The notes beneath the pieces were generated by a model, which searched no databases, was not told the origin of the DNA, and was given only the letters and a program-made list of their open reading frames with translations. Below are positions 1-64,000 of a stretch of 64,000 nucleotides of DNA, in pieces. The position numbers and the translations under genes are program-made. Each line of letters opens with the position of its first letter. Position 1 is the stretch's first letter. The stretch is from contig CAVZPR010000002.1 of the NCBI GenBank assembly GCA_963777285.1, positions 564,737 to 628,736 of the forward strand, in the 5' to 3' direction. The DNA comes from Candidatus Dormiibacterota bacterium. Its GTDB lineage: Bacteria > Chloroflexota > Dormibacteria > Aeolococcales > Aeolococcaceae.

Positions 1-313
1 GACAGCGGCTGAACATGCCGCGACCGCAGAACCAGCAGTCGCCGCACGGTATGAGGAACGATCCCACCACACGGTCACCCTCGTGAAAGCGCGTCACGCC
101 CGAGCCCGCCGCCTCGACAACTCCGACGAACTCGTGGCCCAGGATGCCTCCCGGCGTCATGCCCGGGATGCGCCCGTGCAGCACGTGCAGGTCGCTGCCA
201 CATATCGCGCTGGTGGTGATGCGAACCAGCGCGTCGCCGGGATCACGCGGCGACGGTTTCTCGACGTCGGCCATCTCCACGGAGCCGAAGTCCTTGAAGA
301 GGAGCGCGCGCAT
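1..313 (-). CDS. Zn-dependent (medium-chain) alcohol dehydrogenase family protein, N-terminal part; the gene runs off the left edge
   Basis: Not in the ORF track because no stop lies in the window. Reverse translation from ATG (313-311) gives MRALLFKDFGSVEMADVEKPSPRDPGDALVRITTSAICGSDLHVLHGRIPGMTPGGILGHEFVGVVEAAG...PCGDCWFCGRG. This contains the C..GHE catalytic-Zn and CxxCxxC structural-Zn motifs. An ATGA overlap joins it to the stop of the upstream ORF. Confidence 0.85.
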   Translation of the reverse strand, partial: MRALLFKDFGSVEMADVEKPSPRDPGDALVRITTSAICGSDLHVLHGRIPGMTPGGILGHEFVGVVEAAGSGVTRFHEGDRVVGSFLIPCGDCWFCGRGMFSRC

Positions 314-663
314 CAGCCTCCGCCGAGCTCCAGCTGACTCCCCGTAGCGTCGCGAGCCGGCGTGTCCGCGCGCTCGCCGCCCTCCTCGCCGGCATGGCGC
401 TGGATCACGCGGTCGCGCAGCTCGTCCTCCAGATCGCCGCTGCGCTCTGCGTCGCGGCGCAGCCAGAACGGGATGCGCTCCGGCTCGCCGGCCGCGGTCG
501 CTTTCGCCTGAGCCTCGAGGTACGCGCGCAGCGCGCCGTCGACGGCCGTGTCGAGCGGGCCGCCGCCAGCGGTGAGCTGGGCCGCGATGGCGCCGTCGAT
601 CAGGACGCTGTTCGCCGGCGGTGGCGGCGGTTTCGCGCCGAAGAGGCGGCCGAGCCACGACAT
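313..663 (-). CDS. hypothetical protein (~116 aa), translationally coupled to the dehydrogenase
   Basis: Trimmed from ORF 313..747 to MSWLGRLFG (ATG 663-661). GC3 is high throughout. The stop overlaps the ADH start. I recognise no family. Confidence 0.5.
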   Translation of the reverse strand: MSWLGRLFGAKPPPPPANSVLIDGAIAAQLTAGGGPLDTAVDGALRAYLEAQAKATAAGEPERIPFWLRRDAERSGDLEDELRDRVIQRHAGEEGGERADTPARDATGSQLELGGG

Positions 664-785
664 CGCGGCAAGTCTACGCAGCCCGCATGGTCCGCACGGC
701 GGGCCTCCGGGCCGCGCTACCGTTAGCCGCCGTGAGCACCGCCGCACCGCCTCGTGCCGCGAAGCCGCCCAGCACCAAACCGCGC

Positions 786-1355
786 ATGGCGTGGACCGGC
801 GACGTGGAAGCTGACCGGCTGGTGAGCGAGGATCCTGTGGCCCTGCTGATCGGCTTCTGCCTCGACCAGCAGGTGCCGGTGGAGTGGGCGTTCATGGGCC
901 CGTTGCGCATGCGCGAGCGCCTGGGCACCCTCGACCCGCGGCGGATATCGCGCATGGACGAGGCCGCGGTGGAAACGGCCTTCCGCACGCCACCGGCGCT
1001 GCACCGCTATCCGGCGAGCATGGCGCGGCGGGTCCACGCGCTGTGCGGCGTGATCGCCGGCGAGTACGGCGGCGACGCCACCCGCATCTGGCGCGAAGCG
1101 GCGGACGCGAAGCAGCTTCAACGCCGCATCGCCGCGCTGCCGGGATTCGGTGCCTTGAAGGCGCGGATCATGGTCGGTGTGGTCGCCAAACAGCTCGGGG
1201 TGCGACCCCGCGGCTGGCGCGAGGTGATGCCGGACTTCCCCACGCTTGCGGACGTGCACACCGTGAAAGAGCGCGAGGCGTACCAGCAGCAGAAGCGCGC
1301 GTTCAAGGCCGCGCTGCGTGCAGAGGCCGCTGCCACGGCAGCACGTGGCCACTGA
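786..1355 (+). CDS. HhH-GPD-type base-excision DNA repair family protein
   Basis: Trimmed from ORF 621..1355 to MAWTGDVEADRLVSEDPVALLIGFCLDQQVPVEWAF...LPGFGALKARI. This N-terminus and the helix-hairpin-helix segment are typical of the family. Confidence 0.75.
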   Translation: MAWTGDVEADRLVSEDPVALLIGFCLDQQVPVEWAFMGPLRMRERLGTLDPRRISRMDEAAVETAFRTPPALHRYPASMARRVHALCGVIAGEYGGDATRIWREAADAKQLQRRIAALPGFGALKARIMVGVVAKQLGVRPRGWREVMPDFPTLADVHTVKEREAYQQQKRAFKAALRAEAAATAARGH

Positions 1356-1995
1356 CGTCACCGTCGTCGAGGACGGCGACGTCCGGATCGTCAAGGTGGG
1401 CCCGATGGGGCCCTTCGGCAACAACGCGTACATCGTCCGCGACGTGGCGGTGTCGAAGTCGCTTCTCGTCGACATGCCGCTCGACGAAGGTCCGCTGCTG
1501 CAGGCAATCGCGGCCGAGGGCGGCGTGCAAACCGTGATCGCAACGCACTGGCACCCGGACCACTGGGCGACGTACGAGGCGGTCCGCGCCGCGACGTCGG
1601 CGCCGGTGCTGGTGGGCAGCGCGGAGGTGAAGATTCCCGCCGAACGGATCGACGGGCGGCTCGACGACTGCGCAGAGGTGCGCGTCGGCTCGATCCGCGT
1701 CACGGTGCTGCACACGCCCGGGCACACGCCGGGGAGCATCTCGCTGCGCGTGGGCAGATCGCTCATCAGCGGCGACACCCTGTTCGGCGGCGGGCCGGGC
1801 AAGACATTCGCCGCCGGTGACCTGGAGACGCTCCTGGCGAGCATCGAGGCGCGGCTGCTGCCGCTGCCCGAGGACACCAAGGTGCTGCCCGGCCACGGCG
1901 GCAACACGGACATCGCCTCGTGCCGGCGCGGGTATGAGCAGTACCAGCTGCACCCCAAGCCAGCCGGGTTCTACGGCGACGTCACCTGGAGCTGA
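1345..1995 (+). CDS. MBL-fold metallo-hydrolase (glyoxalase II-like)
   Basis: ORF 1318..1995. It carries THWHPDHW (HxHxDH), HTPGHTPG and a late PGHG. The probable GTG start at 1345 overlaps the upstream stop. Confidence 0.85.
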   Translation: MATDVTVVEDGDVRIVKVGPMGPFGNNAYIVRDVAVSKSLLVDMPLDEGPLLQAIAAEGGVQTVIATHWHPDHWATYEAVRAATSAPVLVGSAEVKIPAERIDGRLDDCAEVRVGSIRVTVLHTPGHTPGSISLRVGRSLISGDTLFGGGPGKTFAAGDLETLLASIEARLLPLPEDTKVLPGHGGNTDIASCRRGYEQYQLHPKPAGFYGDVTWS

Positions 1996-4103
1996 GGTTC
2001 AGCAGCAACGTCCTGTGCGATCCGGGCTGGCAGCGGGATCGAACCGCTGATCGTCGTCCCACCACCGTCTCCACCGCGAGCGTCGACCACCCCGCCGAGC
2101 GCGGCGAGCCTGTCGCGCATGTTCTGCATTCCCGAGCCCGACCTGGCTCGTTGTGGGTCGATGCCGACCCCGTCGTCGCTGACCGTGAAGACGATGTGGT
2201 CAGCGTCGTCCCGAACGGTGACGCAGGCCTTGGTCGCGTGCGCGTGCTTGACGATGTTCTGCAGCGCCTCCAGACAGCAGAAGTACACCGCCGCCTCGAC
2301 GTCCTGCGGGTGACGCCGCAGGCCGCCGGCGTCGACGGTGACGGGCACGGCGACGCGGCGCACGTGCGCCTCCAGCGCCGCGGCCAGGCCCGAGTCCGCA
2401 AGGATCGGCGGGTAGATCCCGCGGGCCAGCTCGCGCAGCGTCTCCAGCGCTTCGGTCGCCTGCGATGACAGCTCGTCGAGCATCGCCGCGGTGCGCTCCG
2501 GATCCTTGACCGCGACCGCCTTGGCCACGCCGAGGTTGATCTTCAGCGCCACGAGCAGCTGCTGAGCGCCGTCGTGGAGGTTGCGCTCCAGGCGGCGGCG
2601 CTCGCTGTCCTGCGCAGCGACGAGCCGCTGTCGCGAAGCGGTGAGCTCGTCGAGGCGGTCGGTGAGCTCGGCCGTCAGCCGGGAGTTCTTGAGCACGATG
2701 CCCGCCTCGTGTGCCAGGTCGCGCAGCAGGCGTGACTCCAGCTGCGTCAGGGGCTCGCGCTTGACCAGCGCGAGCGCGCCCAGCAGGTCGGCCTCGAACG
2801 CCACGGGCGCGGTCTCCGCGGCGCCGGGGATCGCCAGCGAGGCGCCGTCGACGGCCACGGGTGCGGCTGCGCCGCCGGAGTCCGGCCACGCCGCGGCGCG
2901 GCGCAGCTCGTTGCCGACGTGCAACCACACTTCGGCGCGGTCAGCGTCGGTGGCCCCGGCGAGCATGCGCGCCATCCGTTGTGGCAGGTCCTCGCCCGCG
3001 TATCGGTCGACGGTCGCACGGCTGAACTCCGCCAGCACCTCGTATGGAGACATCCTGCGCCCGTACACCAGGCGATTGGCCACGCGCTGCAGGCGGCTGC
3101 GCACAGGTTGCAGAGCGATCGCCAGCACCGCGGCAACCACGAACGGGATCGCGCGATCCGTCGGGGTGTTGGGGCTGATGCGCGTGCCGATCGACACCAC
3201 GACGATCACGTACAGGACAGCGATGATCGCCAGCAACGCGCCGTACACGATGGCGCGCCGCAGGAACGTGTCGATGTCGTACAGGTGGTAGCGCAGCACG
3301 GCGACACCTATGGAGACGGGAATGGCCGTCAGCGCAAGGGGAATCAGCACATCGAAGTACGGGTTGAAGACGACCGTGTTGTTGTGATAGACGGCAAAGC
3401 TCACGATCGTGCCTGCGACGCCCACCACGGCGACCAGCAGGACCGCGGCGAGGAACCACCGGATCTGCTGCCGCTGGTCGTACGGGGCGCGCCGGTAGCG
3501 CACGACGACACTCACGACGGTGAGCGGGATGCAGGTGACGTCGATGAACTGCCCCACGAGGTTCAGCGCGCCGGCGCCGATGCTGGTGCCGACAGCGACG
3601 GCGATCACGCTCACCAGCGGGATGCAGAGCAGCGGTCCCCACCCCGGGCGGGGCGGCCGGCCGTCGGGGAAGAGGAAGGGCAGCACCACGACCATGAGCA
3701 GCAGCGGCACCAGCCACTCCCAGCCGCTGAGCCACTCGGCGACGGCAGCGGCGGGCAGCCCTCGGTGCGGCCCATACGCCGCCAGGTCAGCGTAGCTGCC
3801 GACGAACTCCTCAACCGCAACCAGCAGGCCGATGGCGCACGCCACCCAGCCGACGCGATTGCCAGGGCGCCGCCAGACGATCAGCGCGCCGACCACGGCG
3901 AACACCTGCGCATAGACCGGGGTCAGGCGGAAGTACCAACCGTCGGCCACGTTGCGCAGGGCGGCCGGCAGCGCGGACACCGGCGTCGCCGCTCCGAAGC
4001 CGGACGCCGCGCCGAGCACGACGAAGGTCAGCACCGCGGCGGTCCACGCCAGCCACACCTGCAGACGACCGCCCCGGGCGGCGGCCAGCCGATCGGCGAT
4101 CAT
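1971..4103 (-). CDS. membrane sensor histidine kinase, NarL/LuxR-partner (HisKA_3) type
   Basis: 710-aa ORF with a multi-TM N-terminal half. It has the H-box NLHDGAQQ, the N-box EALQNIVKHA and the G-boxes DDGVGI / GSGMQNM. No response regulator is adjacent. Confidence 0.9.
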   Translation of the reverse strand: MIADRLAAARGGRLQVWLAWTAAVLTFVVLGAASGFGAATPVSALPAALRNVADGWYFRLTPVYAQVFAVVGALIVWRRPGNRVGWVACAIGLLVAVEEFVGSYADLAAYGPHRGLPAAAVAEWLSGWEWLVPLLLMVVVLPFLFPDGRPPRPGWGPLLCIPLVSVIAVAVGTSIGAGALNLVGQFIDVTCIPLTVVSVVVRYRRAPYDQRQQIRWFLAAVLLVAVVGVAGTIVSFAVYHNNTVVFNPYFDVLIPLALTAIPVSIGVAVLRYHLYDIDTFLRRAIVYGALLAIIAVLYVIVVVSIGTRISPNTPTDRAIPFVVAAVLAIALQPVRSRLQRVANRLVYGRRMSPYEVLAEFSRATVDRYAGEDLPQRMARMLAGATDADRAEVWLHVGNELRRAAAWPDSGGAAAPVAVDGASLAIPGAAETAPVAFEADLLGALALVKREPLTQLESRLLRDLAHEAGIVLKNSRLTAELTDRLDELTASRQRLVAAQDSERRRLERNLHDGAQQLLVALKINLGVAKAVAVKDPERTAAMLDELSSQATEALETLRELARGIYPPILADSGLAAALEAHVRRVAVPVTVDAGGLRRHPQDVEAAVYFCCLEALQNIVKHAHATKACVTVRDDADHIVFTVSDDGVGIDPQRARSGSGMQNMRDRLAALGGVVDARGGDGGGTTISGSIPLPARIAQDVAAEPQLQVTSP

Positions 4104-4136
4104 CCCGCCTCCATGCTACCGGCCGGGCTGGGGCGT

Positions 4137-4156
4137 CAAGTGTCGCTTGACACTTG
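4137..4156. promoter_or_regulatory. perfect 8-4-8 inverted repeat CAAGTGTC-GCTT-GACACTTG, candidate MerR-family operator
   Basis: Read directly from the sequence. It lies in the divergent gap between the kinase start (4103) and the MerR start (4200), 44 nt upstream of the MerR ATG. Confidence 0.45.
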
Positions 4157-4199
4157 GCACCCCGCGCCGCACCATCGGCGGGTGACCCACCCGTACCGC

Positions 4200-4892
4200 A
4201 TGCGCGACCTGGTTCGCCTCAGCGGTATCAGCGCGCCCACGATCCACTTCTACGCGCTGCAGGGACTGCTGCCCGCGCCACGCAAGACCGCGGGCAACCA
4301 GGCGCGCTACCCGGAGAGCACGCTGTCGCGGCTGCGCTGGATCCGCGCGCTGCAGACGGATTTGCGCCTGCCGCTGCGCGGCATCGGCTCGATCCTGGAG
4401 CGTTGGGGCGAGCTCCCTGTGGAGGAGATCCAGGCGCTGCAGGCGCTGGGCAGCCTGCTCGAGGAACCGGACCCGGCGGCGCCGGGGGAGGCGCTGCGCG
4501 CGGTGCGGGCGCGCCTCGGCGCGGGCGACCTCGAAGCGCTCATCCGCCTGGGGCTGGTGCGCGCGGGTGGCGCCGTCTCCAGCGCCGACCTGCGCCTCCT
4601 CGAGCTCATCGCGGCGATGCGCGCCGCGGGGTTCACCGAGACCGCCGGCTTCAGCATCGAGCAGGTCGCCGTGTACCGCGACGCGGTGGAGCGCCTGGTG
4701 AACGACGAGCTGTCGCGCATCGTCGAACCGGTGCTGCAGCGCCACGACGCCGCGACGCTGCGCGACCTGGTGCGCCGCGGGCTGCCACTGGCCGACCAGC
4801 TGCTGTCGCTGCTGCACCACCGCGCGGTGCAGGGCGAGCTGCAGCGCTATCTGGACGTCGACACACTCGACGAACGCGCCCACGGCGCATGA
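4200..4892 (+). CDS. MerR family transcriptional regulator
   Basis: This is the C-terminal part of the long shadow ORF 2919..4892. MRDLVRLSGISAPTIHFYALQGLLPAPRKTAGNQARYPESTLSRLRWIRAL is a MerR-type HTH. An alternative GTG start is at 4182. Confidence 0.85.
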   Translation: MRDLVRLSGISAPTIHFYALQGLLPAPRKTAGNQARYPESTLSRLRWIRALQTDLRLPLRGIGSILERWGELPVEEIQALQALGSLLEEPDPAAPGEALRAVRARLGAGDLEALIRLGLVRAGGAVSSADLRLLELIAAMRAAGFTETAGFSIEQVAVYRDAVERLVNDELSRIVEPVLQRHDAATLRDLVRRGLPLADQLLSLLHHRAVQGELQRYLDVDTLDERAHGA

Positions 4893-4905
4893 CGGAGGAG
4901 CAGCG

Positions 4906-5982
4906 ATGACGACGCGCGTGTACACCCTGCCCGTGGAGCAGACGCGGTGGCTGGTCGACGGCGGGGCGGAGACCGTGTTCACCTGGGAGTACGACGAGGG
5001 TCGCGACAAGCTGCTCAACCTCTACGAGAAGGGGAAGAACAAGCAGTGGAACAGCCGCGAGCGTATCGACTGGTCGATCCCCGTCGACCATGCGAATCCC
5101 ATCGGCGGTCCCGAGGCCTACGTGCCCATCTACGGTTCCGACATCTGGGAGAGGATGGGGCAGAAGGATCGCGACACGCTGTTCCATCACATGGCGTCGT
5201 GGCAGTTCTCGCAGTTCCTGCACGGTGAGCAGGGCGCGCTCATCTGCGCCTCCAAGATCGTGCAGACGGTCCCCGACATCGACAGCAAGTTCTACGCAGC
5301 CACGCAGGTCGTGGACGAGGCGCGCCACGTGGAGACGTACTCGCGATTCCTGCACGAGAAACTCGAGCTCGCGTATCCCATCAACCAGCACCTCAAGGCG
5401 CTGCTGGGCGACGTCGTCGCCGACTCCCGCTGGGACATGACCTATCTCGGCATGCAGGTGCTCATCGAGGGCCTGGCCCTGGCCGCCTTCGGGCTGATCC
5501 GCGACATCGCGGACAACCCGCTGACGCGCGCCGTCAACGCGTACGTCATGGAGGACGAAGCGCGCCACGTGGCGTTCGGCCGGCTGGCGTTGCGCGACTT
5601 CTATCCGCAGCTCTCGCAAGCCGAGCGTGACGAGCGCGAAGAGTTCTGCGTCGACGCGTGCTACCTCATGCGGGATCGCTTTCTCGCCGAGGAGCTGTGG
5701 GAGAACCTCGGGCTTCCCGTCGACGAGTGCCTGGAGTTCGTGCGCGGCTCGGAGGCGCAGACACAGTTCCGCAGCCTGCTGTTCACCAGAATCGTCCCCA
5801 CCCTCAAGGACGTCGGCCTCTTCGGTCCCAAGGTGCGCCGCGCCTTCGCCGACATGGAGGTGCTCGGCTACACCGAGGTCGACCTGGATGGTGTGATGGC
5901 CTCGGACGAGCGCGCGGCCGTGGAGATCGACGAGGCCCGGCGCCGTCAGGTCGAGGAGACGATCTCCGTCGCCTCGGCCTGA
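4906..5982 (+). CDS. ferritin-like di-iron carboxylate protein (AurF/R2-like oxygenase fold)
   Basis: 358-aa ORF with two E..(D/E)EARH motifs (VVDEARHVE and MEDEARHVAF) plus upstream GEQGA and IEGLA helices. It starts 13 nt after the MerR stop. Confidence 0.7.
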   Translation: MTTRVYTLPVEQTRWLVDGGAETVFTWEYDEGRDKLLNLYEKGKNKQWNSRERIDWSIPVDHANPIGGPEAYVPIYGSDIWERMGQKDRDTLFHHMASWQFSQFLHGEQGALICASKIVQTVPDIDSKFYAATQVVDEARHVETYSRFLHEKLELAYPINQHLKALLGDVVADSRWDMTYLGMQVLIEGLALAAFGLIRDIADNPLTRAVNAYVMEDEARHVAFGRLALRDFYPQLSQAERDEREEFCVDACYLMRDRFLAEELWENLGLPVDECLEFVRGSEAQTQFRSLLFTRIVPTLKDVGLFGPKVRRAFADMEVLGYTEVDLDGVMASDERAAVEIDEARRRQVEETISVASA

Positions 5983-5995
5983 CGCTGCCCGCGGA

Positions 5996-6148
5996 TCAGC
6001 GCAGCCGGGACAGGAGCGCGCGGTAGCGGGCGACCCGCCCGCCGATGCGGGCCCGACGGCGCCGGCGCTCGGCCCGCGCCATCAGGCGCTCCAGCATCTG
6101 CTCCTGCTCGGCCACCTGACCCAGCTCCGTGATCTGTGGCTCGATCAT
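5996..6148 (-). CDS. small arginine-rich protein (50 aa), paralog of the upstream mini-ORF
   Basis: Trimmed from ORF 5996..6208 to MIEPQITELGQVAEQEQMLERLMARAERRRRRARIGGRVARYRALLSRLR. A GAGGTGAG ribosome-binding site lies 5 nt upstream. GC3 is high. Confidence 0.5.
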   Translation of the reverse strand: MIEPQITELGQVAEQEQMLERLMARAERRRRRARIGGRVARYRALLSRLR

Positions 6149-6173
6149 GCTGCTCACCTCACTCGTAGAGGAC

Positions 6174-6314
6174 TCAGCGGCGGCCGAACAGGCGCCGCGC
6201 CCTGGCACCGAGCTCGCTACGCCCGCCGCCGATCTCGGCGCGGCGGCGTGCCTGGCACGCCCGGCGGTCCAGCTCTTCCTTGGTGAGACGGTACATCTCG
6301 ATCGTGTGGATCAT
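6174..6314 (-). CDS. small arginine-rich protein (46 aa), not in the ORF track
   Basis: Manual translation gives MIHTIEMYRLTKEELDRRACQARRRAEIGGGRSELGARARRLFGRR. A strong AAGGAGG ribosome-binding site lies 8 nt upstream of the ATG (6314). GC3 is high. It shares RRRA-x-IGG with the downstream mini-ORF. Confidence 0.55.
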   Translation of the reverse strand: MIHTIEMYRLTKEELDRRACQARRRAEIGGGRSELGARARRLFGRR

Positions 6315-6434
6315 TGCCTTTTACCTCCTTTCATCACTATCTAACGCTTTTTGATGGTTATAGGTTACGACGCGCACCTGTCACCTGTCAAGTGCGTATA
6401 CTGGTGACGAGAAGACGTCAACCATGAGACTGCG

Positions 6435-7004
6435 ATGAGCGGCGCGCACGCTCCTTCACCCGACGCCGTGATGCTGGTGCAGCGGTTCGTCAACACGCTG
6501 GACTACCCCGCCGGTCCGGACCAGCTGGCCGGCCCCGCCGAGACCACCCGCTGGCTCGCCAGCGAGGGCGTGTCCGCTCCGGACGTCAGCGACAGGGACG
6601 TGGGCCGGCTGGTGGGAATCCGGGAGACGCTTCGCGATATGCTCGAGGCACACGCTGGGGAGAACGTCGATCCGGCGGTCTCTGTGAGGCTGCAGCGGCT
6701 CCTGGGCAGCACGCCGCTGCGGGCCAGCTTCTCCGAGCGCGGCGCCACGCTCGCGCCCAGCCCGCACGGCGTCGACGGCTTCCTGGCGAGGCTCGCCGCG
6801 GCGATCCTCGAGGCGACGCTCACCGGGACCTGGGAGCGGCTCAAGGTGTGCCGCAACGACACCTGTCGCTTCGCCTACTACGACCGTTCCAAGAACGGGC
6901 GACGCGCCTGGTGCACGATGCGCGTCTGCGGCAGCCGCGAGAAGGCGCGCACCTACCGCGAGCGAAGGAAGGTGCAGCGCATCGACGCACCCTCGGGCGT
7001 GTAG
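6435..7004 (+). CDS. CGNR zinc-finger (ABATE-domain) protein
   Basis: 189-aa ORF. The N-terminus VQRFVNTLD... is ABATE-like. The C-terminal CRNDTCRFAYYDRSKNGRRAWCTMRVCGSREKARTYRER is a CGNR-type zinc finger. Confidence 0.85.
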   Translation: MSGAHAPSPDAVMLVQRFVNTLDYPAGPDQLAGPAETTRWLASEGVSAPDVSDRDVGRLVGIRETLRDMLEAHAGENVDPAVSVRLQRLLGSTPLRASFSERGATLAPSPHGVDGFLARLAAAILEATLTGTWERLKVCRNDTCRFAYYDRSKNGRRAWCTMRVCGSREKARTYRERRKVQRIDAPSGV

Positions 7005-7041
7005 AAGGAGCTCTGCGCCTTGGGGCGCCGGTTGGCGGTTG

Positions 7042-7662
7042 TCAGGCGACCAGCTCGGCGAACGCGACCTCGAAGCTGTGCGTCTCTGGGTTCGACGCGC
7101 CGAAGGCGTCTGCTGCCGCGGCGCTCGTGGCTGCAAGCGCGTGCGCCGCCGCGTCCAGGTCCTCTTTGGCGTCCCAGACGCCGCAGCCGACGACGTCGCC
7201 GCGCTCGCGCGACACGAGCAGCACAGTCGCGCGGTGACCCGCCTGGCCCTGGAGCGCGGGCAGCAGCGACGTTGCGGCGTACGCCAGACCGGTGTCGATC
7301 TTTCCCGCGTCGCCCTGCAGCGTCGCCACCTCGACCCAGTTGCCTGCGTCCGTGGTGCCGGCGGGGTCCTGCAGCGCGACCTCGTAGTGCTCCGGATCCG
7401 GCGGCGCGACACCCAGCGCGGCCGCAGCCGCGTCGCGCAGGCCGCTGAGCGCATGCTCGCTCGTCTGCAGCGCCTCCGCGTCGCGCCAGAAGGTGAGGAC
7501 CACGACGGCGCCGCTGCCGCGGTCGACGAGCAGATCGCACCCCGCGTATCCAGGCTGCGCGCGCATCGCCTCGACGGCGCGGGTGGTGAAGGCCGCAACG
7601 CCGGCCTCGATCTGCGTCGCGGGTGCAGTGGCTCGCGTGATGCGCGCGTACAAGGCTGCCAC
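7042..7662 (-). CDS. tandem ABM (antibiotic-biosynthesis-monooxygenase-like) domain protein
   Basis: ORF 7042..7701 trimmed to the GTG at 7662, which is 1 nt after the upstream TAA. There are two ferredoxin-like repeats (…VVVLTFWRDAEAL… and …GCGVWDAKEDLDA…). Confidence 0.6.
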   Translation of the reverse strand: MAALYARITRATAPATQIEAGVAAFTTRAVEAMRAQPGYAGCDLLVDRGSGAVVVLTFWRDAEALQTSEHALSGLRDAAAAALGVAPPDPEHYEVALQDPAGTTDAGNWVEVATLQGDAGKIDTGLAYAATSLLPALQGQAGHRATVLLVSRERGDVVGCGVWDAKEDLDAAAHALAATSAAAADAFGASNPETHSFEVAFAELVA

Positions 7663-7663
7663 G

Positions 7664-8170
7664 TTAGCTGAGGAATCGTGCGATGCGCGCTGCCGCGTCA
7701 TCGAGGACGGCGGTCAGCCCGTGGCCGGCGCCCGGATACACCACCAGCTCGTGGTGGCGCAGGTGCCCCGCCTCGGCGCGCAGCAGGTCGATGCGGGCAA
7801 ATGGGTCGCGATCACCGGACAGCAGCAGCACGGGACACGTGATCCGGGTCCAGTGCTCGGTGCGCAGATCCTCGGGGTGGCCGGGACGGTGCAGCGGGTA
7901 GCTGAGCAGCACCAGCGCGGCGACCCCCTGCTCGGCGGCGACGAGGCTGGCCACGCGACCGCCGTACGAGTGACCGCCGACGGCGGCATCCGGGCTGCCC
8001 GCCAGCGCGGCGCGGAACACCTCCATGGCGCGTTCCGCCCGGGACTTGGGCAGCTCGAGCGCGCTCGCGGTGACGCCGCGCTCGGCGAGCGCTGTCACCC
8101 AGGGCCGCATCGACGCGGCGTTGCCCGAGGCGCCGTGTCCCAAAAGGATGGACGCCGGAATCGCAGTCAC
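7664..8170 (-). CDS. alpha/beta hydrolase (dienelactone-hydrolase/KANL3-like)
   Basis: 168-aa ORF with the nucleophile elbow GHSYGG and late D and H residues (SGDRDPF, GAGHG). Confidence 0.8.
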   Translation of the reverse strand: MTAIPASILLGHGASGNAASMRPWVTALAERGVTASALELPKSRAERAMEVFRAALAGSPDAAVGGHSYGGRVASLVAAEQGVAALVLLSYPLHRPGHPEDLRTEHWTRITCPVLLLSGDRDPFARIDLLRAEAGHLRHHELVVYPGAGHGLTAVLDDAAARIARFLS

Positions 8171-8189
8171 CTCCGCTTGTCACGCGCCG

Positions 8190-8261
8190 TAGCCCCAGCC
8201 GGGATCGAACCGGCGTTACCGGCGTGAAAGGCCGGTGTCCTGACCACTAGACGATGGGGCC
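8190..8261 (-). tRNA. tRNA-Glu (anticodon UUC)
   Basis: Manual cloverleaf: GGCCCCA-TC-GTCT-AGTGGTCA-GGAC-A-CCGGC-CTTTCAC-GCCGG-TAAC-GCCGG-TTCGATC-CCGGC-TGGGGCT-A. It has a G1-U72 wobble and no encoded CCA. Confidence 0.9.
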
Positions 8262-8315
8262 GCCGCGGCCACAAGCGTATCTGGAGCGCGCCGAATCCAT
8301 CGGTATACTCGGCGC

Positions 8316-8771
8316 ATGCCGCTTCGCGAGATCGTCGGCAAGACGGTCGGGTTCACGCTCACCGCCGCAGCGCTCGCTGTCGGCGGCGTTCTCGTGCTGG
8401 TGGGCAGCCACGCATACAACGACTATCTCAACGGCATCCTCGGCTGGGGCCTGATCGCGTTGGCGGTGATCACCGCCGGATATGGCACGTTCGCCATCGG
8501 CGGCATCATCTACGACGCGCGGTTGCGCCGTGCCGAAGAGCAGATCGAGGTGACGCCGCGGGGCGCGCCACCCGCCCCGCCACCACCGTGGGGCATGGGC
8601 GACATCGGGCGTCCGGGTGTGGCCCGCGTCGGCGACGCAGCCGTGCAGCGTGGCGGTGGTGCGCCGCGCATGATGAGCGTGACTGTCTCCAACATCGACG
8701 GACCGCTGCTGATCGTCGGGCTTCTCGCCTGGACGATCATCACGCTCATATTCTTCGCCCCGATCCACTGA
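8316..8771 (+). CDS. hypothetical membrane protein
   Basis: 151-aa ORF with three hydrophobic helices, a Pro-rich linker and high GC3. Confidence 0.55.
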   Translation: MPLREIVGKTVGFTLTAAALAVGGVLVLVGSHAYNDYLNGILGWGLIALAVITAGYGTFAIGGIIYDARLRRAEEQIEVTPRGAPPAPPPPWGMGDIGRPGVARVGDAAVQRGGGAPRMMSVTVSNIDGPLLIVGLLAWTIITLIFFAPIH

Positions 8772-8787
8772 GTCGAGCGGTCCGCCG

Positions 8788-10254
8788 ATGAGCGAGCATG
8801 GCGGCCCGATGCGCACGCGCTTCGCACCGTCTCCGACCGGACCGCTGCACTTCGGTTCGGTGCGCACCGCCCTCTTCGCGTGGCTTGCGGCGCGCCACGA
8901 TGGCGGTCAATTCCTGCTCCGCATCGAGGACACCGACCAGCAGCGCTACATCCCGGGCAGCGAGGCGCTGATCGTCGAGACGCTGCGCTGGCTCGGCTTG
9001 GAGTGGGACGAGGGGCCGGAGCACGGTGGACCGCACGCGCCCTACGTGCAGTCGGAGCGCACTGAGATCTACCAGGAGCACGCGGAGACGCTGGCGCGCA
9101 GCGGCGCCGCGTACTGGTGCACGTGCAGCCCGGAGCGGCTCGCCGAAATGCGCCAGGCGCAGCGCGGCGCGTCGCAGGCGACGCGATACGACCGCCGCTG
9201 CCTCGACCGTCAGGACGACGTCGCCCGCGAGCGTGTCGCCGGCGCGGCCGCTGTGCTGCGCTTGCGCATGCCCGACGGCACCACGGAGTGGGACGACCTG
9301 GTGCGCGGCCGCGTGGTCTTCGACAACGCCGATGTCGACGACCAGGTGCTGCTCAAGTCGGACGGCTTCCCCACGTACCACCTCGCGGTCGTCGTCGACG
9401 ACCACCTGATGGAGATCACGCACGTCATCCGCTCCGAGGAGTGGATTCCGTCGACGCCGAAGCACCTCGCCCTGTACCGCGCCCTGGGATGGTCGGCGCC
9501 GTGCTTCGCACACGTGCCGGTGGTGCTCGGTCCCGACGGGCTGAAGCTGAGCAAGCGGCGCGGGGCCCGCAACGTCCTCGAGTACGGCGAGCTGGGCTAC
9601 CTGCCCAGCGCCGTGGTCAACGCCATGGCGCTGCTGGGCTGGTCGTCCGGGACGGAGGACGAGGTGTTCACCCTCGAGGACCTGCGCGAGCGATTCTCGC
9701 TGGAGCGGATCCACGCGGCGCCGGCCGTGTTCGACCCCAAACGTCTCGACGATCTCAACGGCGTCCACATCCGGCGCCTGGACACGGAGGAGCTGGTCGA
9801 GGCGCTGGAGTTCCACCTCCAGGGCACCAGCAAGGAGACGCGCCGCGCGCTGGTGCCGATGCTCCGAGAGCGGATGGTCACGCTGACGGACGCGCCGCGT
9901 CTCGCGGGGCCGCTGCTGGGCGACCTCGTCTGGCAGCCCGACGTCGAGTTCCCGCCGCGCGGCGTCGACCCCGGCCTGGCCGCGAAGCTGCTCGACGCGT
10001 GCATCACCGCCGTCGAGGCGGGAATGCTCGGCGACCCAGTCGCCCTGCGCGAGCGCCTCGGTGCCGTCGTGGAAGACGCCGGCGCCAAACCGCGGGTGGC
10101 GTTCCGCGTCCTCTACGTCGCGATCCTGGGCAGCCCCGCCGGGCTTCCGGTGTTCGACTCGATGGCGTTCCTCGGCGCAGACCGGGTGCTGCTGCGGCTG
10201 CGCGCAGCCCGTGGGCTGTTGACCAACTCGCCGCCGGCCGCCCCCGCGGGCTAG
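8788..10254 (+). CDS. gltX: glutamate--tRNA ligase
   Basis: RFAPSPTGPLHFGS is the HIGH region and LKLSKRRG is the KMSKS region. An alternative start is the MRTRF ATG at 8809. Confidence 0.95.
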   Translation: MSEHGGPMRTRFAPSPTGPLHFGSVRTALFAWLAARHDGGQFLLRIEDTDQQRYIPGSEALIVETLRWLGLEWDEGPEHGGPHAPYVQSERTEIYQEHAETLARSGAAYWCTCSPERLAEMRQAQRGASQATRYDRRCLDRQDDVARERVAGAAAVLRLRMPDGTTEWDDLVRGRVVFDNADVDDQVLLKSDGFPTYHLAVVVDDHLMEITHVIRSEEWIPSTPKHLALYRALGWSAPCFAHVPVVLGPDGLKLSKRRGARNVLEYGELGYLPSAVVNAMALLGWSSGTEDEVFTLEDLRERFSLERIHAAPAVFDPKRLDDLNGVHIRRLDTEELVEALEFHLQGTSKETRRALVPMLRERMVTLTDAPRLAGPLLGDLVWQPDVEFPPRGVDPGLAAKLLDACITAVEAGMLGDPVALRERLGAVVEDAGAKPRVAFRVLYVAILGSPAGLPVFDSMAFLGADRVLLRLRAARGLLTNSPPAAPAG

Positions 10255-10748
10255 GGGCCGCCCAGCCCGCGCTCCGCCGCTCCGCGGGCGGCCTGCGGCT
10301 CACGGCGGGCGCCCGGGCGGTGCACCGCGCGAGGGCGCGGTGGCCGCGGCCGGGCCGCCGGAGCGGACGCGCGCAGAGCACGATCTCGGACCGCCGGCGT
10401 GGCACCTTCGACTCCGCGGCCGAGCTGCGGCGCGGGGTCGCGCAGGCCGGGGCCTGGCGGTGCGAACGGAGGCGGGGCAGGCGGCGGCGGGGGCGGCGGC
10501 GCGGGGTGCCACCGGTGCACCAGCGCGAGCACGGCCCGGCGGCCGAGGCGCAGGGCGATCCGGTCGACGCCGGTGGCCCGTACCGCGACGAGCCCGCCGG
10601 TGACGAACGCGCTGACCGGGAAGTAGGCGGCGAACAGGGAGAGACCGGCGAGCACGCCGAACGCGGTGAGTATCGGATGCCGCCGGGCGAAGGATGGCCC
10701 TGGGGGAGGTGCCGCCGCGGCGGGGCTGCCGCCGGCTCTCGCTGTCAC
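10251..10748 (-). CDS. possible small membrane protein with a proline-rich tail (weak call)
   Basis: This is the C-terminal tail of shadow ORF 10251..13016. It reads ...RRHPILTAFGVLAGLSLFAAYFPVSAFVTGGLVAV...PAPPPPPPPAPPP. GC3 is high, but there is only a GTG start and no ribosome-binding site. Confidence 0.3.
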   Translation of the reverse strand: MTARAGGSPAAAAPPPGPSFARRHPILTAFGVLAGLSLFAAYFPVSAFVTGGLVAVRATGVDRIALRLGRRAVLALVHRWHPAPPPPPPPAPPPFAPPGPGLRDPAPQLGRGVEGATPAVRDRALRASAPAARPRPPRPRAVHRPGARREPQAARGAAERGLGGP

Positions 10749-10886
10749 GGCGGCAACGTTAGCGGCGGGCCGCAGACCGGCCGGGGACAAAGCGCCCCAG
10801 GCGCCGCTGTCACGCGCCGTCCACAGGTTCGTCGCGGGCCGGAGACAGATCCGTTTCCCGGGGTCGGAGCCGGGACGATTCGCCTG

Positions 10887-12719
10887 ATGTCGGCAGTCAT
10901 CCCAGCGCGGGGGACATGGCGGTGGCGCGGCTCGCTGACGGGGGCGCAGCGGCTGATCGCGTTCGCCACCGCGCTCGGCGCCTGCGGCGTCGTGCTGCTC
11001 GCGACCGCGCCCGCAGACCAGGCCACCGCGACGTGGCTCAGCGTCCCCTGGTGGGCCGTGCTGGTGGCCTGCTACGCCACCAGCGTCGTCTCCGTGCAGC
11101 TGCGCGTCTCGGGCTTCGGCACGACGCTCTCGCTCAGCGACATCCCGCTGGCGGTCGGCCTGTTCACGGTCGAGCCGCGCATCCTCGCAGTCTGCTACGT
11201 CGCCGGCGTGCTCGCCGGCAACTGGACCCGGCGCGGCATGCAACCGCTGCTCGACTACAGCCGCCTGATGCTCGACGTCCTCTACGTCGCGGCAGCGGTG
11301 GTGGTGTTCGCTGCGGTCGGACCTGCCCGCGGCGACCCGGCGACGCTGCGCAGCGTCGTGGCACTCGTCGCGGCGATGCTGACGGCGGGATGCGTCGTCT
11401 CGCCGCTGGCGTTGAGCACGGGAAGCTACCTGTACGCGGGGCGCTTCGACGGTGGAGAGTCGGTTCGCGCACTGGCGTTGCAGGCCGCCGCCTCGATCAC
11501 CAGCACGTGCATCGCACTGGTCGGATTGGCGCTCGCGCACACCCGTCCGCTGCTCGCGCTGGCGCTGCTCCCGCCTGCGGCGTTCGTGCTGCTCGGCCAG
11601 CGCGCCGCGGGGGAGACGCGCCGTCGCGCCGACCGAATGGAATTCCTCTACCACACCAACGAGGTGCTGCACTCCAGCTCGCGCATCGACGAGCGCGCGG
11701 GCGAGATGCTGCGCGCCATGGCGGCGACGTTCGGGGTTGCCCGCGCCGAGCTGCTGCTGCTTCCCGAGGCGCGAGGCGCCGCCATCCGTTTCATCTCGCA
11801 GGGCCGGGACGATCGCGCCGAGGTCTCCTCCGCGGAGCTGACGTACGCCGAGCAGGAGACCCTCAACTTGCTTCGCGACGAACCCGTGCTCACCGCATCG
11901 GAGTCCGACGCCGCGTCGCCCGTCGGATTGCTGCTCGCCGAGCGGCACATGCGCTTCGGCACCGTGGCCGCGCTGCGTGGCCACGAGAAGCTGCGCGGCA
12001 TGCTGCTGCTGCTCGATCCGCTGCACGGCGATCTGGCACCCGCCGGACAGGAGCGCAACCTCCTCCTCGCCGTGTCGTCGCAGATCAGCGCCGCCTTCGA
12101 GAACGGACAGCTCGCCGGCGCCATCCGGGCCATGAGCGCGGAGAAGGACGAGCTCACGCGACGCGCCTTCTACGACCCGCTGACGCAGATCCCCAACCGT
12201 GCCCTCTTCCTCGACACCGTCAGCAAGGCGTTCACGCGCATGCCCGACACGCGCCGCGCGCTGGCCCTGATGTTCATCGACCTCGACGGGTTCAAGCAGA
12301 TCAACGACACGCACGGCCATGCGATGGGTGACGAGGTGCTCAACGGCATCGCGGCGCGGCTCCGTGCGCAGATCCGCAAGCTCGACATGGTCGCGCGCCT
12401 CGGCGGCGACGAGTTCGGCATCCTCATCAACGGCATGCGCAATCCCACCGACGCGCCCTTCGTGGCGCGGCGCATCGTGGCCATCCTGCACTCTCCGCTG
12501 CAGATCGACGGCCAGGTGGTGTGTGTGGGCGGCAGCGTCGGCGTCACCGTGGTCGACGACCCGCTCTCGCCGCTCACCCCCGATGAGGCGCTGCGCCGCG
12601 CCGACATGGCGATGTACCTGGCCAAGCGTCAGGGCAAGAACCGCTACGTCATCTTCGACAACCGCTCGCGCGACACGGTGATCGCGGCTGCACCCGAGGT
12701 GCTGGCGAATACCATGTGA
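10887..12719 (+). CDS. membrane-anchored GAF/GGDEF diguanylate cyclase
   Basis: This is the real part of the 1200-aa ORF 9117..12719, from ATG 10887 (MSAVIPARG...). It has a multi-TM N-terminus and a GAF-like middle. The cyclase motifs are YDPLTQIPNR, FIDLDGFKQINDTHGH and RLGGDEFG. Confidence 0.9.
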   Translation: MSAVIPARGTWRWRGSLTGAQRLIAFATALGACGVVLLATAPADQATATWLSVPWWAVLVACYATSVVSVQLRVSGFGTTLSLSDIPLAVGLFTVEPRILAVCYVAGVLAGNWTRRGMQPLLDYSRLMLDVLYVAAAVVVFAAVGPARGDPATLRSVVALVAAMLTAGCVVSPLALSTGSYLYAGRFDGGESVRALALQAAASITSTCIALVGLALAHTRPLLALALLPPAAFVLLGQRAAGETRRRADRMEFLYHTNEVLHSSSRIDERAGEMLRAMAATFGVARAELLLLPEARGAAIRFISQGRDDRAEVSSAELTYAEQETLNLLRDEPVLTASESDAASPVGLLLAERHMRFGTVAALRGHEKLRGMLLLLDPLHGDLAPAGQERNLLLAVSSQISAAFENGQLAGAIRAMSAEKDELTRRAFYDPLTQIPNRALFLDTVSKAFTRMPDTRRALALMFIDLDGFKQINDTHGHAMGDEVLNGIAARLRAQIRKLDMVARLGGDEFGILINGMRNPTDAPFVARRIVAILHSPLQIDGQVVCVGGSVGVTVVDDPLSPLTPDEALRRADMAMYLAKRQGKNRYVIFDNRSRDTVIAAAPEVLANTM

Positions 12720-12722
12720 GCG

Positions 12723-13499
12723 ATGCGCACGCCGCGGTGTCTCACCGTCGCGGCGTCGGACTCCGGCGGCGGCGCCGGGATCCAGGCGGACTTGCGCGCC
12801 TTCGCCGCTGCCGGCTGCTTCGGCGCCAGCGTCGTGGTGGCGGTCACGGCGCAGAACACCGTCGCGCTGACCGCGCTCCACGAGGTCCCGCCCCAGGTCG
12901 TCGACGCGCAGCTCGAGGTGGTGCTCGACGACATCGACGTCGACGCGGTGAAGACCGGCGCGCTGGTCTCGGCGACGATCGTCGAGGTCGTGGCAGGGAG
13001 GCTTCGCGGCCGCCACCTGCCGCTGGTGGTGGACCCCGTCGGCTTCGCCTCAACCGGCGCCCGGCTGGCGACGCCCGAGGCGGTCGAGGCGATGGTGGCG
13101 CTGCTGTTTCCGCTGGCCACGGTGGTCACCCCGAATCTCACCGAGGCCGCCGTGCTGGCGGGGGCGCCGGGCAGCCGCCGGGAGATGGCCGAGCGCATCG
13201 CCGCCCGCGGTGCCCGCGCCGTGCTGGTGACGGGCGGGCACGGCGAGCCGGTCGACCACCTGCTCATCGGCGAGCGCCACCTGGAGATCCCGGTGCAGCG
13301 CGTCGAGTTGGGCGCCACACACGGCTCGGGGTGCACCCACTCCGCGGTGCTGACCGCGGAGCTGGCCAAAGGCCGCTCGCTGGAGGACGCGGCCGTCACC
13401 GCCGCCGCTGTGACCGCGGCAGCGGTCTCCCGCGGCTTGGCCGACGTCGGCGCCGGCGACGGACCGGTGGACGTGCTCGACCTGGCCGCGCGACGCTAG
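12723..13499 (+). CDS. thiD: hydroxymethylpyrimidine/phosphomethylpyrimidine kinase
   Basis: LTVAASDSGGGAGIQADLRAF...KTGAL...GSGCTHSA are the typical ThiD motifs. Confidence 0.9.
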   Translation: MRTPRCLTVAASDSGGGAGIQADLRAFAAAGCFGASVVVAVTAQNTVALTALHEVPPQVVDAQLEVVLDDIDVDAVKTGALVSATIVEVVAGRLRGRHLPLVVDPVGFASTGARLATPEAVEAMVALLFPLATVVTPNLTEAAVLAGAPGSRREMAERIAARGARAVLVTGGHGEPVDHLLIGERHLEIPVQRVELGATHGSGCTHSAVLTAELAKGRSLEDAAVTAAAVTAAAVSRGLADVGAGDGPVDVLDLAARR

Positions 13500-14110
13500 G
13501 GCGGGGAGCTCCAGCGCCGCCGCACCACGATCGCCAGCCCCACGAGGCAGCCGAGGTCGGCGAGGAGCAGCGCCGGTCCTGGCTCGAGTCCGTCGCCGAA
13601 GGTCAGCCCCGCGACGGGGCTGAGCGGCTCGATCGGGGGGATGCGCACGCCCGCCAGGCCGAGGCCACCTGCGGCTGCATGCGACTGCGACAGCGGCGCG
13701 AAGGGAGATGGGTCGGCCGCTGCGCGCACCGGCTGGCGCGAAGCGGATGCAGACCCGCCTCCGGACGCGCGGCTCGCGGGCGCGGCCGCTGCTGCGGGGC
13801 CGGTCGGGGCCGGGACCGCCGGCACGGGCGCGGCGCTGGGTTGCGGCGCCGCCGTCGCGGTGGTTCCGAGCGTGGGAGCCGGGTCGGCGCTGGGTGCCGG
13901 ATCCATCCCTCCGTCGGTGGGGGCGCCCTGGCCGGTCGGGGCGGGAGTCGCCTCGGCGGTGGGCGCGGGCGTGCCGCTCGGGGAAGGCGTCGGCGGCGGC
14001 AGGTGGCGGCGGTGGTGGGCCTGCTGCAGCAGCGGCGACGTCGCCGCGTCCACACGGGTGGCGGTGGTTGCGGCCAGCGCGGCGCAGGACACCAGGGCGA
14101 GCGCGAACAT
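13496..14110 (-). CDS. secreted Pro/Ala-rich protein with a C-terminal hydrophobic anchor
   Basis: ORF 13496..14203 trimmed to the signal-like MFALALVSCAALAAT. The body is a long P/A/T-rich region. The C-terminus LLLADLGCLVGLAIVVRRRW is a TM segment followed by basic residues. Confidence 0.5.
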   Translation of the reverse strand: MFALALVSCAALAATTATRVDAATSPLLQQAHHRRHLPPPTPSPSGTPAPTAEATPAPTGQGAPTDGGMDPAPSADPAPTLGTTATAAPQPSAAPVPAVPAPTGPAAAAAPASRASGGGSASASRQPVRAAADPSPFAPLSQSHAAAGGLGLAGVRIPPIEPLSPVAGLTFGDGLEPGPALLLADLGCLVGLAIVVRRRWSSPP

Positions 14111-14286
14111 CTCGAGCGCACGTCCACCCCGTCCGCTCCTTGTTCCCCTGCTAGTCCCCAGCAAGAACACGGCGCCATCAGTGTCGCCGCGCCGCGGCCG
14201 CACGGATCGCCCATCGGCGCTTCGCGACGCGGCTTCACCAGGCCGCGATGCGGACGCCGTTCAGGATGTTGCGACCGGCAGACCTC

Positions 14287-14715
14287 TCAGCGGCGGTGCG
14301 CCGAGGTCACGTTGCGGAAGCGGCGCACGATTTCCGGGAGCAGGTTGACCGCCACCACCGGGTGGGCAAGCAGGAACTGCCGGAACTGGTTCACCGGCAG
14401 CGTCACGCAGCGCAGCTGCGTGTCCGCTCGCACGGACGCGGTGCGCGGACCGCCGTCGAGGGCCGCCACCTCGCCGAAGAAGTCGCCGGGGCCAAGCGTG
14501 GCGATCACGTTGCCGTCGATGATCACCGAGGCGGTGCCGTCCAGGATGATGAAGAACTCGGGCCCCTGCATCCCCTCGGTGAGGATGCCGTGGCCGGCGA
14601 GGTATGTGGCGTCGTCGAAGCGCGACACGACGTCCTGCAGCTCCTGCCTGCTGACGTCGCGGAAGAGCTGCATCCTTTCCAGCGTGGGGATCACGTCCTC
14701 GCGCGTGGTGGCCAT
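14287..14715 (-). CDS. cyclic-nucleotide-binding domain protein (stand-alone)
   Basis: 142-aa ORF. GDFFGEVAALDGGPRTASVRA is the FGE...RTA phosphate-binding cassette. Confidence 0.85.
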   Translation of the reverse strand: MATTREDVIPTLERMQLFRDVSRQELQDVVSRFDDATYLAGHGILTEGMQGPEFFIILDGTASVIIDGNVIATLGPGDFFGEVAALDGGPRTASVRADTQLRCVTLPVNQFRQFLLAHPVVAVNLLPEIVRRFRNVTSAHRR

Positions 14716-14778
14716 CTGATCATCCCTCCGTGGCTGGTGCTGGTGGAGTGTATCTGCGCCGCAGGGGCGCCCGCGGCG

Positions 14779-16413
14779 TCAGTGGCCGGTGGCCAGCTCC
14801 ACCGCCTTGACCAGCAGCAGCAGCACCGCGACCACCAGGTAGCTGCTCAGCGCGTACAGCGCCACCTGCCGGCCGCGCGACGCCGCCGGCCGCGAGAGCA
14901 GCGCCAGCGGTGGCATGCGCCACGTTTCCCGCTCCTGGCGGCCCGGCGGCGCTGTCGCCGCCCGGTGCGAGCGCATCGAGACCACGGCGATGCCCACCAC
15001 CGCGACCGCGAGAGCCGGCACCAGCACCCGCATCAGCGCGCTCACATCGAGCGCTGGATAGATCGTGGTCACGACCAGCGTCATCGAGAGCGCGAGCAGC
15101 ACCGCGAGGATGACCGCCGCCAGCGCGTTGAGCCACTCGCGGTTGACCCACGGCCCCAGGATGTCACGGTCGTTGCACAGCATGAGTGCGAAGAGGATCG
15201 CTCCCGGGAGCAACAAGCCGGCCAGCGCCTGCACCGCGGTGGTGAACAGGCCCAACGGCGCGTTCGGGATGAGAACGATTCCCGCAGCGACCGCGACCAG
15301 CGCGGTGAAGCTCGCGTAGAACGGCTTCGCCTCACGCCAGGAGCGATGCAGCGAGTTGCGGATCCCGAATGCGTCGCCGAATGCATACGAAGTGGCCAGC
15401 GTCACCGCGCTCGCGCCGATGATCGATGCGTCGATGAGCACCACGGCGAAGATGGCGCCCAGCGCGTTGCCGCCGTGTCGCGCCAGGCCCCGCGCGACCG
15501 TCTCGCCGTTGACGTAGTTGCCTGCATCGGCGGTGCCGTGGAATGCTGCGGCTGCGGCCAGCATGATCGCCGCGGCACCGATCACCACCACGAACGCGCC
15601 GACCACCGTGTCGGTGCGCTCGTACGCGATCCAGCGCGGCGTGATGCGCTTGTCGACCACGTTGGACTGCTGGAAGAACAGTTGCCACGGCGTGACCGTC
15701 GTACCCACGACCGCGATGACGAGCAGGATCGCGTTGCCGCTCAGGCCGCCCTGGATGCCGGGAACGAAGAGGTCGTGCGCGGCCACGCCCCATGACGGCC
15801 GGCTGAGCACCGCCAAGGGGATCACCAGCAGGTTGCTGACGATGAAGACGAACATGAGCCGTTCCCATGTCTGGAACTGGCCACTCACCGTGATGGCGAC
15901 GAGCAGCACGGCGACGACCGGCACCGCAACGAGCGGTGTCAGGCCGAAGTACTCGGCGCCGAGCGCCACACCCACGAACTCGGTGGCCAGCGTGAGGAAG
16001 TTGAGCAGGAAGAGTCCGGACACGGAGTAGAGGCCCCACAGCTTGCCGAAGCGTTCGAAGATGAGCCGCGCGTGGCCCACGCCGGTGACCGCGCCGAGGC
16101 GCACCACCATCTCCTGGTTGACGATGAGCACCGGGACGAGCAGCAGCAGCGTCCACAGCAGGCTGGTGCCGTAGTTCTGCCCCGCCTGTGCGTACGTGGC
16201 CACACCGCCCGCGTCGTTGTCACCGACCATGACGATGAGTCCCGGGCCCATGATCGCCGCCAGCGCCAGCAGCCGCTGCCGCCATGTGCGCTGCGTGGCG
16301 CGCTCTCCCTGACGGATGGTGCCGAACGCGCCGCGGATGTCACCGGCGCGCGCATCGTCGAGCACCGCCGTGGCGCCTCCGCGAGCCGGGCTGCGAACCT
16401 TCTCGTCGACCAA
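14779..16413 (-). CDS. NRAMP (SLC11) family transporter with a non-canonical metal-site motif
   Basis: 544-aa ORF with a TTG start at 16413 and a GGGAGG ribosome-binding site. It reads GPGLIVMVGDNDAGGVATYAQAGQNYGTSLLW where canonical members have DPGN. It reads VGTTVTPWQLFFQQS where canonical members have A..MPHN. It also has an extra C-terminal extension with TM segments. Confidence 0.85.
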   Translation of the reverse strand: MVDEKVRSPARGGATAVLDDARAGDIRGAFGTIRQGERATQRTWRQRLLALAAIMGPGLIVMVGDNDAGGVATYAQAGQNYGTSLLWTLLLLVPVLIVNQEMVVRLGAVTGVGHARLIFERFGKLWGLYSVSGLFLLNFLTLATEFVGVALGAEYFGLTPLVAVPVVAVLLVAITVSGQFQTWERLMFVFIVSNLLVIPLAVLSRPSWGVAAHDLFVPGIQGGLSGNAILLVIAVVGTTVTPWQLFFQQSNVVDKRITPRWIAYERTDTVVGAFVVVIGAAAIMLAAAAAFHGTADAGNYVNGETVARGLARHGGNALGAIFAVVLIDASIIGASAVTLATSYAFGDAFGIRNSLHRSWREAKPFYASFTALVAVAAGIVLIPNAPLGLFTTAVQALAGLLLPGAILFALMLCNDRDILGPWVNREWLNALAAVILAVLLALSMTLVVTTIYPALDVSALMRVLVPALAVAVVGIAVVSMRSHRAATAPPGRQERETWRMPPLALLSRPAASRGRQVALYALSSYLVVAVLLLLVKAVELATGH

Positions 16414-16417
16414 GTCG

Positions 16418-16471
16418 GACCTCCCACCGTCGCTGATGGCAAGGCTGAGCGGGGCGTCCGCTCAGGAGGTC
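16418..16471 (-). promoter_or_regulatory. possible SD-sequestering structure in the NRAMP leader
   Basis: On the mRNA, GACCTCC (plus strand 16465-16471) is complementary to the SD GGAGGTC (16418-16424). Together they enclose a perfect 8-bp hairpin, CTGAGCGG-n5-CCGCTCAG (16445-16465). Confidence 0.3.
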
Positions 16472-16608
16472 ACGTGCTGCGACCCCTCCGTGCGGGCGCG
16501 CCCCGACGTTGCCGGGAACGGGGACTGCCGTCGCCGTCCATGCACACCTCAGCAACGCCCGGCCGTCAGAGCGCATCCGAGCCGGGGAACGGCCGGCGGG
16601 CTCCGGCC

Positions 16609-17994
16609 TCATCCGCGCGCGGCGCGAACTCTCCTCGCCTCTCGATCTCGATGCGGCTCTGCCCGCGGACAGTGTACCTCGCGCTTTCCGCGCCTCTCGC
16701 ACAGCGTCAGTCGGGGTCGGCCTCCGACCGCCGTCGCCACGAGTTCGGGCAGCATCGCCTCGAGCACGTCGTCGACGGAGATGACGCCGACGACGCGATC
16801 CTCGGCGTCGACGACCGGCGCGACCGTGAGGTTGTAGTCGGCCATGAGACGCGCCACCTCGGGGAAGTCGTCACCCACTTCCACCGACACCTTGCCGCGC
16901 TGTGCGTGCGCCACCACGTGCTCGTCCGGCTGCGCGCGCAGCAGCGTGACCAGGGGAGCCGCGCCGACCAGCTTGCCGTCGCCGTCGACGACGAAGACGT
17001 CGGCGGACTGCTGCGCCGACGCGCTTGCGGTGCGCACCGCGTCGAGCGCTTCGGCGACGGTCGCCGACTGCTGCACCGAGACGTAGTCGGGGTTCATCAG
17101 ACCGCCGGCGCTGTCGGCGTTGTAGCTGAGCAGCGCGCGCACCTTGGCCTGGTGCGCCGGCGGCAGCAGCGCCAGGATCGGGGCGCGCCGGTCCTGGTCC
17201 AGCTCCGTGATCAGGTCGGCCGCGTCGTCTGCCGCCATGCCCGCCAGCACCGCGGCCGCCTCGGTGTCGGATCGCTGGCGCAGGAACTCCACCTGATGCT
17301 CGGTGTTCAGCTCTTCGAAGACGTCCGCTTCGAGCTCCGGGTCGGCGTGCACCGCGGTGATGATCTCCTCGCCCTCGTCGTGCGATGCGTGCTCCACGAT
17401 GTCGGCGATCTGCGCCGGGTGCAGCATGCGCAGGCGCCGCAGCGGCATCAGCAGACGCGACGTGGGCACGTGGCGCACGAACGGCTCCACGTTCATCCAG
17501 TCGACGAACGCGCGCGTGTCGTGCGCGCCGCGGCGCATCGGAGCGGGCAGCAGCCGCCGCAGAAGACCGCGCGAGCTGGCGTCGACGCCGACCACACGCC
17601 AGGCGCCGCGCACCACCGCGAGCTCGATGTCATGCGCGTTGATGAGCCGTCCGCTCTCGACGCTGATCATCCGCCGCGACAGCACGTCCTCGCGCAGCAG
17701 CACCTCACCCTGGCGGCGCTCGAAGCGCAGCAGGCTCAATGTCTCGCCGGTGAGCGACACGCTGCCGGGCTTCATCTCGCCCACGCGGTCGCGGGGCACG
17801 AACAGGAGACGGCCGGCGATGCGGCCGAGGAGGCCGGTGAGCGGCGGGTAGCCGCTGTCGGCGAGCCGCACGATGACGTCGTCGACCCTGCCGAGGGGTT
17901 CGCCGGCGCGGTCGACCAGACGGCTGCCCAGGACGTCGCGCAGCCAGAGGCGGGCGGCGGGCACCGCCACCTCGCGGGCGCGTGAGACGGCCAT
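16609..17994 (-). CDS. soluble PRC-barrel / MgtE N-terminal domain / CBS-pair protein, with no MgtE membrane domain
   Basis: ORF 16609..18078 trimmed to MAVSRAREV, because the first 28 codons have poor GC3. The N-terminus is PRC-like (LVDRAGEPLGRVDDVIV). The MgtE_N-like helical region is HPAQIADIVE...AAVLAGMAADDAADLI. Two CBS motifs follow. The ORF ends about 45 aa after the CBS pair. Confidence 0.8.
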   Translation of the reverse strand: MAVSRAREVAVPAARLWLRDVLGSRLVDRAGEPLGRVDDVIVRLADSGYPPLTGLLGRIAGRLLFVPRDRVGEMKPGSVSLTGETLSLLRFERRQGEVLLREDVLSRRMISVESGRLINAHDIELAVVRGAWRVVGVDASSRGLLRRLLPAPMRRGAHDTRAFVDWMNVEPFVRHVPTSRLLMPLRRLRMLHPAQIADIVEHASHDEGEEIITAVHADPELEADVFEELNTEHQVEFLRQRSDTEAAAVLAGMAADDAADLITELDQDRRAPILALLPPAHQAKVRALLSYNADSAGGLMNPDYVSVQQSATVAEALDAVRTASASAQQSADVFVVDGDGKLVGAAPLVTLLRAQPDEHVVAHAQRGKVSVEVGDDFPEVARLMADYNLTVAPVVDAEDRVVGVISVDDVLEAMLPELVATAVGGRPRLTLCERRGKREVHCPRAEPHRDREARRVRAARG

Positions 17995-18163
17995 ACGCCC
18001 GGAGTCTGCCACGCCACGAGATGCCGCAGATCGTCCGCGCGGTGTCCTCGCCGCCTCGGCACAGTCCGCCCATGGCACGGCGATGTCCCTGGCGGTGGCG
18101 CCTCCGCGGAGCGGGTCTCGGCGGCATAAACTCAGCGGCGGTCAGGAAGGAGGGCGACGCGCG

Positions 18164-18760
18164 GTGGCCAGGGCGAACGGTCGCATCGGTCTCGGTGTCT
18201 TCCTGCGCGACCGGGCACGGAGCATCGTCGTGGTGACCCAGGACGGCGAGCTGGCCGTGGCCCTTCGCGACTGCGTTGACGGCTCCCGAGCGCTGATCCG
18301 GGACGTGCGCCCGGCCGAGCTCGGCCAGGCCGCGGAAGCGTGCCGGCCGTGGCCGTGGATGGTGGTGTGCGACGGCGGCGCCGAGCCCGGCGGCCTGGCT
18401 GAGCTCCTCACCAGGCGGCCCGTGCTGCTCGCCTGGCTGGGCACGCCGCCCGGGACGCTCGCGCCGCGCGCCGTGTCCACGCAACGCTTTGGGACGCTCG
18501 CCGCCGCCGTCAACGGCGCGCTCGAGGCCATGGTCGGGGGCATGCGGCTGGCGCCGTGGTCGGGTGTCCAGCTCCCGTCCGGCCGCGTGGTGCGCGCCGC
18601 CGACCTGGAAGCCCTGATCGCCGCGCACCCCGCGGCGCTGCCGCTGCCGCTGCGCGCCTTTCGCACCGCTTCGCGCACGCTCGGCGCGCACGGCGTCGCT
18701 TGGCGACCGCAGCGCACCGCGGCGGGCGTGGTGCTGGCGCCGCGGGGAGCCGCGGCGTGA
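18164..18760 (+). CDS. hypothetical protein (~198 aa), first gene of the REC/GHKL operon
   Basis: ORF 17873..18760 trimmed to GTG 18164, preceded by GGAAGGAGGG. It shows an alternating beta-alpha pattern (SIVVVTQDGE..., PWMVVCDGG) that is loosely receiver-like. Its stop overlaps the next start as GTGA. Confidence 0.5.
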   Translation: MARANGRIGLGVFLRDRARSIVVVTQDGELAVALRDCVDGSRALIRDVRPAELGQAAEACRPWPWMVVCDGGAEPGGLAELLTRRPVLLAWLGTPPGTLAPRAVSTQRFGTLAAAVNGALEAMVGGMRLAPWSGVQLPSGRVVRAADLEALIAAHPAALPLPLRAFRTASRTLGAHGVAWRPQRTAAGVVLAPRGAAA

Positions 18761-19407
18761 GAGCGAACCCCGAGGTGCTCCTGGTGGAGGACGACCCGGA
18801 GACGCTGGAGCAGCTGCGCGGCCATTTCGAGCGCAAGCGCTTCCATCCGCTGGCGGCGCGCAGCGCCACGCGCGCCCTGTCGCTCATCGAGAACAACATG
18901 CACTCCAGCCGCCCGGTGCTGGCGGTCGTGGACTGGGATCTGAGCAAAGCGCCCGACAATCGCTGGAACAGCGGCGACGTCCTGGCGCGCCTGGCGCGCG
19001 ACATCGCGGACTGCCTCGTCGTGGTGTACTCGCAGAACATCGACGCCTTTCGCGTGCGCAGCGAGATTCAGCGCGCCCACCCGCGCGCGTGGCTGCACGA
19101 CAAGCGCGACGGTGATCAGTCGCTGGTCGATCGCGTGTCCCGGCTGCTGGACCAGCGTGTCGGCGACCTCCGCGTGCAGGACGGCACCGTCGTCATCCAC
19201 GTGCCCACGCACGACGAGCACCATCACCGTGAGGCGGTGCGCCTGGTGGTGCACCACCCGGAGATCGTCACCTTCCATTCCGACACCGCCACCAAGGCCG
19301 TGCGCCGGTTCGGTGAGTGGCTGACGCGGCACCAGTCCACGGTGCGACTGGTCAGCCTGGGCAACCGCAAGTACCGGCTCGCGGTCACGCCGCCTGCCGG
19401 CGAGTAG
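18757..19407 (+). CDS. response-regulator receiver domain protein with an unrecognised His-rich C-terminal domain
   Basis: ORF 18556..19407 trimmed to GTG 18757. It has EVLLVEDDPETLEQL and VLAVVDWDLS (acidic pocket and putative phospho-Asp). The C-terminus reads HVPTHDEHHHREAVRLVVHH. Confidence 0.7.
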   Translation: MRANPEVLLVEDDPETLEQLRGHFERKRFHPLAARSATRALSLIENNMHSSRPVLAVVDWDLSKAPDNRWNSGDVLARLARDIADCLVVVYSQNIDAFRVRSEIQRAHPRAWLHDKRDGDQSLVDRVSRLLDQRVGDLRVQDGTVVIHVPTHDEHHHREAVRLVVHHPEIVTFHSDTATKAVRRFGEWLTRHQSTVRLVSLGNRKYRLAVTPPAGE

Positions 19408-19410
19408 CCC

Positions 19411-20724
19411 GTGCAGCTGAGCCTCGCCGACCTGCGCGACCTGCCGCTCGCGGCGGCGCTGGTCGAGCGCGGCGGCACGCCCGTGGCGCACACGCCGGAG
19501 TGGGAGGGCACGGGCCCGGGCTGCGTCGCCTATCCGGTGCGCGGCAAGCGGCTGCTCGTGTCCACGGCGCCGGCCGATCTGACCGCGCGGGCCGTGCTGC
19601 AAGAGCTGCTGGCGGCGCTCGACTCCGCCGTCGCCAAGGCATCCGGTGCGCACGCGATGCGCATGCGCATGGTCGCGGCATCGCTGCGGCTGCTTGCGGG
19701 CGACGCGGTCTCCGCCGCCGGCACCACCGTGGACGCATACGAGCACGCGCTCGCCGGCATCGCCGCGCGCACGTCACTGCGTGCGCGGGTGGGCGACGCC
19801 AGCGTGGAGCCGATTCCCTCACCGGAGGTTGTCGCGCTCGTGCTGGTGCAGCTCGCCGTCAACGCGGAGCGCCACGGGCAGGCGCGCACGGTGGAGCTGA
19901 CGAACCGCGGTGCGACCTTCAGCGTCGCCTGGCGCGACTCCGGGCGTGCTCACCCTCGGGTGTCCACCGCGCGACGGCGCGGGGAGCGGGAGCGCTGGGG
20001 CCTGGGCTTCGCGCGCGTCGCCGCCGACGCCCTGGGCGGCACCGTGTATCCCCCGCGGCACGAAGGTGGCGGCACGGTCGCCGTGTTCGAGCTGGGTCTG
20101 GGGCGGCTGGGCCTGCCGCTGGCGCTGGTGCGCGGCGACGTCGTGTTGCGAGCCACCCGTGCCTGGGACGAGGAAACCTCGCTGGTCCCCGGCACCAACG
20201 TGCGCGACACGACGCGGCTGGCGGCGCTGGCCGCCGCGGCACGCGTGCACCCGGGAGCCGTGGCGCGCAGCGACGGTTGGTCGGCGCGGCTGGTGCACGA
20301 CAGCCTGTGGGTCGCGGTCCCCCCCGACGACGTCGCCGACAGGATGCGCGACGTGCTCGACGGCATGGCGCACGAGCGCGCCCTGCTCGAGGGGATGGAC
20401 GAGGCGGCGCGGGTGCGGATTCGCGCGCTCACGCTGGCTCTCGGTGCGTGCCTGGGCCGGCCGGTGCCCCGTGTGCCTGCAGCGGCATGGCGGCAGCGCA
20501 TGCACGGGCTCAGCGAAGCTCTCGACGTGCGCCTCGCGGTCCCCGACTTCGAAGGCACGGGCGCCGTCGACCCCGATGTCGCCGCGGTGCTCGCGGCGCG
20601 CGCGGGCGCCGGCTTCGACATCGATGGTAACGCCATGTGGCTGCGGCTCAACGACGCCGCGGACGACGATCCGATGGTGCACGCGCTGACCCCGCCAGGA
20701 GCGCACCGCGTCCGTCTCGCCTAG
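19411..20724 (+). CDS. GHKL/HATPase_c-like ATPase protein without a recognisable H-box or TM segment
   Basis: 437-aa ORF with N-box-like LVQLAVNAERHG and G-box-like RWGLGFARVAADALGG. About 200 aa of unassigned C-terminal sequence follows. It starts 3 nt after the upstream stop. Confidence 0.65.
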   Translation: MQLSLADLRDLPLAAALVERGGTPVAHTPEWEGTGPGCVAYPVRGKRLLVSTAPADLTARAVLQELLAALDSAVAKASGAHAMRMRMVAASLRLLAGDAVSAAGTTVDAYEHALAGIAARTSLRARVGDASVEPIPSPEVVALVLVQLAVNAERHGQARTVELTNRGATFSVAWRDSGRAHPRVSTARRRGERERWGLGFARVAADALGGTVYPPRHEGGGTVAVFELGLGRLGLPLALVRGDVVLRATRAWDEETSLVPGTNVRDTTRLAALAAAARVHPGAVARSDGWSARLVHDSLWVAVPPDDVADRMRDVLDGMAHERALLEGMDEAARVRIRALTLALGACLGRPVPRVPAAAWRQRMHGLSEALDVRLAVPDFEGTGAVDPDVAAVLAARAGAGFDIDGNAMWLRLNDAADDDPMVHALTPPGAHRVRLA

Positions 20725-20742
20725 CGCCGCTAGAATCGCGGC

Positions 20743-21195
20743 GTGAGCTGGTTCCTGCTGCTCAAGTCTCTGCACGTGCTGTCGGCCATCGTCGCGGTCG
20801 GCGCCAACGCGACGTACGCGCTGTGGTCGGTGCGCGCCCGCAGCGATCCGGCACATCTGGGATTCACGCTGCGGGGCATCAAGTTCATCGACGACCGCCT
20901 GGCCAATCCCGCCTACGGCGTGCTCCTGGTCACGGGGCTGATCATGGCGTTCACCACGTACAGCATCACCACGACGTGGATCCTCATCGGCCTCGGGATC
21001 TACATCGCCATCGCGGTGCTGGGCGTCTTCGTGTTCTCGCCGCTGCTGCGCCGCCAGATGGAGGCGCTGGACACCGCCGGGCCGGAGAGCGAAGCCTACC
21101 GGCGCGCGGACGCCCAGGGGCGCGGCATCGGCATGTTCCTGGGCGTGCTCGCGATCGCGGTGGTCTTCGTGATGGTGTTCAAGCCGATCGCGTAG
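20743..21195 (+). CDS. DUF2269-like integral membrane protein
   Basis: 150-aa ORF with four TM helices and the N-terminus MSWFLLLKSLHVLSAIVAVGAN. Confidence 0.65.
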   Translation: MSWFLLLKSLHVLSAIVAVGANATYALWSVRARSDPAHLGFTLRGIKFIDDRLANPAYGVLLVTGLIMAFTTYSITTTWILIGLGIYIAIAVLGVFVFSPLLRRQMEALDTAGPESEAYRRADAQGRGIGMFLGVLAIAVVFVMVFKPIA

Positions 21196-21198
21196 CGA

Positions 21199-21636
21199 TC
21201 ACTCGGCCGGCCACGCGTGCTCGTCGCGCGGACGCCACCAATCGTCAGGCTCGCCTGTCCACCCGGGATCGCGGTGCACCGCTCGCACCACCGTCTTGAT
21301 GTTGCCGCGCACGTTGAAGTCGCCGACGATCTCGCAGTACCTGGGCTGCAGCAGCGCCACCAGGTCGCCGAGGATGACGTTGACCACGTCCTCGTGGTAC
21401 ACGCTGCGGTCGCGGTAGCCATTGATGTACAGCTTGAGCGACCTCAGCTCCACGCACCGCGGCCCGGGCACGTAGCGCACGTGCAGCATCGCAAAGTCGG
21501 GAAACCCGGACCGCGGGCAGAGGCAGGTGAACTCCGGGATGGTGAACTGGACCGTGTAGTCGCGCTCCGGCGTGCGATTGTCGAATGCCTCGAGCTTCGC
21601 CTCGCGGATCTGCCTCGCGCCGTACGGCTCGCTCAC
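21199..21636 (-). CDS. queF: NADPH-dependent 7-cyano-7-deazaguanine (preQ0) reductase
   Basis: This is the C-terminal part of shadow ORF 21199..22719, from GTG 21636. It reads FTIPEFTCLCPRSGFPDFA...ELRSLKLYINGYR. A GTGA overlap joins it to the upstream gene. Confidence 0.9.
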   Translation of the reverse strand: MSEPYGARQIREAKLEAFDNRTPERDYTVQFTIPEFTCLCPRSGFPDFAMLHVRYVPGPRCVELRSLKLYINGYRDRSVYHEDVVNVILGDLVALLQPRYCEIVGDFNVRGNIKTVVRAVHRDPGWTGEPDDWWRPRDEHAWPAE

Positions 21637-22361
21637 CGCGCCGCACCCCGGCCCGCGAGCCTGAGGAAGGACAGCGACACGGGCGCAAAGGACGTTCCCC
21701 GGTCGTACACGTCGACGCCCTCCAGTCGCTTCAGCGCCGTGACGACGGCGTAGGTCAGCGGCGTCGCCACCACCTCGTACGCCACCTTCAGCGCCCACAC
21801 GTCGCGGATTATCACCAGCAGCAGCGACCAGGGCTGCGTGCCGGCGAAGGCGAGCGATATGAACACCGCGCTGTCGACCCCCTGGCCCACGAGCGTCGAC
21901 CCGATGGTTCGCGACCAGAGAAAGCGCCCGCGCGTGGCGATCTTCATCCGCGCCAGCACGAACGCGTTGAGGAACTCGCCGCACAGGTACGCGGTGAGCG
22001 ACGCCACCACGAGACGCGGACTCTGGCCCAGCAGGCGCGAGTATGCCGCTTGGTCGGGGTAGTGGCTGTCCGCGGGCAGCGCGATCGCCGCGGCGATGAA
22101 CAGCACCGCGACGACGTTCGCCAGGAAGCCCGACCAGATCACGGCGCGCGCCACGCGGTACCCCCACACCTCGGTGAGCACATCGCCGAAGAGGTACGCC
22201 AGCGGAAAGATGACGATCGCCGCGGGCACCGTGAACGGCCCGATGGTGGCGACCTTGACGGCGATGATGTTGGACGTGACCAGTGACGCGACGAACAGCG
22301 CCGCGACGGTCAGCAGCAGCGGGCTCACCGCGCGGCGCGGCGCGGAATCGGCGGGGGGCAC
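21633..22361 (-). CDS. yhhQ: queuosine-precursor transporter (YhhQ/DUF165 family)
   Basis: 242-aa ORF reading SNIIAVKV...FPLAYLFGDVLTEVWGY...GQGVDSAVF. It is operonic with queF. Confidence 0.85.
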   Translation of the reverse strand: MPPADSAPRRAVSPLLLTVAALFVASLVTSNIIAVKVATIGPFTVPAAIVIFPLAYLFGDVLTEVWGYRVARAVIWSGFLANVVAVLFIAAAIALPADSHYPDQAAYSRLLGQSPRLVVASLTAYLCGEFLNAFVLARMKIATRGRFLWSRTIGSTLVGQGVDSAVFISLAFAGTQPWSLLLVIIRDVWALKVAYEVVATPLTYAVVTALKRLEGVDVYDRGTSFAPVSLSFLRLAGRGAAR

Positions 22362-22376
22362 GGCGCCACAGCCTAG

Positions 22377-23507
22377 CTAAATGCGTTGTGGGGCGGCCCG
22401 GCGCCCGCGCAGGGCGCGCAGCGCGATCACCACGGCCACCACCAGCGCCACGTTGCGCATCACCACGAAGGCGAGGCCTGCAGGCGTGAAGCCTGCGAGC
22501 CCGCCGTAGTCGGCGTTCTCCACCACGGTGAGCAGCGCGACCGCGGCCACGGCCACGGCGGTGGCGCGGTGGCCGGCGACCCAGGCCATGGCGCCCGCGG
22601 GAATCAGCCAGGAGATGAACTGGGGCGACAGCAGCGTGGAGCAGGCCAGAAAGGTGCCCACGGTGGCCACCCAGGCGACACCGATGTCGTCGCGTCCGCG
22701 CACCCGCAGCAGCACCCACACCGTCACCGCGACGCCGATGAGCGTGAGCACGATCGTCAACCCGGGAGGCACGTGGCCGAATCGCTGCGCACCCTCGTTC
22801 TGGATTGCGGGTTCACGGGTGAACAGGTGCACCACCGAGCCCACCACGCTCTCGATCTGCCAGCCGACGGCGCCGCGAAAGGTGAGCACCTCCTTGATGC
22901 CGGTGATGCCGCCGACCGTGACCCACGCGGCGAGCAACACACCGAGGGACGCGGCCAGCGTTGTGAGGTAGCGGCGCCGCGTCCCCGCGGGCATCGCCGG
23001 CACCAGGATCAGCGCGATGGGTATGGGCCACAGCTTCATGCCGATGGCGACGGCGATCAGCAGCGCCGCGAGCACCGGACGCCGGCGCAGGACCGCCGCG
23101 GTTCCGCCCACCACCAGCGCCACGGTGACGAGGTCGAGGCGCACCACGAAGAGTCCGATGAGCGCGCTCTCGACGATGAGAAACCAGAGACACGCCCCCG
23201 GCGACCAGGTGCGCCACAGCAGCACGGCGATGACCACGTCCGCGAGCAGCGACATGATGATGATCACCGCCGTGAAGACCGGCGAGCTGGGGGTCGCGAA
23301 GGCCACGAGCTTCACCAGCGCGACCAGCGCGATGGGATACTCGATCTGATAGTCGATGTACGGCCGCCCGCGCGCGTGGCCGATCGCGTAGAAGCGGTCG
23401 ATGTCCACCGTGTGTCCCTGATGGATGCCCAGCACCAGCACCAGGATGCGGAACGCGATGACCACGCCGAGCGCGATCAGGAAGGGAGGACGTATGCGGG
23501 GCCTCAT
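22377..23507 (-). CDS. polytopic membrane glycosyltransferase-like protein (GT87/DUF2029-like)
   Basis: 376-aa ORF with more than 9 TM helices. The N-terminal loop reads DIDRFYAIGHARGRPYIDYQIEYPIALV. It ends 15 nt upstream of the yhhQ start. Confidence 0.6.
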   Translation of the reverse strand: MRPRIRPPFLIALGVVIAFRILVLVLGIHQGHTVDIDRFYAIGHARGRPYIDYQIEYPIALVALVKLVAFATPSSPVFTAVIIIMSLLADVVIAVLLWRTWSPGACLWFLIVESALIGLFVVRLDLVTVALVVGGTAAVLRRRPVLAALLIAVAIGMKLWPIPIALILVPAMPAGTRRRYLTTLAASLGVLLAAWVTVGGITGIKEVLTFRGAVGWQIESVVGSVVHLFTREPAIQNEGAQRFGHVPPGLTIVLTLIGVAVTVWVLLRVRGRDDIGVAWVATVGTFLACSTLLSPQFISWLIPAGAMAWVAGHRATAVAVAAVALLTVVENADYGGLAGFTPAGLAFVVMRNVALVVAVVIALRALRGRRAAPQRI

Positions 23508-23554
23508 CGCCGCCGCAACTGTACGGGCGGCGAGAGCGCAGGTCTAGCTGTGCG

Positions 23555-26188
<2,634 letters not shown>

Positions 26189-26231
26189 GCCTGTTCCATA
26201 CCCTCGCCGGCGGCCCGCTAATCTATCCGCG

Positions 26232-27260
26232 ATGACCCCCAGGATGGGCCGCTGGTCGCTGCTCGCCGCGGGGGCCACGCTGGCCGTCGTCCCTGCCGTG
26301 GTGCTGCTCCGCCTCAACACTTCCGTGGTGGGGCGCAGCGGCGTGGCGTCGGCCGCCACGCGAGGCGAGCTGGTCACCGACGTGGCCCGCCCCGCGTGGT
26401 ACGGCCTGCAACTCCTCGACGACACGGTGACGTTCCATGCGGCCCGCCGGCTCACGTCGACGCCGCCGCTGATCAGGGCCGCGGAGGCCATCCTCGTCGA
26501 CCCCGACACGGGCGAGATCCTCTTCCAGCAGAACGCGCACGCGCGGCGGCCGCCGGCGAGCACCATCAAGCTGCTCACCGCGATGCTGGTGCTGCAGAAC
26601 TTCAGCACCTCCCGTCTGATCACCGCGACGCCGAACGCGCTCTTCCAGGCGTGGGACGAGAGCCGCATGGGACTGCGCGCGGGCGACACCCTCACGGTGC
26701 GCGACCTGCTCACCGGGTTGCTCACGGTGAGCGCCAACGACGCCGCCGACGTGTTCGCGGTGGACACCGTCGGCATGGAGCGATTCGTCGGCGCGATGAA
26801 CGCCGAGGTGGCGGCGCTGCACCTGCAGGACACGCACGCCACCTCGCCGGTGGGACTGGATGCTCCTGGCATGTACTCGTCCGCGTACGACCTCGCGGTG
26901 ATCGCCGCCGTCGACGTCGAGCGGTTCCCGCTGCTGCGCCAGATCGTCGCCACGCCGTACACGGTGCTGCCACACACCGCGACGCACCCGGCGTTCTTCC
27001 TGCGCAACATCAACCTGCTGCTGCGCATGTACGCCGCCGCAACCGGAATCAAGACCGGCTACACGGCCAACGCGGGGGCGTGCGAGGTGGGCATGGCGGT
27101 GCGCGGCGGCCACCGGCTGATCGACGTGATCCTCAACGGCGACCTGGTGTACACGTCGTCGAAGCGGCTCCTCGACTGGGGTTTCACACAGGAGGGACTG
27201 CCCTCGCAGCTGCCTCCGCCGAGCCCCTCCCCCTCACCGTCGCCCGCCGCGCCACGCTGA
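26232..27260 (+). CDS. D-alanyl-D-alanine carboxypeptidase (S11 family PBP)
   Basis: ORF 25842..27260 trimmed to ATG 26232. It has a signal/TM segment, then the motifs ASTIK (SxxK), SAND (SxN) and KTGYT (KTG). Confidence 0.9.
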
Positions 27261-27261
27261 C

Positions 27262-28029
27262 GTGCGCCTCACCGTCCTGGGCAGTGGCGACGCGTTCAGC
27301 GGCTGTGGCTGCAACGCCGGATACCTGATCGACGGAAAGGTGCTGGTGGACTGCGGCGCGCCCGCCCACGCCCTGGCGCGGCGTGCCGAGACATCGATGA
27401 GCGAGCTGCGGCTCATCCTGCTGACGCACTTCCACGCCGACCACTCCTTCATGCTGCCGATGGTGCTCGGCGCGTGCACGTTCGGCGATACGACGCGCCG
27501 CGGCATGGTCATCGCCGGCCCCCCCGGCACCAGGGAGTTCACCAGACGCCTGCTCATCGACGGGTACGGCGCGCACATCCTGGGGCTGATCGACTCCGAG
27601 CTGGCGCCCGAGTTCGCGGTGCTGCAGGACGGCAGCGACGTGGAGCTGGCCGGCTACCGCGTCCGCGCGCACGCGGTGGTGCACAGCGTGGGCCCGTCAC
27701 TCGCGTACGCGGTGAGCGACTCCTCGGGCGCCACCACCGGGTTCAGCGGCGACTCGACGCTCTGCGCCGGCCTGGAACGCGCCGTCGCCGTCAGCGACGT
27801 GTTCGTGTCCGAGTGCACCGGATGGGAGGGGCCGGTGCCCGGCGGTCACATGTGGCGCGGAGAGGTCACCGAGCTGATGCGGCGCCACCCCGACACGGCG
27901 TTCGTGCTCAGCCACCTCACGCAGCGGCGCGAGGTGCGCGGCGCGCTGGTGGCGCACGACCTGCTCACCATTGAGGTGCAGGCACGCTCCGCCGCCGCCG
28001 GCGCCACGCAAAACGCGGCGCGGCCATGA
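27262..28029 (+). CDS. MBL-fold metallo-hydrolase (RNase Z/ElaC-like small form)
   Basis: 255-aa ORF with THFHADH and a late SHL. It starts 1 nt after the upstream stop. Confidence 0.8.
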   Translation: MRLTVLGSGDAFSGCGCNAGYLIDGKVLVDCGAPAHALARRAETSMSELRLILLTHFHADHSFMLPMVLGACTFGDTTRRGMVIAGPPGTREFTRRLLIDGYGAHILGLIDSELAPEFAVLQDGSDVELAGYRVRAHAVVHSVGPSLAYAVSDSSGATTGFSGDSTLCAGLERAVAVSDVFVSECTGWEGPVPGGHMWRGEVTELMRRHPDTAFVLSHLTQRREVRGALVAHDLLTIEVQARSAAAGATQNAARP

Positions 28030-30253
28030 GCACCACGAACCACAGCGCCAGCGTCTGACGCACGCCGACGCGCGCGATGCCGTCTCGCGAGAACTCTGCA
28101 CGGCCGCGCAGCGTCGCGATGCTGCGCAGCACGTCACCGGCTTTGCGCGACATGACGAAACGCGCGGCGTAGTCGCTGTACGTCTCCGCGGGTCGCCGCG
28201 GCATGCCTGCGGCGGCGCCGAGCGCCTCCAGCCTGCGCCACGCACCCGGCAGGGTGGCCGGGATCATCAGCCAGAGCACGAAGAGCAGCGTCGCCGCCGC
28301 CACCGCACCAGCCGCAGCGCCGAACGCGAGCAGCGCCGCGGACACGTGCGCGCCGCCGCCCGTGGTGCCGGTGCTGGTCGTCTTGGGTGCGCCGCCGGAG
28401 CCATGTCCCGCGCCGGGTGTCGGTTGCGGCACCTGGCCGGTGGGGACGCCGCCGCTGTGGCTGCCACGCGAGAACGGGAAGTAGTTGCCGTCCGACGACG
28501 GCGGCGTCGGCTCGAAGGGGATCCAGCCGTACCTGGGGAAGTAGGCCTCCACCCAGGTATGCGCGTCGCTGGTGGTGACCGTCTGCTGGATCGCGACCCC
28601 GGGGTGCACGCTCTCCTGCTGCGACGTCCCCGGGCCGTACCCGTTCACCAATCGCGTCGGGATCCCCAGCGCCCGCAGCATCGCGCCCATCGACGCGGCG
28701 AAGTACTGGCAGTAGCCGCGGTGGCTCGAGGTGAGGAAGAACACGATCGGCCACTGGTTGGTCGGCGCCGCCGGGGGCGTGAGCGTGTACTGGTAGAAGG
28801 CCGGATCGCGCAGGCGCGTCTCGATCGCCGTCGCCTCGTCGTACGGGTTGGTCGTACCCGCGGTCCACAGGTGCGCCAGCCTGGAGATGACGGCGACGCC
28901 GTGCGTGGCGTCATCGGGCAGCGCCAGGTACTGCCGCACGAAGCCGGGATACTGCGTGCCCGCCGCGCGCAGCTGCGCCGCCGTCGCCTTCGAGATCCAT
29001 CCCGTCGTGTGCAGCGTCGTGCCTGCGTTGGTGCCGTTGTAGATCTGCACCGAGTCCACCGTGAGCAGGCCGTTGCCGTCGACGGCGTTGCCGCCGTACG
29101 CGATGCCGGCCTGGTCGATGGCGACCGGCTCCCCGCCGATCGGCGCGAACGATGTGCCGTCGGACGGGTCTGCCTGCAGCGTGATCGTTGCGTGCACCTC
29201 GGTCACCGCGGCGGGCAAGGCTCCGTCCCCTGACGCCCCGTCCCGCGGCAGATCTCCGCCGGTGTATGGGATTCCCTCCCAGCTGATCTGGCCGAAGGAA
29301 TCGCCGGGATGGTCCGGGTACCAGTTGCCGTTGGCGAACTGCGTGTCGTTGCTCACCCGCAGGTACACGGGGACGGTCGTGTCCACGGAGTAGGTCAGCA
29401 CCGGGCGCGGCCGGCTGACCAGCGCGCCGTCCGGTTGCGTCGCGGCGTTGAAGGCGATGGTGGCCTTGCCGTCCGAGCCGCTGCCCGCGCCCGTGCCCCC
29501 CGGGGCCTGCGGTCCGGGGAAGAAGCGCGACGAGATGTCGGTGCTCGAGATCGGGGGGATGAGCAGCGCGGCGAGGGTCAGCACGACGCTCATCACGGCG
29601 ACGCTCAACGCGAAACGCGTGCGCGTCCCGGGAAGTGAGGCGACACGGCGGCGCGCGGCTCGCGAGAGCAGCGCGTCGAGGTGCGTGTCTGCCACCACCA
29701 GCAGCGAGAAGCACACGGCGATCGCCTCGGGCAGCGCCACGTTGTCCGGGCTGTGCGTGTTCAGGACGTTCGTGGCCAGAACCGCGTAGATCGGCAGCAC
29801 GCCGAGGATGCCGCGACCCTCGCGCATCGCCAGCCATCCGAGCCAGTAGCCGCAGAGCCACAGGATGGCGCACAGCCCGACCGTGAACTCCCAGTCGCTG
29901 CTGGCGCCGAGGCCGCCGAAGATCGCCCCGACGTAGCGCTGCACCACGTGGCCTGCCGCGGTGTTGCCGTCGAACGGCATGGCACGCAGCGTCGTGGGCA
30001 CGATGGCGGCCAGTGCCAGCGGCGGCGCCAGCGCGGCGGCCACCAGCCGCGGCACCGCGGCGCGGGCCAGCAGGGCTGCCTCCAGGGCCGCGGCCACGGC
30101 GACGACGACTGCACCCCCCGCGCCCTGCGCCCAGCCCGCCGCCAGCACCGCCCAGGCGGTCGCCGCCATCAGCCCGGCGCACAGCGCGGCGCTGACCGCC
30201 GCCCGGGGAATCGCCGGCGAGGGAGCGGTCGGTGCCGTGGCGGTGCGCTGCAT
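27965..30253 (-). CDS. membrane transglutaminase-domain protein (TgpA-like)
   Basis: 762-aa ORF with an N-terminal multi-TM region. The transglutaminase core is GYCQYFAASMGAMLRALGIPTRLVNGY...DAHTWVEAYFPRYGWIPFEPTP. A C-terminal TM segment follows. Confidence 0.9.
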   Translation of the reverse strand: MQRTATAPTAPSPAIPRAAVSAALCAGLMAATAWAVLAAGWAQGAGGAVVVAVAAALEAALLARAAVPRLVAAALAPPLALAAIVPTTLRAMPFDGNTAAGHVVQRYVGAIFGGLGASSDWEFTVGLCAILWLCGYWLGWLAMREGRGILGVLPIYAVLATNVLNTHSPDNVALPEAIAVCFSLLVVADTHLDALLSRAARRRVASLPGTRTRFALSVAVMSVVLTLAALLIPPISSTDISSRFFPGPQAPGGTGAGSGSDGKATIAFNAATQPDGALVSRPRPVLTYSVDTTVPVYLRVSNDTQFANGNWYPDHPGDSFGQISWEGIPYTGGDLPRDGASGDGALPAAVTEVHATITLQADPSDGTSFAPIGGEPVAIDQAGIAYGGNAVDGNGLLTVDSVQIYNGTNAGTTLHTTGWISKATAAQLRAAGTQYPGFVRQYLALPDDATHGVAVISRLAHLWTAGTTNPYDEATAIETRLRDPAFYQYTLTPPAAPTNQWPIVFFLTSSHRGYCQYFAASMGAMLRALGIPTRLVNGYGPGTSQQESVHPGVAIQQTVTTSDAHTWVEAYFPRYGWIPFEPTPPSSDGNYFPFSRGSHSGGVPTGQVPQPTPGAGHGSGGAPKTTSTGTTGGGAHVSAALLAFGAAAGAVAAATLLFVLWLMIPATLPGAWRRLEALGAAAGMPRRPAETYSDYAARFVMSRKAGDVLRSIATLRGRAEFSRDGIARVGVRQTLALWFVVLMAAPRFAWRRRRRSVPAPQW

Positions 30254-30268
30254 GGTCCGATCCCGGGT

Positions 30269-31462
30269 CTAGCCGGCCGCGTGCACCTGCTCACCGGCGC
30301 CGAGGACGTCGCCGCGGCGCACCACCCACCAGTCGAGTGCCAGGCGCCACGCCGCCGGCAGCCGCAGTGCCTGGCCGCCGCTGCCGAACGACGTCGGCTC
30401 GATGAAGATGCAGAGGTGGCGCTGGCCTCGCGTCGCCGTGTCCACCAGCGCCTCGACCCAGTCGCGCTCGCGGCTGGCGGTGACGACGATCATTCCGCCG
30501 CGACCGCGCCAGCCCTCGCCGTAGCGGCGGATGGTCTCGCCGAGCGGGCGCACCCCGTCGGCGACGGCCACAGCGAGGTAGTCGAGGATGCGCAGGCGCT
30601 GCGCCTCGCCCCGGCCGGCTCCGAACGCCGTGCTCACGCGGTCGTTGGTGACGAGCCCCACCGCCTGGCCGCGGCGGACGGCCGCGTGGCACACCGACGC
30701 CGCGAGAGAGATGGCGTACTCCAGCGTCGATTCCTCGCCCTGGCCGGCGTGGACTCCGCGCTGCAGGTCGAGGACCACCATGAGGTCGGCGCTCTGCCCG
30801 GTGTCGTACACGCGGCTCATGAGGCGGCCGGTGCGCGCCGTGGAGCGCCAGTGGATGCGGCTCAGCCCGTCGGCGGGCTGGTACTCGCGGATAGACGACG
30901 CGTCCGGCGGCACGTCGACCGGCTTTCCCTCGCGGATGTCGGCCACGCCGGCGCCGGTCCACTGCGGCGCGATGCCGATGAGCGAATGGATCGCCGGGTA
31001 CACGACGACCTCGGACTCGGGTGCCACGCGGATGCGCCGCGGGAAGAGCCCGAACGGGTCGCCGAGCCGCGCCTCGAGCGGGCCGAAGCGATGCCGCCCG
31101 CGGCGTGAAAAGGATCCGCGCGCGGTCCACGACACGCTGCCGCCGCTGCCCAGCGAGAACGCTCGTCCCGGCGCGTATCCGGGCATCTCGGTGCGGTCGT
31201 ACACCTCGCAGTAGGGCAGCCGCAGCGTGCTGCCGTTGGTCACGGTGAACGTCTCCTCGAACGGCTCGCCCATGACGTACGTGCCCCGCGGCGACATCCG
31301 GCTGACGCGGAGGCGGCGCGCCAGCGAGCGCGACCAGAAAAAGGCGACCACCAGCAGCAGCGCGAGCACGTACGCCAGCGTGTACGCGAGGTGCACACCG
31401 GTGATACCGGCAAAGAACGCGAGCACCGCGATGCACGCGATCAGCGGGACGCGCGCTGTCAT
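30269..31462 (-). CDS. DUF58 (vWA-like) protein
   Basis: 397-aa ORF with two N-terminal TM helices, then DASSIREYQPADGLSRIHWRSTARTGRLMSRVYD. Confidence 0.85.
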   Translation of the reverse strand: MTARVPLIACIAVLAFFAGITGVHLAYTLAYVLALLLVVAFFWSRSLARRLRVSRMSPRGTYVMGEPFEETFTVTNGSTLRLPYCEVYDRTEMPGYAPGRAFSLGSGGSVSWTARGSFSRRGRHRFGPLEARLGDPFGLFPRRIRVAPESEVVVYPAIHSLIGIAPQWTGAGVADIREGKPVDVPPDASSIREYQPADGLSRIHWRSTARTGRLMSRVYDTGQSADLMVVLDLQRGVHAGQGEESTLEYAISLAASVCHAAVRRGQAVGLVTNDRVSTAFGAGRGEAQRLRILDYLAVAVADGVRPLGETIRRYGEGWRGRGGMIVVTASRERDWVEALVDTATRGQRHLCIFIEPTSFGSGGQALRLPAAWRLALDWWVVRRGDVLGAGEQVHAAG

Positions 31463-31472
31463 GTAACGGTCG

Positions 31473-32429
31473 CTACGCCAGGCGCCGGCCCGACATGGGC
31501 ACGGCTTCGGTGGCGAGCACCTCGGACACCACCGCGGCAGAGGTCAGGCCGCGCAGCTCTGCGTTGGGGCGCAGCACCACGCGGTGAGCGAGCACGTGCG
31601 GTGCCACGCGCTTGATGTCGTCAGGCAGCACGTAGTCGCGACCCGCAACCGCAGCGCGCGCCTGGCCGGCGTGCAGCAGACCCAGCGTGCCACGCGGCGA
31701 CGCGCCCAGGGCCACGTCGCTGTGCTCACGGGTGCGCTGCACCAGCCGTACGCAGTAGTCCTTGAGCGTGGGGTCGCAGTACACGGCGCGGCACGCGTCC
31801 TGGGCCTGGAGGATCTCAGCGGCGCCGGTCACAGGCGTGATCGATTCCAAAGGGCTGCGCGACTGGAAGCGGTCGAGCATGGCCACCTCCTCGTCGCCCG
31901 GGAGGTAGCCGAGGCCCACCTTGAGCAGGAAGCGGTCGACCTGCGCCTCGGGGAGGGGGAACGTGCCGCCCAGCTCGATCGGGTTCTGCGTGGCCATGAC
32001 GATGAACGGCTCGGGCAGCGGATGGGTGCTGCCGTCGACCGTCACCTGCCACTCCTCCATCGCCTCGAGCAGAGCCGACTGCGTCTTGGGTGTGGCGCGG
32101 TTGATCTCGTCGGCGAGCAGCACCTGGGTGAAGATCGGGCCGCGGCGGAATTCGAAGGTCCGGGCCTCGGGATTGAAGACGCTGACGCCGATGACGTCGC
32201 CCGGCAGCAGATCCGGGGTGAACTGGACGCGTTCGAACGTGCAGCCGGTGCAGGCGGCGAGCGCCTTGGCCAGCATCGTCTTGCCCGTGCCCGGCACGTC
32301 CTCGATGAGGAGGTGGCCGCGGCAGAGCAGCGAAATGATGCAGAGCTCGACCTCCGCCTCCTTGCCGATTATCACAGTCCCGACGCTGTCGAGCAGGCGG
32401 CGGGCCATCCCCTGGACATCAAGGCTCAT
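31473..32429 (-). CDS. MoxR-family AAA+ ATPase
   Basis: 318-aa ORF with LIEDVPGTGKTMLAKALA (Walker A) and LLADEINRATPKTQSALLEAMEE (Walker B / sensor). Confidence 0.95.
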   Translation of the reverse strand: MSLDVQGMARRLLDSVGTVIIGKEAEVELCIISLLCRGHLLIEDVPGTGKTMLAKALAACTGCTFERVQFTPDLLPGDVIGVSVFNPEARTFEFRRGPIFTQVLLADEINRATPKTQSALLEAMEEWQVTVDGSTHPLPEPFIVMATQNPIELGGTFPLPEAQVDRFLLKVGLGYLPGDEEVAMLDRFQSRSPLESITPVTGAAEILQAQDACRAVYCDPTLKDYCVRLVQRTREHSDVALGASPRGTLGLLHAGQARAAVAGRDYVLPDDIKRVAPHVLAHRVVLRPNAELRGLTSAAVVSEVLATEAVPMSGRRLA

Positions 32430-32505
32430 GACTGGCTCCTGACAGGGCCGGCAAGACGCGAGTGACCGGTCAGTTGGAGTATAGGGGGGCGTCGAAGGGG
32501 GTCCG

Positions 32506-32552
32506 CCGCTTTGGCGCGTTTGGGAGAAAACGACACAAGCGCGCCAAAGCGG
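32506..32552. promoter_or_regulatory. perfect 13-bp inverted repeat CCGCTTTGGCGCG-n21-CGCGCCAAAGCGG in the divergent promoter region
   Basis: Read directly from the sequence. It sits in a locally AT-richer gap between -10-like hexamers on opposite strands: TATACT (minus, 32478-32483) and TATAAC (plus, 32555-32560). Confidence 0.45.
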
Positions 32553-32619
32553 TGTATAACGGCACCTTCAGGTCTCCGCAATGTTTCACGGCCTGAAATC
32601 GAGTTGGGAGGAGAGGAAG

Positions 32620-32868
32620 ATGGCCCAGCCAGAGGAGGAGATTCTCACCACAGGTGAAGCCGCTGCTCTCTGCGGAGTCTCCCGATCGACGCTCAGGCGA
32701 GCGGTGGCCCAGGGTCAGTTGCAGGCCTGGCACACGCCGGGCAAGCATCTTCGTTTCACCCGCGCGGCGTGCTTGGAATTCGCGCGTTCGCTCGGCCGCG
32801 CCGACTTGATCGGTCAGCCGTACAGCGTGCAGACCGCGCAGCCCGCCGAGAGCGCCGTCGGCCGCTGA
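32620..32868 (+). CDS. excisionase/MerR-superfamily helix-turn-helix DNA-binding protein
   Basis: ORF 32581..32868 trimmed to ATG 32620, which follows GGAGGAGAGGAAG. ILTTGEAAALCGVSRSTLRRAVAQGQL is the HTH. Confidence 0.75.
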   Translation: MAQPEEEILTTGEAAALCGVSRSTLRRAVAQGQLQAWHTPGKHLRFTRAACLEFARSLGRADLIGQPYSVQTAQPAESAVGR

Positions 32869-32872
32869 GCGG

Positions 32873-33391
32873 CTAGCGCTTTCCCGACAGCAGCCCGCCG
32901 ACGGAGCCGCCGAACAGCGCGAGCAGGTCGCCACTGATCAGGCTGCCCATGTCCATCGGGCCCAGGTCGACGAGTGTGTGGCCGCCGGCGCTGATCGAGC
33001 CGGCCACCAGCTGCGCCTCCTGCAGGAACTGGAAGATCGCGCCCCAGGCGATGAAGCCGATCGCCACCACGATTCCCTGGTAGAGGCCGAAGCGCCCCGC
33101 CAACCGGGCTGCGAGCCAGCCGCCGAAGATGACCGCGAGCAGCGTGGAGACGCCCACGATGCCGCCGTCCGCGCTGGCGGCGCCGTTGGTGCCGAAGGCG
33201 GCGTTGGCGACGAGGTTGCCCACGTTGCTCAGCAGCAGCAGCAGCGCCTCGCCGGCGACCAGCCCCAGGAGGCAGTGGCGCCAGGAGATGGTGCGGCCGC
33301 TGTGGGTGGCGACCTGCGGGCCCGCAGGCGTCGCCGGCACTGCCTGCTTGCGCGCGGCCACGGCGCTGCGCTTCCCGGGGCGTGCAGCCAT
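32873..33391 (-). CDS. hypothetical Gly-rich membrane protein
   Basis: 172-aa ORF with a basic N-terminus followed by four hydrophobic helices. Confidence 0.55.
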   Translation of the reverse strand: MAARPGKRSAVAARKQAVPATPAGPQVATHSGRTISWRHCLLGLVAGEALLLLLSNVGNLVANAAFGTNGAASADGGIVGVSTLLAVIFGGWLAARLAGRFGLYQGIVVAIGFIAWGAIFQFLQEAQLVAGSISAGGHTLVDLGPMDMGSLISGDLLALFGGSVGGLLSGKR

Positions 33392-33415
33392 CGCCGCGAG
33401 TATACGGAGCGCCGC

Positions 33416-34042
33416 TCACGGGCCCGCCGCCTCGTTCGCCTGGCCGCGATGGTTCAGGTAGAAGCGGTTCACCTCGCTGATGCTGAACACCGGAATCGGC
33501 AGGTACCAGTCCCACGACACGGCGGCGAACGGCACGCTCATGCTCGGCCACGGGATGACGATCACCTTGGGATACGCGAAGTTCGGCTCCGCGGGAAGCG
33601 AGTGGTACCAGGTGCGCAGCTGGTTGAACTGTGCGGTGCAGCCGCTGGGACAGCTGTAGAGCACCACGATGTATCCGTGCTCCAGGTTGTGCACCCAGTA
33701 CTCCGGCTGGATCACCTGGTTGTAGACCCCCGACTGTATCGGTGCTCTCCCGTAGCCGAGGTTGTAGTGGCAGCCGCTCGTCGGCGGGTTGTGGTTGTAG
33801 TCGACGATGGATCCCTCGGCCACGTGGATGTGCGGCATCTCGTTCACCGCAATGCCCACGGGCGGAAGACTGTTGACGTTGGGAGGCATCGGCTCGTATG
33901 GCGACTCCCCGCTGGTGGGGCACGTCGCGTTGCCCACGAAGCTGATCGTGGGATAGCCGGCGCGGGGGCCGCTGGAGCCGCACGCCACCAGCGCCGTGAC
34001 GATGGCGGCCGCGAGCAGCAGATGACGAATGACCGGTGTCAC
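33416..34042 (-). CDS. DUF3105-domain lipoprotein
   Basis: ORF 33416..34138 trimmed to GTG 34042. It has the lipobox LVAC, then NPPTSGCHY...YWVHNLEHGYIVVLY. Confidence 0.75.
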   Translation of the reverse strand: MTPVIRHLLLAAAIVTALVACGSSGPRAGYPTISFVGNATCPTSGESPYEPMPPNVNSLPPVGIAVNEMPHIHVAEGSIVDYNHNPPTSGCHYNLGYGRAPIQSGVYNQVIQPEYWVHNLEHGYIVVLYSCPSGCTAQFNQLRTWYHSLPAEPNFAYPKVIVIPWPSMSVPFAAVSWDWYLPIPVFSISEVNRFYLNHRGQANEAAGP

Positions 34043-34097
34043 AGCGCAACTGTAACAACCGTCTGCCGCCGACAGCCGTCGTAGTAGGGTCGCCGCG

Positions 34098-34706
34098 ATG
34101 CGCCTCATCGGGCTGACCGGAGGGATCGCCAGCGGCAAGAGCGCCGTCGCAGCGCGGCTCGCGGCGCACGGCGCCGTGTTGATCGACGCTGACGAGCTCG
34201 CGCGCCGCGTGGTGCAGCCGGGCGAGCCCGCCTACGACGAGGTGCTGCGACGCTTCGGCCGTGACGTCGTCGCGGCAGACGGCGGCCTCGACCGTGCCCG
34301 CCTGGGCGCGATCGTATTTGCGGATGCGGACGCCCGCGCCGACCTGGAGCGCATCACCCACCCGCACATCACCGCGCTGATGCAGCGCGAGCTGGCCGCG
34401 GCCGTCGCGCGCGACGCCGCCGTCGTGGTGGTCGACATCCCGCTGCTCTTCGAGACGTCGGTGCAGCAGCGCTTCGAGGGCGTGCTGCTCGCCTACGCGC
34501 CACGCGCCGTGCAGCTGCAGCGCCTCATGGCGCGCGACGGCCTGCCGCCGGCCGCCGCCGCGCAACGCGTCGATGCGCAGATGTCCATCGAGGAGAAGCG
34601 CACGCTGGCGGACTGGGTGATCGACAACAGCGGCGACGTGACGGACACCGAGCGTCAGGTCGACCGATGGTGGGACACCGTGATCGACGCGGCTGCCCGG
34701 CGATAG
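34098..34706 (+). CDS. coaE: dephospho-CoA kinase
   Basis: MRLIGLTGGIASGKSAV contains the P-loop, followed by IDADELAR. Confidence 0.92.
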   Translation: MRLIGLTGGIASGKSAVAARLAAHGAVLIDADELARRVVQPGEPAYDEVLRRFGRDVVAADGGLDRARLGAIVFADADARADLERITHPHITALMQRELAAAVARDAAVVVVDIPLLFETSVQQRFEGVLLAYAPRAVQLQRLMARDGLPPAAAAQRVDAQMSIEEKRTLADWVIDNSGDVTDTERQVDRWWDTVIDAAARR

Positions 34707-34719
34707 CCGCGCGCGCTGG

Positions 34720-34922
34720 CCTCAGCAGACGGCGGCTGCCTCGCATCGTTGTTGTCTGCAGGGTGGCGGCCACACGTCGCCGGCGAGTTCCGGGCGCGGA
34801 GGGATCTTGCGCGACACTTGCCGCAGGCCGCGCAGGATCCCGGAGCGATCCGGTCGTCTGAGCAAGGCGATGTGTGGCCGCCACCTGCCAGACCACATGC
34901 GGCGGGCCGCCGTCTGCTGAGG
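34720..34922. repeat. ~203-bp concentric imperfect palindrome (long hairpin/cruciform-capable element)
   Basis: The outer arms are 17/17 perfect (34720-34736 vs 34906-34922). The middle arms are near-perfect (34756-34781 vs 34866-34891). The inner arms are 12/13 (34801-34813 vs 34829-34841). All share a centre near 34821. Confidence 0.8.
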
Positions 34923-34926
34923 GGTG

Positions 34927-35562
34927 TCAGGCCGAGAGCCCGCTGAGCAGCAGCGCCAGCATCTGTTCCTCATCGTGCGCGAACGCGTCTGCATCGTCAC
35001 GGCGCAGCGTGCCGATGACGTAGCCGGTGAGGACCATCTCCGCGGCGCCGAAGATGACGTAGGTCGCGAGCTGCGGGTCGACGCCGGCGCCGACCTCGCC
35101 GCGCTCTCGAGCCTCGCGGATCATCGCCTCGATGGCGTCGAAGGCGACCAGGACCGTGCCGATGTCGTGCGACTCGAGGAACTCGTAGGAGCGCGTGACC
35201 TCGTTGATCATGATCGTCATCAGGTCGGGCTCGCGGCGGTACACCTCGATCCAGAAGTGCACGAGGCTGCGCATGCGCTCCTGGAACGAGAGCGGCATCG
35301 CGCCCACCTCGTGGAGGTACTCGACGTACTGGCCCCAGCGCTCCGCGAAGATCGCGGCCAGGATGTCGTCCTTGTTGTGGAAGTAGTGGTACACCAGGCC
35401 ATACGCGATGCCCGCCTGCTCCGCGATGTCGGCGACTCGCGCGCCGTGGAACCCGGAGCGCGCGAAGACCTCGGTGGCGGCGGCGAGGATGCGCTCCCGC
35501 GTCCGGGCGCTGCGCTTGCTGCGCGGCGAGCGTCGCGGCGTCCGGGCCGCGCGGGCGCTCAT
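34927..35562 (-). CDS. TetR/AcrR family transcriptional regulator
   Basis: RERILAAATEVFARSGFHGARVADIAEQAGIAYGLVYHYFHNKDDIL is the TetR-type HTH. A 4-nt overlap joins it to the upstream CoA-transferase. Confidence 0.9.
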   Translation of the reverse strand: MSARAARTPRRSPRSKRSARTRERILAAATEVFARSGFHGARVADIAEQAGIAYGLVYHYFHNKDDILAAIFAERWGQYVEYLHEVGAMPLSFQERMRSLVHFWIEVYRREPDLMTIMINEVTRSYEFLESHDIGTVLVAFDAIEAMIREARERGEVGAGVDPQLATYVIFGAAEMVLTGYVIGTLRRDDADAFAHDEEQMLALLLSGLSA

Positions 35563-36728
35563 CGCGCTGCACCCGCGGCCGCGAGCGCGTCGAGCTCTGC
35601 CTCGGCGTAGCCCGCGGCGGCCAGGATCTCACGCGTGTGCTCGCCGTATCCCGGCGCGTGGTGGCGCGCCTCGAAGGGGCTGCCGCTGAGGCGGATCGCC
35701 GGGCCGCACTGCGCGTCCGGCCCCGCGACGCCGGGGTCGAGGCGCATACCGCGATGCCGCACCTGCTCGTTCTCGAACGTCTCGTCGACGCGCAGCAGCG
35801 GCTCGCAGCACACGTCGCGGCCGCGCAGCGTTTCCGTCCATTCGGCGCGCGTGCGAGTGCGCAGCACCGCTTCCACCTCGTCGACCACGCGCGCGCACTC
35901 CTCGCCGTCGGCGAAGCCGGAATCGGCGAGGTGCGGGAGGCCGACGGCTGCGGTGAATTCGCGCCAGAACTTCGGCTCCAGCGCTCCCAGCGCGAGGTAC
36001 CCGTCGGCGCACGCGTAGATCCGGTAGCAGGGGTGCCGTCCGTTGAGCGTCAGCGTGCCCGCCGCGGGAACCTCGCCGCCGGCGAAGTACAGCGCGGCGT
36101 GTGGCGCCAGCCAGCTGAGCAGCCCGTCGAGCATCGCGATGTCGCAGCGCTGGCCGGTGCCGCTGCGTTGGCGCTGGTGCAGCGCCGCCAGGATCGCGAC
36201 CGCGGCGTGCAGCGCGCCGGCGCCGAGGTCGCCGACCTGCAGCGGAGGCATGACGGGACGGCCGTCCACGCCGGCGGAGAGGCTGAGCACGCCGGCGAGA
36301 GCGGCGTAGTCGAGGTCGTGTCCCGCGCGGGCGCGATATGGTCCATCCTGGCCATAACCGGTGATGCTGCAGAGGATCAGCCGCGGGTTGCGCGCAGACA
36401 GCACGTCCCACCCGATGCCCAGGCGGTCGATCACGCCCGGCCGGAAGCTCTCCAGGACGACGTCCGCCGTGTCCGCCAGGCGCAGGAACGCCTCGCGTCC
36501 CTGCACATGCTTCAGATTCAGCGCCACCGACCGCTTGTTGCGGTTGAGCGGGTGGAACATCGCCGAGTATTCATCCACCAGCGGCGGCATCCAGCGCAGG
36601 TAGTCGCCCGACTCCGTGTCCTCGACCTTGATGACGTCTGCGCCGAGGTCGGCGAGGATCAGCGTGCAGAAGGGCCCCGGCAGCAAGCGCGACAGGTCGA
36701 GGATGCGCACACCGTCGAGTGCCGTCAT
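35559..36728 (-). CDS. CaiB/BaiF family III CoA-transferase
   Basis: MTALDGVRILDLSRLLPGPFCTLILADLGADVIKVE is the family-typical N-terminus. Confidence 0.9.
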   Translation of the reverse strand: MTALDGVRILDLSRLLPGPFCTLILADLGADVIKVEDTESGDYLRWMPPLVDEYSAMFHPLNRNKRSVALNLKHVQGREAFLRLADTADVVLESFRPGVIDRLGIGWDVLSARNPRLILCSITGYGQDGPYRARAGHDLDYAALAGVLSLSAGVDGRPVMPPLQVGDLGAGALHAAVAILAALHQRQRSGTGQRCDIAMLDGLLSWLAPHAALYFAGGEVPAAGTLTLNGRHPCYRIYACADGYLALGALEPKFWREFTAAVGLPHLADSGFADGEECARVVDEVEAVLRTRTRAEWTETLRGRDVCCEPLLRVDETFENEQVRHRGMRLDPGVAGPDAQCGPAIRLSGSPFEARHHAPGYGEHTREILAAAGYAEAELDALAAAGAAR

Positions 36729-36803
36729 CGTCGCGCGAGTGTATCAATGACCTCGCCGTGCGCTGCCGGTGAAACGCCTGTGCTAGATTCGATTCACACC
36801 ACC

Positions 36804-37844
36804 ATGGTCAGCAACGAGGACGTGGTCCGGACCCTGGAGAGGGTGGCGGACCTGCTCGAAGTGAAGGGCGAGAACGTCTACAAGGTGCGCGCCTATCGCA
36901 CCGCCGCGACGCAGGTCGAAAACCTCGGCGAGACGCTGCAGACCATCGCCGCCCGCGAGGGAGGGCTCACCGGCATCCCCGGCTTCGGCGCCACCATCGC
37001 CGTGAAGGTGGACGAGCTCCTGGACACCGGGCGGCTCGCGTTTCTGGAGGAGCTGGAGTCCGAGGTGCCGCCATCGCTGCTGGAGCTCAGCGGCCTCCCC
37101 GGCGTGGGACCGCGCACGGTCGCGCTGCTGTGGCACGAGGCCGGGGTGACGTCGCTGGACGAGCTGGAGGCCGCAGCCCGCTCGGGTGCGCTCAGCGGCC
37201 TGCCGCGGCTGGGTGCCAAGACCGTCGAGCGCATCGTCGCCTCCCTCGACGAGCGGCGCGCTCGCGGCGGGGCACGCCGCCGTCCTCGCGAGGAGGTCGA
37301 GCCCGTGGCGAGCGCGCTGGTCGAGGCGCTTCGCGCGCTGCCCCAGGCCGAGCAGGTGGAGACGGCAGGCTCCTACCGCCGCGGCCGCGCCGAGGTCGGC
37401 GACCTCGACATCGTGGTCGCCACACCGGCGCCGTCGCGCGTGCTCACGTCGTTCTCGCAGCTGCAGCCGGTGGAGCGCGTGCTGCTGCGCGGTGACACCA
37501 AGTGCTCCGTGCACGTCGCGGCCGGCCTCCAGGTGGACTGCCGTGCGGTCGCTCCGCATCAGTTCGGCTCGGCGATGCAGTACTTCACCGGTTCGCAGGC
37601 GCACAACGTGCGCCTGCGAGCGCGCGCGCTGCGTCGTGGCCTGCTGCTCAACGAGTACGGCGTGTTCCACGCGGAGAGCGGCGGTCGCATCGCCGGCGAC
37701 ACCGAGGAGGATGTGTACGCGGTGCTCGGGCTGCGCTGGATCCCGCCCGAGAAGCGCGAGGATCGCGGCGAGGTCGAGGCCGCCGAGCTCGACACGCTCG
37801 ACGTCGGTGGCACGCCGGTCGCCCGCGTGCGCCAGAGGGCCTGA
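36804..37844 (+). CDS. family X DNA polymerase core (Pol beta-like), lacking a PHP domain
   Basis: This is the real part of ORF 35637..37844, from ATG 36804. It has HhH motifs (GIPGFGATIAVKV, LPGVGPRT), the catalytic GSYRRGRAEVGDLDIVV and YFTGSQAHN. It ends about 25 aa after IPPEKRED. Confidence 0.85.
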   Translation: MVSNEDVVRTLERVADLLEVKGENVYKVRAYRTAATQVENLGETLQTIAAREGGLTGIPGFGATIAVKVDELLDTGRLAFLEELESEVPPSLLELSGLPGVGPRTVALLWHEAGVTSLDELEAAARSGALSGLPRLGAKTVERIVASLDERRARGGARRRPREEVEPVASALVEALRALPQAEQVETAGSYRRGRAEVGDLDIVVATPAPSRVLTSFSQLQPVERVLLRGDTKCSVHVAAGLQVDCRAVAPHQFGSAMQYFTGSQAHNVRLRARALRRGLLLNEYGVFHAESGGRIAGDTEEDVYAVLGLRWIPPEKREDRGEVEAAELDTLDVGGTPVARVRQRA

Positions 37845-37845
37845 C

Positions 37846-38373
37846 GTGGACGAGCTGATCATCAAGGTGCCCGCGCCCTTCACGGGCATAGAGGATCTCG
37901 GCTTCAGCGCCCGGTATCCCGCGCAGGCGGCGGGCGAGCCGCTGCGCGACGTGCCGTTCTTCGTCGAGGGCCCATCGCGCCCCATGCGGGTGCTCGTCGA
38001 GCGGCTGGCGCTCTTCGCCGACAAGGATGAGATCCTCGGCGACGCAGGGGAGGACGACGCGTACAGCTGGACGGCGCCGGTGCGCCTCAGCGACGAGGTG
38101 TGCGTTTTGGCCTTCCGTGACCGCAGCCTGACCCGCTTCGGAGCGGCGCCGGCGGCGGACGCGGACCCGCAGCTGAGCCGTTCCTACGTCTGGAACCTGG
38201 TGCGTCCTCTGGCCTTCACGTTCCTGCGCGACTGCGTGCGCATCGGCGGGCTTCGCCTCGCCGAGCAGATCTCGCTGGTGCTCGACACCGGCCGTCCGCC
38301 TGTCGTGGACCTCGACATGCGCCGGGCGTCGATCACGCCGACCAACGGCAGCCTGCTCCTCTTCGGCGTCTAG
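37846..38373 (+). CDS. hypothetical protein (~175 aa) coupled to PolX
   Basis: ORF 37186..38373 trimmed to GTG 37846, 1 nt after the polX TGA. GC3 is high. I recognise no motif. Confidence 0.5.
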   Translation: MDELIIKVPAPFTGIEDLGFSARYPAQAAGEPLRDVPFFVEGPSRPMRVLVERLALFADKDEILGDAGEDDAYSWTAPVRLSDEVCVLAFRDRSLTRFGAAPAADADPQLSRSYVWNLVRPLAFTFLRDCVRIGGLRLAEQISLVLDTGRPPVVDLDMRRASITPTNGSLLLFGV

Positions 38374-38777
38374 GGAACCGGCGTCGGCAAAACAGACGGG
38401 GTCGGCGTCGGCGCCACGCTCACCGTCGGCGTCGATTTCGGTGTCGGTGTCGGCACCGACGTCGGCGGCAGCGGCGCGGTCGGGCAGTTGGCCAGCGCCG
38501 CGTTGAACGGCGTCGGTGTTGGCGTCGGCGCAACGCTTGCCGGCGCGCTCGGCGACGCGGACGCGCTGGCGGAGGGCTTGGGCGTCGGTTTTGGTGTCGG
38601 CGTCGGCTTGGGCGTGGGTGTGACCACGTACGGCGTGTACGACGGGCACGGAGGCAGCGTCGACGCCGGGGGCGCGTGCGAGCCTGCGACCACGAGCGAC
38701 ACGGCGACGGCGATGGCGCCGACGATGACCGTGACCACGAAGGTCACTGCCCCCCATTCACGCAGCAGCGGCCTCAC
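38370..38777 (-). CDS. membrane-anchored Pro/Thr-rich protein
   Basis: 135-aa ORF with an N-terminal TM segment, then TPTPKPTPTPKPTPKP-type repeats. A GTGA overlap joins it to the galU stop. Confidence 0.55.
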   Translation of the reverse strand: MRPLLREWGAVTFVVTVIVGAIAVAVSLVVAGSHAPPASTLPPCPSYTPYVVTPTPKPTPTPKPTPKPSASASASPSAPASVAPTPTPTPFNAALANCPTAPLPPTSVPTPTPKSTPTVSVAPTPTPSVLPTPVP

Positions 38778-39637
38778 GCCGGCACCGCCTCGAGTGCCGC
38801 GCGCAGCACACCCGCCAGCTCGCGGTCACGCGCCGCGAGGCGCACGTTGGTCGCCAGCCAGCCGCGCGGCGTGCCCACGTCGAGCAGCTCGCCCTCGAAC
38901 TCGACTCCCCACACGCCGCCGCGCTGCAGCAGCCCCGCGATGCCGTCGGTCAGCTGCACCTCACCCAGCGCGCCGGGTCTTGTGGCACGCAGCGAGTCGA
39001 ACACGTCCGGCGTGAGCACGTAGCGACCCATCACCGCGAGGTCGCTCTTCGCCTCCTCCGCGCGTGGCTTCTCCACCAGGCCGACGACGCGATGCAGGCG
39101 GCCGTGTGACTCGTCCACTTCCGCGACACCATATCGGGCGATCTCCGCACCGGGCACGCGCATGAGCGCGAGCACCGTTGTGCCGAAGCGCTGGTGCGCG
39201 TCCCAGAGCTGCGCCAGGATCGGCCGCTCCGCGATGGAGAGATCGTCGGGCAGCATGCAGAGGAAGGGCTCGCGCGGCACCGCACCCTCCGCGGCGAGCA
39301 CGGCGTCACCGAGGCCGTGCGGATCAGCCTGCGTGGCCACGGTCACCCGGGCCAGGGACCCGGAGCGGCGCACCGCGGCGAGCTTCTCGGTCTTGCCGCG
39401 CGCCTGGAGGAGGCGCTCCAGCTCGGGCGCGGGCCGCAGGTGGTCGGCCACCTCGTCCTTGCCCTCGGCCAGCACCAGCACGACGTCGGTCGCGCCCGCC
39501 GCCACGGCTTCCTCGACCGCCCACTCGATCACCGGCCGGTCGAGCACGGGCAGCAGCTCCTTCGGGAGTGCCTTGGTCACGGGCAGGAATCGGGTGCCCA
39601 GTCCGGCGGCCGGTATGACGCAATAGCGGGTGGCCAC
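38774..39637 (-). CDS. galU: UTP--glucose-1-phosphate uridylyltransferase
   Basis: This is the C-terminal part of shadow ORF 38774..41347, from GTG 39637. It reads VIPAAGLGTRFLPVTKALPKELLPV...VEKP. Confidence 0.92.
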   Translation of the reverse strand: MATRYCVIPAAGLGTRFLPVTKALPKELLPVLDRPVIEWAVEEAVAAGATDVVLVLAEGKDEVADHLRPAPELERLLQARGKTEKLAAVRRSGSLARVTVATQADPHGLGDAVLAAEGAVPREPFLCMLPDDLSIAERPILAQLWDAHQRFGTTVLALMRVPGAEIARYGVAEVDESHGRLHRVVGLVEKPRAEEAKSDLAVMGRYVLTPDVFDSLRATRPGALGEVQLTDGIAGLLQRGGVWGVEFEGELLDVGTPRGWLATNVRLAARDRELAGVLRAALEAVPA

Positions 39638-39699
39638 GGCGGGGCATTGTCGCCGCTGAGGCTCCGACCGTGCAGTCGCAGCGCCGCTACCCTGTCCCG

Positions 39700-41590
39700 A
39701 TGCTCGACGTGCGCAGCGCGCTGGTGCAGGCGGTCCGCGAGGCGCTGGACGCTCTCGGCGCCGCCGTCGACGTGGTCGTCGAGCCTTCGGCGCGCGCGGA
39801 GTTCGGCGACTGGTCCACGCCTGCTCCGCTGGCCGCGGCGCGGGTGCTGCGCCGCGCTCCTCTGCAGATCGCCGAGGAATTACGCGATCGGCTGCAGGCG
39901 GCGCCGCTCGAGGTTGTCGAGTTCCTGGAACGTCACCCCGCCTGGCTTCGTCAACGCGCGCCTGCGCGACCGCGTGTGGGCTCGTGACGTCATCAGCACA
40001 GCGCTCGCGCTCGACACGGCGACGCCTCTCGAGCTGCCCAGTGGCTACAACTTCGTGACCGGCAAGACGCTGGTGGAGCACACCGCCACCAACCCCAACA
40101 AGGCTGCGCACATCGGCCACCTGCGCAACGCGTGCATCGGCGACACGGTGGCGCGGGTGCTGCGTCGCACCGGCCACGAGGTCGAGGTGGACAACTACAT
40201 CGACGACACAGGCGTGCAGGTGGCGGACGTGGCCATCGCCATTCGCGACCTGCACCTGGAGCCGGATCCCGGTGAGCCCTTCGACCAGTTCTGCTCGCGC
40301 GCCTACGTGGAGGTGTCGCGCCGCTACGAGCAGGACCCAGCGCTGACGGCGCGGCGCGCCGAGGTGCTGCACGAGATCGAAGCCGGGGGCAACGACACCG
40401 CTGCGTTCGTCAAGGATCTGACCCGCCGCATCGTGACGGCGCACCTCGCCACCATGGCGCGCTTCGACATCCACTACGACCTGCTGACCTGGGAGTCGGA
40501 CATCATCGGCCTCGGCTTCTGGCGGCAGGCGTTCGAGCTGCTGCGCGACGGCGGCGCGATCCTGCACGTCGAGTCGGGCAAGCACGCGGGCTGCTGGGTG
40601 ATGCCGCCGGAGGGCGCCGGCAGCGACACCGAGGACGACGAGACCAAGGTGCTGGTGAAGTCGGACGGGATCGCCACGTACACGGCGAAGGACATCGCCT
40701 ACCAGCTCTGGAAGTTCGGGCTGCTGGGTCGCGACTTCCATTACCGGCGCTGGGATCCCGGCGATCCGCAATCGCCGGCGACCACCGCGTCGCACGCGGG
40801 CGACGGCGAGGTGCCGCGGTCGTTCGGCGGCGCGCGCCGCGTGATCAACGTGATCGACGCACGCCAGGCGTATCCGCAGCAGGTGGTGCAGCGCGCGCTG
40901 CGCCGCCTCGGTCACGAGGCGGAAGCGGAGAGCTCGGTGCACCTGGCGTACGAGGTGGTGGCGCTGACCCCGGCGGCGGCGCGCATCCTCGGGGTGGACG
41001 TCAGCGAAGGGCGCGGGCACTACGCGCTGAGCGGCCGTCGCGGCATCGAGGTGCGGGCCGACGACCTGCTCGACCGCGCCGTCGAGCGGCTCGCCGAGAA
41101 GGCGCGTGACGCGGACTCGGCGCGCGCCGTGGCGGCCGGCGCGGTGCGCTACTACCTGCAGCGGTTCTCGCTGACGCAGATCATCGCGTTCGACTTCGAT
41201 GAGGCGCTGCGCACCACGGGCGACACCGGCGTGTACCTGCAGTACGCGCACGCCCGCGCCGCAGGAATTCTGCGGCGCGTTCCGGACGACGGCGCAGCGC
41301 TCGTCGTCCCGCCGCAGCTCGAGGCGGCCGAGCGTGCGCTGCTGCACCGCATCGACGCATACCGTCGCTCACTCGCAGAGGCGGCGACATCACTCTCTCC
41401 GTCGGTGCTGACGTCGTACGCGTTCGCACTGGCGTCTGCGCTGAGCGACTTCTACGAGCACACACCGCCCGTGGTTCGGGAGTCCGACGCGACGGTGCGG
41501 CGCTTCCGCCGCGCGCTCGTAGCCGCGACACGCGCCACGCTGGGCGACGCGCTGCGCACGCTGGGCATGGCCGCGCCCGACCAGGTGTGA
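39700..41590 (+). CDS. argS: arginine--tRNA ligase, interrupted by an apparent +1 frameshift near 39920
   Basis: The N-terminal Arg_tRNA_synt_N-like part (MLDVRSALVQAV...FGDWSTPAPLAAARVLRRAPLQIAEEL) is in the frame of ORF 39670..39987. The rest (TPPGFVNARL...NPNKAAHIGHLRNA...) is in the frame of ORF 39194..41590. Confidence 0.9.
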
Positions 41591-41621
41591 CGCCGCGGCA
41601 CGGCTACAATCCGAGGTCCGC

Positions 41622-41695
41622 GCCCCGTTCGTCTAGTGGCCCAGGACACCGCCCTCTCAAGGCGGAGATCATCGGTTCGAATCCGATACGGGGTA
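41622..41695 (+). tRNA. tRNA-Glu (anticodon CUC)
   Basis: Manual cloverleaf: GCCCCGT-TC-GTCT-AGTGGCCCA-GGAC-A-CCGCC-CTCTCAA-GGCGG-AGATC-ATCGG-TTCGAAT-CCGAT-ACGGGGT-A. It has a G1-U72 wobble and no encoded CCA. Confidence 0.9.
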
Positions 41696-41829
41696 CTCGA
41701 AGTTGATGTCGTTAGCGTTGCGAGAGGGCGGTGTCCATCGGAGGGTGAGGCGATGCGGCTCTGCTGCATCGCCGAGGGAGGCGTGCCTCCCTGACAAAGC
41801 TCGGGGTCCCCGGGCGGCTTGCCGCCTGG

Positions 41830-41881
41830 GGACACCGCCCTCTCAAGGCGGAGATCATCGGTTCGAATCCGATACGGGGTA
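41830..41881 (+). repeat. exact 52-nt direct repeat of the 3' part of tRNA-Glu(CUC), from the D-stem 3' strand to the discriminator
   Basis: 41830-41881 is identical to 41644-41695. The upstream sequence lacks a canonical acceptor 5' strand and D-loop, having TCCCCGG-GCGGCTTGCCGC instead. Confidence 0.85.
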
Positions 41882-41893
41882 GACAAACGCAGA

Positions 41894-43030
41894 TCAGTCC
41901 GTCCACTGCGCAGCCGCATCGGTCGCGAGCGTGCGCACCGATCCGGCCGCGGAGACCACGTACGTGCCTGCGAAGGATGGGTGTGTGGCCACCAGCGTGT
42001 CATCGGAGAGCCAGCCGAGCCCTGCGAGATACAGGCTGCGCGGCCCTTCGGTGACGGCTCCCGAGATCATGTCGACGATCGAGAGCTGGTCGCGGCGCGC
42101 GCCGTTCGTCTGGCAGTCGAAGGAGATGGACGCGTATCGCGCGTCAGCCGACAGCGTCACGCCCTCGTAGTCCTTCGCGTCGACCCCAGGGCAGGCGGCG
42201 ACCGCAGCGGGCAGCACCGCGAACGTCCGTCGCCGGCTGTTCGGCGGGACGAGCACCAGCCGCACGCCACCCGGCGCCGCTTGCTCGGTGCAGAGCAGCG
42301 CGCCCGTGTCCGCGATTGCGGCGAAATCGCAGCCGCCGCCGAGGCGCGCGTCGAGGTTCGTGAACGCCGCCGTCACGGGGTCGACGAGAGCGGTGGAGAC
42401 CACGCTGCTTCCGATCGAACACGCGGCAGCCTGCACCACGATGCCCGCGGCGTTGAACGACAGCGCGTTCCAGCGGCCGTCGACCCGGGGCAGCGCCACC
42501 AGACGCACGGCGCCGCCGACGCCGGCCATGTGCAGCGTCGCGGCCGCGCTCGCGGAGCACGGGCTGCTGGTCGTGATCCACCCCCAACTCTCGCCGTCCT
42601 CCGAGCCGATGGCGTCCACAAACGTGTCCCGGTTCATCGGCGGTTCCAGCTGCCTCCACCGTCCGGTGGAATCGATCGCCTCCAGCGTGACGCCACCAGG
42701 AAGCTGGCCACCCTGGTTGAGGATGCCGAAAAGCTGCGCGCCGAAACGCGAACGCAGTGATGGAGTCGACGCCGTCTGCGGCAGGGACCCGGTCTCGACT
42801 CCGTCCTCGTACATCAGCCGATCCGGGCCCTCTGCGCTGAGCAGCGCCAGCAGCGTCCGGGGCGCCGGCAGCTGCGCAGGCGACGGCGACGCCGAGGGCC
42901 GCAGCGTCGGTTGCAGGGTCGCGGTGTCGGTCGCCACCGCGGTGGGCGACACCGGCGCCGCGGGCGAGCAGCCTGCTGTGGCCACAAGGCCGGCGAGCAG
43001 GGCGCCGGCAGGCAACACACGCGTGAGCAT
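41894..43030 (-). CDS. hypothetical lipoprotein
   Basis: 378-aa ORF with the signal plus lipobox LLAGLVATAGC, a Pro/Ser-rich linker and a beta-rich body. Confidence 0.6.
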   Translation of the reverse strand: MLTRVLPAGALLAGLVATAGCSPAAPVSPTAVATDTATLQPTLRPSASPSPAQLPAPRTLLALLSAEGPDRLMYEDGVETGSLPQTASTPSLRSRFGAQLFGILNQGGQLPGGVTLEAIDSTGRWRQLEPPMNRDTFVDAIGSEDGESWGWITTSSPCSASAAATLHMAGVGGAVRLVALPRVDGRWNALSFNAAGIVVQAAACSIGSSVVSTALVDPVTAAFTNLDARLGGGCDFAAIADTGALLCTEQAAPGGVRLVLVPPNSRRRTFAVLPAAVAACPGVDAKDYEGVTLSADARYASISFDCQTNGARRDQLSIVDMISGAVTEGPRSLYLAGLGWLSDDTLVATHPSFAGTYVVSAAGSVRTLATDAAAQWTD

Positions 43031-43114
43031 CGGGTCCCTCGGGCTTCGATATGTGCCGGATTAACGCCGCGCCCGACGTCTGGTTATCACGCGCAGGATT
43101 GGTGTGCCCCGCCC

Positions 43115-43492
43115 CTAGCCGCCCCCCACCTCGGCCGCGGACCGCGGCAGCCGGGTGCGCGTGAAGTGCATCGCGCCTGCCGGAACCAGCCACTCCATCA
43201 CCTGCTGCTCGAAGCGGCCGGCGACGACGGCCGGATCCGGATGTGCAGCCAGCAGCTCGCGCACGCGATCGGGTTCGGCTCGCCAGATGCTCAGACCGCG
43301 GAACAGCCTGTCGTCAGCGCCGGGCAGCGGTCCGGCCGCCAGCAGCTCGCCGGCCTCGTGCAGGTCCGCGAGGTGTGCCAGGTGCTCGTCCTGCAGCTCA
43401 TCGAGTGCTTCCTCGCTGAACCGCGGTGCGTCGGCTCGCAGTGTGAGAAGCGTGACCGTGTAGCGCTCCAGGTGGACCATCGCGCGCAGCAT
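43115..43492 (-). CDS. YciI-like protein
   Basis: 125-aa ORF reading HLADLHEAGELLAAGPL...RGLSIW. An alternative start is MVHLERY at 43480. Confidence 0.6.
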   Translation of the reverse strand: MLRAMVHLERYTVTLLTLRADAPRFSEEALDELQDEHLAHLADLHEAGELLAAGPLPGADDRLFRGLSIWRAEPDRVRELLAAHPDPAVVAGRFEQQVMEWLVPAGAMHFTRTRLPRSAAEVGGG

Positions 43493-43525
43493 ACGCGCGG
43501 CCCGCAGACCGCGCGGCGCGAGGCG

Positions 43526-45145
43526 TCAGCCGGTGAGCTTGCCCGGATTCATGATTCCCGCGGCGTCGAACGACGCCCGCAGCGCGTGCAGCGCACGCAT
43601 GCCTGCGTCACCAGCCTGCCGCCGCAGCCACGGAGCGTGGTCGCGTCCCACCGCGTGATGGTGGCTCAGCGCGCCGCCGTGCTCGAGTATCGCGTCCGTC
43701 GCAGCGGACTTTGCACCCGTCCACTGCGCCACCGGATCGGCGGGGTCGCGGCGTGCCAGGACGGTCATGTACAGCGACGCCCCCTCCGGGTACACGTGCG
43801 ACACGTGGCAGCCGACCAGCGGTGGCGTGCCCGCCAGCGATGCACGCAGCGAAGCTCGAATCGCGATGCGCAACGGCGCCAGGTCGCGCCACGTCGCGGC
43901 GGTCTCCAGGGTCTCCACCAGCACCCCGCGGTCGAGCAGCGAGTCGCGCAGGTACGGCGCCTCGAACCGCGTGCGCAACCACGCGCGTCCCGGTGCGGTG
44001 CCCAGCCCGACGGCGCCGTGACGGCGCAGCGCACGCGCCGCGGCGCGCACACGAGCGCCCGCGTCACGAGCGCCGGCCTCCCAGCCGAGGATCGCCATGC
44101 ACGGCGCCGGCTGGCCACGCAAGCGCAGGTATTGCAATGCTGCGCGAGCCGCCGCTCCGTCGCCGGCCATGGCGAACCAGGCGCGCGTCTCATCCTCGTC
44201 CGCAAGCCGGGTCACGTCGGGCAGCGCGCGCGACAGCGCCAGCTCTCGCAGCGCGGCGATGCCGCTGTCGAGGTCGGCGAACGTCCAGGCGGCGTAACGA
44301 CGGAAGCGCGGTCGCGGCCGCACGCGCACCGTGACGTCGGTGATGACGCCTAGCGTCCCTTCGGAGCCGAGCACGAGCTGCAGCAGCGACGGGCCGGCCG
44401 CGTCCGGCGGGCGAGGCGAGATGGACAGCGGCCCTTGCGGAGCGATGAGCGTCGCGCCACGCACCAGCTCGTCGAACCTTCCCATCCCGCTCGACGCCTG
44501 CCCCGCCGAGCGCGTGGCCGCGAAGCCGCCGACGGTGGCGTACTCGAACGACTGCGGGTAGTGGCCCAGCGTGAGGCCGTTACGCGCCAGTGCCGCCTCA
44601 GCGGCCGGCCCCGTCATGCCCGCCTGCAGCGTGGCCAGCTGCGACCGCACGTCCACATCGGTGCACGAAGCCATGCGCATCAGCGAAACGGTCACAACCG
44701 ACCTGAGCTCGCCGCGCAGCGGCGCGACTCCCCCCACGACGCTGGTTCCCCCGCCGAACGGCACCACGGCGCAGCGCTCCTCGGCGCACACGCGCAGCAC
44801 CCGCTGCACCTCGTCGGCGGACGCCGGATGCACCACCGCGTCCGGCGCCTCGGCGATCACGCCCGAGCGCAGCGCGAGGAGGTCGAGGTAGCTGCGCCCG
44901 GCGGCGTGACGCAGCCGTGCAGCGTCGTCGCGGCGCACATTCGAGCTGCCCACCGCGGCGGAGAGGCGGCGGCGCAGCCGGTCGGGCAGGGCCGGCGGCG
45001 GCAGCTGCACGCGTTCGCGAGGCACCGCGGGCGTGACCACGTCGCGGTCGATTCCTACGTCGGCATGCAGCAGACGCATGAGAGCCGGTGGTGGCTCGAC
45101 GTGGCGATCCCCCCAGCCGCACCAGCGGAGCGGCGGTGGCGTCAT
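43526..45145 (-). CDS. FAD-linked oxidase (alkyl-DHAP-synthase/GlcD-like flavoprotein)
   Basis: 539-aa ORF with a PCMH-type FAD-binding region (VVPFGGGTSVVGG). An ATGA overlap joins it to glpD. Confidence 0.85.
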   Translation of the reverse strand: MTPPPLRWCGWGDRHVEPPPALMRLLHADVGIDRDVVTPAVPRERVQLPPPALPDRLRRRLSAAVGSSNVRRDDAARLRHAAGRSYLDLLALRSGVIAEAPDAVVHPASADEVQRVLRVCAEERCAVVPFGGGTSVVGGVAPLRGELRSVVTVSLMRMASCTDVDVRSQLATLQAGMTGPAAEAALARNGLTLGHYPQSFEYATVGGFAATRSAGQASSGMGRFDELVRGATLIAPQGPLSISPRPPDAAGPSLLQLVLGSEGTLGVITDVTVRVRPRPRFRRYAAWTFADLDSGIAALRELALSRALPDVTRLADEDETRAWFAMAGDGAAARAALQYLRLRGQPAPCMAILGWEAGARDAGARVRAAARALRRHGAVGLGTAPGRAWLRTRFEAPYLRDSLLDRGVLVETLETAATWRDLAPLRIAIRASLRASLAGTPPLVGCHVSHVYPEGASLYMTVLARRDPADPVAQWTGAKSAATDAILEHGGALSHHHAVGRDHAPWLRRQAGDAGMRALHALRASFDAAGIMNPGKLTG

Positions 45146-46677
45146 GCCGCCGCGCGCTGCAGGAGCATTGCCGCTGCCGGCTCCGCGGCGCGCCGTTCAG
45201 CGGGCACGAGGCCGAGACGCACGCGCCGGTCGATGAGGTCGCTCACCGTGAGCGCGCCCTCGTGGCCCAGACCGAAGAGCAGCTCCACCCCGAGCACCGG
45301 GACGGTCGGGGCGATCGGCTGCAGCAGCGACGCGTCGCTGCCTGCCAGAGCAGCGACTGCTGGCGCTTCCGTGCCATAGCGTCGCACCAGACGTTGCGGC
45401 GCATCGATCGCGCGCAAACGCTGCGCCGATGCCGCGCCGACGAGAGGGATGCGATGCGTGCGACAGGGGCGCGGCGAGCCGCGCAGGATGCGATCGATCG
45501 TGTCCTCGGCCATGCGCCGGTACGTGGTCAGCTTGCCGCCCACGACGGTGACGACACCGCTCGACCGGTCCTCGATGATCGCGTGGCGGCGGCTGAGATC
45601 CGCGGTCGCGCCATGCTTGCCCGCGAGCAGCGGGCGCAAGCCCGCGTAGCTGCCGATGACCGACGACACCTGCACCGGTGTGCGCAGCGCGAGCGACAGC
45701 ACGTCGAGCAGGAATCCCTCCTCGTCAGCGGAGGCGCGCGGCTCGTCACCCGCGTCGCGTGCGTACGGCTCGTCGGTGACGCCGACGATGACGCGGCCGT
45801 CTTCCGCGGGTGTGGCGCCGACCCAGCGGGCACTGGCGTGAGGCACAGGCACCGCCAGAGCGGCGCGCGGGTTGCCCAGCGTGGCCGCGGCCAATATCAC
45901 GTGCGAGCCCTTGCTCGGCGTCAGCTTCACGCCCGGTGACAGCGCGCCGGCCCAGACACCGGCCGCGTTGACCACGTGGCCCGCGCGCACCGTGAAGCTC
46001 TGCCCGCCGATCACGTCGCGCACCGTCGCGCCGTCGTGGCGCAGCTGCGTCGCTTCACAGTACGTGAGCACCATCGCACCGTGCGCGGCCGCCGTGCGTG
46101 CCACCGCGATCACCAGGCGCGCGTCGTCCTCGATCTGCCCGTCCCAGAAGAGGAGTGCGCCCCGGAGATCGTGGGGTCGCAGCTCGGGAACGAGGCGCAG
46201 CGCCTCGTGGCGGCTGATGCGGCGCGGTCCCGGCAGCGTCGCGGTGGGCGTGCCCGAGGCCATGCGCATCAGGTCACCGACACGGATGCCCGTCTCGGTC
46301 AGCGCGCCGTGCAGCCCCCGCATCGCGCCGTTGAGCGGTGCGACGAACGGCAGCGCGCGCACCAGGTGCGGCGCCGTGAGCGTCATGAGGACGTGGCGCT
46401 CGCGCGCCGACTCCCAGGCGACGCCGACCTCACCCTGACGCAGGTAGCGCAGGCCGCCGTGGGCGAGCTTGCTGCTCCACCGGCTGGTGCCGTTGGCAAG
46501 GTCGCGACGCTCCACCAGAGCGACGCTGAGGCCGCGCGTCGCCGCGTCCAGCGCCACGCCCGCGCCGGTGATGCCGCCGCCGACCACAAGGACGTCGACC
46601 TGCCGGCCGTGCGCCAGCATGTCGAGCTCGCGCGCGCGCCGCGCGGCGTTGAGAGACGGCGAGCCGGTGACCCTCAC
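45142..46677 (-). CDS. glpD: FAD-dependent glycerol-3-phosphate dehydrogenase/oxidase
   Basis: DVLVVGGGITGAGVALDAATRGLSVALVERRDLANGTSRWSSKLAHGGLRYL. A GTGA overlap joins it to the upstream TetR gene. Confidence 0.9.
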   Translation of the reverse strand: MRVTGSPSLNAARRARELDMLAHGRQVDVLVVGGGITGAGVALDAATRGLSVALVERRDLANGTSRWSSKLAHGGLRYLRQGEVGVAWESARERHVLMTLTAPHLVRALPFVAPLNGAMRGLHGALTETGIRVGDLMRMASGTPTATLPGPRRISRHEALRLVPELRPHDLRGALLFWDGQIEDDARLVIAVARTAAAHGAMVLTYCEATQLRHDGATVRDVIGGQSFTVRAGHVVNAAGVWAGALSPGVKLTPSKGSHVILAAATLGNPRAALAVPVPHASARWVGATPAEDGRVIVGVTDEPYARDAGDEPRASADEEGFLLDVLSLALRTPVQVSSVIGSYAGLRPLLAGKHGATADLSRRHAIIEDRSSGVVTVVGGKLTTYRRMAEDTIDRILRGSPRPCRTHRIPLVGAASAQRLRAIDAPQRLVRRYGTEAPAVAALAGSDASLLQPIAPTVPVLGVELLFGLGHEGALTVSDLIDRRVRLGLVPAERRAAEPAAAMLLQRAAA

Positions 46678-47264
46678 CCCGCGGCCTCGCCCGGCGTCAG
46701 GTAGGCGTCGAGCAAGCGTCCCAGCTCGCGCGTCGCGGCGCGGCTGTGACCCTCATGCTCCGTCACCCGCGCGGCCAGCACGAAGCTGCTCACCACCAGC
46801 TGCAGCACGTAAGAGACAACATCGGCATCAACTGGGCGGATGGAGCCGTCCTCGCGACCCTCGCGAAGCAGACGGCGAAACTCACCCATCGCGATTCGCT
46901 GCGACTGGCCGAGCCGCGCCACCATGTACGGCACCAGCAGGTCGGGGTCGAGCTCGATCACGCGCCGCACCAGCGGATCGGCCGCGATCCGGTCCACCGC
47001 GCTCAGCGTCATCGCCACGAGCCGAGCGCGCGCGGTCGGCAGCTGAGCTGCACCCGCCTGCGCGGCCGCGACCACGTCGCCGAACTCGCGCGTGAGCAGC
47101 GACGACCAGAGCGTCCGCGCATCCGGGAACAGGCGGTACACGGTCATGCGGCTGGTGCCGGCGCGGCGGGCGACGTCGCCGACCGTGGTGCGCCGCACCC
47201 CGAGGGAGGCGACGCACTGCCGGGCCGCCTCGAGCACCGCGGCGTCGGTGTGGCGACGTGACAT
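46674..47264 (-). CDS. TetR family transcriptional regulator
   Basis: ORF 46674..47333 trimmed to MSRRHTD (ATG 47264). The HTH is RRTTVGDVARRAGTSRMTVYRLF. Confidence 0.85.
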   Translation of the reverse strand: MSRRHTDAAVLEAARQCVASLGVRRTTVGDVARRAGTSRMTVYRLFPDARTLWSSLLTREFGDVVAAAQAGAAQLPTARARLVAMTLSAVDRIAADPLVRRVIELDPDLLVPYMVARLGQSQRIAMGEFRRLLREGREDGSIRPVDADVVSYVLQLVVSSFVLAARVTEHEGHSRAATRELGRLLDAYLTPGEAAG

Positions 47265-47322
47265 CGTGCGTCCAACTGTAACACCGGCGCTCCGGCACCG
47301 GTTGGGTATCCTTCGCCGCGGG

Positions 47323-47445
47323 ATGTTGCTCACCGCCGCGCCGGACCTCCCGCTGGTGATCGGGATCCCCTTCGCCCTGATGCTGGGCTGCTTCGCGGCG
47401 GCGATCGGGACCTTCCTGGTCCTCCGCCGCCTCCGCCGTCCCTAG
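47323..47445 (+). CDS. possible 40-aa hydrophobic mini-protein (weak call)
   Basis: This is the tail of ORF 47092..47445: MLLTAAPDLPLVIGIPFALMLGCFAAAIGTFLVLRRLRRP. It has a single TM segment plus a basic tail and very high GC3. It is divergent from the TetR gene. Confidence 0.3.
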   Translation: MLLTAAPDLPLVIGIPFALMLGCFAAAIGTFLVLRRLRRP

Positions 47446-47452
47446 TGCAGCA

Positions 47453-47959
47453 CTAGCTGACCGACAGCACCTCGACGTCGAACACCAGCGTGGCGTTGGC
47501 CGGGATCACCGGTGGCCGTCCCGCCGAGCCGAACGCCAGAGACGGCGGTATGACCAGGCGCCGCTTGCCCCCGGCGTGCATGCCGCGGATGCCGTCCTCC
47601 AGGCCGGTGATGACCTGCCCGGCGCCGTAGACGAACGAGTAGGGACCGTTGCCCGACGTGCGCGACGTGTCGAACTGCTTGCCGCTGGTCAGCCAACCCG
47701 TGTACTGAATGCTGATGGTCCTGCCCGAAGCCACAACCGGCCCGCAGCCGACGGTGATGTCGCCGTACTGCAGACCGCTCGGCACGGTGGTGAGCGTCAC
47801 GCTCTCGTCGAACGCATCGGTGGACGACGCCTGCCCTGGAGCGGAGCAGGGGGTGGCCCCGGGCGTGGCCGGCGCCGTGGCCAGGCCGCTGACGGGCACC
47901 AGGGTGCCGCACCCGGCGAGCACGGCCACCGCGGCGAGCAGGAGCGCGCGAATCAGCAT
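47453..47959 (-). CDS. FKBP-type peptidyl-prolyl cis-trans isomerase lipoprotein
   Basis: ORF 47453..48040 trimmed to MLIRALLLAAVAVLAGC (lipobox). The FKBP core is YTGWLTSGKQFDTS...FVYGAGQVITGLEDGIRGMHAGGKRRLVIPP. Confidence 0.9.
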   Translation of the reverse strand: MLIRALLLAAVAVLAGCGTLVPVSGLATAPATPGATPCSAPGQASSTDAFDESVTLTTVPSGLQYGDITVGCGPVVASGRTISIQYTGWLTSGKQFDTSRTSGNGPYSFVYGAGQVITGLEDGIRGMHAGGKRRLVIPPSLAFGSAGRPPVIPANATLVFDVEVLSVS

Positions 47960-48027
47960 CGGGCGGCGAATGCTACCGGGTGGCCGGGTAGAATCGACTG
48001 GAAGCAGATCCGAGGAGCAGACGCGCC

Positions 48028-48225
48028 ATGGCAAACACAATCAAGGAATCCAAGGGAATCACGTCGCAGAAGGACATCGTGACCCGGCTTCGCTGTCCCA
48101 TCTGCCACAACCTCATGCGCCAGAACGAGATCGGCGTGGAGATCGCCTTTCGCCACAGCCGCCGTCCGGGTGAGCCGCGCCGCGAGCGCATCCTGAAACA
48201 CACCAAGAACTGCCGCGCCGCGTAG
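48028..48225 (+). CDS. small putative zinc-binding protein (65 aa)
   Basis: MANTIKESKG...RCPICHNLM...LKHTKNC has a CxxC...HxxxC pattern. GC3 is high after the first codons. It ends 5 nt before the LON-domain gene. Confidence 0.55.
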   Translation: MANTIKESKGITSQKDIVTRLRCPICHNLMRQNEIGVEIAFRHSRRPGEPRRERILKHTKNCRAA

Positions 48226-48230
48226 GCGCC

Positions 48231-48881
48231 ATGGCGGTCGACCTCGCGCTCTTTCCGCTGCGGACCGTGCTGTTCCCCCACATGCCGCTGGCGCTGCACA
48301 TCTTCGAGGACCGCTACCGGGTGATGATGCGCGACTGCACCGCGGTGGGAACGACCTTCGGCGTGCTCGCCATCCGCGAGGGGGTCGAGGTCGGTGGCGG
48401 CGCCGTGCCGTACGAGGTGGGCACGCTGGCGCAGCTGCGCGACGTCGAAGAGCTGGACGACGGTCGCTACAACCTGCTCGTGGTGGGCGCCTCACGCTTC
48501 CGCGTGCAAGCGTTCCGGCACGAGCGGCCATATCTCTCCGGCTCCGTGACCTACCTGCAGGACGACTCCGACGGCGGAGGCGATGAGGTGGCGCTGGCGC
48601 AGCGCGCTCGCGCCGCGTTCGCCGCCTACGTCGCGTCGCTCGGCCGCCACAGCGGGCAGGAGCCCGGCGAGGTGTCGCTGCCCGAGGAGCCCGAGCTGCT
48701 CGCCTACCTCGTGGCCGGAGCGCTGGAGGTCGAGGTGGCGCGCAAGCAGGAGCTGCTCGAGGTCGACTCGACGGCGGAGCGGCTCCGCGGGTGCCTCGCG
48801 CTCATGCGGCGCGAGGCGGTGCTGCTGCAGCGCCTGGCCACCCGGCGGCCGGGGCGCGCACCGCACGTCTCGCCCAACTGA
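48231..48881 (+). CDS. LON N-terminal (substrate-binding) domain protein
   Basis: LALFPLRTVLFPHMPLALHIFEDRYRVMM is the start of a LON domain. No AAA or protease domain is present. Confidence 0.85.
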   Translation: MAVDLALFPLRTVLFPHMPLALHIFEDRYRVMMRDCTAVGTTFGVLAIREGVEVGGGAVPYEVGTLAQLRDVEELDDGRYNLLVVGASRFRVQAFRHERPYLSGSVTYLQDDSDGGGDEVALAQRARAAFAAYVASLGRHSGQEPGEVSLPEEPELLAYLVAGALEVEVARKQELLEVDSTAERLRGCLALMRREAVLLQRLATRRPGRAPHVSPN

Positions 48882-48882
48882 C

Positions 48883-49653
48883 GTGACCGATTCCGCGACG
48901 CGGTTCTCGCTCGACGGTCGCGCCGCTCTGATCACCGGCGCCAGCCGCGGCATCGGCCGTGCCATCGCCCTCGCCGTCGCGTCCGCGGGTGCGACGGTCG
49001 GTGTCAACGCGCGGCACGCCGAGGGCTGCGACGCCGTGGCCGCGGAGATCACCGCCGCCGGCGGCACCGCGTATCCCATCCCCGGACACGTGGGCAACGC
49101 GGAAGGATGCGAGGCCATCGTCGCGGCGTTCGTCGAGCGTGCCGGGCGCGTCGACGTGCTGGTGAACAACGCGGGCACCAACCCGCAGTTCGGCCCTCTG
49201 CTCGACGCCGACGAGGGCGCGATCAACCGCATCTGGGAGGTGAACGTGCTCGGGCCGCTGCGTGTCACGCGCCACGTCTGCACGGCGTGGATGCGAGAAC
49301 ACGGTGGCAGCGTGATCAACATGGCGTCCGTGGCCGGAATCAGGCCCGAGGCGCTCACCGGCGCGTACAACGCCAGCAAGGCCGCGCTCATCAGCGTGAC
49401 GCGCACGCTCGCGCGCGAGCTCGGTCCGCTGCACATCCGCGTCAACGCGATCGCACCGGGCCTGGTGGAAACGCGGCTCGCGCAGGTCCTCGTCGAGACA
49501 CCGCAGATCCACGATCACATCGTCGGGCAGACGGCGCTCGCCCGCCACGCCGAACCCGACGAGATCGCCGGGGCGGCGCTGTACCTGGCCTCCGACGCCT
49601 CCAGCTTCGTGACCGGCAGCGTGATAACCGTCGACGGCGGCTGGACGGCGTGA
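48883..49653 (+). CDS. SDR-family oxidoreductase
   Basis: ORF 48583..49653 trimmed to GTG 48883. It has TGASRGIG, NNAG and YNASK (YxxxK). Confidence 0.9.
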   Translation: MTDSATRFSLDGRAALITGASRGIGRAIALAVASAGATVGVNARHAEGCDAVAAEITAAGGTAYPIPGHVGNAEGCEAIVAAFVERAGRVDVLVNNAGTNPQFGPLLDADEGAINRIWEVNVLGPLRVTRHVCTAWMREHGGSVINMASVAGIRPEALTGAYNASKAALISVTRTLARELGPLHIRVNAIAPGLVETRLAQVLVETPQIHDHIVGQTALARHAEPDEIAGAALYLASDASSFVTGSVITVDGGWTA

Positions 49654-49672
49654 GCTGCACGTTGGCGGTCCA

Positions 49673-49799
49673 CTGAGGGTCGGGGAGGGCCACCGTCGAC
49701 AGGGGGTCGAGACGCCTTCGGCGTCGTCGCCCCTCAGCACTCGCCGCGGGGGCCACCGCGGCTCCGTGATGGTCGGCGGCGCCCACTCCCCGACCCTCA
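49673..49799 (+). other. structured intergenic segment with a 14-bp long-range inverted repeat and a competing 7-bp pairing
   Basis: TGAGGGTCGGGGAG (49674-49687) pairs with CTCCCCGACCCTCA (49786-49799). CTGAGGG (49673-49679) can instead pair with CCCTCAG (49731-49737). An internal hairpin GACGCC-TTC-GGCGTC lies at 49711-49725. Confidence 0.5.
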
Positions 49800-49892
49800 C
49801 GGCGGCACCCGTCCTAGCCTCACCCGACCGGCATCCGCCGACGGTGCACAATGCCGGTCACCGCATCATGCTCACGAGGTCCAGGTTCCAGC

Positions 49893-51473
49893 ATGGCCAA
49901 TGATCACGGTCTCGGGTTTCAGCTGACGCGGCGGGCGGCGCTGTCGCCTGAGCGTACGGCGCTCATCTTCCGGGACGAGACGTGGACCTACGCGGAGCTC
50001 AACCGCATCGTCAACCGCGTCGCCAACGGGTTGCACGCGCTCGGCGTCAATCCCGGTGACCGCGTCGGCTTCCTCGGCCTGAACCATCCACGTTTCTTCT
50101 TCACGCTCTTCGCCGCCGCCAAGCTCGGTGCGACGTTCGTGCCGCTCAACTTCAGGCTCACCGGGCCCGAGCTGACCTTCATCATCAGCGACGCCGGGCT
50201 GCACACCCTCATGTTCGAGGAGCACTTCGCGTCGATCATCGACGAGATCCGCGGCGATCTGCCGGTGCGCGAGCTGGTCAGCGTCACGGCCGGCCATGGC
50301 GTGCGCGGCTTCGACGACCTGCAGATCGACCAGCGTGACTCCGACCTCGACTATCCCGTCGACGGCAACGACGTCGCGTGGATCATGTACACGTCGGGCA
50401 CGACGGGCCGCCCCAAGGGCGCGATGCTGACGCACGACAACATCCTCTGGAACAACATCAACGCGTCGCTCGCGTACGACGGCCTCACAGACGACCGCAC
50501 GCTTGTGGTGGCGCCGCTGTTCCACATCGGCGGGCTCAACGTGACGCCAATCGGATCGCTGTGGAAGGGCGCAACGGTGGTGCTGGAGCAGGTGTTCGAG
50601 CCCGGCATCGTGCTCGAGATCATCGAGAAGCACCGCATCAGCACCATGTTCGGCGTGCCCGCGATGTTCCTGTTCATGGCGCAACACCCGGACTTCGCCG
50701 GACGCGACCTGAGCAGCCTGCGCATGCTCGTGGTCGGCGGTGCACCCGTGCCCGAGTCGCTGCTGGAGATCTACGCGTCGCGCGGCATCCCCATGCTGCA
50801 GGGATACGGGCTCACCGAAACCGCGCCGTTCTCCTGCTTCCTGCCACCGCACATGGCGGCGACCAAGAAAGGATCGGCCGGCATCCCGCCGTTCTTCGGC
50901 GAGGTGCGCTGTGTCGATGAGAACGGCCACACGGTTGCCGACGGTGAGCGCGGCGAGATCGTCGTGCGCGGGCCCAACGTGATGAAGGGGTACTGGAACC
51001 GTCCTGACGCCACGGCGGAGGTGCTGGTCGACGGCTGGTTCCACACGGGTGACATAGGCATGCGCGACAGGGACGGCTACTTCTTCATCCTCGACCGCAA
51101 GAAGGACATGATCATCAGCGGCGGCGAGAACGTCTACCCCGCAGAGGTCGAGGACACGCTGTACCAGCACCCGAGCGTCAAGGAGGTGGCGGTCATCGGC
51201 GTCACGCATCCGCGCTGGGGCGAGACGGTGCGCGCCGTCGTCGTCGTGAAGGACGGCGAGACGGTGACGGAGCAGGAGATCATCGACTTCACCGAGGGCA
51301 AGCTGGCGCGCTACAAGCAGCCGAGGTCCGTCGTGTTCACCAATCTGCTGCCCCGCAACCCCGCGGGCAAGGTGATCAAGTTCGAGCTGCGTGAGAAGTT
51401 CGGCCAGCCGATGACCGAAGCTGAAGAAGTCCGGCCCAGCGACGCGGCGCGAGCCCCGACTACTTCAGGCTGA
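49893..51473 (+). CDS. AMP-dependent acyl-CoA synthetase/ligase
   Basis: ORF 49851..51473 trimmed to MANDHGL. It has YTSGTTGRPKG, GYGLTE and the late motifs DIGMRDRDGYFFILDRKKD and GKV. Confidence 0.92.
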   Translation: MANDHGLGFQLTRRAALSPERTALIFRDETWTYAELNRIVNRVANGLHALGVNPGDRVGFLGLNHPRFFFTLFAAAKLGATFVPLNFRLTGPELTFIISDAGLHTLMFEEHFASIIDEIRGDLPVRELVSVTAGHGVRGFDDLQIDQRDSDLDYPVDGNDVAWIMYTSGTTGRPKGAMLTHDNILWNNINASLAYDGLTDDRTLVVAPLFHIGGLNVTPIGSLWKGATVVLEQVFEPGIVLEIIEKHRISTMFGVPAMFLFMAQHPDFAGRDLSSLRMLVVGGAPVPESLLEIYASRGIPMLQGYGLTETAPFSCFLPPHMAATKKGSAGIPPFFGEVRCVDENGHTVADGERGEIVVRGPNVMKGYWNRPDATAEVLVDGWFHTGDIGMRDRDGYFFILDRKKDMIISGGENVYPAEVEDTLYQHPSVKEVAVIGVTHPRWGETVRAVVVVKDGETVTEQEIIDFTEGKLARYKQPRSVVFTNLLPRNPAGKVIKFELREKFGQPMTEAEEVRPSDAARAPTTSG

Positions 51474-53265
51474 CGACCAGCCGCGCTCCGGAGAAGGACA
51501 GGCTCATCGTCACGGAGTGCTTCAGCGTGAGCACGTAGACGGCGGCGTCCCGCACCGGCGACGGCTGCAGCAGCTGGACCTTCGTCGCGTATCCGTGGCC
51601 CGCAGGCTGGATCGGCTGCCGCGACGCGCCGGCGCCGTTGATCTCGACATAGAGCGTCGTGGCGTTGGCGAACCCGGCCACGACCTTGGGACGTCCCTGG
51701 ATGCTGAAGTCGAACGTGATCGTCTCGATGCCACCCGGATGCAGCGCGTAGTGGATGCCGATGATGGAGATCCCGCTCGCGCCGCTGCCGATGGCCTGCA
51801 CGCCGGTGAGCTTCGGCAGGGCGGGCCTGGCCGCGGGAGTCGGTGTTGGTGGCGCCGGGGTCGGCGTGGGTGCTGCGGTGGGGCTGGGTGCGACCGTCGC
51901 GGGCGGCGCGCTCGCCTGCGGCAACGCCGTGGGCGCCGCGCCGTGATGCGCGCCCGTCGTTGCCAGCGGCACGCTGCTCTTGCCCAGAAGGATGCCGACG
52001 AGCATGAGGATGGCCAGCGCGCCGGCGACGATCCAGAGGCGACGGTCGACACCGGTGACGCCGACCGCGGGACCGTGGCGGGCGCCGGTGCGGCGCGCCA
52101 CGGCGGCGGTGAGCGAGCCGATGCCGCCGGCGCGCGAGCTGCCGTTGCCTGTGCCGCGCGCCACCGTGCGCATGTGACGGCCGGGCGTGACCGGGACTTC
52201 CGGTGCGGCTCCGGGCGGCGTCGCGACAGGCGGTTCGACGGGCATCGTCTCTGTGGCGATGGTGCGCGGCGCGTCGTTGACCGGTGCTGTCGGCGGCGGC
52301 GCGGTGCCGATCCTCGCCTGCGTCGTGGCGACCGCCGCAGCGGCGGCGATGCCGGATGCGACCGCGACCGGCGCTTGCACCAGCTCCGGAGGCGGCACCG
52401 CGCGTCCCGTCGCCTCGAGCTCTTCGTCGGCGTCGTCCTCATCCGGTTGCACAGACGCCGCAGGTGGCGCAACGGGCGTGGCGGGCACGCCCCGGCGGCG
52501 GGCCATGCGCTCCTGGTAGCTGCGATTCACGGGCCGGCCCTCCCAGTGCGGCGCCCCGTCGCCGCTGACGATCTGGTATCCGTCGTCGTGCGCCGTACCG
52601 CGCATCAGCGCACGGCGCACGCTCACGGAGTCGCGCACCCGGTTGATGAAGCGCGCCACCGGCCCGGGGGGATAGGTCGGCAGCGGAGGAGCCGGCGGTG
52701 CGGCAGCTTCGCCGGCTGTGGTCGCCGCCGCCCAAGGTTCGGCGTGGTCTGATTCCGCGATGGGATCAGGTTGCGGATCAGGGTCGGGTTCGGGCTCTGG
52801 CTCGGGTTCCGGTGCCGGATCGTGCTCCGCGCGCGCCTCGAGCTCGTGGTACGGCTCCGCCTCCAGCTCGATGCCCGGGTGCGGATCCAGGTGCACGTCC
52901 GGCTCGATCGGCGGCGGTTCGTACGCCGGCGGCACCGGGACCGTGTGCGGCGCCCACGCGAGCTCGGCCGCGCTGCTGCCCGCAGCCCATGTCGTGGGGT
53001 CGGGAGCCGGCGGTTCGTCGTCGTGCCAGGGCGTCTCCGGCGCGCTGTCGCCGTTCAGGCCGATGAGAGCGAAGAGCTCGCGCGCCGCCCGGTCGTCGAC
53101 GTGAACGTGGTCGAGCGCCGACACGCGCTCCGTCTCCTCGCGCAGGTAGCCGAGCGCGGTGCTGCAGCGCGTGCAACCGACGAGGTGCGCCTCCAGCTCG
53201 CCCGTGCGTTCGTTCTCCAGTTCATCATCGATGTAGCCGCTGAGCACGAGCAGGCTGCATCTCAC
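51460..53265 (-). CDS. anti-sigma factor (zf-HC2) with a long Pro-rich linker, a TM segment and an extracytoplasmic domain
   Basis: ORF 51460..53343 trimmed to GTG 53265, which overlaps the sigma stop as GTGA. It has HLVGCTRC (Hx3Cx2C), PEPEPEPEPDPDPQPDP repeats, the TM segment LWIVAGALAILMLVGILL and a beta-rich C-terminus. Confidence 0.75.
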   Translation of the reverse strand: MRCSLLVLSGYIDDELENERTGELEAHLVGCTRCSTALGYLREETERVSALDHVHVDDRAARELFALIGLNGDSAPETPWHDDEPPAPDPTTWAAGSSAAELAWAPHTVPVPPAYEPPPIEPDVHLDPHPGIELEAEPYHELEARAEHDPAPEPEPEPEPDPDPQPDPIAESDHAEPWAAATTAGEAAAPPAPPLPTYPPGPVARFINRVRDSVSVRRALMRGTAHDDGYQIVSGDGAPHWEGRPVNRSYQERMARRRGVPATPVAPPAASVQPDEDDADEELEATGRAVPPPELVQAPVAVASGIAAAAAVATTQARIGTAPPPTAPVNDAPRTIATETMPVEPPVATPPGAAPEVPVTPGRHMRTVARGTGNGSSRAGGIGSLTAAVARRTGARHGPAVGVTGVDRRLWIVAGALAILMLVGILLGKSSVPLATTGAHHGAAPTALPQASAPPATVAPSPTAAPTPTPAPPTPTPAARPALPKLTGVQAIGSGASGISIIGIHYALHPGGIETITFDFSIQGRPKVVAGFANATTLYVEINGAGASRQPIQPAGHGYATKVQLLQPSPVRDAAVYVLTLKHSVTMSLSFSGARLVVSLK

Positions 53266-53822
53266 AGGGCGATCTCCCTGTAGATGGAGCCGAACTCCCT
53301 GCGCGCGGCGGCGATCAACCGCGCCGTCGCGTCGGGCGAGCATTCCAATGCGCGAGAGATCTCGCGGTAATCAAGCCCGGCGACGTCGCGCAGCAGCAAC
53401 ACGGCGCGGCGATCGAAGTTCAACATCGCCAGGGCGCGCTTCGCGGTGTTCATTCGCGACGCGGCGGTGGCATCCACGGGAATGCGGGCACCGGCGCCGC
53501 GGCGGTGGAAAAGTCGCGCCGGCCCGTGCGGGCGCGGTGGATAGCGCAGCTCCTGCCGGCAGGCGCGCGTGACCGCGCGGTACAGCGCCGCGCGGCCGTC
53601 GACACGCCACCGCGCAGGTGGGTAGCGACTGGCGTGATAGATGCCCGCGGTGACGAAGTCCATGGCGTCGGCCGGGTCGTACACCAGGTGCGTGGCATAC
53701 GTGACGAGGGCGTCGAGATGCTCGCGCGCGGTGTCGGAGAGCTCACGCGCCTCGGGAAGGACGTTGGCTGAGACGTTGATCATGGCGGTGGCGTGGTAAG
53801 CGCGGTCCTGCGGCTGGAGCAT
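53262..53822 (-). CDS. ECF-type sigma-70 family RNA polymerase sigma factor (divergent region 2)
   Basis: 186-aa ORF with a region-4-like segment, RRAVLLLRDVAGLDYREISRALECSPDATARLIAAARREF. It is coupled to the anti-sigma gene. Confidence 0.7.
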   Translation of the reverse strand: MLQPQDRAYHATAMINVSANVLPEARELSDTAREHLDALVTYATHLVYDPADAMDFVTAGIYHASRYPPARWRVDGRAALYRAVTRACRQELRYPPRPHGPARLFHRRGAGARIPVDATAASRMNTAKRALAMLNFDRRAVLLLRDVAGLDYREISRALECSPDATARLIAAARREFGSIYREIAL

Positions 53823-53844
53823 ACACCGCGGAGTGGGAATTGGG

Positions 53845-54591
53845 TCATGGCGTCCGAGTACTGGCCGGAACCGGCACTAACGCACCGCCGCGCACGGCGA
53901 CGGGACGGCTGAGGCCGCACGCCCGCCAAGCTGCCGCCGGCATGCCGATGTCGGCCACCCAGAGGTCACCCGCGTACGCGCCTGCCCCCCAGAGGCCGGC
54001 CTTCATCCCCGCCAGTGTGCACGTCGCGGCGGCGCGGACGCAGGGGACGTACGGCTCGCCGGTGCCGGCGTCGAGCCCGCTGGGCACGTCGATGGCCAGG
54101 ACCTGCACGCCTGCCGAGTTCAGAGCTCTGATCGCCGCCGCTTGGGGACCGCGGGGCGCGGCGCGCAGGCCGGTGCCAAGGATGCCATCGAGCAGAAGGG
54201 CCGGCTCGGCGCCCGCGGGGATAGCCGGCAGCTCGGGACCGACGGCGACGGACACGCCGTTGCTCCGCGCCGAGCGAATGTGGGCGGCGAGGACGTCCGC
54301 GAGCTGATCTTCGCGCGCCAGCACATGCCCGGTCACCAGGCAGCCCCACGTGGCGAGGTGGCGCGCCGCCACCAACGCGTCACCACCGTTGTTGCCACGT
54401 CCGGCCACAACGAAGACGCTCGCTTCCTGCTCTCCGAGCATGCGCCATGAGCATCGCGCCACCTGCCAGCCGGCAACCTCCATCAACTGCATGGTGTTGA
54501 CACCGATCTCTGCGGCAGCTGCGTCCAGCGCGGCGACCTGTCCCGGTGTCAGCGCGCCGAAGCGCAGGGCCTCGTCGGGGTTCGAGCTCAC
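53845..54591 (-). CDS. nnrE: NAD(P)H-hydrate epimerase (YjeF N-terminal domain only)
   Basis: ORF 53845..54759 trimmed to GTG 54591, with a GTGA overlap. It reads VFVVAGRGNNGGDALVAARHL...DGILGTGL...IDVPSGLD. Confidence 0.85.
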   Translation of the reverse strand: MSSNPDEALRFGALTPGQVAALDAAAAEIGVNTMQLMEVAGWQVARCSWRMLGEQEASVFVVAGRGNNGGDALVAARHLATWGCLVTGHVLAREDQLADVLAAHIRSARSNGVSVAVGPELPAIPAGAEPALLLDGILGTGLRAAPRGPQAAAIRALNSAGVQVLAIDVPSGLDAGTGEPYVPCVRAAATCTLAGMKAGLWGAGAYAGDLWVADIGMPAAAWRACGLSRPVAVRGGALVPVPASTRTP

Positions 54592-55355
54592 GCGAGCTGC
54601 AGGATCACATCCTGATGCAGAGACGGGCCGCCCGCATCCTGCGCGCGCCGTCCGCACGCGGCGATCTCGAGGTGGCCGGCGCTGCCGACGATGACGGCCA
54701 CGCCCTCGTCGATGTCTTCGTACGTGCGCGCCGCGCGGTCTGTGCCTCCGCCATCCCATCGCGCGCTTCGCGGCGCGGCGTCGTGCAGGTCGGCGTCACG
54801 GATCGTCGTGATTGCGTTGCCGAAGTGGTCGACCACGACGACGCGGCCGCGCAGCTCGTTGCCGTCACGAGTGGCGAACGCGTCGCCCAGGACCACGGGC
54901 TGCTCGAGCGCGTCACCGCAGTCGCGCAGCGGCATGCCGGCGGCGATCCGCGCAGCGGTGGGAGCGAAGACGTCGCGGCCGTGGAACGTGGCAGACGCTG
55001 CCTCGGGGACGGGCACCGTGACCGCGACGTGCCGCAGCGGATCCGCCTCCGCCCACAGATACGAGACGAGGCCGTTGTCAGGGCCCACGAAGGTCACAGA
55101 ACCCAGGTCGGCGGCGATCGCCCGTCTGGCCGTCCCCACGCCGGGGTCGACCACACCGCAGAGCACGACGGCGCCGAACGCACGGGCAAGTGCCTTGAGG
55201 TGGTACGCGCCGGCGAGCACGTCTCCGGGCGGCACGCCGTGCGTGCCGTCGACGCAGCGAAGGTCGGGTTCCGCTCTCCAGGCCGCGCCGGCGAGCGCAG
55301 CCGCGTACGTGTCGTCGCGGCCGAAGTCGGTGACGAAGACGACGGGCCGGCGCAT
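54588..55355 (-). CDS. SAM hydrolase / SAM hydroxide adenosyltransferase family (DUF62) protein
   Basis: VVFVTDFGRDDTYAA...VVDPGVGT...FHGRDVFAPTAA...DHFGNAITT. Confidence 0.85.
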   Translation of the reverse strand: MRRPVVFVTDFGRDDTYAAALAGAAWRAEPDLRCVDGTHGVPPGDVLAGAYHLKALARAFGAVVLCGVVDPGVGTARRAIAADLGSVTFVGPDNGLVSYLWAEADPLRHVAVTVPVPEAASATFHGRDVFAPTAARIAAGMPLRDCGDALEQPVVLGDAFATRDGNELRGRVVVVDHFGNAITTIRDADLHDAAPRSARWDGGGTDRAARTYEDIDEGVAVIVGSAGHLEIAACGRRAQDAGGPSLHQDVILQLA

Positions 55356-55378
55356 GGGGTCGGGTAACGTAGCACCGG

Positions 55379-55759
55379 ATGGCGGTGCAGCCAGGTGCGG
55401 TGGCGGACGAAGCGGCGGAGGCGACGCGCCGTCGCGTCCCGCGGTGGGCGTTCCCCGTGGTGGTGATCGCCGTGCTTGCGGTGACCGCGGCCTTCGTCGT
55501 CGGGATGCTGGGACTGTTCGCCAATCCGGTGAAGTCGGTGAGCGTCGACGGGACCACCACGCTCGCCGGGACGTTCGAGCCGTATCAGTGCCCGTCGGCG
55601 CAGTCGTGCGACGGCTACGTGCAGGCGGGCGCGCGCAGCGTGTTCGTGCAACTCCCCGTGGGTTGCACGCCGCCGCAGCGCGGAACGCAGATCACGGTGA
55701 CGGCGCGCCCCGCGCCGGGGTTGGGCCCGGGTTCCTACCGAGCTACGAGGTGTGCGTGA
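55379..55759 (+). CDS. hypothetical membrane-anchored protein
   Basis: 126-aa ORF with one TM segment (WAFPVVVIAVLAVTAAFVVGML) and a Cys-containing ectodomain. Confidence 0.5.
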   Translation: MAVQPGAVADEAAEATRRRVPRWAFPVVVIAVLAVTAAFVVGMLGLFANPVKSVSVDGTTTLAGTFEPYQCPSAQSCDGYVQAGARSVFVQLPVGCTPPQRGTQITVTARPAPGLGPGSYRATRCA

Positions 55760-56120
55760 GCGCGGGCTGCGGCGTGGTGATCGCCTCGAGGCCGCGGCCA
55801 CGCACGGGCTCACGCAGGCGGATCACCGTGTGCTCGACGATGACGCGGAGCACCACGTAGCCGCTGCGTCCCGAGAAGCCGGGGCGGGTGCCGAAGCGGG
55901 TGCCGATGCGCACACAGCGCGGGGTGTACTCGACAACCAGGCTGTGCAGCCCGACGGCCACGCCCCGCGCCCACGAGAGGCTGATGGTGCGGTCGTCCTC
56001 GTGCAGGACCACCCGGCCCCAGGGCTGCAGCGTGGGATTGCTGAGGTGCGCGTCCGGCTCGACGCGACGGCCCAGGCCGCGCGCCCCCACCGTCTCTGTG
56101 GCGATGCGGAGACCCTTCAC
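55743..56120 (-). CDS. hypothetical protein
   Basis: 125-aa ORF with an ATG start, high GC3 and beta-rich sequence. I recognise no motif. It overlaps the previous ORF convergently by 17 nt. Confidence 0.45.
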   Translation of the reverse strand: MKGLRIATETVGARGLGRRVEPDAHLSNPTLQPWGRVVLHEDDRTISLSWARGVAVGLHSLVVEYTPRCVRIGTRFGTRPGFSGRSGYVVLRVIVEHTVIRLREPVRGRGLEAITTPQPALTHTS

Positions 56121-56216
56121 AGGCGCTCCACACTAGCACGCCGGCGCTGATCCTGCCGCGCTTGGCCTAAACCCTTGACCGGCGGCAACCAAACGGCCGG
56201 TGGCCCGGGCGGCGCC

Positions 56217-57101
56217 TCAGGTGGAGCAGGTGACGTCGCCCGTCATGTGCAGGGTGTGCGCCTGGGCCGTGGGAATCCCCAGTTGCAGCGCGGCGGCATT
56301 GATGTGTGCGCCGGTTGAGGTCACGGACGCGACACCTGGCCCCTTGTCGAAGTAGGTCACCGTGGTGCTGCTGCCGGCCGACACAACGTACACGTGGAGC
56401 GACGAGTCCTGGCCGTTGGCGAAGAAGTCGAGGAAGAGCTGGGGCGAGCCCGAGGTGATCGCGAGGGTGAGAACTCCCGTGGGCTCGCAGATCACGAAGA
56501 CGTGTGCGAGCGAGCCGCTGACCGGACCCTGCGAGACGCTGCCGCTCAGCATGATCGTGGAACTGCCCGGATTCTGGTTGCCGCAGTCGACGCTGCCCGT
56601 GATGCTCGTGACACCGCCGAGCGTTCCGCGCTTGCCCGAAGGACTGGTGGTCTCACTCAGCGACGTCGCATTGATCTGCACGCCCTCGGAGGCATCAAAT
56701 CCGGTCAGGCCGCCGCCGGTGAACTCGCGCTCGGTGAACTGCTGCCCAGAGCCTGAGGCGACGGTGACCGTGACCGAGCTCGCCACGACAGTGACACCGA
56801 CAGCGACGCCGGGCGCCGCGGTCTCGGCGCCATTCACCACGATCTGGAGTCCTTTCAAGCTCGGAAACGCGCATTCCACCATCGGGCTGGCGATGGGTCC
56901 GGACAGCCCGGCGGTGCCTGCGAGCGTGAGCTGCGCTGTGGGCGGACTCTTTGGTGTGGGTGCAGGGGTTGGCGTTGTCGCAGCCGAAGAACTGGAGCCG
57001 GACGTTGCGGTGCCGCCGCCGCATGCCGCGAGAGCGGCGGTGCACAACAACGCTGTGAGCGCCAGCCGGCGTGTGATCCTCCCTTGCCTGAGTGTCGTCA
57101 T
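56217..57101 (-). CDS. hypothetical lipoprotein
   Basis: ORF 56217..57131 trimmed to MTTLRQGRITRRLALTALLCTAALAAC (Tat-like RR plus lipobox). A Ser/Thr/Pro linker and a beta-rich body follow. Confidence 0.6.
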   Translation of the reverse strand: MTTLRQGRITRRLALTALLCTAALAACGGGTATSGSSSSAATTPTPAPTPKSPPTAQLTLAGTAGLSGPIASPMVECAFPSLKGLQIVVNGAETAAPGVAVGVTVVASSVTVTVASGSGQQFTEREFTGGGLTGFDASEGVQINATSLSETTSPSGKRGTLGGVTSITGSVDCGNQNPGSSTIMLSGSVSQGPVSGSLAHVFVICEPTGVLTLAITSGSPQLFLDFFANGQDSSLHVYVVSAGSSTTVTYFDKGPGVASVTSTGAHINAAALQLGIPTAQAHTLHMTGDVTCST

Positions 57102-57210
57102 CGCCGCACTATGACAGACGTCAGAAGACAACGACGCGAACGTGCAGCGTGTGGGCAGGCATCCTCGACCTGCTCGCGCAGGCCGATGCGTGTCGGCGCG
57201 GTGACGCGGC

Positions 57211-57597
57211 TTAGGCGGGTGCCCCTGCGGCGACCGCCGAGCCCTTCACGGACACCGACGACGGCACTCCGCGCACGAGTGCTTCGAAGTTCTCGTACAG
57301 GCGCGCTTCACCCGAGTGCTCGCGCGACTTGATCGCGGCGGGACCCACGCGTTTCCACATCATGTCCACAGCCCACATGTCGAGGACGAGGCCGCGGTCG
57401 AGCACCCCCTGCTTGACGAAGGTGCCGACGACCTCGCCGAAATTGAGCACCTTGCGCACGGGCGCGTCATCGAGTGTCGCCTTGTCGGCGTCGAAGTCGT
57501 CCGAGTGCAACTCGGCAATGGCGTCGCCGATGCCCTCCATCGACCCCCATTGAATGATCTGCACCAGCAGGTTTGCGTCGTCGTATGTCGCCGGCAT
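57211..57597 (-). CDS. hypothetical protein
   Basis: 128-aa ORF with an ATG start, high GC3 and helical sequence. I recognise no motif. Confidence 0.5.
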   Translation of the reverse strand: MPATYDDANLLVQIIQWGSMEGIGDAIAELHSDDFDADKATLDDAPVRKVLNFGEVVGTFVKQGVLDRGLVLDMWAVDMMWKRVGPAAIKSREHSGEARLYENFEALVRGVPSSVSVKGSAVAAGAPA

Positions 57598-57698
57598 GGC
57601 CGCACCTCCTCTCTTGGATCGACGCCCCAGAGTCTAGGCTTCTGAAGTCGCCACGTGGGAGGCCTTGGCCGGCGAGCAGACGCGGTCCGGTGACGACA

Positions 57699-57736
57699 GC
57701 AAACAAAAGAGGCGGCCCCGGATGGGACCGCCTCTT
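57699..57736 (-). terminator. rho-independent terminator of groEL
   Basis: On the minus strand, AAGAGGCGG-n12-CCGCCTCTT is followed by TTTGTTTG. It lies about 25 nt after the groEL stop. Confidence 0.75.
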
Positions 57737-57758
57737 GCGAAGCCAAAAATCGGTCGGA

Positions 57759-59414
<1,656 letters not shown>

Positions 59415-59441
59415 TTAGCACTCGGAGTGGTGGAGTGCTAG
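59415..59441 (-). promoter_or_regulatory. CIRCE (HrcA operator) upstream of groEL
   Basis: TTAGCACTC-GGAGTGGTG-GAGTGCTAG matches the TTAGCACTC-N9-GAGTGCTAA consensus at 17 of 18 positions. It lies 49 nt upstream of the groEL start. Confidence 0.9.
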
Positions 59442-59540
59442 CGGTAGCCCAGGGGGAGTGCCAGTACTGGGCAGGTACTGCACCGATTGACTGCCCGGAC
59501 CCTGCCAGACTGCGCGGCACCGAATGGGGAGGCGCGGGCG

Positions 59541-60155
59541 TCAGGCGCACAGCTGGTTCCAGATGCCCGTCAGGCGCTGATAGTTGGCGATCCACTCATC
59601 GTTCCAGCTCTTGTCCCCGGGGTTGGCCTGGGTGTCCCCCGCGTGGTCGCGAATGGCCTCAGCGAACCAGCCCAGCGGTGAACTGCACGCGGTTCCGGCG
59701 AAGGCCAGCCCGTCGGCCTGCTCCGCGCGGAACCATGTGAGCGTCTGTGCCCACCTTCCCGCCCAGCCTCGATAGTAGGTGGCGGCCTGGGGGTAGGTGG
59801 ACTCCGCCTGCGCGTCGAGCTGCCCATCCACGGTCAGCGTCACCACCGTCCAGGTGGAGTCGGCGAAGGACAGGGACTGAGCCTGCGGTGCGGCGGATGT
59901 TGGCGTGGGCGGCGGCGTCGTCGTGGACGACGGCGTTGGCGCTAGCGTTGGCGGGGGCGTGGGCGATGACGCCGGCGATGACGCCGACGTGGGTGTGTCC
60001 AGGGGCCGTAGCGGCGTGGCCGCCGCGGGGCCGGTGCTGTCGCCGTGCAACGCCTGAGATACCTGCGCGGGCAGGCCCGGGTCGGCCACCAGCACGGCGG
60101 CGGCGGTCACCGCCAGCAGGCAAACTCCAGTCAGAAGGCGCAGCGCCCCGATCAT
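59541..60155 (-). CDS. hypothetical secreted/membrane-anchored protein
   Basis: 204-aa ORF with a signal/TM segment (LLTGVCLLAVTAAAVLV), a Pro/Ser/Thr linker and a Trp-rich C-terminal domain ending in a Cys pair. An ATGA overlap joins it to the upstream gene. Confidence 0.55.
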   Translation of the reverse strand: MIGALRLLTGVCLLAVTAAAVLVADPGLPAQVSQALHGDSTGPAAATPLRPLDTPTSASSPASSPTPPPTLAPTPSSTTTPPPTPTSAAPQAQSLSFADSTWTVVTLTVDGQLDAQAESTYPQAATYYRGWAGRWAQTLTWFRAEQADGLAFAGTACSSPLGWFAEAIRDHAGDTQANPGDKSWNDEWIANYQRLTGIWNQLCA

Positions 60156-60529
60156 CGCGACTCATCCAGGCTGCGCGAGGCGTGGCCACCATCACCCAGG
60201 CACACCGCCCGGTTGATCACCGCCGTCACCTCAATCGGCTCGCCCATCGTCCAGTACTCCCAGCCATCGATGCTCAAGTACGCGTGGTGATATCGCGGCC
60301 GGGCTGCGGCGCGCGGCCACGGCTTCACCACTCCGGCGACCCTGATCAGCCGCGCGAACGCCTCGAACTCTTGCTCCAGCTCCATCCGCCACTGCCGCAC
60401 GGTGTACTCGTGCGGCCACTGCGGCATGGTCTTGGCGAACTGCCAGCGCACCTTGGCGATGTAGGCTCGCGCGTCCTCCACGGTGAAGCCGGTCTGCGAT
60501 GTCACGACGCTCGTCGGCTCACCGCTCAT
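60152..60529 (-). CDS. conserved-looking hypothetical protein with a (K)TMPQWPHEYTVR motif
   Basis: 125-aa ORF reading AKTMPQWPHEYTVRQW...YLSIDGWEYWTMG...VINRA. I recall this motif pattern from phage/actinobacterial hypothetical proteins but cannot name a family. Confidence 0.55.
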   Translation of the reverse strand: MSGEPTSVVTSQTGFTVEDARAYIAKVRWQFAKTMPQWPHEYTVRQWRMELEQEFEAFARLIRVAGVVKPWPRAAARPRYHHAYLSIDGWEYWTMGEPIEVTAVINRAVCLGDGGHASRSLDESR

Positions 60530-61379
60530 CGCGGCTGTCCCTTGACGCGTCCGCCGGCGCCTCGTCCGGATTCGGCACCACCCAGCTCCAGAACTCGATG
60601 GCTCCGTGCACCACGCCGTCGGTGAAGTTGGCCAGCAACGCTGGCGTCACACCCTCGGAGAGATCCAGATCCGCCGATGTGGCGATGCGGATCGCGTCGT
60701 CGGCGTCCAGCACGAGCGCCTTCGGCCAGCGGTGCTCGCGGTTCCACGTGTTGCATCGCTCCACCGCGAGCTCGCGCGTCGCCAGTGGCACAGGCGTCGC
60801 CGTCGACGATGTGATGTGGTAGATGGCGTCGCCGGTCCCATCGGCGATGAACCACAGCATCAGCGGCTGGTCGAGACCCTCGCAGTTCAGGTCCACCCGG
60901 AAGTCGCCGTCCTTGTCGCGCAGGAACTGGACGCCCACCGTGTTCAGGTGTGCCTCGATGAGGTCGCGGGTGAACGGCTGCGCCCGCGGCAGTGTCACGT
61001 CGTTGAGGTTCAGCGCGTGCACCACGGGCGAGAAGCCGTCGTCCACGTCATATGCGGCCTTGAACAGCGCGTCCGTCAGCACCGCGAGCTCCATCTTCGA
61101 CGCGGGCAGATCGTCCTTGGCGAAGTTGCGCTCCGGTCCGCCACCGGTGAAGCCCAGTTGCGCCAGCGACGCCACAGCCGCGGGCGGCAGCGGCCGCTCC
61201 GGATCTGTCCACTGCCGCGACCCCACCTCGCAGTACACGCGCCCGCTGTGCCGCATGTACTGCACGAACTGGTCGCGGTCATCAGGCGTCTCGAAGGTGA
61301 TCCAGCCCTTCTCCTTGGCGCGCGTCAGAAAGATGTCGAGCACCCCCTCGTACATCGCGATCCGGTCATTTCGTTCCAT
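60519..61379 (-). CDS. YbjN / type-III-secretion-chaperone-like two-domain protein
   Basis: ORF 60519..61439 trimmed to MERNDRIAMYEG. The C-terminal half (FTRDLIEAHLNTVGVQFLRDKDGDFRVDL...LMLWFIADG...AVERCNTWNREHRWPKALV) resembles YbjN-type domains. Confidence 0.6.
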   Translation of the reverse strand: MERNDRIAMYEGVLDIFLTRAKEKGWITFETPDDRDQFVQYMRHSGRVYCEVGSRQWTDPERPLPPAAVASLAQLGFTGGGPERNFAKDDLPASKMELAVLTDALFKAAYDVDDGFSPVVHALNLNDVTLPRAQPFTRDLIEAHLNTVGVQFLRDKDGDFRVDLNCEGLDQPLMLWFIADGTGDAIYHITSSTATPVPLATRELAVERCNTWNREHRWPKALVLDADDAIRIATSADLDLSEGVTPALLANFTDGVVHGAIEFWSWVVPNPDEAPADASRDSRDER

Positions 61380-61462
61380 TGCCTGCACCCTCCTCGTGCC
61401 CACTGCCCACAACAGGAGCATGCCCAACAGCGGCGACAACTGCCTGTCGCGGCAGCGTGCCT

Positions 61463-62740
61463 TCAGGCGACATCCGCCTGCGCGCCGTCACCGGCGTCGC
61501 CGCGGGCCAGCTCTTCCTCCACCACGACGATGCCATCGATCAGACCCTGGCGCAGCGTGTCCAGCGCGGTCGACACCTCGCGGCTCGCACCCGCAACGGA
61601 CGTCAGCTTCGTCTTCATCGACGTCACCGCGCGCAGGTGGCTGCGCATCTGCTCCAGGCTGCGCCGCACGCGTGCCACGTCGACGTCACCGGCACGCTCG
61701 CGGCACGCGGCCAGTGCCAGCGCTCGCGCCAGCCGGATCGCGATGTCGAGCGTGACGTCACCGGGATCGTCGGGGTCGACCTCGCAGACGACGTGCTCGC
61801 CGTGCAGCGTCAGCGGGGCGCACCCGGTCGGCGCGCAGCCGTGGCGGAACACCGCGACAGCCACGGCGGCGCCGCGGTTGCGCCGCGCGGCATCGAGCTC
61901 GGCGGTGATTGCGCGGAGCCCCATGCGCCCGCTCTTGGCCTCGACGGCGACGCGCACCTGCAGGCCGCGGGTCCATGCCGGGTTCAGCGTCTGCACGAGG
62001 TCGCCCTTGCGGCAGCCGACGCTGTCGCCGGCCACGGTGCCCACCGGCTCCACGACGTCGCCCACCCCGCGCGCGATGGGGCCGAGCATCGCCTCCACCT
62101 CGTCCTCGAAGTCGCCGCCCTTGGCGGTGCTTCGGGCTCGCTCCTCGGCGCGCGCCTCGCGGGCCGCCTCGATCCGCAGCAGCCGGCTCTCGACCTCGCC
62201 CAGCGCCTCGCGCATCTCGGTGCGAAAGCCGTGCAGCGGGCTGTCATCGCGGCGCGGGTCGAGCATGCGCGCCAGCACCGCGCCGTCGCCGTCGAAGTAC
62301 CCGGCGAGCAGCGTGCGCATGCGCCCGATGGCGCTGTCGCGACGCTCCTCGTCGAAAAGGTCGTCGACCAGGCGGCGCAGCTGCCCCTTGTCGCCGAGAA
62401 AGCGCTCCAGCATCTGCGGCACGCGGCCGTCCTTGCCGGCGAAGGTCTCGCGCAGCGACGCGGCCATGGCCTCCGCGGCTCGCTCGTGCGCCTTCTCGGT
62501 CTGGTTCACCAGCCTGGCGAACTCCTTCTCGACGTAGTCGACGTTGACCGTGACGCCCACGTCGCGCAGCGCCAGCAGGCCGATTCGCAGGGCGCGCTCG
62601 ACAATCGATGCGTGCTCGCCCGCGTCCTGCTGCGCGAGGTATGCGACCAGATCCGGGTCGCGCACCTCGGCGCGCTCGATGACGGCGATACCGCCGTCGA
62701 TGGTGACGGCCGCACCCTTGCTCGCCTGCCTCTGCACCAT
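61463..62740 (-). CDS. coiled-coil protein with a C-terminal PD-(D/E)xK-like (RmuC/DUF2130-like) module
   Basis: ORF 61463..62815 trimmed to ATG 62740, which has a GGGGAAGG ribosome-binding site. The alternative start is 62815. It reads KGGDFEDEVEAML...GDVVEPVG...KGDLVQ...VRVAVEAKS...AAVAVAVF. Confidence 0.55.
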   Translation of the reverse strand: MVQRQASKGAAVTIDGGIAVIERAEVRDPDLVAYLAQQDAGEHASIVERALRIGLLALRDVGVTVNVDYVEKEFARLVNQTEKAHERAAEAMAASLRETFAGKDGRVPQMLERFLGDKGQLRRLVDDLFDEERRDSAIGRMRTLLAGYFDGDGAVLARMLDPRRDDSPLHGFRTEMREALGEVESRLLRIEAAREARAEERARSTAKGGDFEDEVEAMLGPIARGVGDVVEPVGTVAGDSVGCRKGDLVQTLNPAWTRGLQVRVAVEAKSGRMGLRAITAELDAARRNRGAAVAVAVFRHGCAPTGCAPLTLHGEHVVCEVDPDDPGDVTLDIAIRLARALALAACRERAGDVDVARVRRSLEQMRSHLRAVTSMKTKLTSVAGASREVSTALDTLRQGLIDGIVVVEEELARGDAGDGAQADVA

Positions 62741-62831
62741 TGCCTTCCCCTCGTTGCCGGATCCCTGCAAGGTGCATGGTCGAGGGCGCCCGCGACAGCT
62801 GGCTGTCGCGGCCACTGAAGGCGAGATCGGA

Positions 62832-63230
62832 TCAGCGTGCGGCCCGCACGCGCAGCCGCTCCGTCGCCTCCGCCAGGTCCCACACCGCTGTCAGCGCACC
62901 GTTCAGCTCCGCCGCGGTCAGTGGCAGGTCGTACACCTGGTGGTGGCAGGCCTTGGACAGCACCCTCCACGCCGCACCGACGCGGCCGCCGAGCCGTCCG
63001 TCGTTCAGCATCGGCCCCACGCAGAGCAGCTGGCACCGCGACGACGTCCACTCCAGGCCGGGGGCCGTCACCTTCCACAGGCGAGCCATCGCCAGCTCCA
63101 GCGCCTGACGCGCCAGCAGCGCCGCGGCTCGCGGCCACAACCCCGCGGTCGCCGCACTGTCGTCCCGCACCAGGTCGCGCGCCGCCGACACCAGCGCATG
63201 CGCGTCGACGCTGTCAGCCGCGCGGGGCAT
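62832..63230 (-). CDS. small helical hypothetical protein (132 aa) overlapping the ATPase 3' end
   Basis: The ATG at 63230 lies 17 nt inside the ATPase ORF. It contains AWRVLSKACHH (Rx6H). Confidence 0.55.
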   Translation of the reverse strand: MPRAADSVDAHALVSAARDLVRDDSAATAGLWPRAAALLARQALELAMARLWKVTAPGLEWTSSRCQLLCVGPMLNDGRLGGRVGAAWRVLSKACHHQVYDLPLTAAELNGALTAVWDLAEATERLRVRAAR

Positions 63231-64000
63231 CGGCCGCCACCATCGCCTTGGCCAGCTGCTCCACGCTGCGGATGAACTGCATCGCGTTGCCGCCGATCGT
63301 CCCCGTGTGCGCTCCGCTGTTGCACTCGCGCACCGCGGTCAGGGCGGTGGGGTGCTGCCGTTGCAGATGCGCGATCACGTCGCCTGCGCGGTCGGCATCG
63401 CCGAGCAGCGCCAGCGCCAGCCACATCATCAGCGTCGTGGGCCGCTCCAGCTCGCGTTCGACCTCCGCATAGCGCTTGCCCTGGCGCAGCATGCGCCGCG
63501 TCGCGACGAGCGACGACGCAGCCTCGAGCGCCATGCGGCAGAAGCCGGGGATGACGCGCAGCGCCTCAGGCGGCAGCCCATCCGTCTTCGCCACCGCGAA
63601 GGCGTCATCGATGTAGCGCTGCACCGGATCGAGCACGCGGCGCAGCTCCACCACCGAGCTCTCGCGCCGCGTCACTTCGACAACCGTCGCCTTCAGATCG
63701 AGGTAGCGCACCGCGTCGGCCAGCCGCGTGTCGTGCGTGAGCACGACAACCTGCCGCTCCCGCGCGGCGCGCGCCAGCACCTGCGCCAGCCCCTCCACCT
63801 TCGCCGGATCCATCGCCTGCACGGGGTCATCGATCACCACGAAGCGAAACGGCGACTCGGGCAGCGACGCGCGCGGCAGGAACAGTGACAGCGCCAGGCA
63901 GTTCAGCTCTCCCTGGCTCATGACACCGAGCGCCGACGCCGGCTCGCCGTCCACGTGCACGTCGAGCGTGAGCCGGCGCTGCGTGCTCGCGCCCGCGAGG
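63214..64000 (-). CDS. SMC/RecF-like ABC ATPase, C-terminal part with an extra helical domain; the gene runs off the right edge
   Basis: It has the signature-like MSQGE, Walker B FVVIDDP, D-loop QAMD and H-loop LTHD. About 170 aa of helical tail follow, containing AVRECNSGAHTG. The reading frame stays open to position 64000. Confidence 0.8.
   Translation of the reverse strand, partial: LAGASTQRRLTLDVHVDGEPASALGVMSQGELNCLALSLFLPRASLPESPFRFVVIDDPVQAMDPAKVEGLAQVLARAARERQVVVLTHDTRLADAVRYLDLKATVVEVTRRESSVVELRRVLDPVQRYIDDAFAVAKTDGLPPEALRVIPGFCRMALEAASSLVATRRMLRQGKRYAEVERELERPTTLMMWLALALLGDADRAGDVIAHLQRQHPTALTAVRECNSGAHTGTIGGNAMQFIRSVEQLAKAMVAADAPRG

Follow-up and report, generated by a model that had tools for sequence, protein, structure and literature searches.

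An NRMT-type SLC11/NRAMP transporter and its MgtE-like cytoplasmic partner in a Dormibacterota locus

In the 64,000-nt window analysed here (the whole stretch of Dormibacterota DNA under study), a transporter of the NRAMP family without the canonical metal site lies next to a soluble protein resembling the cytoplasmic part of the Mg2+ channel MgtE, which raises the question of what cation this transporter carries and whether its neighbour controls it. The three minus-strand open reading frames described by an initial annotation all exist, and encode the MgtE-like partner (16609..17994), the transporter (14779..16413) and a stand-alone cyclic-nucleotide-binding protein (14287..14715). The transporter (544 aa, Pfam Nramp E 1e-73) begins at a TTG start common to nearly all related leaders, and in a HMMER alignment to solved structures its best relative was EleNRMT of Eggerthella lenta (7qia, E 9e-59, ~33% identity), the remaining solved NRAMP-family chains matching at E 8e-18 or weaker.

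Residue-by-residue alignment with EleNRMT and canonical NRAMPs placed the helix 1 motif NDAGG (D67, G70; DAGG at 16204..16215) opposite DPGN, where EleNRMT has N54-D55-A56-G57-G58, and the helix 6 motif GTTVTPW (T238, T241, W243; TTVTPW at 15685..15702) opposite the canonical GAxxMPH stretch. The replacements of DPGN by DAGG and of AxxMPH by TTVTPW, originally read by eye, are thus correct, and the alignment placed no canonical DPGN or MPH elsewhere in the protein. The helix 1 Asp and Gly are kept in 242 of 256 sampled clade members, and T238 occupies the position of EleNRMT T224, a residue required for Mg2+ transport. T241 stands at the Met/Ala227 position, where Thr is a minority variant (20/256 sequences) that falls within the published NRMT signature (DxxG-TxxA/T plus Gln); D67/G70, T238/T241/W243 and Q395 together correspond to this signature. 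Both the signature and the closest solved structure therefore assign the transporter to the NRMT clade of SLC11/NRAMP, the NRAMP-related Mg2+ transporters, as had been suspected. EleNRMT transports Mg2+ and Mn2+, not Ca2+, and does so without H+ coupling (Ramanadane et al. 2022, PMC8806188, PDB 7QIA); by homology, the protein in the window is probably a proton-uncoupled importer of Mg2+, and of Mn2+ too.

A new detail of this transporter is its C-terminal extension (14782..15063), for which hydropathy and the consensus of 80 homologues predict two extra membrane helices (~457-480 and ~517-540), giving 13 predicted helices against 11 in EleNRMT (PMC8806188), from which the extension is absent. 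The Arg-rich loop between the two helices carries a conserved motif, R..WRMPPLALL.RP.WS.GR. The tail is kept in 159/160 close loci, and in a diverse sample was restricted to actinobacterial transporters of the window's type, with none in EleNRMT-type, archaeal or proteobacterial transporters.

The partner gene encodes, as assembled, 461 aa comprising a tandem PRC-barrel region (residues ~15-81 and ~97-138, 17581..17952, model pLDDT ~90), an MgtE N-domain (17116..17442) and a CBS pair (16729..17100), with no membrane domain in the 461 aa. This architecture, outlined by the initial annotation, was recovered by Pfam (MgtE_N at E 6.5e-21, CBS in two stretches at E 2.2e-15, and PRC weakly), by alignment and by structural modelling. 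PRC was detected in 26 of 33 aligned partner homologues (best E 2.6e-7; 43.8 bits for Pfam PRC in the Eggerthella partner), and Foldseek matched the model of residues 1-182 to proteins with tandem PRC barrels, among them CdpB1/B2 (8qzo, E 4e-5, ~145 columns), with further matches to reaction-centre H, RimM and CdvA. For the partner as a whole, the top sequence and fold matches were MgtE cytosolic domains.

Aligned with T. thermophilus MgtE, the acidic residues D224, D256 and D260, invariant in 33 homologues, correspond to MgtE E59 (site Mg7), D91 (Mg4) and D95 (Mg6), while D409 (invariant) and E412 (nearly so) in the CBS pair correspond to D247 (Mg4) and D250 (Mg5); in MgtE, mutations of these five residues impair Mg2+-dependent closing. 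By this alignment, sites Mg4, Mg6 and Mg7 still have their acidic ligands in the partner. However, MgtE D226 is replaced by an invariant Asn (N388), the ATP-site residues Y170, R187, D188, N203 and F227 are replaced by D332, V349, T350, Q365 and L389 (in an ungapped alignment block), and the partner has no counterpart of the plug-helix Mg2+ sites (E258, D259), so that sensing cannot work exactly as in MgtE. The C-terminus is a hydrophobic helix in Coriobacteriia partners and a basic LPxxW(R/K)(R/K)R end in those of Actinomycetota, Dormibacterota and Chloroflexota, features that we count as arguing for a position close to the membrane.

The end of the partner gene differs from this pattern. A stop ~45 aa beyond the CBS pair, as initially described, holds for the reading frame as assembled and not for the family, whose members all stop ~13 aa past the LP motif, ending SWRRRxEADxD, and span at most 90% of the 461-aa frame. 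The window reads CTG CCC GAA CTC GTG G where relatives read CCC GAC TCC TGG or CCC GAT TCG TGG, giving L-P-D-S-W, and an ancestral frame encoding SWRRRSEADPD-stop, matching the consensus LPxSWRRRAEADxD, is present on the same strand at 16707..16742. Since the family ending is encoded in another frame, the 45-aa tail, modelled as disordered (pLDDT < 50), is the product of a one-base insertion at approximately 16743..16746, which reflects an error of assembly or else a genuine lesion; this frameshift and the loss of the SWRRR end are a further new detail. As assembled, the insertion replaces the conserved end of the partner, which for this copy speaks against the mechanism proposed below.

Between the ancestral stop of the partner and the transporter start lies a conserved leader (16414..16706), with blocks common to Dormibacterota loci (L001, L002, L003, L005, L081, L083-L091 and others). 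It matched no Rfam family, and the M-box, a Mg2+ riboswitch, was not found in the window or in the 10 close relatives tested. Sequence inspection alone identified a -10-like hexamer, TACACT, just past the ancestral stop (16671..16676), with TACACT, TAGACT, TAGAAT or TAGAGT at the equivalent place in 12 leaders; a sigma-70 consensus scan gave no match. The transporter appears to have its own promoter. Downstream, a Shine-Dalgarno sequence (GGGAGGUC, 16418..16425, 4 nt ahead of the TTG) pairs with an anti-Shine-Dalgarno (GACCUCCU, 16464..16471) through seven pairs kept in 20/20 leaders compared (9-11 of 11 in the first set), and the 3′ module has a folding energy of -31.8 kcal/mol (z -2.0). By these pairings, the leader appears to hide the ribosome-binding site of the transporter. 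The anti-Shine-Dalgarno is overlapped by the stop of an upstream ORF (uORF; MDGDGSPRSRQRRGAPARRGRST-stop, 16470..16541) preceded by a GAGG ribosome-binding site, and related uORFs (MDGGDSPQSRQ.., MEDGDSRRSG.., MDREQPRSTQP..) were found in >60 loci. This leader, combining an acidic, proline-containing uORF with a helix hiding the ribosome-binding site, is undescribed.

Whether this uORF is translated bears on how the leader works. A purely RNA-based element (a metal or temperature sensor, or a processing site) with an untranslated uORF is a serious contender, falling a little short of an even chance: third codon positions are not more variable than first and second within leader types (80/87/57, 50/45/47), the nucleotides of the first 11 codons hardly vary, and the commonest leader type has no Shine-Dalgarno ahead of the uORF. 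On the other hand, three leader types with different nucleotides all encode Met followed by a D/E/P-rich stretch, the Solirubrobacterales type carries a strong GGAGG before the uORF, and ORFs that have a Shine-Dalgarno as well as a D/E/P-rich beginning occur 25 times on the forward strand against 2 on the reverse.

The pairing of the two main genes extends far beyond this lineage. A partner homologue lies directly upstream of the transporter on the same strand in 119/130 close loci and adjoins an NRMT in ~71/79 diverse loci, so that the MgtE_N-CBS-only gene is a conserved neighbour of these transporters throughout the clade, in bacteria and archaea alike. The diverse pairs include those of Eggerthella (96% identical to EleNRMT), Woesearchaeota, Bathyarchaeia, Deltaproteobacteria, Chlorobi and Nitrospirae, and in L073 and L187-L189 two distinct transporter-partner pairs face each other head to head. 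In L196 and L203 the pair is preceded by M-box riboswitches, which link it to Mg2+. We thus favour, as a reasonably probable reading, an NRMT-type importer of Mg2+ (and probably Mn2+) with an MgtE-like cytoplasmic partner that restrains it when Mg2+ is sufficient. The partner would retain the Mg2+-dependent closure of N-domain and CBS pair by which MgtE senses cytoplasmic Mg2+, and this closure would restrain the transporter. Its PRC barrels and its conserved, basic W-R-R-R end would let it act at the membrane, and it is tempting to speculate that its target is the cytoplasmic loop, conserved in this subclade, that joins the two extra helices.

A transporter whose main substrate is Mn2+ or some other divalent cation, with a partner sensing that ion or some other signal, is a credible but unlikely alternative. 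The A. capsulatum homologue, which has the same MgtE-like neighbour and no M-box, behaves mainly as a Mn2+ transporter and apparently prefers this ion (PMC4072509), EleNRMT transports Mn2+ as well (PMC8806188), and the window combines the absence of an M-box with the rarer Thr at the Met position. However, T238 is kept along with the signature D, G and Q, the partner retains the MgtE Mg2+ ligands, and elsewhere the same two genes are under the control of M-box riboswitches. A partner that is no sensor at all seems distinctly improbable. It could be a structural, assembly or tethering subunit, its PRC barrels anchoring the transporter to another complex, or a metal chaperone, a role also raised by Shin et al. 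(2014, PMC4072509); its tandem PRC barrels match its MgtE part in degree of conservation, their best fold matches (CdpB, CdvA, reaction-centre H) are protein-protein adaptors, and NrmT and EleNRMT transport without need of a partner (PMC4072509, PMC8806188). Yet the residues that never vary in the partner coincide exactly with the inter-domain Mg2+ ligands known from MgtE, which a pure scaffold would not need.

The cyclic-nucleotide input that the initial annotation had considered is the least probable proposal, and quite unlikely: the 142-aa protein (Pfam cNMP_binding E 1.5e-18) is encoded on the same strand 63 nt past the transporter stop, with an intact phosphate-binding cassette (FGEVAALDGGPRTASV, invariant in three orthologues), but its gene has its own GGAGG, it consists of the binding domain alone (Pfam), no cyclase is encoded nearby (the neighbours being a GGDEF protein, ThiD and unknowns), and the arrangement recurs in only 2/145 related loci, L003 and L081, both closest relatives. 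Missing from the other 143, it therefore does not belong to the core of the system, and this distribution marks it as a neighbour acquired in a narrow lineage.

Neither the gene pair nor the idea of regulation is new, and this locus is a further example of the pair described in 2014. Shin et al. (2014, PMC4072509) reported the operon of nrmT and an MgtE cytoplasmic fragment, proposed cytoplasmic feedback regulation, and noted an M-box upstream of such operons in some lineages; co-expression of the Acidobacterium capsulatum fragment left rescue unchanged. The module and its proposed role are the same here, and the adjacency is now confirmed on a far larger sample. In contrast to their fragment, the partner has ~420-460 aa, with tandem PRC barrels forming its N-terminal 40% throughout the clade, and in the literature searched we found no paper mentioning PRC, MgtE and Nramp together. 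The transporter itself has the SLC11 fold of C. acetobutylicum NrmT (PMC4072509) and EleNRMT (PMC8806188), with DxxG in helix 1, TxxA/T in helix 6, Gln in helix 10 and Trp replacing the first helix-6b His, and differs from EleNRMT in having Thr, not Ala, at the Met position. Compared with the MgtE cytosolic domain (T. thermophilus; PDB 2YVX, 2YVY; E 4e-32), the partner has the same N-domain and CBS pair and two added N-terminal PRC barrels, and lacks the transmembrane domain as well as the plug helix and the Asp and ATP-site residues noted above. Where the operons of L196 and L203 are preceded by an M-box (ykoK), the window has a different leader in its place. In E. coli and Salmonella, the leader peptide of mgtA, MgtL, carries an N-terminal EPDP motif that destabilises the ribosome at low Mg2+. 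The leader described here likewise holds a short ORF ahead of the gene for a putative Mg2+ importer; its Met is directly followed by D/E/P and small residues (MDGDGSP, MDGGDSP, MEDGDS, MDREQP), and the ORF adjoins alternative RNA pairings. It differs from MgtL in showing no sequence homology and a substitution pattern without a coding signature, and control here would be neither Rho-dependent nor transcriptional but translational, through hiding of the ribosome-binding site.

Overall, the transporter encoded at 14779-16413 on the minus strand (544 aa, TTG start) has the SLC11/NRAMP fold (Pfam Nramp at E 1e-73, matching 1-356 of the 357 profile positions) and is, by its sequence, a member of the clade of NRAMP-related Mg2+ transporters (NRMT). 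In a HMMER search with the transporter against all solved structures, the Eggerthella lenta member EleNRMT (PDB 7QIA) ranked first (E 9e-59), the second-best chain followed at E 8e-18 and Deinococcus MntH (DraNramp) at ~1e-11, and the score against NCBIfam MntH was 100 bits for a cut-off of 430. The structure-set alignment shows that NDAGG of the transporter is identical to N54-G58 of EleNRMT and that GTTVTPW aligns with GTTIAPW, which pairs D67 with D55, G70 with G58, T238 with T224, W243 with W229 and Q395 with Q379 (transporter and EleNRMT, respectively), the Met/Ala227 position being occupied by T241. The DxxG-TxxA/T signature that defines the clade (Ramanadane et al., 2022; PMC8806188) is present as D67-A-G-G70 in helix 1 and T238-T-V-T241 in helix 6, with Q395 as the helix-10 Gln and W243 replacing the helix-6b His. 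The initial annotation had aligned these motifs manually and concluded that the canonical metal site was missing; alignment to the solved structures places them identically, and the rest of the protein contains no canonical site. Among the 256 clade members collected, the combination is D-G/T-A-W/Q in 214 and D-G/T-T-W/Q in 20, the window among the latter. Ca2+ is not a substrate of EleNRMT, which transports Mg2+ and Mn2+ with no H+ coupling and requires T224 for Mg2+ (Ramanadane et al., 2022).

The transporter gene is the middle of three head-to-tail genes on the minus strand, preceded by a 461-aa partner ORF (16609-17994) and followed by a 142-aa cNMP-binding ORF (14287-14715), in a window of ~71% G+C. 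Pfam agrees with the domains first assigned by eye, with Nramp in the transporter, MgtE_N, two CBS stretches and a weak PRC in the partner, and cNMP_binding in the third protein. The nearest relatives of all three genes are found in Candidatus Dormibacterota metagenome-assembled genomes (68-78% protein identity), and a database entry for the window's own partner protein comes from a 1.42-Mb contig. Neighbouring genes encode a diguanylate cyclase (membrane GGDEF protein), the phosphomethylpyrimidine kinase ThiD and a DUF2269 protein, besides two ORFs with no Pfam match, one of which has a receiver-like N-terminus by eye; three tRNA genes lie elsewhere in the window (10800-13499, 18556-21195, 8190-8261 and 41622-41881 for neighbours and tRNA genes together).

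The association of transporter and partner is widely conserved. Among close relatives (56-73% identity, from genomes and metagenomes), a PRC-MgtE_N-CBS gene lies directly upstream on the same strand in 119 of the 130 loci whose sequence extends far enough upstream. In a deliberately diverse sample seeded with EleNRMT, all ORFs were searched with profiles, and the three-part partner was found next to the transporter, upstream or downstream, in ~71 of 79 loci. This sample spans Eggerthella sinensis (whose transporter is 96% identical to EleNRMT), Woesearchaeota, Bathyarchaeia, Thermoplasmata, Deltaproteobacteria, Chlorobi, Nitrospirae and Chloroflexi. Most of the loci with no partner were from Acidobacteria and Bacteroidetes and had a DxxA signature.

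Several further arrangements were seen among the related loci gathered for comparison (L001, L002, etc.). No partner gene lies within 5 kb of the acidobacterial and Bacteroidetes NRMT-like genes with DxxA rather than DxxG in helix 1 (L210, L225, L231, L233, L235, L236, L237). Some genomes, including Streptosporangiaceae contigs, hold two divergent pairs of partner and transporter genes that face each other head to head, and others hold NRMT genes in tandem, every one of them with a separate copy of the leader described below (L073, L187, L188, L189; L035, L060, L267, L289, L292, L296 for these two arrangements together).

Structurally, the partner resembles the cytosolic part of the Mg2+ channel MgtE: residues 189-417 align with the Thermus thermophilus MgtE cytosolic domain (E 4e-32), and the best fold matches of the partner model (mean pLDDT 81.5) are MgtE cytosolic domains. 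No MgtE membrane domain was detected by Pfam. The N-terminal 180 residues are modeled as two beta-barrels and, when modeled separately, match CdpB1/B2, which are proteins with tandem PRC-barrels (8qzo, E 4e-5, ~145 columns), as well as reaction-centre H subunits, RimM and CdvA (Foldseek). Pfam PRC was found in 26 of 33 partner homologues and reaches 43.8 bits in the Eggerthella partner. It also exceeds the Pfam threshold in partners of the diverse sample; partners of all NRMT clades carry this region, which rules it out as a peculiarity of the window's subclade.

We compared the partner family with the MgtE Mg2+ sites listed by Maruyama et al. (2018), taking conservation over the 33 homologues. 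Invariant in the family are the partner residues D224 (MgtE E59, Mg7), D256 (D91, Mg4), D260 (D95, Mg6) and D409 (D247, Mg4), and E412 (D250, Mg5) is nearly so. The second Mg5 residue, MgtE D226, corresponds to an invariant Asn (N388), and the plug-helix residues E258/D259 of Mg2/Mg3 have no counterpart in the partner and are absent from the family. In MgtE, D226N/D250A weakens sensing. ATP sensing of the MgtE kind appears unlikely for the partner, because the ATP-site residues Y170, R187, D188, N203 and F227 of MgtE (Tomita et al., 2017) align with D332, V349, T350, Q365 and L389.

The C-terminal end of the partner is affected by a frameshift. All homologues terminate in ...VDDVLEAMLPxSWRRRxEADxD, ~13 residues past the CBS pair, whereas the window partner instead continues ...AMLPELVATAVGG... 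for 45 more residues. This tail has no homology (homologue coverage <=90%), is disordered in the model, and as annotated overlaps the leader and its -10-like box. The expected end, SWRRRSEADPD-stop, is encoded at 16707-16742 in the neighbouring frame of the minus strand, and the window reads CCC GAA CTC GTG G, with one surplus base, for the CCC GAC TCC TGG of relatives. This insertion at 16743-16746 shifts the frame 13 codons ahead of the partner's ancestral stop, and removing one A there yields ...LPDSWRRRSEADPD-stop. The one-base change is probably an error or a lesion; sequence comparison does not separate an assembly error from a real mutation, because no public run holds the sequence (raw-read check, share of words <=0.06) and no near-identical contig exists (closest relatives 68-73% identical, exact proteins not on record as called genes). 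Partner ORFs are broken into two or three in the related long-read metagenome assemblies L017, L018, L043, L188 and L222, which suggests residual indel errors there, and an indel error is therefore plausible in the window as well.

The partner end also varies by lineage. Partners from Actinomycetota, Dormibacterota and Chloroflexota end in LPxxW(R/K)(R/K)R, those from lineages with the partner downstream stop directly after the CBS pair, and those of Coriobacteriia (EleNRMT type) end in a hydrophobic helix preceded by an acidic linker. In the coriobacterial loci L161-L184 this end helix spans ~22 residues, so these partners would be membrane-anchored; two of them, L181 and L182, have a longer multi-helix end region with no match to the MgtE membrane domain. 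Taken together, the hydrophobic-helix and basic-tail forms suggest that the partner is located at the membrane, which fits, but does not prove, a direct action on the transporter.

On the transporter side, residues 451-544 form a C-terminal extension in the window's subclade, past the part that aligns with EleNRMT, with two more hydrophobic segments flanking an Arg-rich loop (residues 481-516) in which the motif R..WRMPPLALL.RP.WS.GR is conserved. The 13 predicted helices of the transporter do not match the eleven of EleNRMT. The extension was found in 159 of 160 close loci and, within the diverse sample, was confined to actinobacterial transporters of the same type as that of the window. The extra-helix variant was found only in the actinobacterial, Dormibacterota and Chloroflexota subclade of the window. 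The Arg-rich loop should be cytoplasmic, given the positive-inside rule and an 11-helix core with a cytoplasmic N-terminus. A strict trade-off, in which partners with no membrane helix would go with transporters with extra helices, is ruled out by Chloroflexi that combine a basic-tail partner with a transporter of 11-helix length.

Once the frameshift is corrected, 293 nt separate the partner stop from the transporter TTG, and this leader (16414-16706, minus strand) is conserved in Dormibacterota; it was also found in the related loci L001, L002, L003, L005, L081-L091 and L240-L298. Read in the direction of transcription, it holds a -10-like hexamer TACACT (16671-16676), a short upstream ORF (uORF; MDGDGSPRSRQRRGAPARRGRST, 16470-16541) with a GAGG ribosome-binding site, an anti-Shine-Dalgarno (anti-SD) element GACCUCCU (16464-16471) and the transporter SD GGGAGGUC (16418-16425), all on the minus strand. 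The GACCUCCU and GGGAGGUC pair is present in 20 of the 20 leaders compared and encloses two hairpins, as a three-way junction; both strands of this helix are invariant, so that no covariation is possible. Only the 3' module stands out against shuffles, with a predicted fold of -31.8 kcal/mol in the window (z -2.0) and of -35.2 kcal/mol in L001 (z -2.6); the stretch from the uORF to the start codon as a whole is not more stable than shuffles (z -1.47), and a rival hairpin pairing the 3' part of the uORF with the anti-SD is predicted at -17 kcal/mol. The 22-base core of the leader has 63 matches genome-wide, nearly all in Dormibacterota, and 52 of the 57 testable ones lie immediately before an NRMT gene. 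Rfam searches returned no relevant match to known RNA families in the region (E <= 1), the whole window or 10 close loci, and a scan for consensus promoters and terminators gave nothing useful. We consider the leader to be a real conserved cis element, with a ribosome-binding site that is hidden in the predicted fold.

Other elements were noted in the intergenic regions of this and related loci. Upstream of the uORF, a hairpin GAUGAG-stem-AGCCCG-stem (16591-16613, minus strand) occurs in only some leaders, among them L003, where G:C is replaced by A:U, and L088, where the stem is fully different (CGCAG/CUGCG). The Acidimicrobiia loci L009, L011, L014, L042 and L062 have a different element directly behind the stop codon of the partner. 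It is a hairpin whose loop, UCUGAAAC, is conserved and whose stems covary (GGAGG/CCUCC, GGGG/CCCC, GGGGG/CCCCC), and it is followed by an SD and another short ORF.

The uORF resembles MgtL, whose EPDP motif at the N-terminus makes the ribosome unstable when Mg2+ is low and thereby controls mgtA; the window leader likewise has a short ORF with a D/E/P-rich stretch straight after Met. The window uORF begins MDGDGSP, with D, E or P at 3 of 6 residues, and 25 ORFs on the forward strand vs. 2 on the reverse strand combine an SD with >=3 D/E/P in residues 2-7. Three uORF forms were seen: MDGGDSPQSRQ..., MEDGDSRRSG... and MDREQPRSTQP..., the last of which is that of Solirubrobacterales and has a strong GGAGG. 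Against a translated peptide, variation within each type is no greater at third codon positions than at the others, which gives no coding signature, and the commonest type has no SD, nor is the sign of regulation derivable; we therefore only hypothesize that the leader depends on the uORF and on Mg2+.

It is tempting to speculate on how these elements could work together. Translation of an MgtL-like uORF with an acidic, proline-containing start (MDGDGSP...) to its stop would remodel the three-way junction in which GACCUCCU masks the transporter's ribosome-binding site and, in parallel, the soluble partner would dock by its conserved W-R-R-R end on the cytoplasmic loop between the two extra helices. 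The leader would then be a new Mg2+-responsive translational switch of Dormibacterota and some Actinomycetota which, with partner docking, makes up two layers of Mg2+ feedback, a combined scheme that we consider rather unlikely as a whole. If it is a true switch, the leader would represent a second, riboswitch-independent control of Mg2+ import in poorly studied soil phyla.

The third gene does not belong to the conserved system. The cNMP-binding protein has its own GGAGG and an intact phosphate-binding cassette (FGEVAALDGGPRTASV), with cNMP_binding as its sole domain over 142 aa and no DNA-binding helix-turn-helix of the CRP/FNR type (37.5 bits against NCBIfam CRP, N-terminal domain only, cut-off 266). 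Of the 145 related loci with enough downstream sequence, just two, L003 and L081, have a homologue after the transporter, and no cyclase was found among the genes neighbouring the cNMP gene. The cNMP input envisaged in the initial annotation is thus not borne out, and this protein is a lineage-specific neighbour rather than a conserved component.

The module itself has been described before. NrmT was named, and Mg2+ rescue shown, by Shin et al. (2014; PMC4072509), who speculated that the adjacent MgtE-like fragment serves "cytoplasmic feedback regulation" or is a chaperone. Co-expressing the Acidobacterium capsulatum (A. capsulatum) fragment did not improve rescue, and the A. capsulatum transporter apparently prefers Mn2+ (Shin et al., 2014). 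Our literature search returned no later paper on the partner, and the EleNRMT study mentions MgtE only as an unrelated channel (Ramanadane et al., 2022). What makes this module matter is the partner, whose role is a proposal more than 10 years old: EleNRMT was characterised without a partner, though its closest sequenced relative, Eggerthella sinensis, has one directly upstream, with a membrane anchor. For experiments on it, our survey provides several handles, namely the Mg2+ ligands that are kept, an ATP sensing that is probably lost, an N-terminal 40% that matches tandem PRC-barrels, and a C-terminal end whose clade-wise variation points to the membrane.

In comparison with known systems, M-box riboswitches precede many, not all, of the nrmT/MgtE-fragment pairs (Shin et al., 2014), and we found them before transporter-then-partner operons in two Deltaproteobacteria assemblies (L196, 4271-4448, 134 bits; L203, 3729-3905, 130 bits), sequence matches that independently confirm the tie of the clade to Mg2+. 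The corresponding search of the window gave nothing at E <= 1 in 12000-21000 and nothing at gathering score over its whole length. The split Mg2+ system first proposed is partly supported, by the NRMT-clade transporter and its conserved MgtE_N-CBS neighbour; it had already been published (Shin et al., 2014), and the cNMP link (2 of 145 loci) is not supported. The locus shares with the pairs of Shin et al. (2014) the same-strand adjacency of the two genes, without the M-box of many of them, and is a further, well-documented example of a module known since 2014; it leaves the picture of NRAMP-type Mg2+ transport unchanged and has four features specific to its subclade: 13 predicted helices, a basic-tail partner, the leader and a cNMP neighbour.
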